Of a stretch of DNA of 32,000 bases, positions 1-32,000 are shown piece after piece. The first letter of the stretch is position 1. Each line of letters starts with the position of its first letter. Both the position numbers and the translations under genes were made by a program. The notes under the pieces were generated by a model, which ran no database searches, was not told the DNA's origin, and saw nothing but the letters and a program-made list of their open reading frames with translations. Origin of the DNA: Halogeometricum borinquense DSM 11551 (GTDB lineage: Archaea > Halobacteriota > Halobacteria > Halobacteriales > Haloferacaceae); the NCBI RefSeq assembly GCF_000172995.2, contig NC_014729.1:2430001-2462000 (forward strand), written 5' to 3'.

Positions 1-393
1 TGGGGACGCACGCACACTGAGGCGTACATCGTCCTCAATCCGGAGGCTTCCGTCGCCCAACTGACCGATGCCAACTGCGATCAGAGCGCAGACGATGTCG
101 CCTCCTACGCTTCCGTCGCCGAACGAATGTTCGGACAAGAAATCGTCTACGTGGAATACTCGGGCATGTTCGGCGACACCGAGAAAGTGCAAGCCGCACA
201 CGACGCGCTGGACGACGCCACGCTGTTCTACGGCGGCGGCATCCGCGACTACGACGCCGCCTACGAGATGGGCCAGCACACCGACGTGGTCGTTGTGGGT
301 GACCTCCTCCACGACGAAGGCGTGGACGCGGTGCGAGAAACGGTCGAGGGCGCACGCGACGCGATGGAAGAGCGCGCCGAAGCCGAAGCGTAA
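1..393 (+). CDS. Geranylgeranylglyceryl phosphate synthase (GGGPS/PcrB family), C-terminal part; 5' end lies outside the window
   Basis: Frame 1 is open from base 1 (...[49 protein letters not shown]...LFYGGGI...[11 protein letters not shown]...) and ends at TAA 391-393. The [14 protein letters not shown] and VVVGD motifs are typical of archaeal GGGP synthases. Confidence 0.8.
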
Positions 394-402
394 GACCTGC
401 AG

Positions 403-407
403 TTTTT
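403..407 (+). terminator. T5 tract 10 nt after the GGGPS stop; candidate archaeal oligo-T terminator
   Basis: The sequence gcaGTTTTTCga lies directly downstream of TAA 391-393, in a convergent intergenic gap. Confidence 0.4.
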
Positions 408-458
408 CGACTGTCTCACTTCTCCGACCTCGATTCGTTCGATGAGCGCAAGTACGAA

Positions 459-1223
459 TCACACCTCCGATAGGTGTTCCTCTGAGAGGCGTCCATCGGT
501 GCCGACCGCATCGACGCCGTCAGCGGGAGCGGTGTCGGAAAGCGGGGACGCAAGGGGATCACCACCGTCTCTACTGACGACGCCCGCCAGTGCAGATGCC
601 GCGACGACGAGGGCGACGAACGAGACAACCGCGCCGAGAGGTTCGCCGACGAACGGAATGACACCGAGTGCGAGCCGAGCAAAACGTGCGGCGACGCCGA
701 CACCGAGGACGAGGCCGAATACGCGATGGAACCGGCGACGACGGGCGACCGCCACTACGTCCGTCAGGAGATGCCGGCCCATGGTATCGCTGGAGGCGAG
801 TGCGACAAGCGTCGCTACCGAGAGAAATCCGCCGGCCAGTTCAAGAAACGCGACCGCGACGAGTGCGGCCACCGCGCCATAGTCCGGTGAGAACGCGTAG
901 TGGCCGATGTACGCGAGCGACGACGCCCCGCGAAGCATCCGGTCGTAGCCGACGACGGTGATAATCGCCACTGCCGGGGCGTGAAGCGGTCCTGTGGTGA
1001 CAGCGACACGGAGTCCGTCGCGGAAGATCGAATGCCAACCATCGAACGCGGGAACACCATCGCCTCGCACCCGGTAGCGGATCGCGCGGACGGCGTACCC
1101 GAGAAGCAGAACGCCGACAACGGGGGCCGAAACAGTTGCGAGCGACAGAAGCGTTCCCACGACGAGCGTGTCAGTTCGGTCGCGGTCGAGCAGGTCGCGG
1201 AGATCAGCGAGCGCATCGAACAT
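459..1223 (-). CDS. Polytopic membrane protein, DUF4013-like
   Basis: 254-aa ORF with several hydrophobic helices, a [10 protein letters not shown] motif after the first helices, and an acidic C-terminal tail. The family name is assigned from memory of haloarchaeal DUF4013 proteins, not from a search. Confidence 0.55.
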
Positions 1224-1333
1224 CGGTGAGCCGTCTGGTCCCGTTCCGGTATGTAAACGTTCGTGCGGCCAAGACGAGAGCGTCTTCGAATCGAACGTGT
1301 GTTTCTACTCCGCACAGCGGTCCGAAACGACCG

Positions 1334-1340
1334 TTTTTAA
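1334..1340 (+). promoter_or_regulatory. TATA-like box (TTTTTAA) for a leaderless aspS transcript
   Basis: The box is centred about 29 nt upstream of ATG 1366, and no Shine-Dalgarno-like sequence lies between. The same 142-bp divergent gap has TTTACATA (reverse complement of 1244-1251) about 25 nt upstream of the minus-strand start at 1223. Confidence 0.45.
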
Positions 1341-1365
1341 GACCGGGCGGGCGGAATCACGCCAC

Positions 1366-2670
1366 ATGCAGAACCGAACTTACACGGCAGACGCCGAACC
1401 CGGCGACAGCGTCACCGTCGCGGGGTGGGTTCACGAGGTCCGTGACCTCGGAGGCATCGCCTTTCTCATCCTGCGAGACAAGAGCGGCAAGATTCAGATC
1501 AAACTCGAAAAAGACGAGATGGACGAAGAGCTCGTCGAGACGGGTCTCGACGTGGCCCGCGAGAGCGTCGTCTCCGTCTCCGGCGACGTAAAGGAGGAGC
1601 CGCGCGCCCCGACGGGCGTCGAAGTCGTCCCCGAGGACATCGACGTGATGGCCGAGGCCGACACGCAACTGCCTCTCGACCCGTCCGGAAAGGTTGACGC
1701 GGAACTCTCGACGCGCCTCGACAACCGGACGCTCGACCTCCGCAAGGACGAGGTGAAGGCCGTCTTCGAGATCCGCGCAGAAATTCTCCGCTCGGTCCGC
1801 GACGCCTTCCGTGGCCTCAACGCGACGGAGATCAACACGCCGAAAATCGTCGCTACCGGTACCGAGGGCGGCACAGAGCTGTTCCCAATCACGTACTTCG
1901 GCCAAGAGGCGTTCATGAACCAGTCGCCCCAGCTGTTCAAACAGCTCATGGTCGGCTCGGGTCTCGAACGCGTCTTCGAGGTCGGTCCGATTTTCCGCGC
2001 CGAAGAACACAACACGCCGCGACACCTGAACGAGGCGACTTCCATCGACTTCGAGTCGGCGTTCTTCGACCACACGGAAGCGATGGACGCCTGCGAACAC
2101 GTCGTCAAGGCCGCCTACGAGGGCGTCGCCGAGAACTGTCAGCGCGAACTCGAAACGCTCGGTCTCGCAGAGGAGTTCGAGGTTCCCGAGGGCGAGTTCC
2201 CGCGTCTCACCTACGAGGAGGCCATCGAGCGAATCAACGCGACGGGCGAACTCGACGAGCAACTCGTCTGGGGCGACGACCTGCCCACGGAGGGCGAGCG
2301 CGCACTCGGTGAGGACGTTGGTGAACACTACTTCATCACCGACTGGCCGTCCGAGATCAAGCCGTTCTACATCAAGGACCACGACGACGACGAGACCCTC
2401 TCGACGGGCTTCGACATGATGCACCCGCGGATGGAACTCGTCTCCGGTGGGCAGCGTGAACACCGCTTCGAACACCTCGTCGCCGGCTTCGAACAGCAGG
2501 GTCTTGACCCCGATCAGTTCGAGTACTACACGAAGATGTTCAAATACGGCATGCCCCCGCACGCAGGCTGGGGTCTCGGTGGCGAGCGTCTCGTGATGAC
2601 GATGCTCGGTCTGGACAACATCCGCGAAGCGGTTCTGTTCCCACGAGATCGCCAGCGATTGAGCCCATAG
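1366..2670 (+). CDS. aspS: Aspartyl-tRNA synthetase, archaeal type (class IIb)
   Basis: 434 aa starting [44 protein letters not shown] (OB anticodon-binding fold). Class II motifs are present: [14 protein letters not shown], and GGQREH...[17 protein letters not shown]...[12 protein letters not shown] at the C-terminus. The track ORF starts at 1168, but its first 66 aa are Arg/Ser-rich junk overlapping the divergent promoter. Confidence 0.95.
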
Positions 2671-2717
2671 GGCGAAATCGTGGTCTCTTGGGAACAGGGA
2701 GCGGCTTTGCCGCGACC

Positions 2718-2930
2718 GTGTTCCCACGAGATCGCCAGCGTCTGAGTCCGTAGGACGAAGACGTGGCGAGCAAACGAGACGAGCGCATGCGAGTCTCGTC
2801 AGATCGCCAGCGACTCTCTCCGGAGAGTCGCTACCGGGAACGCGGGAGCCAGAAAAGCGAGCGAAGCGAGCTTTTCGCTGTTCCCGCGAGACAGACAGCG
2901 GTTGTCGCACGGCCGTATTTATTCCCGAGA
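2718..2930 (+). repeat. Array of displaced aspS 3'-terminal coding cassettes (2718-2753, 2802-2822, 2878-2907, possibly 2919-2930)
   Basis: TGTTCCCACGAGATCGCCAGCG (2636-2657, inside aspS) is repeated exactly at 2719-2740. Each cassette translates to (L/V)FPRDRQRLS(P), like the aspS C-terminus, but with different synonymous codons. See findings. Confidence 0.85.
2809..2832. other. Perfect 10-bp hairpin AGCGACTCTC-tccg-GAGAGTCGCT
   Basis: Read directly from the sequence. It overlaps cassette 3. Neighbouring hairpins are TGGGAACA...TGTTCCCA (2689-2726, with inner GCGGC-ttt-GCCGC), ACGAGAC...GTCTCGT (2774-2799), and GGGAAC...GTTCCC (2836-2886, with inner GAAAAGC...GCTTTTC). Confidence 0.8.
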
Positions 2931-3026
2931 GAAGAACGACGAGGAGAGACATCGAGCGTTCAAGGGAACCAAGCGCAGCGAAAGAACGATGATGCCGCCA
3001 TCAATAATGATAGGTGAGTAACAGCC

Positions 3027-3425
3027 ATGGATGACGACGTGGACGATGGGGACGGCGAGACAGCACTCCAGAAGGCCGTTGGCGGCGTCGTCATCGCGCT
3101 CGTCTTGCTCATCGCGTTCACACTCCTCGCCCTCGACGTCTCGTTCTTCTGGGTGGCGTTCCCCGTCGGATTTGGGGGCGTACTCCCCGCAGCTATTGGC
3201 ATAACGAAGTGGTACGAACAGCGTCAGAAACAGAACACGCACGCCGACAAGCCAAGCGAGACGGAGGAAGCACTAGAGACGCTTCGCCGTCGGTACGCGA
3301 CCGGTGAGATCGACGAAGCGGAGTTCGAACGCCGAGTCGAGCGACTACTCGGAACCGAGACGGTCGAAGACGCCGAATCCTACGTCAGTACACCAACCGA
3401 GCAAGAGCGGGAACTCGAACGGTGA
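3027..3425 (+). CDS. SHOCT-domain membrane protein
   Basis: 132 aa with an acidic N-terminus and two hydrophobic helices. The C-terminal LRRRYATGEIDEAEFERRVERLL matches the SHOCT short C-terminal domain pattern. Confidence 0.75.
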   Translation: MDDDVDDGDGETALQKAVGGVVIALVLLIAFTLLALDVSFFWVAFPVGFGGVLPAAIGITKWYEQRQKQNTHADKPSETEEALETLRRRYATGEIDEAEFERRVERLLGTETVEDAESYVSTPTEQERELER

Positions 3426-3506
3426 CAGACTGCATCTGACGAAGAAGAGTCTCGAACGCGTGTCGAAACCGTTCCGGACATAACAGTTGGAGTGCCAACT
3501 GCGAGC

Positions 3507-4409
3507 ATGACCGACGAGGCGACGGCGTTCGTCCCCGGACACATTACGGGCTTTTTCAGCGCCCATCCCGACGAGAACCCCGAAATCGCGGGGTCGCGCG
3601 GGGCGGGCGTCGCCCTCAGCCACGGCGTTCGAGTGACGGTCCGCCGGGTCGATGGCAACGCGGTGTCGAACAACCACGTGGCGACCGACGACACGAGAGA
3701 AAATACGGCAGATGACCGACCGGACGAGGCGACACTCAACGGCGACACGATTTCGATGCCGCCCGTGGATACCGTCCGACGGTCGCTGGGCGTTCCCAAC
3801 GCGGAAGTCAAAGCCGAGACGCCGCTCCCGCTCGGGTCCGGATTCGGCGTGAGCGGTGCGATGGCGCTGGGGACCGCCTACGCCGCGAACGCTGTCTTCG
3901 ATGCCGAACACTCGGAGAACGAACTCGTCACCGTCGCCCACCGCGCGGAAGTCGAGGCCGGAACAGGCCTCGGCGACGTGGTGGCACAGGCGCGCGGTGG
4001 TCTACCGATCCGACTCGAACCGGGCGCACCCGGGCATGGCACGATGGACGGCGTTCCCGAATGTCCGCGTGTGGAGTATCTCACGTTCGGCGAGGTTTCG
4101 ACGGCCGAAGTGCTGTCGGGCGACACGACGACGCTCACCGCCGCGGGCGAGCGTGCCCTCTCAGATCTCCGCGAACGACCGACGGCCGACCGATTCCTCT
4201 CGCTCTCCCGGCAGTTCGCCCGCGAGGCTGACCTCACGACCGACCGCGTGGAGTCAGTTATCGCCGACGTTCGGGCCGCGGGCGGCGACGCCTCGATGGC
4301 GATGCTCGGTGAAACCGTGTTCGCGTTCGGGACGGCGCTCTCGGACGCTGGCTACGACCCGGAAGTTTGTGACGTACACCCCGCCGGGTCGAGTCTCGTC
4401 GTCGAGTAG
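3507..4409 (+). CDS. Pantoate kinase (archaeal CoA pathway, GHMP kinase superfamily)
   Basis: The N-terminus is MTDEATAFVPGHITGFF, and the GHMP motif PLPLGSGFGVSGAMAL is present. It lies immediately upstream of phosphopantothenate synthetase, as in other archaea. ATG 3507 is preferred over GTG 3492 because ACATAACA (3478-3485) sits about 26 nt upstream. Confidence 0.85.
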   Translation: MTDEATAFVPGHITGFFSAHPDENPEIAGSRGAGVALSHGVRVTVRRVDGNAVSNNHVATDDTRENTADDRPDEATLNGDTISMPPVDTVRRSLGVPNAEVKAETPLPLGSGFGVSGAMALGTAYAANAVFDAEHSENELVTVAHRAEVEAGTGLGDVVAQARGGLPIRLEPGAPGHGTMDGVPECPRVEYLTFGEVSTAEVLSGDTTTLTAAGERALSDLRERPTADRFLSLSRQFAREADLTTDRVESVIADVRAAGGDASMAMLGETVFAFGTALSDAGYDPEVCDVHPAGSSLVVE

Positions 4410-4410
4410 T

Positions 4411-4457
4411 CAGCTGGACACGATGCCAGCTGTACCGTCGCGCATCGTCCCGTTTTT
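4411..4457 (+). promoter_or_regulatory. Hairpin CAGCTGG-n8-CCAGCTG (4411-4432) followed by a T5 tract (4453-4457); terminator of the pantoate kinase gene and/or TATA-like element for the next gene
   Basis: The inverted repeat starts 2 nt after TAG 4407-4409. The T5 tract is centred 28 nt upstream of ATG 4483, so either role is possible. Confidence 0.35.
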
Positions 4458-4482
4458 CTCGCCAGGGTGCCCACAGTTGTCC

Positions 4483-5232
4483 ATGAGCGATATCGAGATT
4501 CCGGAGAGCCACCCGCGCTACCTCTCGCTCCTCACGCGACACCGCATCGAGGAGGGCGTGGAGAAAGGAATCACCTCGAAACAGGGCCTCATCGCCGAGG
4601 GACGTGGCGAGGCGTTCGACTATCTTCTCGGAGAGGAAACGACCGCTTCGGCGGACGCCGCCGAACGCGCCGCGGCCGCGCAGTTGCTCCTCGCGGAGCA
4701 TCCGGTGCTGTCGGTGAACGGCAACGTCGCTGCCCTCGTCCCCGGCGAGATGGTCGAGCTGGCCGAGGCCGTGGACGCGGACCTCGAAGTGAACCTGTTC
4801 AACCGCACCGAAGAGCGGATGCGCGCCATCGCCGACCATCTGCGCGAACACGGAGCCGAGGACGTGAAAGGACTGACCGCCGATGGTCGTATTCCGAATC
4901 TCGACCACGAGCGCGCGAAGGTGGACGCCGACGGCATCGGAGCGGCCGACGTGGTTCTCGTCCCCCTCGAAGACGGTGACAGAGCGGAAGCCCTCGCCGC
5001 GATGGGGAAAGTCGAAATCGTCGTTGACCTCAACCCCATGTCCCGGTCCGCCCAGTCGGCCGCGATTCCCATCGTGGACAACATCATCCGCGCGGTTCCG
5101 AACGTCACCGACCACGCGCGCGACCTGACGGACGCCACCGAAGAGGAACGAGAGAAAATCGTCCGCGAGTTCGACCGCGAGGCAGCGTTGCGCGAGGCCG
5201 AAGACGCGATTCGCAGCGGCGAGTTGGACTGA
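4483..5232 (+). CDS. 4-phosphopantoate--beta-alanine ligase (archaeal phosphopantothenate synthetase)
   Basis: 249 aa starting MSDIEIPESHPRYLSLLTRHRIEEGVEKGITSKQGLIAEGRGEAFDYLLGE, with VNGNVAAL and DLNPMSRS motifs typical of the COG1701 family. It is paired with pantoate kinase. The track ORF from 3856 is an out-of-context extension overlapping the previous gene. Confidence 0.88.
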   Translation: MSDIEIPESHPRYLSLLTRHRIEEGVEKGITSKQGLIAEGRGEAFDYLLGEETTASADAAERAAAAQLLLAEHPVLSVNGNVAALVPGEMVELAEAVDADLEVNLFNRTEERMRAIADHLREHGAEDVKGLTADGRIPNLDHERAKVDADGIGAADVVLVPLEDGDRAEALAAMGKVEIVVDLNPMSRSAQSAAIPIVDNIIRAVPNVTDHARDLTDATEEEREKIVREFDREAALREAEDAIRSGELD

Positions 5233-5262
5233 CAACGCGAGTTTCGAACCCGCTCGAATCAG

Positions 5263-6390
5263 TCAGTCGAACCCGCTGACCAGCACGGCTACCCACTGCG
5301 CCGGATCGCGCCGTCGCCGGACTTCGATACTATCTACCCACTTTATCCACTGGAACCCGCGCCTGTCGGGAGCGACGAGTCTACACGGGAAGCCGTGGCC
5401 GTGTGTAAGGCGTTCCCCGCCGACGTGCGTTGCCAGCAGCATCTCACGCGCTTCGTCGGTCGGGAACGACCAGCGATAGCCCGTTACCGAGCGGACGGTC
5501 ACCCACCGGCCAGCCTCAGTCGTACCTGCGGCGTCGAGAACGTCGCCAAGGTGGACGCCGCGCCAGTCGCGTTCGGCGTACCAGCCGCTCGTGCAGTCGA
5601 GGAGGACACGGCGATCGGTGTCGGCGTCGGCGGTCAGGGCTTCCGCGGAGAGTTCCAGCGGTGACTCGACCAGCCCACCGACGCGGAGTCGCCACGACTC
5701 GGAATCCACCGGGTCGGGGTCGTCCGCGACCCAACTCGTCACCGGGAACGAGGCGTTGCCCGCACCCACGTCGCCCTCCGGCGCGAGGCCGTCACGCTCG
5801 ATTGGTTTCGACCCGGTGAACCGACGCGCCCGACCGCCGGTGTCGAACGCGGCGTTCACGAGTTCCTGCGCACGCAAAAGGAGTGCGCCGCCGACGAGGA
5901 GTGATCCGTACTTGAGGGCGGTTCGGCGGCCCTCGAAGTCCGCTCGCGTCGGCGTGCGAAAGCGGGTGGAGAGATGAAGAAGGACGAGCGGAACGAGAGC
6001 GAGTCCGAGACCGATGTGGAGATTCAGCAGGGTCCAGTACGAGGTGACCCGCACGTTGCCGCCGAGAACCCACCATACGCCCGTAGCGAGAGACGAAACG
6101 GCGACGGCGGCGGTGAGGGCAGAGAGTCCGGTCGCGCGGTCCCACAGGTCCGAGTCGGTGACGCGGCGACGGACGCGGCGAAACTTGTAGCATAGAAGAA
6201 AGACGAGCGTGAGGCCGACGACGGTGTGGAGTTCGAAAAGCGGCCAATGCGAAGGCGCACCCGCGCCGAAACTGAGGACGCCGCTTCCCACCTCGAACAA
6301 GACGCACGCGAGGATGGACCAGTCTACGAGTCGCGGCGGCGGTTCGATCCGCGCAAGGAGGCGGCGGACATCCCCGTACGTCATACACAC
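5263..6390 (-). CDS. Membrane-anchored molybdopterin-dependent oxidoreductase (sulfite oxidase/YedY-MsrP-like catalytic domain fused to an N-terminal polytopic domain)
   Basis: 375 aa. The N-terminal ~170 aa form about 5 hydrophobic helices with His residues (HWPLFELH, NLHIGLG, LLHL). The C-terminal part has FPVTSW...LLDCTSGW...GYRWSFP...HGFPCRLVAP...GFQWIKWV, typical of the oxidoreductase molybdopterin-binding domain. The start could be ATG 6390 or ATG 6384. Confidence 0.8.
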   Translation of the reverse strand: MCMTYGDVRRLLARIEPPPRLVDWSILACVLFEVGSGVLSFGAGAPSHWPLFELHTVVGLTLVFLLCYKFRRVRRRVTDSDLWDRATGLSALTAAVAVSSLATGVWWVLGGNVRVTSYWTLLNLHIGLGLALVPLVLLHLSTRFRTPTRADFEGRRTALKYGSLLVGGALLLRAQELVNAAFDTGGRARRFTGSKPIERDGLAPEGDVGAGNASFPVTSWVADDPDPVDSESWRLRVGGLVESPLELSAEALTADADTDRRVLLDCTSGWYAERDWRGVHLGDVLDAAGTTEAGRWVTVRSVTGYRWSFPTDEAREMLLATHVGGERLTHGHGFPCRLVAPDRRGFQWIKWVDSIEVRRRRDPAQWVAVLVSGFD

Positions 6391-6415
6391 TCTAGCGAGT
6401 CTGCGGGAAAGAAGT

Positions 6416-6475
6416 CGTCGGCGGTGTTTGCCGTCCGTCGCTACTCGTCGGTGGTGTTTGCCGTCCGTCGCTACT
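6416..6475. repeat. 30-bp tandem duplication, 2 copies with 1 mismatch (CGTCGG[C/T]GGTGTTTGCCGTCCGTCGCTACT)
   Basis: Copy 1 is 6416-6445 and copy 2 is 6446-6475. Copy 2 contains the stop codon and last codons of the GST gene (CTACTCG on the plus strand). Confidence 0.9.
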
Positions 6476-7472
6476 CGTTCGCGGGTGCGGCGTCGCCACG
6501 GAGTACTGCCGGCAAATCAGCGGGCAATCGGTCTCTGTCGTGGTCATCGTAGAAGTCGATGTCCGGACCGACCGGGACGAGTCGCTTCGGGTTCACATCG
6601 CCGTGGCTCATGTAGTAGTGGCGCGTGATATGGTCGATATTGATGGTTTCTGCGACGCCCGGCAGTTGCGCGAGTTCCTTCGTGTAGTTCCAGAGGTTCG
6701 GATACTCGTGGATGGCCCGTCGGTTGCACTTGAAGTGGGTGTGATAGACGTGATCGAAGCGAATCAGCGTCACGAACATGGCGATGTCTGCCTCCGTCAG
6801 CACGTCGCCCACAACGAATCGCTGGTCTTCGAGAACTGATTCCCAGTGATCTAACGCGTCGAACAGTTCGGTGATCGCTTCGTCGTAGGCGTCCTGTGAG
6901 TCAGCGAACCCAGCACGGTAGACGCCGTTGTTGATCGGTTCGTAGATGCTGTCGATACTCTCGTCTACCTCCTCGCGGTAGCCTTCCGGCCAGAGGTCCA
7001 CGTCGTGTTTTGCGTGCGCGTCGAACTCGGTGTCGAGCATCCGCATGATCTCGCGGGACTCGTTGTTCACGATGGTCTCTCGTTCTTTGTCCCAAAGGAC
7101 TGGGACCGTGACGCGCCCCGTAAACTCGTCGTCCGCACGGGTGTAGATGTCTCGGAGGTAGTCCTCGCCGTAGAGCGGATCCGGATACTCCGCGGAGAAC
7201 TCCCAGCCGTCGTTGATGCGGACCGGTTCGACGACGGACAGCGAGATAGCGTCTTCGAGACCCTTCAGTCGGCGCGTCATCGCCGTGCGGTGCGCCCACG
7301 GACACGCCCGCGAGATGTAGAGGTGATACCGACCCGACTCGGCCGGGAACTCGGCGTCGGCGTCGTCCCGAATCCAATTGCGGAACGAGGTTTCCTGCCG
7401 GTTGAATTCGCCGTCCTCGTTCGTGGATTCGTACGCATCGGTTCGCCACTCGCCGTCGACGAGCATGTTCAC
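6471..7472 (-). CDS. Xi-class glutathione S-transferase / glutathionyl-hydroquinone reductase family (YqjG/ECM4-like)
   Basis: 333 aa. It has the diagnostic CPWAHR active-site motif (YISRACPWAHRTAM), then VPVLWDK and NNGVYRAGFA motifs and a C-terminal GST helical domain. Confidence 0.85.
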   Translation of the reverse strand: MNMLVDGEWRTDAYESTNEDGEFNRQETSFRNWIRDDADAEFPAESGRYHLYISRACPWAHRTAMTRRLKGLEDAISLSVVEPVRINDGWEFSAEYPDPLYGEDYLRDIYTRADDEFTGRVTVPVLWDKERETIVNNESREIMRMLDTEFDAHAKHDVDLWPEGYREEVDESIDSIYEPINNGVYRAGFADSQDAYDEAITELFDALDHWESVLEDQRFVVGDVLTEADIAMFVTLIRFDHVYHTHFKCNRRAIHEYPNLWNYTKELAQLPGVAETINIDHITRHYYMSHGDVNPKRLVPVGPDIDFYDDHDRDRLPADLPAVLRGDAAPANE

Positions 7473-7596
7473 CGAACGACACCTCCAGTCCCCAGTTGTC
7501 CCGTCATCGCCCCAACTAGGTGGCTGCTGCCAGTAAGTCGTTCGGCAGCGGAAGTCCGCACCGTGACCGACACGGGTTCGGCACCGGTCGAAACGG

Positions 7597-7603
7597 TTTA
7601 GTA
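7597..7603 (+). promoter_or_regulatory. TATA-like box (TTTAGTA) for leaderless thi4
   Basis: The box is centred about 26 nt upstream of ATG 7626. Confidence 0.45.
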
Positions 7604-7625
7604 GCCAGTGATAACACTAGGTGGT

Positions 7626-8552
7626 ATGTCCGAATTCAGCGGATTCGCGGACGTAAGCGAAGCACAAGTGACACAGGCTATCGCCTCCGACTGGACGGAG
7701 GAGTTCATGGACCGCATCGACACCGAGGTCATCATCGTCGGCGGCGGTCCCTCGGGACTCGTCGCGGCGAAAGAACTCGCCGAACGCGATGTGGACGTGA
7801 CCATCGTCGAGAAGAACAACTACCTCGGCGGCGGCTTCTGGCTGGGTGGCTTCCTGATGAACAAGGTAACGGTCCGTGACCCCGCACAGGAGATTCTCGA
7901 CGAACTCGGCGTGCCCTACGAGGAAGCGGAGGATGTCGAGGGACTGTACGTCGCGGACGGCCCGCACGCCTGTTCCGCACTCATCAAAGCCGCCTGCGAC
8001 GCCGGCGCATCGGTCCAGAACATGACGGAGTTCACCGACGTTGTCGTCCGCGAGGACCACCGCGTCGGCGGCGTCGTCCTCAACTGGACACCCGTCCACG
8101 CCCTGCCGCGTGAACTCACCTGCGTTGACCCTGTCGCCGTCGAGTCCGACCTCGTCCTCGACGCCACCGGTCACGACGCCGTCGTTATCTCGAAACTGTC
8201 CGAACGCGGCGTCCTCAACGCACCGGGTATCGAACACGCCAAAGAGTACAACACCGGGATGGACAAGACGGGCGACGGCGAGTACGGCGCACCCGGCCAC
8301 GACTCGCCCGGTCACGACTCGATGTGGGTCGCCGAGAGCGAAGACAAAATCGTCGAGCAGACGGGCGTCGTCCACCCCGGCGTCGTCGCCTCGGGCATGG
8401 CCGTCGCCACCGTTCACGGCCTGCCGCGCATGGGTCCGACGTTCGGTGCGATGCTCGTCTCCGGCAAGCGCGCCGCCCAGTCGTGCATCGACGAACTCGG
8501 TCACGACGCACCCGCCGTGGACTTCTCGTCGCCCGCGCCCGCTGACGACTAA
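7626..8552 (+). CDS. thi4: Thiazole synthase Thi4 (thiamine thiazole moiety biosynthesis), Cys-containing type
   Basis: 308 aa. It has the FAD/NAD fold motif [11 protein letters not shown], plus GGGFWLGG and [20 protein letters not shown] with the candidate sulfur-donor Cys at residue 166, and DATGHDA. The track start at 7608 adds only 6 aa. Confidence 0.92.
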
Positions 8553-8558
8553 CCACCG

Positions 8559-8562
8559 TTTT
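8559..8562 (+). terminator. T4 tract just after the thi4 stop
   Basis: The sequence ccgTTTTcc lies 7 nt after TAA 8550-8552. This is a weak signal. Confidence 0.3.
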
Positions 8563-8674
8563 CCACGTTCGGGTTTCCTCGGGCCGCTACGTGGCCCTGC
8601 GGGAACCCTCATCGAGAAAATCTGGTCCAAAAAGGTTCCGCGAGACTCGGTCTTCGGCCTCGCTCGCGGTACGA

Positions 8675-9391
8675 CTAATAGAACGACTGGCGGTTATCCT
8701 CGTCCGTCTTTCGCTGCACCCGTCCCCCGGAGACGCGGGCGAACCCGAGTGCCCGCGTCTCGCGCCGAACGTCTTCACACACTGCTTCGAGTTCGCGGTG
8801 AGCAGCGACCAGTCGCTGGTCGAGCAACACCGTCGGCGGCACCTGCAACTGGTCACCAGTGCCCGGTGGCGATGAAGCGCGGACGAGCGCCCGAAACACC
8901 CAGTTGAGTGGTCTGAGCGGCGTCCGCGTCGTTCGCCCGAGGTCGGCGAGTGCGAGTCGGCCACCGGAACCGACCAGTTCGGCCCACGTGCGAACTGCCG
9001 CAGCAGGGTCCGACAGCATCCCCGAAACGAACGTGGCGACGACGGCGTCGGCAGCAGCGACCGGGGGACGAGTCGCGTCGCCGCGGACGACGTGAACGTT
9101 CTCCCACTCTTTCTTCCGAATCCGGTCACGGGCGACGGCGAGGACACCGGGCGTGAAGTCCACGCCGACAACAGTCCCCTCGGACCCGACTCGATCTCTC
9201 AGGTACGCGAAGTTCGCACCCGTCCCACAGCCCATCTCCACGATGGTATCGCCGGGAGTGAGGGCGAGTGCGTCCGCGACAGCCCGACGAAGCCCGTGGA
9301 CGCCCGGCGTCCACCGCGCGATGAGGTCGTACACCGCCGCGTACCGGGTGTAGAACTCCTGCGTGGTGGTGACGCCGTCGGTCATCGTCAC
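8675..9391 (-). CDS. Class I SAM-dependent methyltransferase
   Basis: 238 aa with the SAM-binding motif I IVEMGCGTGANF, followed by VVGVDFTPGVL. Its ATG overlaps the stop of the upstream gene (ATGA at 9388-9391). Confidence 0.75.
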   Translation of the reverse strand: MTMTDGVTTTQEFYTRYAAVYDLIARWTPGVHGLRRAVADALALTPGDTIVEMGCGTGANFAYLRDRVGSEGTVVGVDFTPGVLAVARDRIRKKEWENVHVVRGDATRPPVAAADAVVATFVSGMLSDPAAAVRTWAELVGSGGRLALADLGRTTRTPLRPLNWVFRALVRASSPPGTGDQLQVPPTVLLDQRLVAAHRELEAVCEDVRRETRALGFARVSGGRVQRKTDEDNRQSFY

Positions 9392-10296
9392 TCGGTGAGG
9401 AGGCTCCGAACGGCGCGAGCCACTGTCGGCGCGTCAGGGCCGAGGACGTAGGTGATGGCTTCGATTCCGTACGCGCCGGACTGGTAGAGAGCGAACGTGT
9501 CCGTCAGATCGTCACGGTCCGAGAGAGCCGCAACGATGGGGTCCGTCGGTGCGTCCGGGTCGAACTCGATAGCGTCGTACCCGGAATCCTCCAGTGACGC
9601 GATGATATCGGGGTCGTATCGGATGTTGACTGCACTGTGAACATCGCGGCCGGCCTCGCGCGCAGAGAGCAGAACCGAAGCGACGTGTTCGCTCACACCG
9701 AACTCGGGGTCGCTCGGAACCGTCGCCTGACCCTTCACATCGAAGATGCGGCCGGGGATGGCCGCGACATCCTCGATGCCGCTGGGTTCCGGAAGGCACT
9801 CCGCGAGGTTCGATCCGACGTTTGGGATGAGACCGGCGAACCCGCTGGCGTTCGTCAACGTTCGGAGTCCCCGGCGCACCGACGACCGGACGCGTTCTGC
9901 CGTCCGAAGCGTACTGTCCGGGTCGTGGACGCTGAGCGCGCCGTCGTACTCGGAGAGTTCGGGCATCTGCTGTTCGTGGAGCGTCGCAAGCAGGTCGCCT
10001 TCCTCGAATTGGCGGATGAGAACCTCCGCTTCCACGAGCGCCTGCACGGGCGTCATGTCACCTGTCGAGAGACCGTCCGCGACGCGCTCGACGAGTTCCT
10101 GCACTCGCTCGTCTTCGAGCAACGTCTCGTTTCGACTCACCTCTCCGTGAGCGTACTTCGAGACGGCTGACTGGCTAATACCGAGAGCGTCTGCGACTTC
10201 ACGTTGCGTGAACCCTCTGTCACGGAGTTCCTCGGCGAGCATCGAGCGAAACGTCGGGAGGAACTCCTCGACGACGATTTCCTCGATGAAACGCAT
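9388..10296 (-). CDS. HTH (XRE-type) domain fused to a ThiN domain: ThiR-type thiamine regulator or ThiN-type thiamine-phosphate synthase
   Basis: 302 aa. The N-terminal helix-turn-helix is FTQREVADALGISQSAVSKYAHGE. The C-terminal ~170 aa domain (GLIPNVGSNLAECL...IPGRIFDVKG...AVNIRYD...AYGIEAITYVLG) resembles ThiN. The gene lies 835 bp from thi4. Confidence 0.7.
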   Translation of the reverse strand: MRFIEEIVVEEFLPTFRSMLAEELRDRGFTQREVADALGISQSAVSKYAHGEVSRNETLLEDERVQELVERVADGLSTGDMTPVQALVEAEVLIRQFEEGDLLATLHEQQMPELSEYDGALSVHDPDSTLRTAERVRSSVRRGLRTLTNASGFAGLIPNVGSNLAECLPEPSGIEDVAAIPGRIFDVKGQATVPSDPEFGVSEHVASVLLSAREAGRDVHSAVNIRYDPDIIASLEDSGYDAIEFDPDAPTDPIVAALSDRDDLTDTFALYQSGAYGIEAITYVLGPDAPTVARAVRSLLTE

Positions 10297-10919
10297 TAGT
10301 CCGTCCCTCCGTCTGGGAGCGAGTCACCGTCTTCTCGGTCACCCGCGAATTCGGGGTCGTATCCGATACGTGACGCCTGCGGACCCTTCTGGTCTTGGTA
10401 CTTCGAGCCGCGTTCGACGCCGTACGGGCGGTCGGCGGGGTTTTTCATCTCGGTGAAGACGAGTTGAGAAACGCGCATGCCGGGCGAGAGAGCAACAGGA
10501 GCAGTTCCGAGGTTCGACAGTTCCAGCGTGATCTGCCCGTGATAGCCGGGGTCAACGATGCCGGCCGTGGCGTGGATGACGATAGCAAGGCGGCCGAGCG
10601 ACGACCGCCCCTCGACGGTCGCAAGAAGGTCCGGCGGAATCTCGACCCGCTCTTTCGTCGTCCCGAGGACGAAATCGCCGGGATGGAGGATGAATTCGTC
10701 GCCCTCCTCGACGTACGTCTCGGTAACGTACTTCGAGACTTCGTCCTCCCGATTAGGATGGATACACGAGATATTCGTCCGCTGGAATTCGAGGAACTCC
10801 TCACCGAGTCTGAGGTCGATACTCGCCGGTTGAACTTGCATATCGATATCGTCCAACGGTTCGACCACGAGGTCGCCGTCGCTGAGTCGTTCGAGGATGT
10901 CCGCATCGGACAGTATCAT
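10296..10919 (-). CDS. dcd: dCTP deaminase
   Basis: 207 aa starting [12 protein letters not shown]..., with [19 protein letters not shown] and [12 protein letters not shown] motifs. Its stop overlaps the start of the next gene by 1 nt (TAATG). The first 12 aa of the track ORF were dropped by comparison with homolog N-termini. Confidence 0.92.
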
Positions 10920-11054
10920 GTTCGCAGAGGGGTGTTGGTGTGACGTAAACCCCACTACTCCTTCCGCTCAGAGCAGGTGGGTTGTAGAGTCCGCTCGCCT
11001 CGTCTCGAAGTGCGACCCGGCAGTGATTTACCGACGGGGACGGGACTGCGGCGT

Positions 11055-11393
11055 ATGAAACAGGCAATCGTCGCGCGCGCTGACCTCGGGATGGGTCGCG
11101 GGAAACTCGCGGCACAGGTCGCCCACGCGAGCCTCTCGGCGTACGAGGACGCCGACCGAAAGGCGAAAAACGAATGGAAAGGCTCCGGACAGAAGAAAGT
11201 CGTTCTGAAAGCGAACGGTGAAGACAAACTGTTCCGCCTCGCTGACGAAGCCGAACGACAGGGACTCCCGCACGCGATCATCCGCGATGCTGGGCACACG
11301 CAACTGGAACCGGGAACGGTCACATGCCTCGCCGTCGGACCGGGGCGCGATGACCTCGTAAACAAGGTAACCGGCGACCTCTCTCTGTATTGA
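11055..11393 (+). CDS. pth2: Peptidyl-tRNA hydrolase, archaeal Pth2 type
   Basis: 112 aa: [27 protein letters not shown]...VVLKA...[21 protein letters not shown], a canonical Pth2. Confidence 0.92.
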
Positions 11394-11487
11394 TGCCTCG
11401 CGTGTGGTCGAAACCACACACGTGGTCAGTTCTGTAACCAGTCAACGGCCGAATAACTTACAACCAGCCACCGCCGATGACCCGGCA

Positions 11488-12888
11488 ATGAAGGACTTCG
11501 TCGCGTCCGACTCGGGCGAGTTGCTTCTCCGTGTGCTGGAGAATGTCAACGACGTCATTACAGTCCGAGACGCCGAGACCGGCGAAACTCTCGCGGTCAG
11601 CGGAGCCGTCGAGGAGATGTACGGCTACACACCGGAGGAGTTCAGCGAACTCACTATCGAAGCGTACAGCGCAAACCACGTAGAGTACACCGAAGAGCGG
11701 GCGCAAGAACTGATAGCCGACGCCCGAGAGCGGGGCGAAGCGAGTTTCGAGTGGAAAGCAAAGCGGGCGGACGGGGCGGAGTTTTGGACTGAGATAAGCA
11801 TCTCAAAGACTGAACTCGAGGAACGCACCGTTCTCGTGAACGTTGTCCGCGACATCACCGACCGAAAGGAACACGAACTGGAACTCAAACGGTTCGAACG
11901 ACTCGTCTCGCTCATCTCCGACCCCGTCTTCACGATAGACGAGAACGACCGAATCGACTATGTGAACGACGCGACGGTCGGCCTCACCGGATACTCCCGT
12001 GAGGAGTTAGTGGAGACCGACTTCGAGGAACTGTCGGCAGATATTTCTCTGGTGCAGGGAGATCTTGACGCCATTCACGGCCTACAGGATACCGAGGAAG
12101 ACTCGATCCGACTGGAAGGAACGATCACCCGCCCCGACGGCACCGAACGCACCATCGAAACGAACTTGGCGCTGTTACCGCCGACGGAGGAAGGAACGTT
12201 CGGTGGGGCCGTCGGTGTCTCCCGAGATATCACACAGCGAAAGCGGCGCGAGGAGAAACTCGAACGCTTTGCGAGCGTTCTCAGTCACGACCTCAGAAAT
12301 CCCCTCAACGCTGCGATGGCGCAGATAACGCTTCTACGAGAGATAGAGGGCTGCGACAGCGAGTACGTCGATACGCTCGAAAATCTGACCAACCGGATGG
12401 CCGAGATTATCGACGACGTGTTGACGCTCACTCGGGAGGGCAAGTACGTCACCGACCCGGAGACGTTCGTCCTCGGCGATGTCGCCGAGGAAGCGTGGAA
12501 CACGATCAACGCGACGGACGCCAGCCTCTCCGTTGGCGGTGAGTTGGGAACCGTCGAGGGCGACAGACAGCGCGTCCGCCGCCTCTTGGAGAACCTGTTC
12601 AGCAATGCGGTGAGACACGGCGGCGACGACATCTCCGTCCGCATCGAGCGACTCCCCGACGGGTTCGCCATCTGCGACGATGGACCCGGAATTCCGCCGG
12701 ACGAACGCAACGAGGTGTTCGAGTACGGCTACTCGACAGCCACGGACGGGACAGGCTTCGGGCTCAACATCGTCGAAGAAATCGCAGACGCACACGACTG
12801 GAACATCGTTATCGCCGAGAGCGACTCCGGCGGCGCGCGATTCGAGATTTCGGGACTCTCGGCCGACGGACAGCGTGGGAGGGATTGA
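11488..12888 (+). CDS. Soluble sensor histidine kinase with two PAS domains
   Basis: PAS-like repeats end in [11 protein letters not shown] and [12 protein letters not shown]. His[17 protein letters not shown] and HATPase_c motifs [10 protein letters not shown]...DDGPGIP...GFGLNIV are present. There are no TM helices and no adjacent response regulator. ATG 11488 is preferred over GTG 11404. Confidence 0.88.
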
Positions 12889-12964
12889 GGGACCGAAGGC
12901 GGCCGCCGAACCGGAGGGGCCTTACCCACGCGCCGAAAAGGCCGGGCAGACCCGGAGCGACAGG

Positions 12965-14353
12965 ATGCGCAACGCACACTCACTCGAACGGCGCGTCGGT
13001 ATCGAACACTACGTGAGCGACGCGGAGGGAACGGGCGGCCGCCTCCGCGACGCTCCGGAGGACTTCCGTGTGCGCGAGGTGGAAGCGATGGACGCCGTGG
13101 ATGTAGACGAGGACCCCGGCGATTACCCATCGCTTCTGCTTCGCGTGACGCTCCGTGAGTGGGACACGAACGACTTCGCCCGCCGCCTATCGGACGCGCT
13201 CGGAATCAGCCGCGAGCGCGTCTCGTGGGCCGGAACGAAGGACAAGTACGCCGTCACGACGCAGTTGTTCTCGGTACGTGACGCCTCACCCGACGAGATC
13301 CCAGCGATCAACAACGCCGATATCGAGGTTCTGGGCCGCATCGGCCGCGATTTGGGCTTCGGTGACTTGGCGGGCAACGACTTCGATGTGCGCGTCCGCG
13401 ACGCCGACGCCTCCGCGAACGCCGCGACGGTTACAGCGCAGTTGCAGGCGTTTCTGACCGACGAGGACGCCGTTGACGGCGCGGCAACCGAGGGTGAGAC
13501 GGCCGCCGTCGCCGTTCCGAACTACTTCGGCCACCAGCGATTCGGGAGTCGTCGCCCAGTCACGCACGAAGTCGGCCTGCACGTCGTCCGCGGCGAGTGG
13601 TGCGAGGCCGTTCTCTCGTACGTCGGAAATCCCGCATCCGCCGAACCAGACGGGACGCAAGCGGCCCGGAGATTCGTAGACGAACAGGCCGCATCGGACG
13701 ATCCGGACTGGCACGCCGCACTCGAAACAATGCCGAACCGACTGCGCTACGAACGGTCGATGCTCCACCGACTCGCAGAAGACGGCGACGAGAGTGCGGA
13801 AGACTGGCGGCATGCCCTCGAAGCCGTCCCGCGAAACCTCCAGCGACTGTTCGTCAACGCGGCCCAGTCGTACGTGTTCAACCGCATTCTCTCCGAACGC
13901 CTCGACCGCGGATTACCCCTTACTCGCCCGATAGAGGGCGACGTGGTCTGTTTCGCTGATCGAGACGTACCCGACCGGCTGTACCGCGCTGATCCTGACC
14001 GAACACAGGTAGCGACCGGCCGCCGCGTCGAGGTGATGAGCCGACACTGTGAGCGCGGTCGGGCATTCGTCACCGCACCGCTCGTCGGAACCGAAACCGA
14101 GTTGGCCGAAGGCGAGGCTGGCGAGATAGAACGCGCTGTGCTGAACGAACTGGACCTCGAACCCGCCGATTTCGACCTGCCGGGCGAGTTCGATTCCACG
14201 GGGACGCGCCGGGCGGTACTCCTTCGAACTGACGTGGAAACGACGGTCGATTCCGACGCCGACACGTACGAACTCACCTTTTCGCTCCCGTCGGGATCGT
14301 ACGCGACGGCGCTCCTCCGCGAGTACCTGAAGACGACGCCACAGGATCTCTGA
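12965..14353 (+). CDS. truD: tRNA pseudouridine synthase D (TruD/Pus7 family)
   Basis: 462 aa with [25 protein letters not shown] and NYFGHQRFG motifs. The track ORF starting at 12680 overlaps the kinase gene, so ATG 12965 ([16 protein letters not shown]) was taken. Confidence 0.9.
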
Positions 14354-14383
14354 GAACACGGCGCTTCGCCGTACTAAGCCCGC

Positions 14384-15703
14384 CTATTCCTTGCTGCCGA
14401 CGCCGAGGAGAGCGAACGGGACAGCGGCAACAACGAGGCCGAGTACGCCGAGGACCGAGAAGGCGATGAGGAGACCGGATGAGCTACCCACCGAATCGAG
14501 CGAGAGCAGGTACGCGGCCGCGGTGATGACGTAGCCGAAGGTAGCGACGGCGACAATGCGCCACGGCGGCGGGCCGCGCGATGCCGCGACGCCGAGTGGA
14601 TAGCCCGCAAGCGGTGGAACGACGGCGAACATGGACGCAACTGCGATGCCGGGAGAGAGCCGAGTGAGGAAAACGCTCACAGCGGCGGCAACACCGGTGA
14701 CGCCGACGCCCGTGAACACCGGCAGGAGCGATGCTCGATCCGCGTCCGGCCCCACACTTGTCCCGACAACAGCGAGTGCGCTCCCAGCAATAATGCCCGC
14801 TAACGGGGCGAGAACGCTCGGTTCCCAGCGGCCAAGGAACCACAACAACGGAACCGCGCCGACGAGGGCGAGACTGAGCGTCGTTAGCCCGAGTTCACGC
14901 GCACTGAGGCGCATATAGATCCGAACGAGCGAACTCAGCCGATGGACGGCGACGAACCCGAGTGCGAGGAGACACCCCGGAAGGCAGACGAAGAAGACGG
15001 CATTCGTGAGGACCGCCAGCGGTGTCGCGAGAACGAGCGCAAGACTCGCCAACAGTCCGCGAAGCACGGCAGGCATCTCAGCGGGCGCAAAGACGAGGAA
15101 CGACGCTGAACTGTGCGGTCCCGTATCGGAGAGGACGACGCGGTTCCCGTCTGCACGGACAGTCAGTTCAGTTGCCTCCGGTTGGGTGGCGAGCGTATAG
15201 TTCTGCGGTCCGACGACGGTTAGTTGATCGCACGACACCGTTCGGAACTCGGACCCGTGGACGCGAAAGTAATCCACGCGGAGAAGACCGCCGGGCGCGT
15301 GCGCCGCGAACTCGTCGGTGCGGAAGCGGAACGAGACGGTCCGCGGTCCGGCGGCGACAGCCGAGACGCGTTCTGAGGGGAGCGTTCCGGACGCCCTCTC
15401 GATGAGACGACGTTTGAGCGTCCAGTTCCCGAGAATTCGATCGACGGTGGATTCGTTCTCGAACGTTGCGTTCACCGACCACGCCGCGGACTCGTTCTCG
15501 ATGACGGCGCGGGCCGCCGTCGATTCAACCGTTGCATCAATGTCGGCAGCGTGGAGTGATTCGGAGAGCGGTCGCTCGCAAAACGGTGTCGCTACCGGTG
15601 GTGAAGAGGCAGTAGCGGGCGCGGACCCGGCGACGAAGAGGACGGGAGTGACGACGAGAACGACCACAGCGAGAGAGAACACGAGAGAGCGGCGATCTGT
15701 CAT
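14384..15703 (-). CDS. Hypothetical secreted/polytopic membrane protein
   Basis: 439 aa. It has an N-terminal signal/anchor (MTDRRSLVFSLAVVVLVVTPVLFVAGSAPATA), a ~200-aa hydrophilic domain with NxT/S sequons, then about 7 hydrophobic helices. I recognise no family. Confidence 0.6.
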   Translation of the reverse strand: MTDRRSLVFSLAVVVLVVTPVLFVAGSAPATASSPPVATPFCERPLSESLHAADIDATVESTAARAVIENESAAWSVNATFENESTVDRILGNWTLKRRLIERASGTLPSERVSAVAAGPRTVSFRFRTDEFAAHAPGGLLRVDYFRVHGSEFRTVSCDQLTVVGPQNYTLATQPEATELTVRADGNRVVLSDTGPHSSASFLVFAPAEMPAVLRGLLASLALVLATPLAVLTNAVFFVCLPGCLLALGFVAVHRLSSLVRIYMRLSARELGLTTLSLALVGAVPLLWFLGRWEPSVLAPLAGIIAGSALAVVGTSVGPDADRASLLPVFTGVGVTGVAAAVSVFLTRLSPGIAVASMFAVVPPLAGYPLGVAASRGPPPWRIVAVATFGYVITAAAYLLSLDSVGSSSGLLIAFSVLGVLGLVVAAVPFALLGVGSKE

Positions 15704-15766
15704 CGTCGGAGAAAGATTCAGCCACTCCTGAAAGACTTTCCGTCCGCCGCCGGGGGGAACAATCGC

Positions 15767-15774
15767 CTTTTATG
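15767..15774 (+). promoter_or_regulatory. TATA-like box (CTTTTATG)
   Basis: The box is centred about 27 nt upstream of ATG 15797. Confidence 0.45.
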
Positions 15775-15796
15775 CGGTCACCCATTGCTCTCACGT

Positions 15797-16519
15797 ATGG
15801 ACTGCGGGCGGTGCGGCACGCCGTTAGAGAAACCGGGAGACTACTGTCTAACGTGCAGTACCGCCAACTGCGACACTGTCGTGGCCGAGTTCGAGCGTGA
15901 CAGAGCGGAGCTAACGATGCTGGACGGCGAGGACGTGATCGGGAAGACGACGGTGACGACGATACCCGAATCGGAGGGCGAGGCGATGGTGGTCGAACTC
16001 CGAAACTTTGCCGGCCTCATTGCCGACGAGATTCGTCGGAAGCGCCCCGATGAGGTGTTCGCCGCGGGTGACAGAGACGTACTCAGAGAGACGCGCGCCC
16101 AGTTGCACCACGAGTTCTATCGCGTCGCCAGCGAGAATCCCGTCCAACGCGTCCTCGAACGGCGGGGCGAACGCTCCCTCGAAGTTGTGGAGAGGCCGCC
16201 GCGGGAGAAGATGGGTGGGACGCACTCGACGCTTATCGGGGACAGAGAAGGGCGGCGCGCCATCGGCGTCGTCGCCGATCACCCGCACGTAAAGAAAATT
16301 ATTCCCGGTCCTATCGACGCCGGAGGCATGGGTTCACAGAAGAGTCTCCGCGCCAAGGTGACGCGCGCGGACGCTAACGGCAACGTCCGTCTCCTCTTAC
16401 GCGATGGGTCGAGTGTCCAAGAGAATCGCATCGTCACGACCGCGATGGACACAGAGACAGGCGAGTTCGTCCGCGACGACCTGAACGAGGCGTTGCGCGA
16501 GGCCGAGTTACAGGACTGA
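15797..16519 (+). CDS. Conserved archaeal metal-binding protein (DUF2103-like) with an N-terminal CxxC...CxxC zinc ribbon
   Basis: 240 aa starting MDCGRCGTPLEKPGDYCLTCS. The family name comes from memory of haloarchaeal annotations and is not verified. Confidence 0.6.
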   Translation: MDCGRCGTPLEKPGDYCLTCSTANCDTVVAEFERDRAELTMLDGEDVIGKTTVTTIPESEGEAMVVELRNFAGLIADEIRRKRPDEVFAAGDRDVLRETRAQLHHEFYRVASENPVQRVLERRGERSLEVVERPPREKMGGTHSTLIGDREGRRAIGVVADHPHVKKIIPGPIDAGGMGSQKSLRAKVTRADANGNVRLLLRDGSSVQENRIVTTAMDTETGEFVRDDLNEALREAELQD

Positions 16520-16621
16520 GAGAGTCAGCCCGAACGACCTCCGGACGGCGTGCGAAAACGGGGCACGCGACGACTCCGACTCGCAGGCTTTATCCCGATA
16601 CCACGGATAGGAGACGATACT

Positions 16622-16903
16622 ATGGCCGAAAAGAAGGCACGGAAAACTGGGAGTGCCGGGCGCTTCGGTGCGCGCTACGGGCGCGTCGCCCGACGACGCG
16701 TGAAAGAGATCGAAGCCGACATGCGCGATGCGAAAGTTGACGGCGATTCCGTCACCCGCATCGGCACCGGCATCTGGATGAACGAGGAGACGGGCGAGAA
16801 GTTCACGGGCGGTACGTACCGCCCCGAGACGCCCGGCGGCAAGCAGGTTCAGCGTTCCATCCGCGCGGCACTCTCCAGCGACGGCGACGAGGAGAGCGCG
16901 TAA
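16622..16903 (+). CDS. rpl37ae: 50S ribosomal protein L37Ae (eL43), cysteine-less variant
   Basis: 93 aa: [31 protein letters not shown]...IGTGIW...[22 protein letters not shown]. The family is unambiguous, but the four zinc-ribbon Cys positions are all substituted. Confidence 0.9.
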
Positions 16904-16936
16904 GACACATCACGCCCGACAACGATTCCCTATACG

Positions 16937-17071
16937 ATGAGCTATAAGTGTTCTCGGTGCAAGCGCGACGTCGAACTCGACGAGTACGGCGGCGTGCGGT
17001 GTCCCTACTGCGGCCACCGCGTGCTCCTGAAGGAGCGCGCACCGACCGTCAAGGAAGTCCCGGTCGAATAA
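16937..17071 (+). CDS. rpoP: DNA-directed RNA polymerase subunit P (Rpo12/RpoP)
   Basis: Absent from the ORF track because it is under 60 aa. My translation is [44 protein letters not shown], 44 aa with a CxxC...CxxC zinc ribbon, in the canonical position after L37Ae. Confidence 0.88.
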
Positions 17072-17092
17072 CGACCCACCCCGTTCTCGCGG

Positions 17093-17344
17093 ATGGATAG
17101 CCGTCACGACATTACACTCACGTTCTCCTATGCCGACGAGCGGCGGGCACGGACCGTCGCCGAAAGCATCCGCATCGAGGAAGGAGAGATTGCGGACGAC
17201 CGGTCTGCAGTGACTGTCGAACGCGACGACCAAACCGTTCGAGTACGGGTAGCGGCGGCTGATCTCGTTGCCCTCCGCGCGGGTGTAAATACATGGACTC
17301 GCTTCGTCGCCGTCGCAGAGCGAATCGCGGACCGTGCGGCGTGA
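17093..17344 (+). CDS. pcc1: KEOPS complex subunit Pcc1
   Basis: 83 aa: MDSRHDITLTFSYADERRARTVAESIRIE...LRAGVNTWTRFVAVAE. The Pcc1/CTAG fold pattern and the conserved position between rpoP and prefoldin beta support the call. Confidence 0.75.
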   Translation: MDSRHDITLTFSYADERRARTVAESIRIEEGEIADDRSAVTVERDDQTVRVRVAAADLVALRAGVNTWTRFVAVAERIADRAA

Positions 17345-17380
17345 ATTCGGGCGATAACGCGGTGCGGGGAGAATACTGGT

Positions 17381-17388
17381 CTTTTTCA
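17381..17388 (+). promoter_or_regulatory. TATA-like box (CTTTTTCA)
   Basis: The box is centred 28 nt upstream of ATG 17412 but only 16 nt upstream of ATG 17400, which supports 17412 as a leaderless start. Confidence 0.4.
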
Positions 17389-17411
17389 GTCCGGGTCACA
17401 TGGAACTCAGT

Positions 17412-17801
17412 ATGCAGGGTAATTTGCCGCCAGAAGCACAGGAGAAACTCGAAGAACTGCAGGACCTTCAGGAGACGGCCCAGAAGGTGGCCGCACAGAA
17501 GCAGCAGGCTGAGTCCACGCTCACCGAGTCCGAAACGGCACTCGACGCCCTCGAAGATATCGACGAGGACACCGTCATGTACCGCGAAGTCGGCGAACTC
17601 CTCGTCGAGACGGACTACGAGACGGCACACGAAGACCTGACCGACAAGGTTGACAGTCTCGAAGTGCGCGTCGAACAGCTCAAAAAGCAGGAAGAGCGCG
17701 TCCAAGAGCAGTTCGAGAGTCTCCAGAGCGAACTCCAGCAGATGCTGCAGGGTGGCGCAGGCGGCGGCCCGATGGGCCCCGGCGGCGCAGGCGGCGCATA
17801 A
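17412..17801 (+). CDS. pfdB: Prefoldin beta subunit
   Basis: 129 aa starting [21 protein letters not shown], with coiled-coil heptads on both sides of a central beta-hairpin region ([14 protein letters not shown]) and a Gly-rich tail. Confidence 0.88.
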
Positions 17802-17805
17802 ACGA

Positions 17806-18075
17806 ATGCCGACAGACGAGACGGTCGTCGAGACGGCCGCTGAAGCGGCCGAAGGCGTGATCTTCGCCCGCTACAAGCAGTCTGACGTGAAGGACTTCGA
17901 CGTGACCGTCACGTTCGAAGACGGAATCCTCGACGTGGACGTTTACATCAACGCGCCCGACGACGCGGATGCCGACGCCGACGACGTGGCCGACGAGGCA
18001 GCACGCACCGCACAGGATGCGGTTGACGAACTGTTCGCCGAATCGGACGCGGATTCCGACGCAAACGCGGCGTAA
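17806..18075 (+). CDS. Small acidic conserved archaeal protein (DUF3194-like)
   Basis: 89 aa: MPTDETVVETAAEAAEGVIFARYKQSDVKDFDVTVTFEDGILDVDVYINAP... It starts 4 nt after the pfdB stop. The family name is from memory. Confidence 0.6.
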   Translation: MPTDETVVETAAEAAEGVIFARYKQSDVKDFDVTVTFEDGILDVDVYINAPDDADADADDVADEAARTAQDAVDELFAESDADSDANAA

Positions 18076-18081
18076 GCCGTA

Positions 18082-18091
18082 TTTTCTCTTT
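18082..18091 (+). terminator. T-rich tract (TTTTCTCTTT) after the L37Ae-to-DUF3194 gene string
   Basis: It begins 7 nt after TAA 18073-18075, in an AT-rich 69-bp gap. Confidence 0.4.
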
Positions 18092-18115
18092 CGTTCATGA
18101 TTTCGTGAGCAATCG

Positions 18116-18125
18116 TTATTAATTT
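18116..18125 (+). promoter_or_regulatory. TATA box (TTATTAATTT)
   Basis: The box is centred about 25 nt upstream of ATG 18145. Confidence 0.5.
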
Positions 18126-18144
18126 CCTTGCCATACGATACCAC

Positions 18145-18345
18145 ATGACAACTAGAGGCGGCATCGGGGAGACGCCGCTGGACCGTCTCCGCAAGCACTA
18201 CGAGCGAACGCGTAAGCGCTGTACGGCCTGCGGCTACGTCGATACCGACGGTCGGTGGACTGCCGCGACGACAGGCAGCGAGATAACGTACGAACACGTC
18301 TGTCCGAGTTGCGGCTACGCCGACCGAATCGTCATCCAGACCTGA
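18145..18345 (+). CDS. Small zinc-finger protein (CxxC...CPxCG type)
   Basis: 66 aa with CTACGY...CPSCGY. It resembles the haloarchaeal small CPxCG-related zinc-finger proteins. Confidence 0.65.
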   Translation: MTTRGGIGETPLDRLRKHYERTRKRCTACGYVDTDGRWTAATTGSEITYEHVCPSCGYADRIVIQT

Positions 18346-18389
18346 AAGCGTCGGAAGCGGCCGCAACGGCGCCGATAGCGACGGCGTCG

Positions 18390-20300
18390 TCAGGTGAACA
18401 GGAAGATGAGGATGCTCACGGCCATCGCGGCCAGCGTCACGGAGACGGCGAACGCACCGCCCATGGCGACAACGGCGTTTGCGTGACTGGCGAGTGTCTC
18501 GGTTCGGTCGTTGCCGAACACCGTCACCTCGGCGCGTTCGACGGCCATCCCCGCCTCGACGGGTTCGACATCGGACAGCGCCTCGCGGGTGAGTTCGACG
18601 ATCAGTTCGCGGATTTCTCCTTGGTCAATCGCTGCGCCGACCTGGTTATCCGCCTCGACAGTGTTGACGATGTGCGTGTCCGTCGTCATCGCCTCGGCGA
18701 CGTCTGCCAGCGGGTTCTCCCCACCCGTGAGATCCGAAACGATGTCGTCGCGTAGCCCCGGTTCCATGTTGTTCCCGTCGATGAGAACGTACGCCGTCGT
18801 CTGTCCCGCGACTTCGGTGACGGCGACGCGGATGCCGAGGGGACCGATTCCTTCCCGCGGGACCCACTCCGTTTCGTCCCACGCAACGCCCATCGAGAGG
18901 TCGCCGCGGCTTGCGGAGGTAAGAGCTTCACCGCCGAGTCCAGCGGCAGTTATCATGTCGAACGACCGCTTGGACCCGGGCGTGATATGTCCGAGATCAG
19001 GGCCGTCGAGACCGTTGTTACTGTTATGCGCGTCCACGAGAAGCACGTTTTCGATCCCGGCCGTTCGCGCCTCCGTCGCCGCAGAGAGTCCTACGGCGTA
19101 CTCTACGTCGTCTGCGAAGTTTGGTGCGTACGTGGAGACGAGAACGGCGTCGTCGCCGAATCCCTGCCCGAGCATTTTCGCCTCACCGGACTGAACCTGA
19201 ATACTCTGCGTCGCTTCCGAACCGTACTCGATTTGCTCGTGTGCGGCGTCTGCGGCTTCGAGAATCGTATCGACTTCGCGTTCGGTGACGAGATTGAAGT
19301 CGTGCCCGGCAGTGGCGTGCGGAGGGAAAGCCAACCCGTCCGAACGACTGGCGACGCGTTCGGGGAAGTTCCCGCCACCGATTTCACCCATCGGGCCGGG
19401 ATGTATCATCGGCAGGATGAACCGTGCCTTCTCGCCGGCACTGGACCGGAACGAAAGCACCGTGACTGGGACGATGGCCTCCTCACCGAGTTGTTCGAAG
19501 AACTCCTCTAACTCCCGAGACCCCTCAGCGAGATGACCGATGAATCCACGGATGAAATCGAGGACCGAAACACCGAGACTGCGACGCCACGGTCGGTCTA
19601 CGACGACGATGAACGCGTAGACTCCGAGCGCGTAGATGACGCAGGTCACTCCGAGCAGGGCGAAATGGTCCGGCGAGATAGCCGACAGTTCCGCGGGAGC
19701 GCGGTCGGCCCGCACGAGGTACGGTCGCAGGTAGGCGTTGAGAATTGGACCGCCGTCGGAGAGAAATGTGAGCGTTCCGCTGTAGATAAACAACAGCACT
19801 GCCGCGGCAAGTGTCTGGAGACTCGCCGGTATCGCCGCCACGAGCAACGAGGAGCGCGAGACGGCCATGACGACGAGGAGACGGAAGGCGAACACTGACG
19901 CGAGAGCGACGACGAGTGCGTCGAAGACGAATCGCTGACCGAGACCGGTGAACACCGAAATCGTGGCTGCGATGGTGACGATGGTGACGATGATAATCTC
20001 GCAGACGAGTGCGAGAAGCGACGACCGGTTCGGCGTGAGTGTCCCGCCCACGTAGCGGTCTACGCCGGAGGTCCCGACCGCCGCGACGACGGTGGGGACG
20101 CCGATAAAGAAGATTCCTTCCCACGCGTCCTTGCCGATGAAGAACAACCCGCGCCACGTCTGCATCGACTCGCCGGAATCGAACGCGCCGACACCAGCCA
20201 TCGCCGCAATAAGGATAGCGAAAGTAAGACTGGTGTACCAACTGGGTGCGCGGAAAATAAACCGCGAGAGACCCGCTAGATCGCTTTGGGTGGCAGTCAT
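18390..20300 (-). CDS. Large membrane protein, DUF2070-like
   Basis: 636 aa. The N-terminal ~250 aa hold about 7 TM helices, followed by a large soluble domain (PMIHPGPMGEIGGGNFP...HATAGHDFN...VDAHNS) and a C-terminal TM helix. The family name is from memory. Confidence 0.6.
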   Translation of the reverse strand: MTATQSDLAGLSRFIFRAPSWYTSLTFAILIAAMAGVGAFDSGESMQTWRGLFFIGKDAWEGIFFIGVPTVVAAVGTSGVDRYVGGTLTPNRSSLLALVCEIIIVTIVTIAATISVFTGLGQRFVFDALVVALASVFAFRLLVVMAVSRSSLLVAAIPASLQTLAAAVLLFIYSGTLTFLSDGGPILNAYLRPYLVRADRAPAELSAISPDHFALLGVTCVIYALGVYAFIVVVDRPWRRSLGVSVLDFIRGFIGHLAEGSRELEEFFEQLGEEAIVPVTVLSFRSSAGEKARFILPMIHPGPMGEIGGGNFPERVASRSDGLAFPPHATAGHDFNLVTEREVDTILEAADAAHEQIEYGSEATQSIQVQSGEAKMLGQGFGDDAVLVSTYAPNFADDVEYAVGLSAATEARTAGIENVLLVDAHNSNNGLDGPDLGHITPGSKRSFDMITAAGLGGEALTSASRGDLSMGVAWDETEWVPREGIGPLGIRVAVTEVAGQTTAYVLIDGNNMEPGLRDDIVSDLTGGENPLADVAEAMTTDTHIVNTVEADNQVGAAIDQGEIRELIVELTREALSDVEPVEAGMAVERAEVTVFGNDRTETLASHANAVVAMGGAFAVSVTLAAMAVSILIFLFT

Positions 20301-20336
20301 TGTAGAGAGAGGGATTGGGAGGTCGTTAAACCCGGT

Positions 20337-20888
20337 TCAGGCGTTGCAGATGTCGAGGAAGTTCTCGAAGACTTCCTCGCCGTTCTCCGTGTGTGCCACC
20401 TCGGGGTGCCACTGGACGCCGTACAGGTCGCGGTCGGGATCACTCATTGCCTCGATTGAACAGACATCGGAACTGCCGGTGTGTGTGAAGCCAGCGGGGA
20501 CCTCTTTCACCTCGTCTGCGTGACTCGCCCAGACACGTGTCTCAGGGGCGAGCGAACCGATGAGCGGGTCGGATTCGTCGAGAACGCCGACAGTCACGTC
20601 GGCATACCCACCGTACTCACCGCTTCCGACGCGACCGCCGAGTTCGGAGGCGATAATCTGCATTCCGAGACAGATGCCGAGAACCGGCACGTCGAGTTCG
20701 AGATAGTCGGGGCAGTTGCCGATGCGATCCATATCAGGACCACCCGAGAGAACGATGCCGTCGGCGTCGATCTCTTCGGGCGGGGTGTCGTTGTCCACGA
20801 GTTCGGTGTCGATACCGAGATCACGGAGCGCTCGGTGTTCGAGATGAGTGAACTGGCCGTGGTTATCGATGACGACGATGCGAGTCAT
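20337..20888 (-). CDS. guaAA: GMP synthase (glutamine-hydrolysing) subunit A, class I glutamine amidotransferase
   Basis: 183 aa with the GATase triad context (GICLGMQ, VQWHPE). The length and sequence are typical of the archaeal split GuaA. Confidence 0.88.
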   Translation of the reverse strand: MTRIVVIDNHGQFTHLEHRALRDLGIDTELVDNDTPPEEIDADGIVLSGGPDMDRIGNCPDYLELDVPVLGICLGMQIIASELGGRVGSGEYGGYADVTVGVLDESDPLIGSLAPETRVWASHADEVKEVPAGFTHTGSSDVCSIEAMSDPDRDLYGVQWHPEVAHTENGEEVFENFLDICNA

Positions 20889-20904
20889 CAGTTACAGCCC
20901 TGTA

Positions 20905-22053
20905 ATGGGCTGGCAGTCAAAAAGCGTCCGGAACGCGACGACGGAACGAGACGAGGGCCAATCCGCCGACGGCAGCGGACTGAAGTCACTCCACCCCCTG
21001 CAACCGGATGTGGCCTCCCCACGCACTCGGACTCGCCTCCGGCCGGCCGTTCGCGCGGTGGTCGGCATCGCCCTCGCCATCGTCGTTCTCGTCATCTTTA
21101 TCTCGCTGACCGGCGGCCGCGAGGTGGTCGTCGCCGTCGCCCGTGCAGACCTTCGATTAGTCGCCGTTGGGTGCATCGCGGGCGTTGCCGCCATCTCCTC
21201 GTGGGGAGAATCGCTCCGACAGGCATTATCAACCGCGAAGCCGGTCGGCGGCCTCCACTACCGTCTCGCGTACCGCTCGGGCGATTTCGCCAGACAGGTC
21301 CTCCCGATGGGGCACCTGAGCGGGTCAGCGATAGCGAGCTACGCCGTCTCCCGACCGTTCGGATTGCAGTACGAAGAAGCGTTGGCCGCCGTCACCGTCG
21401 CCGACCTGTTGAACCTGCTCTCAGCGGTGACGATTTCGACGCTCGGCCTGCTTTTTTTGCTCCTCGATTCGGATATCGGCGACGTACGGACGTTCGTTGC
21501 CGGTCTTCTCGGTGCCCTCACAGTTGCAAGCGCCATATTCGTCCTCGTGACACGCCGCCGCGACCTGCTCGAACGGGCGGTCGTCACCGTCATCGCCGTC
21601 GGCCATCGGCTCGCGGCGCGGCTTGGTATCTCAACCGCCGAACGACTCCTCCGTCCGGATTCGGTCGAACAGCGAATCGAGAGCTACTTTCGGACGCTGG
21701 ACACGGTCGCCGAGAACCGAAAGCGCGTCGCACTTGCAGGCGTCTTTGCCGCTCTCGGGTGGGTGGCGTTCGGCACCGCACTCGCTGTCGCCGCCACCGC
21801 CCTTGACGTTGAGATTCCGCTGGCGGCCGCTCTGTTTGTTGCGCCCGCATCCGGTCTCGTCGGATGGTCGCCGCTTCCGGGCGGCTCTGGCGGCGTCGAA
21901 GTCGCCGTGACCGCGGGACTCGTCGCTACCGCAGGTGTTCCGGTCAGTACCGCGGCCGCCGTCGCACTCCTCTATCGGGTCTGTGGGTACTGGGTCGTGG
22001 TGGCCGTCGATGCCGCGGCGACCGGACTCCTCGCGGCGTTGTATCCGTCGTAG
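20905..22053 (+). CDS. Flippase-like membrane protein (lysylphosphatidylglycerol-synthase TM region / UPF0104 family)
   Basis: It has about 8 TM helices and the family-typical PLPGGSGGVEVAV motif near the C-terminus. The start is uncertain: ATG 20905 lies only 16 nt from the divergent guaAA start and overlaps its putative TATA (reverse complement of 20917-20924, CTTTTTGA). GTG 21010 is an alternative. Confidence 0.7.
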   Translation: MGWQSKSVRNATTERDEGQSADGSGLKSLHPLQPDVASPRTRTRLRPAVRAVVGIALAIVVLVIFISLTGGREVVVAVARADLRLVAVGCIAGVAAISSWGESLRQALSTAKPVGGLHYRLAYRSGDFARQVLPMGHLSGSAIASYAVSRPFGLQYEEALAAVTVADLLNLLSAVTISTLGLLFLLLDSDIGDVRTFVAGLLGALTVASAIFVLVTRRRDLLERAVVTVIAVGHRLAARLGISTAERLLRPDSVEQRIESYFRTLDTVAENRKRVALAGVFAALGWVAFGTALAVAATALDVEIPLAAALFVAPASGLVGWSPLPGGSGGVEVAVTAGLVATAGVPVSTAAAVALLYRVCGYWVVVAVDAAATGLLAALYPS

Positions 22054-22096
22054 CCAGCGCTCACATTATCCGTCACCGGCGAGCAAAATCGGGGAC

Positions 22097-22684
22097 TCAG
22101 CCGTCGTTACCGAACCGTTCGGCAGCCGAACTGAAACCGAACTCCTCCTGTTCGCGGGAACGGCGTTCCTCGCGCGCGGCGAACGCTTCGGGATCAGGCG
22201 AGGCGTCGTCGTCGATGCGTGCGAACGACTTGTGGACCTTCGTGTGGCACCACCGACAGAGCGCGACCGTTATCTCGTGGCTCGGTTCGTCGTCATCGGA
22301 CTGCGTTCGGTGACTGGACGAACGTCGCTCGGCGGTGTCGGCGGCGCGTTTGCCTCCGCTTCCACCGTACGACAGGTGGTGTTCTTCGAGGAGCGGCCGT
22401 GCGCCCGTCTCGTGGGCCATCCGGACCTCTTCGAGACCGCAGCGGACGCATTCGTGGCCGTCAGTCGTCGAGCGGTAGTGAGGACAGTCGCGGAATTCGC
22501 AGTCCTCGTCGGCCGCGACACAGGCGTAGTCGTCGCCGCGGCGGGCAGCAGCGAACTCGGGATCATCGCCTGCGCGGTCGAGGGCGAACCGACACCGACC
22601 GTCACCCGTGAGATGGTCACAGACGCCCGCGTAGTCGTACGGGTCGTCCACGCCGACCGGGGTTCCCGTGGGCGTCTTCTCCAT
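22097..22684 (-). CDS. Cys-rich protein with an HNH-nuclease-like beta-beta-alpha metal finger
   Basis: 195 aa. The N-terminal Cys cluster is C-x8-C...C-x6-C-x4-CPH. It is followed by CVRCG...EEHHLSY...(about 35 aa Ser/Asp-rich insert)...LCRWCHTKVH, which matches the CxxC/HH/CxxCH arrangement of HNH endonucleases. Confidence 0.6.
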   Translation of the reverse strand: MEKTPTGTPVGVDDPYDYAGVCDHLTGDGRCRFALDRAGDDPEFAAARRGDDYACVAADEDCEFRDCPHYRSTTDGHECVRCGLEEVRMAHETGARPLLEEHHLSYGGSGGKRAADTAERRSSSHRTQSDDDEPSHEITVALCRWCHTKVHKSFARIDDDASPDPEAFAAREERRSREQEEFGFSSAAERFGNDG

Positions 22685-22785
22685 GGCGTCGCGTTACGTG
22701 CGGTCGGTATTCAATCCGTGGCCCGACGCCGACCACAGGGAGACGGACCGCAGGTGGGACGACAGAAACCCCACCGCGCACGTTG

Positions 22786-22796
22786 ATTTTATATAT
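22786..22796 (+). promoter_or_regulatory. Strong TATA box (TTTTATATATT)
   Basis: The box is centred about 26 nt upstream of GTG 22817. It is the clearest TATA element in the window. Confidence 0.55.
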
Positions 22797-22816
22797 TCGC
22801 CGGGTGACGCCCCGCC

Positions 22817-23164
22817 GTGTACGTCGAACACCGTCAAGACGGGACCGGTCGAACCATCGCCAGCGACGTGGAAGTCGCAGATACGTTTCTCACGAAAGCC
22901 CGTGGACTGATGTTTCGCCGTCGCATTCCCGACGACTACGCGCTCGTCTTCGAGTTCGACGAGGTAGACAAGCGGAACCTCCACATGGTGTTCGTCCCGT
23001 TCGACATCGACGCCCTCTGGTTGGCCGGCGAGGAAGTGACGAAGAAGAAGCGACTCTCCGGATGGACCGGAATCGGCTTCGGTCTCGCCGACCGAATCAT
23101 CGAACTTCCGGCCGGTGCGGCCGACGGCATCGAGCGCGGTGATACGGTCAGGCTAGTCGAGTGA
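22817..23164 (+). CDS. DUF192 domain protein
   Basis: 115 aa. ARGLMFRR...ALVFEF...LHMVFVPFDIDALWL fits the DUF192 (COG1430) pattern. The start is GTG. Confidence 0.7.
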   Translation: MYVEHRQDGTGRTIASDVEVADTFLTKARGLMFRRRIPDDYALVFEFDEVDKRNLHMVFVPFDIDALWLAGEEVTKKKRLSGWTGIGFGLADRIIELPAGAADGIERGDTVRLVE

Positions 23165-23248
23165 CTGCGGCGCATCGGACGGCGAAATCTGTCAAGAAGG
23201 CCCGCTTTAAGTACATCCGTGGCCTCGAACCGTGTGAGCACATGACTC

Positions 23249-24820
23249 GTGGTCGATTTATTCGGGGGTAACCCCACAACACCCAACGCATCCGTTCTGG
23301 ATTCTGACGACACCGTACAGCTGTTAGATACGACGCTCCGCGATGGCGAGCAAGCACCGGGTATCTCGCTTTCGCCCGAAGAGAAAGCCGACATCGCGCG
23401 CGCACTCGACCGGGCGAACGTCCAGTACATCGAAGCGGGAAGCGCCTGCACTGGGCAGGGCGAACGTGAGACGATCCGCCGCGTCACCGACCTCGGACTC
23501 GACGCGACGATTACCAGTTTCGCCCGCGGCGTCCAACGCGATGTTGACCTCGCGCTCGATTGCGATGTCGACGGCGTCACGATCGTCGTTCCCGCCAGCG
23601 ACAAGCACGTCGAAGGCAAGGTCGGGACGACACGCGAGGAAGTGGTCGAGACGACAGGCGACCTCGTCGCCTACGCGAAAGACCACGGCCTCTGGGTCGA
23701 AGTCATCGGTGAAGACGGGTCCCGCGCGGACCTTGAGTTCCTCGTAGACATCGCGGAGGCCGCACTCGACGCCGGAGCCGACCGGTCGTGCTACGCGGAC
23801 ACGGTCGGCCACGCGAGCCCCGAGACGACGTACGAGTACGTCTCGGCACTGGCCGAACTCGGCCCCGTCTCGACGCATACACACGACGACCTCGGACTGG
23901 CGATGACGAACGTCTACGCGAGTCTGGCCGCCGGGGCTGACGTGGTCCACGGGACGGTCAACGGAATTGGAGAACGCGCCGGGAACGTCGCGCTCGAAGA
24001 AGTGGCAATAGCACTCTCGCACTGCTACGACGTCGAGACAGCGAAACTCGATGAACTCTACGCGCTGGCGCAGAAGGTCGCCCACGCGACGGGCGTCCCC
24101 CTCCCGCCGAACAAAGCCGTCGTGGGTGAAAACGCGTTCACACACGAGAGCGGCATCCACACCGACGGGACGCTGAAGGACGACGCGATGTACGAACCCT
24201 ACCCGCCAGAGACGGTCGGTCGGGAGCGCCGTCTGGTTCTCGGAAAGCACGCCGGGCGTGCGGGCGTCGCGGCCGCACTCGACGAACACGACGTTGACGT
24301 AACTGACGACGAACTCGCGGCCGTCGTCGAACGCGTGAAGGCCGTCGGCGACCGGGGCAAGCGCGTTACGGACGCCGACCTTCTCGCCATCGCAGAAGAC
24401 GTACAGGGCAGAGAACGCGACCGGCGCGTCGAACTCCTCGATCTCACGGCCGCGTCAGGTGGCGGAACACCTACCGCGTCGGTTCGTCTCCGTGTGAATG
24501 ATGAGGAACGCGTCGCCTCCGGTACGGGAAGCGGGCCGGTTGATGCGGCGGTCAAAGCGGTCCGCTCGGCACTCGGACCGGATGCAGACGCGCAACTGGA
24601 CTCCTACCACGTGGACGCCATCACCGGTGGGACGGATGCTGTCGTCACCGTCGAGGTGGAGATGTCCCACGGAGACCGGTCGGTCACGGTGGCGACTAGT
24701 GACTCGGACATCACCCGCGCCAGCGTGGAGGCGATGGTCGAGGCCCTCGACCGACTCCTCGTCGCCGTGGACGGAACCCCGGACGACACGGCTGAATCGC
24801 CGCCGCGCGCGGACGACTGA
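23249..24820 (+). CDS. 2-isopropylmalate synthase / (R)-citramalate synthase family enzyme (LeuA/CimA)
   Basis: 523 aa. It has LLDTTLRDGEQAPG, the HTHDDLG metal site, NGIGERAGN, and a C-terminal LeuA-dimer regulatory domain. Substrate specificity (citramalate versus isopropylmalate) cannot be decided by eye. The GTG 23249 start is tentative. Confidence 0.85.
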   Translation: MVDLFGGNPTTPNASVLDSDDTVQLLDTTLRDGEQAPGISLSPEEKADIARALDRANVQYIEAGSACTGQGERETIRRVTDLGLDATITSFARGVQRDVDLALDCDVDGVTIVVPASDKHVEGKVGTTREEVVETTGDLVAYAKDHGLWVEVIGEDGSRADLEFLVDIAEAALDAGADRSCYADTVGHASPETTYEYVSALAELGPVSTHTHDDLGLAMTNVYASLAAGADVVHGTVNGIGERAGNVALEEVAIALSHCYDVETAKLDELYALAQKVAHATGVPLPPNKAVVGENAFTHESGIHTDGTLKDDAMYEPYPPETVGRERRLVLGKHAGRAGVAAALDEHDVDVTDDELAAVVERVKAVGDRGKRVTDADLLAIAEDVQGRERDRRVELLDLTAASGGGTPTASVRLRVNDEERVASGTGSGPVDAAVKAVRSALGPDADAQLDSYHVDAITGGTDAVVTVEVEMSHGDRSVTVATSDSDITRASVEAMVEALDRLLVAVDGTPDDTAESPPRADD

Positions 24821-24868
24821 TAGCGGGCGTCTGGCAACCACCGGGCGGCGAATTCCGCGCCCCGATTT

Positions 24869-25045
24869 TTATCGACGGTCCGCTGCGATGAGATACGTCG
24901 TTCCGGCGCACCGCTCGAACCGAACGTCGCCGTCGAATCGTGTCCGGGCGTAGTCAGCGACGCGAACAGTCCGAAATTCGGTGACGTCGATTCGGCGTGT
25001 CTGCCCTGTGCGTTCGTCAGTTTGCTCGACTGCGAGCGCGTTCAT
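24869..25045 (-). CDS. Possible 58-aa hypothetical protein (below the track's length cut-off)
   Basis: My translation is MNALAVEQTDERTGQTRRIDVTEFRTVRVADYARTRFDGDVRFERCAGTTYLIAADRR*. A TTAT element lies about 23-26 nt upstream of the ATG. By my count, third-position GC is about 65 percent, clearly lower than neighbouring genes, so the ORF may be spurious. Confidence 0.25.
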   Translation of the reverse strand: MNALAVEQTDERTGQTRRIDVTEFRTVRVADYARTRFDGDVRFERCAGTTYLIAADRR

Positions 25046-25287
25046 ACCATATCATTCGTGAGAACGGATAAGTAGTCAATCCTAGCGGAGTGAAAGTGTA
25101 ATCAGGAGACAGCGGTGGGGTACTCGGGAGTGACCAGTTCGAGAGCCGGAAACAGAGATCGGAGTCCGAGAAGCGATAATCGGAGTTCGATTCTATCGCG
25201 TGAGTCGAGGCGATCAGGGGCAGCGGCGGACACAGCATTGCTCTCAGTCGTTCTATGACTCAACGTTTCGACGTGCCGTGGACCGCG

Positions 25288-26877
25288 CTACGGCGAGATC
25301 GTTTTCGACACCCATCCAGTGGCCCCACTCGGGAACGGACTCTCCTCCTCGCGCGGTTGGAGCGTCCCGGTACTGTCGGTGGCGCGGACGACGACAGTGT
25401 GTCGGCGACCCGGGTTCTCGTAGGTGTGCTCCCACTGTCGCCACGCGTCCTCGGCCGCCTCACCGGACTCGTCCGTTCCGGCAGGTAAGCGGTCCGAGAG
25501 CGTCGCGTCAGCCCACGTCTCGCCGCCGTCGATGGAGACTTCCACCCGTTCGATGCCACGCGTACCGGCGTAGGCATGGCCCGCCGCCTGTATCTGGCCG
25601 TCGCGCCGATTCGTGGTGTGAAGTTTCGCAACGGTGTTGACGGGACCGGTTCCGTGCCAACCGCGTCGCTCCCAAAAGCCCTTCTCGGGGCCGTCCAGAA
25701 TCTCCATCTCCGTGACCCACTTGACGTTGATCTCCCCCCAGTGGCCGGGAATAAGCGCCCGAACCGGGTGACCGTGTGCCCTCGGGAGAGGTCCGCCGCG
25801 TTTCCCGTAAGCGAGGAAGCCGTCTTCGAGCGCTTCGACGGGGAATTCCTCGAAGTAGTCATCCGCCGCGCGGAGCATGACGAACGCACCCTGCGGATTC
25901 ACTTCGTCTAAGATCCGTGAGATCGGGACGCCAGTCCAAAGATCCGTATCCATCAGCGTCCCGTTTATTTTGTCGCTGACGCACCGGAGCGTGACGAATC
26001 GCTGTTCGTCACCCATCGCAGTCAACTCGTCGTACGTGTACGTTGCTTCCTGTTCGACACTCCCAGTGACTGAGAGCGTCCAATCGCTCGCGCGGAGGTT
26101 CGGGTCAATATTGTTGATGTCTACCTGATAGAAGTCGTCGCTGACGAGACCCTCTAGACCGTCTACGTCGAGCGTTCGGCGTTCGGCTTCCGCGAGATAC
26201 TCCTGCGTGACTGTCGAGTCACCGACCGATTGGCTGTCGTTGCTCGATGGCCCAGACCCATCGGGACCGCCGGGCGTACCGGAACCATCGACGGACGACG
26301 TGACCGCAGCGGGTCCCGATGCCGACCGGCCGAAAAGATAGCTGAGGATGCCGACGCCGAACGCACTCGCCACGCCGCCGAGTACTCGCCGCCGGACCGA
26401 CGAGTCGGTAGCGGCGCTTGGCTCACCCATCACGGCGGCGAGTTCGGCGACGAGGACGACGACTGCACCACCGACGGCTGCTCCGAGTGAGAGCATCAGT
26501 TGGCCCGTAAGAACCACAGTAACGACCCACATCGATGCGCCGACCAGACCGACAGGTGCCAATCGAGCATCAAGTCGGCGGCCAGCGACGAGCGCGAGAA
26601 ACGAGACGCCCGCCAGTAATGCCGTAGTGAGGCCGGTTGCGAGCGCCAAGTTGAGCAACTGCCCGAAGTGGTCGATACCCGCGAACGTCCCGAGAGTGAC
26701 GATAGCGAACCGAAGTACGGCATCGGGGACGGTCCGAGTGAGGAACGCCGCAACGGGTGCGACGACGAATGCGGGAGTAAATCCGGCGGTCGCGTACGAT
26801 CCCGCGACGGCGGCGACGCCCGCGAGGAACGCGACGAACGATGTCGGCCCGACACGTTGCAAGCGGTTCGATGTCAT
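25288..26877 (-). CDS. Membrane-anchored sulfite-oxidase-family molybdopterin oxidoreductase with a C-terminal Mo-co dimerisation (Ig-like) domain
   Basis: 529 aa from MTSNRLQRVGPTSF... It has about 6 N-terminal TM helices and a Ser/Gly/Pro linker. The catalytic domain is FYQVDIN...WTLSVTG...VTLRCVSD...GHPVRALIPGHWGEINVKWV, and the dimerisation domain is GHAYAGTRGIERVEVSIDGGETW. The first 51 aa of the track ORF (from 27030) overlap the divergent promoter and were dropped. Confidence 0.85.
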   Translation of the reverse strand: MTSNRLQRVGPTSFVAFLAGVAAVAGSYATAGFTPAFVVAPVAAFLTRTVPDAVLRFAIVTLGTFAGIDHFGQLLNLALATGLTTALLAGVSFLALVAGRRLDARLAPVGLVGASMWVVTVVLTGQLMLSLGAAVGGAVVVLVAELAAVMGEPSAATDSSVRRRVLGGVASAFGVGILSYLFGRSASGPAAVTSSVDGSGTPGGPDGSGPSSNDSQSVGDSTVTQEYLAEAERRTLDVDGLEGLVSDDFYQVDINNIDPNLRASDWTLSVTGSVEQEATYTYDELTAMGDEQRFVTLRCVSDKINGTLMDTDLWTGVPISRILDEVNPQGAFVMLRAADDYFEEFPVEALEDGFLAYGKRGGPLPRAHGHPVRALIPGHWGEINVKWVTEMEILDGPEKGFWERRGWHGTGPVNTVAKLHTTNRRDGQIQAAGHAYAGTRGIERVEVSIDGGETWADATLSDRLPAGTDESGEAAEDAWRQWEHTYENPGRRHTVVVRATDSTGTLQPREEESPFPSGATGWVSKTISP

Positions 26878-26987
26878 CCGTACGAGTGTGTGGGTTTGCG
26901 GCACGGTTGTACCTTCTTCAGAATCTCTCCCAATTTCGGGATGAATCCGGACCGCCAGCGAACGGAAACATAACGAACGAAAAACAC

Positions 26988-27773
26988 ATGTCCATTGATA
27001 CGATAGCTTCAACCGTGTCTTCTCTGCCATCCATACGCTTAGAAGCGTGTACGTGGACAGAAGTCGAATCAGCGCTGGAATCCGGCATGCGGACGGCTGT
27101 CGTCGCAGTCGGAGCTATCGAGCAACACGGCCCGCATCTCCCCCTCATCATGGACACGCTCGCGGGCGACGAACTCGCACGGCGCATCGCCGAAAAACTG
27201 GGCGATGCGTTCGCCGCGCCGACGATTCGACCGGGGTGTTCGGGCCACCACATGGAGTTTCCCGGTACGATTACCGTCCCGCCAGAGACGCTGATGGACG
27301 TGATTCGCTCGTACTGTCGGTCGCTCGACGAACACGGATTCGAGCATATCGCTTTGGTTCCGACGCACGGCGGCAACTTCGCCCCGGTCAACACCGTCGC
27401 GCCCGAAATCGGCCGTGAAATCGATGCGAACGTCGTCGCCGTCGCTGACCTACACGAGTACATGGACCGACAGAAAGCAGGCTTGCACGCGGGCGGCGTC
27501 GAGTACGAAGAGTCCGTCATTCACGCGGGCGCAGTCGAGACGGCAATGGTACTGGCCGTAGACGAGGGTCTCGTCAGAACCGATGAGTTGGCCGTCGGCC
27601 ACGAAGGCGAAGTCTCGACGGCGCGACTGCTCAGCGACGGGTTCGCATCGATTACCGAAAACGGCGTCCTCGGTGATCCGCGAGCAGCGACTGCCGAAGC
27701 GGGCGAGGAGATTTTCGAGGCTGTCGCCGACGCTTACGTCGAACGTATTGAAACCGAACGCGACGCGGTGTGA
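26988..27773 (+). CDS. Creatininase-family amidohydrolase (creatinine amidohydrolase / ArfB-type deformylase family)
   Basis: 261 aa from MSIDTIAST. It has the VGAIEQHGPHLPLIMD motif, plus HGGN and HAGAVET metal-site motifs. Confidence 0.82.
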   Translation: MSIDTIASTVSSLPSIRLEACTWTEVESALESGMRTAVVAVGAIEQHGPHLPLIMDTLAGDELARRIAEKLGDAFAAPTIRPGCSGHHMEFPGTITVPPETLMDVIRSYCRSLDEHGFEHIALVPTHGGNFAPVNTVAPEIGREIDANVVAVADLHEYMDRQKAGLHAGGVEYEESVIHAGAVETAMVLAVDEGLVRTDELAVGHEGEVSTARLLSDGFASITENGVLGDPRAATAEAGEEIFEAVADAYVERIETERDAV

Positions 27774-27813
27774 GCAAGATGTAGAGACGCGCCGCTCGAA
27801 ATGTAGTATCCGT

Positions 27814-27845
27814 GAAAAGCACCGAGAGTGAGATTTGAACTCCAC
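27814..27845 (-). pseudogene. Degenerate copy of the tRNA-Ser 3' end (T-arm, acceptor 3' strand, and 7 nt of trailer)
   Basis: 27814-27842 matches 27945-27973 at 26 of 29 positions (GAAAAGCACCGAGAGTGAGATTTGAACTC versus GAGAAGCGCCGAGGGTGAGATTTGAACTC). A 1-nt insertion breaks the T-stem, and I can fold no D-arm, anticodon arm or 5' acceptor strand upstream. Confidence 0.75.
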
Positions 27846-27908
27846 TCGCTCCCCGCGGTTGCTCGCTAGTTCACATCTCAGTAACACGCACACAGCGACT
27901 CAGATATA

Positions 27909-27930
27909 CGAGAGACACGGAGGTCTCTCG
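27909..27930. other. Perfect 8-bp hairpin CGAGAGAC-n6-GTCTCTCG, 22 nt downstream of the tRNA-Ser 3' end
   Basis: Read directly from the sequence. It lies between the intact tRNA and its partial copy. Confidence 0.8.
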
Positions 27931-27951
27931 CGGATTGAGTTCGCTGAGAAG

Positions 27952-28036
27952 CGCCGAGGGTGAGATTTGAACTCACGTGTCCGAATGGACAGTAGATTTC
28001 GAATCTACCGCCTTGGCCGGGCTAGGCTACCTCGGC
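27952..28036 (-). tRNA. tRNA-Ser (anticodon CGA)
   Basis: The reverse complement folds as a cloverleaf: acceptor GCCGAGG/CCTCGGC, discriminator G, anticodon arm GTAGA-TTCGAAA-TCTAC, long variable arm GTCC-ATTC-GGAC, and T-arm GTGAG-TTCAAAT-CTCAC. It is 85 nt and has no encoded CCA. Confidence 0.93.
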
Positions 28037-28061
28037 TTGCATCCACAGTTGGGAGATGGTA

Positions 28062-28070
28062 CGTTTAATC
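28062..28070. promoter_or_regulatory. TTTAAT/ATTAAA element positioned to act as a TATA box for both tRNA-Ser (minus) and the MoxR gene (plus)
   Basis: The sequence cgTTTAATcg lies about 27-33 nt upstream of the tRNA 5' end (28036) and about 30-36 nt upstream of GTG 28099. Confidence 0.35.
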
Positions 28071-28098
28071 GGTTTCGATTTCGACGGACCAGAGCGGT

Positions 28099-29091
28099 GT
28101 GACCCGGAGTACTAAGTCACAAGACGACGGCAAGGGAGATATGGATATCCCCGAAGCGAGTGAGGCGTGCAGTAGCGTCCTCGCGGAAGTGTCGAAGGCC
28201 GTCATCGCCGAGCAAGAGTTCCTCGAACGGATCATGCTCGGCGTCCTCTCCCGCGGCCACGTCCTCCTCGAAGACGTCCCCGGTACCGGAAAGACCCTCA
28301 GCGCACGAAGCGTCGCCACCGCCCTCGGCCTCTCGTTCTCCCGCGTGCAGTTCACGCCGGACCTCCTCCCCTCCGACGTGACCGGGACGAACATCTTCAA
28401 CGAGCGCGAGCAGTCCTTCGAGTTCTCCGAAGGACCCATCTTCGCTAACGTCGTCCTCGCCGACGAGATTAACCGCGCGCCGCCGAAGACGCAGGCCGCC
28501 CTCCTCGAAGCGATGGAAGAAGGACAGGTCACGGTGGACGGCGAGACACACGAACTCCCGAAGCCGTTCTTCGTCATCGCCACGCAGAACCCCGTCGAAA
28601 GCGAGGGGACGTTCCCACTCCCAGAGGCGCAGATCGACCGCTTCGTCGTCAAGACGAGCATCGGCTATCCAGACTCCGACGGCGAAGTCGAACTCCTCCG
28701 TCGCCGTGTCGGACGCGAAGCCCGTAGTCCGAGCGTCGGATCGGTCCTCTCCCGCGAGGAAGTGATGGATGTGCGACTCGTTCCCGAAGACGTGCGAGTG
28801 GACGAAGACCTGTTGCACTACATGGCAGACATCGCGCGGACGACTCGCAACGACCGACGGGTTGACGTTGGCGTCTCCCCGCGCGGGACGCAGCGCCTCC
28901 TCGAAGCGTCGCGCGCCCGCGCCGTACTCTCAGGCCGCGAGTTCGTCACACCAGACGACGTAAAGCGCGTCTCCCCTGCCGTCCTCGCACACCGACTCGT
29001 TCTCACGCCGGACGCACAGGTAAACGACGTGGCGAAAGCGGATGTCGTCTCCGACGTTCTCGAACGGGTCGAAGTGCCGACGATAGAGTAG
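28099..29091 (+). CDS. MoxR-family AAA+ ATPase
   Basis: Walker A LLEDVPGTGKT, Walker B VVLADEINRAPPKTQAALLEAMEE, and ATQNPVESEGTFPLPEAQIDRF, a classic MoxR. GTG 28099 fits a leaderless start; ATG 28141 (MDIPEAS) is the alternative. Confidence 0.9.
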   Translation: MTRSTKSQDDGKGDMDIPEASEACSSVLAEVSKAVIAEQEFLERIMLGVLSRGHVLLEDVPGTGKTLSARSVATALGLSFSRVQFTPDLLPSDVTGTNIFNEREQSFEFSEGPIFANVVLADEINRAPPKTQAALLEAMEEGQVTVDGETHELPKPFFVIATQNPVESEGTFPLPEAQIDRFVVKTSIGYPDSDGEVELLRRRVGREARSPSVGSVLSREEVMDVRLVPEDVRVDEDLLHYMADIARTTRNDRRVDVGVSPRGTQRLLEASRARAVLSGREFVTPDDVKRVSPAVLAHRLVLTPDAQVNDVAKADVVSDVLERVEVPTIE

Positions 29092-29112
29092 CGGCGGGCG
29101 CAGAGACACCGA

Positions 29113-29646
29113 CTAGCGGCCGCGGCGAACCTGTCGGCCCGTGTCTCGATTTCCACGCAGTGCCGCGACCAACGCGGTTGCACCGAGAAGCACCAGTACC
29201 AACGCCGCGACGGGTTGGCCACCACCGACCGCGAGGAAGACCGCGTAGACGACGGCGGTGCCAGCGATGCCAACGAGGAGCGTCGCTGCCGAGTGAACCA
29301 CCGTCAACCGAGTCGTATCGGCGTCGCGGCCGAGTTGCTCACCGACGCCGATAGCGTACTCGCCGGCATCCCACGAAACGACAGCACCCAGAGTACCGAG
29401 GAGGAGGAGTTCCGCGACGCCACCCAGTACGCCCGCGTAGACGATGCCGAGGAACAGTGCCGTTGCACCGAGCGTGACGAGACGGCGCGAGGCGCGGAAA
29501 AGGCCCACAGCGAGGACAACGACGCCGACGGCCGCGGGTGCGGCGGCCCCGGCGGCGGCGAGCGTGATACCGATGAATCCGACGGTAGCGGCAACAAGCG
29601 AGAGCAGTACGCCTTGCGTCGCCGGACGACGGGTGATCTCCGTCAT
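29113..29646 (-). CDS. Hypothetical polytopic membrane protein, last gene of the DUF58 operon
   Basis: 177 aa from MTEITRRPATQG, with 5-6 Ala/Gly/Val/Leu-rich helices. Its ATG overlaps the DUF58 stop (ATGA at 29643-29646). Confidence 0.6.
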   Translation of the reverse strand: MTEITRRPATQGVLLSLVAATVGFIGITLAAAGAAAPAAVGVVVLAVGLFRASRRLVTLGATALFLGIVYAGVLGGVAELLLLGTLGAVVSWDAGEYAIGVGEQLGRDADTTRLTVVHSAATLLVGIAGTAVVYAVFLAVGGGQPVAALVLVLLGATALVAALRGNRDTGRQVRRGR

Positions 29647-30914
29647 TGCGACCACCGCCGTTCGGCGCGGGCGAGTTCAGTCGCCAGCGGTTCCTCGCCC
29701 CAATCGATGGCGCGAATACCCGACTGTCGGAGTCCGGCGAGGCGGTTCTGTCGTTCAATAGCCGCGAGGCGGTGCCCCGGCGTGTCGTCCGTTGTCGGGT
29801 CGGGGCTGACGACCGTGACCAAGTGCCCGTGTGCATCGAGACGCCGTGCGGCAACGGTGGCAAAGTCGTCCGCCAGCGGCGAGAAGAAAAGAACCTGTGC
29901 GTCTGACGGAAGCCGACGCCGGAGGCGACGGAGCGCGACGACGGGGAAGTACGAATCATCCGATGGCGTCGGCGCGAGGGCGGGATTCGCTGCGAACAGT
30001 TCACGAGCGCGAGCGCGATGGTCGCTGCCGGTTGTCGGTGCGAGCCAACACTCGTGCGGTGAGAGTGCCGCCACCCCCACACGGTCGCCGCTGTCGAGAA
30101 GCGACGAAAACGCCCTCGTCGCGGCATCGACGCTTCGTTCGACGGCGTTCTGTTCGCCCTCGTCGGTAGCGACGTACGCCTCCGAACGGGCGTCGATCAG
30201 GAGAACGACCGTTGCGGCGCGTTCTTCGCGGAACTCAAGCGTCGCCATCTCTCCCGTGCGAGCGCGGCGGTTCCAGTCGATACGGTTGAGTGGGTCGCCG
30301 CGACGGTACTCGCGGGTCGAATAGAACTCCAACCCGGCCCCGGCGACGTTCGTAGCGACTCGGCCGGTGTACTGCGTCGTCAAGCCTCGAAGCGGCAGAT
30401 CAGCGGTCGCTTCGAGCGACGGGGTACACCGGAGGACGGTCGTCTCGTCAGGAGAGATGTCCTCGCTTCGCTCCGTTTCCGCGCTCGGACTACGGACGAC
30501 GGCATGGAGCGGATCCCACGCGTGTTCGCCGCGGACAGCCTCCACGGAGTACGAGAACGTCGCCGCCTTTCCGGGGCGAAGCGCTGTTCCGATTCGGGCG
30601 GACCCGTCCGTCACCTCCAACGCTGGCGGGACGCCGTCGATCAGTCTGAGGTCCGTGAGCGGCGTCGCGCCGACGTTCCTAACGGTGACGGTCACGCGTA
30701 CGTCTTCCCCCGTATCCGGCGTCTGGTTGGAGAGTTCTCGCGTGATGTCGAGCGCCGGAGCGGGCGCATCAGCGAACCACGCGTAGGCGGTGTATGCAAC
30801 GCCGACCCCGGCGACGAGGAGGAGCGCCGGTTGCTGGAAAACGACGCCCGCGGCACCGGCGATGAGCGCGGCACCTTCGATTCCGGTCCAGCGGTGCGTA
30901 TCGAATCCGTTCAT
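29643..30914 (-). CDS. DUF58 family protein (vWA-like, MoxR-associated) with two N-terminal TM helices and an Ig-like domain
   Basis: 423 aa. The DUF58 signature is EFYSTREYRRGDPLNRIDWNRRARTGEMATLEFREERAATVVLLID. Upstream is a CARDB-like VRVTVTVRNVGATPLTDLRLID segment. Confidence 0.88.
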   Translation of the reverse strand: MNGFDTHRWTGIEGAALIAGAAGVVFQQPALLLVAGVGVAYTAYAWFADAPAPALDITRELSNQTPDTGEDVRVTVTVRNVGATPLTDLRLIDGVPPALEVTDGSARIGTALRPGKAATFSYSVEAVRGEHAWDPLHAVVRSPSAETERSEDISPDETTVLRCTPSLEATADLPLRGLTTQYTGRVATNVAGAGLEFYSTREYRRGDPLNRIDWNRRARTGEMATLEFREERAATVVLLIDARSEAYVATDEGEQNAVERSVDAATRAFSSLLDSGDRVGVAALSPHECWLAPTTGSDHRARARELFAANPALAPTPSDDSYFPVVALRRLRRRLPSDAQVLFFSPLADDFATVAARRLDAHGHLVTVVSPDPTTDDTPGHRLAAIERQNRLAGLRQSGIRAIDWGEEPLATELARAERRWSQ

Positions 30915-31477
30915 CGGTGCGCCTCCGTCACGGAGTCGTCGCTCTCGTGAACAGACTCGATAGCGTCAATCGTTCGTGCGGCCCGCGCTGCGGTGGACGA
31001 CTGTCCGCGAACAACCAACCGAACCCGGTCAACCAACGAGAGCGAAACGTCGGCACCGAGATAACGGGCCGCGACGGGGTCAGTCGTCCACGTTCCTTCC
31101 TCGACGTGTCGTTCGGCAACGTCGGCCGAGCAGTTGTCGTGGAAGACGAGCGTTTGAATAGCCGACTCGCGGAGGCGCATCCGAAGGTTGGTCGCATCGC
31201 TCACTCGCCAACCGGTCTTCGACAGACGGCGGTCCACGTCGTCGCCGGGCGTCGGAACTCGGTATCGGAGTTCGGGGTCACCTGTGTCTGCTGCACGATA
31301 GTCAACGCTCCGGCGTCCGAGTGCGTAGCGGAGGCCTTGGGCGCCTGCGACGAGACCGACGACGATGACAAAGACGAACGTCGCGCTCAGACCGGGAACG
31401 ACAAATCCCGCGAGGCCCGCGACGCCGCCGAGAACGGCGATGACGCCGACGCCGGCAGTGATTTTTGTCGTGTTCAT
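30911..31477 (-). CDS. Hypothetical membrane protein (two TM helices plus a soluble domain) of the DUF58 operon
   Basis: 188 aa. ATGA overlaps occur at both ends (30911-30914 and 31474-31477). Confidence 0.62.
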   Translation of the reverse strand: MNTTKITAGVGVIAVLGGVAGLAGFVVPGLSATFVFVIVVGLVAGAQGLRYALGRRSVDYRAADTGDPELRYRVPTPGDDVDRRLSKTGWRVSDATNLRMRLRESAIQTLVFHDNCSADVAERHVEEGTWTTDPVAARYLGADVSLSLVDRVRLVVRGQSSTAARAARTIDAIESVHESDDSVTEAHR

Positions 31478-32000
31478 GACGCATCCTCCGCGTAAGCCGA
31501 CTCGATGCGTCTGAGAGCGGTGACCGCACGTTCTTCGCGGTCGGTCGTCGCCGACTGCCCGCCGTACCGAACCTCCTCGAACAGGTGCGTGAGTTCGTCC
31601 ACGTCTTCACGGGTCATTCCGGCATCGACCGCGGCGGATGCGAACTCGCCGGGAGTACTCGTCTGAGGATTCGGAATGTCGAGAAGGGCAGTCATCTCGC
31701 TCCACGCGCGGTACACTTCGTTATCTACGTCGGCGTCGTCTTCGATCCGGTCTGCGGCGGCACCGGCGGCCCGGCCGATGTCGCGGATGTCAACGTCGTC
31801 GTCCTCCTCATGAACCGTCTCGGGGTCCGCCGCAGCGTCGTCGTCTCCGGTCGAGAAGAACAGGAGGGCGACAGCACCGACGAGTGCGAGGACGAGAATA
31901 AACCCGAATATCGCGGTGGGTGCGGCGACAGGACCGTCACCGGACCCAGGGAATCCCCCGCCACCCTGTGGAAGTGAAAACGACCCGTTGCTGGCACCGA
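31474..32000 (-). CDS. DUF4129-domain membrane protein, C-terminal part; 5' end lies outside the window
   Basis: I checked this frame codon by codon, and it stays open to the window edge. It reads ...GGGGFPGSGDGPVAAPTAIFGFILVLALVGAVALLFFSTGDDD (TM helix), then an acidic linker, then VYRAWSEMTALLDIPNPQTSTPGEFASAAVDAGMTREDVDELTHLFEEVRYGG, which matches the DUF4129 pattern. The track's 80-aa ORF is only its 3' part. Confidence 0.7.
   Translation of the reverse strand, partial: GASNGSFSLPQGGGGFPGSGDGPVAAPTAIFGFILVLALVGAVALLFFSTGDDDAAADPETVHEEDDDVDIRDIGRAAGAAADRIEDDADVDNEVYRAWSEMTALLDIPNPQTSTPGEFASAAVDAGMTREDVDELTHLFEEVRYGGQSATTDREERAVTALRRIESAYAEDAS

What the first reader, a model, noticed from the sequence alone, without database searches (positions are those of the whole stretch)
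2635..2930. Array of displaced aspS C-terminal coding cassettes that differ only by synonymous codons
The last 11 codons of aspS are CTG TTC CCA CGA GAT CGC CAG CGA TTG AGC CCA TAG (2635-2670, [11 protein letters not shown]). They recur in the 356-bp spacer that follows. Cassette 2 (2718-2753) is GTG TTC CCA CGA GAT CGC CAG CGT CTG AGT CCG TAG ([11 protein letters not shown]). It shares 22 identical nt with the resident copy, then has 4 substitutions, all synonymous, and it keeps the stop codon. Cassette 3 (2802-2822) is GAT CGC CAG CGA CTC TCT CCG (DRQRLSP), with Leu and Ser encoded by other codons. Cassette 4 (2878-2907) is CTG TTC CCG CGA GAC AGA CAG CGG TTG TCG ([10 protein letters not shown]). 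It has 8 nucleotide differences over 30 nt and no amino-acid change, including the codon-family switches CGC to AGA and AGC to TCG. A possible fifth remnant is TTA TTC CCG AGA (LFPR, 2919-2930). The cassettes lie in different frames relative to aspS and are spaced 72-88 bp apart. Neutral decay of a local duplication would not scramble codons while preserving the peptide. Each cassette therefore most likely evolved as the working C-terminus of a different aspS allele and was later displaced. This C-terminus is the conserved FPRD..R..P tail of class IIb synthetases. One plausible cause is repeated integration into the aspS 3' end by elements carrying a replacement terminus, as tRNA-targeting integrases do, followed by loss of the elements. 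Another is repeated allele replacement by recombination. No integrase is present in the window.
Basis: partly seen in the sequence, partly recalled or inferred. Interest (0 to 1): 0.72.

Follow-up and report, generated by a model that had tools for sequence, protein, structure and literature searches.

The report
Stacked former ends of aspS
Just after the aspartyl-tRNA synthetase gene of this salt-loving archaeon lies a stack of earlier versions of the gene's last 7-11 codons, each pushed downstream when a short hairpin-forming piece carrying a fresh copy of the gene end was recombined in; the pattern is widespread, no integrase is involved, and it records past gene-end replacements.

Summary
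The window is Halogeometricum borinquense. Three downstream copies of the aspS tail differ from the resident copy by 19 nucleotides with one amino-acid change (simulation P = 0.018, 8.5e-5 and 5e-6). The core inference is supported. In a conspecific strain cassette 2 is the working aspS terminus. Other strains carry a different ~85-nt unit at the same site. Cassette 3 matches the working terminus of other genera.

The phenomenon is general. 112 of 193 haloarchaeal aspS loci carry 171 displaced cassettes, with 747 synonymous against 122 non-synonymous codon differences. Damage increases with distance from the gene.

It has a stop-codon-centred hairpin whose non-coding arm covaries with synonymous codon choice, then a second hairpin closed by the start of the next cassette.

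The integrase idea is not supported. I found no integrase, no distant second copy, no orphan cassette and no viral or plasmid copy. Recombination tracts between close relatives begin exactly at displaced cassettes.

My best explanation (confidence 0.6) is local duplication of the hairpin unit followed by homology-anchored recombination between alleles with different unit numbers. A trans-mobilised hairpin micro-element remains possible.

The parts
1366..2670 (+). aspS (archaeal-type aspartyl-tRNA synthetase, 434 aa), ending in the invariant peptide [10 protein letters not shown]
   Evidence: ORF. Pfam tRNA_anti-codon and tRNA-synt_2 on the identical protein. 94% identical to Halogeometricum pallidum AspRS. 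The tail is invariant in 79 of 80 species loci.
2635..2670 (+). Cassette 1: the resident, translated aspS terminus
2636..2657 (+). Direct repeat D, copy 1 (TGTTCCCACGAGATCGCCAGCG)
   Evidence: It is identical to 2719-2740.
2658..2718 (+). 61-nt strain-specific patch (unit X). It holds the new last 4 codons plus stop, two arms complementary to D, and a tip hairpin.
   Evidence: It is absent from conspecific strain L126. Strains L124, L125, L128 and L131 carry a different unit (Y) at this position. There is no cluster of foreign SNPs in the aspS sequence upstream of it.
2641..2683 (+). Stop-codon-centred hairpin of cassette 1 (arms 2641-2653 and 2671-2683)
   Evidence: inverted repeat I8. This class of hairpin covaries across genera.
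2684..2731 (+). Second hairpin. An arm complementary to D (2684-2698) and a tip hairpin (2699-2715) are closed by the 5' end of cassette 2 (2716-2731).
   Evidence: (inverted repeat I4), the minimum-free-energy fold, and coordinates.
2718..2753 (+). Cassette 2: a displaced terminus that is the working terminus in strain L126
   Evidence: 2 mismatches in the cassette and 1 in the next 24 nt.
2739..2809 (+). Type-A module. It comprises the stop-centred hairpin of cassette 2 (2739-2763), the arm TGGCGAG (2764-2770) and an inner hairpin (2774-2799), closed by TCGCCA of cassette 3.
   Evidence: (inverted repeat I3). Alignment A2 of 14 species shows 93.8% of cells paired, against 26-47% when the partner is slid, and 10 pairs with compensatory changes.
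2802..2825 (+). Cassette 3: a partial displaced terminus (DRQRLSP) whose former stop TAG is now GAG
   Evidence: It is one base from the resident terminus of L009, L012, L018, L024 and L185.
2809..2832 (+). Stop-centred hairpin of cassette 3 (AGCGACTCTC / GAGAGTCGCT)
   Evidence: inverted repeat I13, 10 of 10 complementary.
2833..2877 (+). GGGAAC-containing arm plus a tip hairpin with loop GAGCGAAGCGAG, preceding cassette 4
   Evidence: Many other genomes have the same class of inter-cassette hairpin, with covarying stems.
2878..2907 (+). Cassette 4: the oldest clear displaced terminus ([10 protein letters not shown]). The Pro and stop codons are lost.
   Evidence: The nearest resident alleles are 3 mismatches in 30 nt away.
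2919..2930 (+). Possible fifth remnant (TTATTCCCGAGA), not confirmed
   Evidence: family D3, an 11-nt match. It is not conserved in the L124 group of strains.

Best explanation
The spacer is a chronological stack of superseded aspS 3' ends. In Halobacteria the last codons of aspS, the stop codon and about 50 nt of 3' flank form a structured module. The module has a hairpin centred on the stop codon, followed by a second hairpin. This much is shown. The module sometimes duplicates locally, giving tail-E-tail, where E is the non-coding part of the module between two tails. This is shown by identical tandem copies in several genomes. The peptide [10 protein letters not shown] is invariant, so its DNA (TTCCCGCGAGAYCGNCAGCG) is nearly invariant across genera. 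It is also the last stretch of homology before a hypervariable intergenic region. The next step is inferred. When DNA from a relative whose aspS carries an extra module recombines, the donor's displaced cassette pairs with the recipient's working cassette. This could happen by gene conversion, by synthesis-dependent strand annealing, or by crossover in these polyploid, mating archaea. The donor's tail and hairpins become the new working end, and the recipient's own tail, with its own synonymous codons, is pushed one place downstream. Repeating this stacks heterologous tails with the newest next to the gene. Recombination between cassettes also deletes units or overwrites displaced ones. Displaced copies then decay slowly. 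No integrase is needed. The protein never changes, so the events are nearly neutral.
For: (1) There are three states at one site among strains with identical AspRS: no extra unit (L126, where cassette 2 is the terminus), unit X (window and L127), and unit Y (L124, L125, L128, L131). (2) L127 and L126 differ by 0.4% spread evenly, with no foreign tract in aspS upstream of X. The change is therefore a short patch flanked by a 22-nt repeat. (3) Recombination boundaries fall at cassettes. L145 and L224 are 100% identical over at least 1300 nt of aspS plus unit 1. Divergence to 68-93% starts immediately after TTCCCGCG of the displaced cassette and ends about 230 nt later. L151 and L180 differ by 8 synonymous changes confined to 17 nt inside a displaced cassette, with identical flanks on both sides. 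(4) Close relatives differ by the presence or absence of whole units (L228/L233 and L060/L067). (5) The type-A module sits in front of lineage-specific partial tails that use different Leu and Ser codons in at least 15 species. (6) 171 displaced cassettes occur in 112 of 193 loci, against 1 hit in the reverse-strand control. They differ from the resident copy by 747 synonymous and 122 non-synonymous codons. Amino-acid damage rises from 0.41 to 0.93 to 1.33 with rank in the array. (7) Identical tandem copies show that local duplication happens (L010, L011, L018, L039 and L009 c1 = c3). (8) No integrase, attP or distant repeat was found. (9) The aspS-to-pantoate-kinase gap is a variable region of 11 nt to over 4 kb, holding different genes in different genomes. 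Replacement of aminoacyl-tRNA synthetase alleles and swapping of islands anchored in core genes are both documented in haloarchaea (PMC3436685, PMC11078007).
Against: The event that first places a foreign tail in front of a native one was not observed. It has to be inferred from donors that already carry an array. I did not find the donors of units X and Y. The nearest match to Y is 56 of 61 nt, as the resident unit in metagenome contig L144. The nearest match to X is about 80%. Within each strain both copies of the 22-24-nt repeat are identical, yet they differ from L126 (CCA against CCG, GAC against GAT). This needs an extra conversion step or an ancestral polymorphism. Anchors of 8-24 nt are short for canonical homologous recombination. 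Several features look element-like: the regular unit size (mode 70-90 nt), the constant architecture, and TAG as the aspS stop codon in 71% of loci against 28% in the background. I examined only 10-kb flanks.
Confidence: 0.6

Rival explanations
1. The units are small non-autonomous mobile hairpin elements, like REP or MITE elements. An enzyme encoded elsewhere (for example an IS200/IS605- or RAYT-like transposase, or a recombinase) mobilises them in trans. They home to the aspS tail and carry a replacement terminus.
For: The units have a discrete size and a constant architecture of inverted arms around a tip hairpin. Two different units occupy exactly the same site within one species. TAG, often as GTAG, is enriched at the aspS stop codon, 71% against 28%. 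Bacterial GTAG-tagged REPs often supply the stop codon of the adjacent ORF (PMC3733652). Hairpins with the same loop, GAGCGAAGCGAG, occur in many other intergenic regions. At gatB, a dispersed ~140-nt element separates the working tail from a displaced tail.
Against: The cassette-bearing units occur only after aspS: 124 of 124 pattern hits, and no orphans in 120 metagenome contigs. Units in different lineages are no more similar than aspS itself. Only 2 pairs reach 93% identity or more, and both look like within-genus comparisons. The duplicated target varies from 8 to over 36 nt, unlike a fixed staggered cut. I identified no transposase.
Confidence: 0.2
2. Integrase-bearing elements (viruses, plasmids or islands) integrated repeatedly into the aspS 3' end. 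Each supplied a replacement terminus, and almost all of each element was later deleted.
For: The inserted DNA supplies the gene's new end. An identical 22-24-nt direct repeat flanks the insert, as at att sites of elements that target tRNA genes.
Against: In 193 loci successive cassettes are 30-250 nt apart and never further. No second copy occurs within 10 kb in 80 genomes. The first downstream genes are ordinary cellular genes or genes of unknown function, not integrases. Two IMG/VR scans gave only chance hits. Phage and plasmid searches found nothing. No orphan cassette was found. Known archaeal integrases mostly target tRNA genes (PMC8371274). Reproducible deletion down to ~60 nt, many times over, is implausible.
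Confidence: 0.05
3. The array is a selected multi-hairpin 3' UTR, acting as a terminator, an mRNA stabiliser or a regulatory RNA. The cassette copies persist only because they are the hairpin arms.
For: The region folds very stably, and the sense strand is 15.6 kcal/mol more stable than the antisense strand. The two hairpins of the type-A module covary across at least 9 genera. Each locus's own tail folds better with its own flank than with a foreign flank, -29.0 against -24.2 kcal/mol, P = 1e-11.
Against: Structure alone cannot keep a peptide through codon-family switches such as CGC to AGA and AGC to TCG. About 42% of loci have no displaced cassette, and in some the next gene starts 5-16 nt after the stop. 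The number of units varies within a species. Displaced cassettes accumulate damage with rank. No Rfam family matches. This rival probably explains the single module, not the stack.
Confidence: 0.1
4. The array is a purely local tandem duplication followed by in-situ divergence.
For: Identical tandem units exist in some genomes (L010, L011, L018, L039).
Against: In-situ divergence predicts about 59% non-synonymous differences. The observed figures are 11% for full cassettes and 18% for partial ones. The spacer parts of units X, Y and type A are unrelated to one another. Cassette 2 is the working end in another strain.
Confidence: 0.05

Closest known systems
Arrays of partial tRNA genes or att-site remnants left by archaeal and bacterial integrative elements (tyrosine integrases; review PMC8371274)
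   Same: The incoming DNA supplies a functional replacement 3' end. The old end is displaced downstream. Direct repeats flank the insert. Repeated events give a tandem series of remnants.
   Different: The target here is a protein-coding gene. The inserts are only ~60-90 nt of hairpins. No integrase, attP or full-length element was found in about 200 loci. The repeat length is variable (8 to over 36 nt). Tract boundaries point to homologous recombination.
REP/BIME extragenic palindromes of bacteria, including GTAG-tagged REPs that supply the TAG stop of the adjacent ORF (PMC3733652)
   Same: Both are short hairpin units placed immediately at or after stop codons, sometimes in clusters. Both are variable between strains and probably transcribed as part of the 3' UTR.
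   Different: REPs are high-copy and dispersed, and they do not carry a copy of the target gene's last codons. The units here are specific to aspS and are archaeal. No RAYT-like transposase was identified.
Homeoallele replacement and 'deletion-coupled insertion' or island swapping anchored in core genes of haloarchaea (PMC3436685, PMC11078007)
   Same: Both involve frequent recombination between diverged relatives, with conserved core genes as homology anchors beside variable regions. Aminoacyl-tRNA synthetase genes are involved in both.
   Different: Those processes replace sequence. Here each event adds a unit and leaves the previous gene end in place, producing an ordered stack with synonymous-only differences.
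CRISPR arrays (analogy of form only)
   Same: Repeats of ~30 nt alternate with ~50-nt spacers. New units are added at the end next to the leader or gene, so the array is chronological.
   Different: The repeats differ from one another at synonymous sites. The 'spacers' are conserved hairpins, not foreign protospacers. Nothing suggests Cas1-type integration.

Membership tests
Integrase-mediated att-site remnant array | A recombinase gene inside or next to DNA bounded by the direct repeats, in at least some genomes | tested here: not met
   Cassette spacing is 30-250 nt in 193 loci. No second copy occurs within 10 kb. The first downstream genes are not integrases. The bulk Pfam and PHROGs scans list only the top 25 families, so they cannot exclude a single integrase.
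Integrase-mediated att-site remnant array | An attP copy of the target sequence on a virus, plasmid or free element | tested here: not met
   The IMG/VR pattern scans gave only chance hits. Phage and plasmid blastn found no match. All cassettes on 120 metagenome contigs lie directly after aspS.
Integrase-mediated att-site remnant array | An identical core repeat flanks the insert, and the insert restores the target gene's 3' end | tested here: met
   A 22-nt repeat (window) and a 24-nt repeat (L124) flank 61-nt patches that encode R-L-S-P-stop.
REP/BIME or MITE-type mobile palindromes | Many dispersed copies per genome at unrelated loci | tested here: not met
   Cassette-bearing units occur only after aspS. 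Only the small loop motif GAGCGAAGCGAG recurs in hairpins elsewhere. I had no whole genome available to scan.
REP/BIME or MITE-type mobile palindromes | An associated transposase (RAYT or IS200/IS605 type), or a fixed target-site duplication | tested here: inconclusive
   The duplicated length varies from 8 to over 36 nt, which argues against a fixed cut. I did not search for transposases elsewhere in the genome. The GTAG/TAG enrichment is suggestive only.
Simple tandem repeat from replication slippage | Copies related by local descent: near-identical, or diverged without regard to coding | tested here: not met
   Differences are 86% synonymous. Spacer segments of adjacent units are unrelated. 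The feature is met in some other genomes (L018, L039, L010).
Described structured RNA family (Rfam 15) | A match to a curated covariance model | tested here: not met
   Only two noise hits, at E = 0.8 and E = 2.8 and far below the gathering scores.
Conserved cis-acting RNA or DNA hairpin (undescribed) | Base pairs maintained by compensatory changes across lineages | tested here: met
   93.8% of cells are paired, 10 of 22 pairs show double changes, and 0 of 500 shuffles reach the observed values. Slid controls give 26-47% paired. The own-flank against foreign-flank comparison gives P = 1e-11.

The most novel reading that the evidence does not exclude
The hairpin units are a new kind of selfish 'gene-end hitchhiker'. 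They would be recombinase-less micro-elements (~60-150 nt) that spread among haloarchaeal genomes by carrying a synonymous copy of the invariant last codons of an essential gene (aspS, and apparently gatB). They would use that copy as a homing anchor, so each invasion replaces the gene end harmlessly and leaves the old end behind as a datable fossil.
Probability: 0.2. Interest if true: 0.8.

Novelty: new variant of a known kind. Interest (0 to 1): 0.62.

Why it matters
The finding has four consequences.

- **A record of gene flow.** The array is an ordered, readable record of successive gene-end replacements at an essential, single-copy gene. It appears in over half of the sampled haloarchaea. 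This makes recombination and gene flow, a long-debated force in these organisms, directly traceable at one short locus that can be amplified by PCR. It also gives a fine-scale strain marker.
- **A route to gene-end remnants without integrases.** Displaced gene-end remnants are normally read as integrase footprints. Here they seem to arise without any integrase, wherever an invariant peptide creates a universal homology anchor beside a variable region.
- **An undescribed structured module.** The work uncovers a conserved hairpin module centred on the stop codon. Synonymous codon choice in aspS co-evolves with the 3' UTR. This constrains 'silent' sites and points to an unknown role at the mRNA 3' end.
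- **Possible generality.** The gatB example suggests the process is not confined to aspS.

Tried and rejected
- **Rfam search of the region.** It returned only noise.
- **Viral attP.** Two IMG/VR pattern scans, for the full core and for the partial cassette, gave 43 and 2 hits. All were chance matches with no RLSP* context or with the wrong GC content.
- **Phage and plasmid collections.** blastn found no match.
- **Orphan cassettes in metagenomes.** All eight apparent orphans had aspS 100-240 nt upstream, or sat at a contig end.
- **Integrases among downstream genes.** I clustered the ORFs and inspected them by eye. Pfam on 10 first-neighbour representatives found rhomboid, KH, ADH and GNAT domains or nothing. 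Bulk Pfam and PHROGs scans of 99 cluster representatives list only the 25 commonest families, so they are not conclusive.
- **Units moving independently of aspS.** No unit is markedly more conserved than the gene.
- **Donors of units X and Y.** I found only moderately similar relatives.
- **Literature.** I found no description of aspS-end cassettes.
- **Ideas set aside on the sequence evidence.**
  - CRISPR-like adaptation: the repeats are not identical and the duplication length varies.
  - A diversity-generating retroelement: the peptide is invariant and the changes are not adenine-specific.
  - Read-through of UAG: the extension is not conserved.
  - A bulge-helix-bulge intron: I saw no such motif.
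Full report
**What is there.** aspS occupies 1366-2670 on the + strand. Its last 11 codons plus the stop are at 2635-2670 (CTGTTCCCACGAGATCGCCAGCGATTGAGCCCATAG). A nucleotide-only repeat search finds the same four copies at spacings of 83, 72 and 88 nt.

I placed the observed number of substitutions at random in the resident cassette. The peptide was preserved as well as observed in 1.8% of trials for cassette 2, 0.0085% for cassette 3 and 0.0005% for cassette 4.

Three details need correcting. Cassette 4 is in frame with aspS. The fifth remnant is not verifiable. The 356-nt spacer is one of the most structured stretches one can find. Sense-strand folding gives z = -9.4 and antisense z = -6.6, while aspS coding sequence of the same length gives z = -0.6. 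No Rfam family matches.

**Source organism and strain polymorphism.** The AspRS protein is identical to that of several Halogeometricum borinquense assemblies. The spacer is identical to that of GCA_000337855 (L127). Among assemblies with the same AspRS protein the locus has three states.

- In L126 there is no first unit. The window's cassette 2 and its flank are joined directly to ...GAAGCGGTT and form the working terminus.
- The window and L127 carry an 83-nt unit (X) in front of it.
- L124, L125, L128 and L131 carry a different unit (Y, period 85 nt) at the same position.

Within each strain the two cassettes that flank the insert share an identical 22- or 24-nt 5' segment. L127 and L126 differ by 0.4% spread evenly over 6 kb. 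No cluster of foreign substitutions lies in the aspS sequence upstream of the unit. What differs is therefore a short patch, not a long replaced allele.

Cassette 3 is one base (TAG to GAG) from the working terminus of Halobellus marinus and several Halosimplex species, and 19 of the next 24 nt also match L009.

**Generality.** In 80 species-representative genomes, about half have one to three extra [10 protein letters not shown] copies 66-170 nt after the aspS tail. They span Haloferacaceae, Haloarculaceae, Natrialbaceae and others. I then used a nucleotide-level detector, requiring at most 9 mismatches to any resident allele. On 193 loci (genomes plus 113 metagenome contigs) it found 171 displaced cassettes in 112 loci: 93 full and 78 partial copies that start at the Asp codon. 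The same regions read on the reverse strand gave 1 hit.

Codons that differ from the locus's own resident copy are 439 synonymous and 55 non-synonymous for full copies, and 308 and 67 for partial copies. Only 26% of random single-base changes would be synonymous. If the copies were local duplicates decaying in place, about 59% of differences should be non-synonymous. That estimate is my own calculation from the 26% figure.

Amino-acid damage rises with position in the array, from 0.41 to 0.93 to 1.33 changes per cassette. The stack is therefore chronological, with the newest unit next to the gene. A scan for C-terminal 'echoes' of all long ORFs in these loci returned aspS 66 times. The only other recurrent gene was gatB.

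Every unit has the same plan.

1. The last codons, the stop codon and the next 10-25 nt form a hairpin with the stop codon in or near the loop.
2. Next comes an arm complementary to the 5' part of the cassette, such as GGGAAC...
3. Then comes a small tip hairpin, often with loop GAGCGAAGCGAG or flanked by tandem G·A.
4. The arm is closed by the 5' end of the next cassette, which starts exactly where the complementarity starts. For full copies this is GTTCCC. For partial copies that follow the type-A module it is GAYCGNCAGCG.

In an alignment of the type-A module from 14 species in at least 9 genera, 93.8% of pair cells are canonical, against 26-47% when partners are slid. 10 of 22 pairs show compensatory double changes. 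Several of those involve third codon positions of the aspS Arg, Gln and Ser codons. None of 500 shuffles reaches the observed values. Across 189 distinct loci, a locus's own tail folds with its own flank at -29.0 kcal/mol, against -24.2 with another locus's flank (P = 1e-11).

Substitutions therefore track both codon positions, in the coding arm, and base pairing, in the non-coding arm. The sense strand is 15.6 kcal/mol more stable than the antisense strand. That is mildly in favour of an RNA-level role. I could not determine the function. TAG is the aspS stop codon in 71% of loci, against 28% for other genes in these loci.

**Integrase hypothesis.** Successive cassettes are never more than ~250 nt apart. 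No further copy lies within 10 kb in 80 genomes. The genes found between aspS and the ancestrally adjacent pantoate kinase gene include a SHOCT membrane protein, a rhodopsin-like protein, a PIN-like/antitoxin-like pair, a rhomboid, a GNAT and an ADH. None is an integrase. Two scans of IMG/VR gave only chance matches. The phage and plasmid collections gave nothing. On 120 metagenome contigs every cassette lies directly after aspS. A review of archaeal integrases reports mainly tRNA targets and does not mention synthetase genes (PMC8371274). I put this hypothesis at about 5%.

**Evidence for recombination.** L145 and L224 are 100% identical over at least 1300 nt of aspS and the whole first unit. 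Identity breaks immediately after TTCCCGCG of the displaced cassette. It stays at 68-93% for about 230 nt, running into the 3' end of the convergent PIN-like gene, and then returns to 95-100%.

L151 and L180 are identical on both sides of a 17-nt stretch inside a displaced cassette. That stretch carries 8 differences, all synonymous, and the adjacent complementary arm fits only the L151 version. Displaced cassettes are therefore overwritten by alleles that evolved as working ends.

Natrialba L067 has three units that its close relative L060 lacks, and L233 has one that L228 lacks. Six Haloarcula-type loci are at least 96% identical in the last 300 nt of aspS yet carry four different tails and arrays. 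The type-A module precedes partial tails that use different Leu and Ser codons in different lineages (CTGTCG, CTGAGC, CTCTCT, CTCTCG, CTTTCG). It was therefore placed in front of each lineage's own tail. Identical tandem units in L010, L011, L018, L039 and L009 show that local duplication also occurs.

**Proposed mechanism.** The module is shown. Local duplication is shown. Tract boundaries at cassettes are shown. The joining step is inferred. A hairpin module duplicates locally, giving tail-E-tail. The tail DNA is nearly invariant across genera, and it is the last homology before a hypervariable region. A donor that carries an extra module can therefore recombine so that its displaced cassette pairs with the recipient's working cassette. 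This could occur by gene conversion, by synthesis-dependent strand annealing after a break, or by a crossover in these polyploid, mating cells. The donor's tail and hairpins are added, and the recipient's tail is displaced. The converse pairing deletes units.

This accounts for five things: the synonymous-only differences, the variable length of the shared segment (8 to over 36 nt), the proximal-newest order, the strain polymorphism, and the absence of any recombinase.

Some points remain unexplained. I did not find the donors of X and Y. The identical repeat copies within each strain differ from L126 at one base. The anchors are short. The element-like regularity and the TAG bias keep a REP- or MITE-like, trans-mobilised element alive as a rival at about 20% (PMC3733652 for the bacterial analogue). 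Units are no more conserved between lineages than aspS itself. That argues against recent independent spread.

**Comparison with what is known, and verdict.** In form, the array works like the att-remnant arrays left at tRNA genes by integrative elements. It fails the defining tests for that family because it has no recombinase, no attP and no long element. It shares position and hairpin nature with bacterial REP/BIME elements, but it is specific to one locus and carries coding sequence. It fits the documented background of synthetase-allele replacement and core-gene-anchored island swapping in haloarchaea (PMC3436685, PMC11078007). Those processes do not leave ordered stacks. I found no description of this locus in the searchable literature.

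I rate it a new variant of a known kind. The 'displaced working termini' reading is supported. The integrase reading is not supported. The recombination reading is favoured at 0.6. Interest is 0.62.

Noticed in passing
L063:1940-2200, L076:1510-1780, L068:3740-3990, L044:1950-2200 (gatB 3' ends; not in the window): gatB shows the same phenomenon in 4 of 21 loci. The working C-terminal codons are followed by a ~120-150-nt element and then a displaced copy of the gatB tail. The displaced copy is 26-33 of 33 nt identical, and its differences are mostly synonymous. In L068 a 73-nt repeat is identical.
   Followed up: partly
L004, L005 and L007 near 9850-9955 (just upstream of the aspS promoter); L018:3985, L019:2620 and L024:4717 (- strand); also the gatB sites listed above: A dispersed intergenic element recurs at unrelated loci in several genera. 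Its form is GGCnTTTTTsGyCCAsrTTTTT..GAGCGG-hairpin-..GAAAAAGGTGG. It has T-runs on both strands around a hairpin. It could be a bidirectional terminator or a MITE-like repeat.
   Followed up: partly
window 30473 (- strand); about 20 sites in L001-L080: Hairpins with the loop GAGCGAAGCGAG, which contains the GCGAAGC mini-hairpin and tandem G·A, occur in many haloarchaeal intergenic regions and not only after aspS.
   Followed up: no
window 2671-3491 and the equivalent regions of L001-L080: The interval from aspS to the pantoate kinase gene is a variable hotspot. It ranges from 5-16 nt in some genomes to over 4 kb in others. Depending on the genome it holds a SHOCT membrane protein (window 3027-3425), a rhodopsin-like gene, a PIN-like/antitoxin-like pair, or unknown acidic proteins.
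   Followed up: partly
L124:3754-8208 and L128:3754-8208 (upstream of the region covered by the window): Strains L124 and L128 carry a 1333-aa MmeI-like restriction-modification gene plus a small ORF between topA and pcrB. These are absent from L125, L126 and L127, so they form a strain-specific defence islet close to the aspS locus.
   Followed up: no
aspS stop codon, window 2668-2670, and 195 related loci: TAG is the aspS stop codon in 71% of loci, mostly as CCGTAG, against 28% for other likely genes in the same loci. The stop codon sits in or next to the hairpin loop.
   Followed up: partly
window 1357-2952 (-) and 2763-3017 (+): The long antisense ORF across aspS (531 aa) and the 84-aa ORF across the array are artefacts of high GC content. 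The array varies between strains, so the 84-aa ORF is not conserved.
   Followed up: partly
L034:11305-11480: In Haloarcula japonica, a duplicated unit is interrupted by an N. This is possibly a scaffolding artefact inside the repeat array, so the unit count there is unreliable.
   Followed up: no
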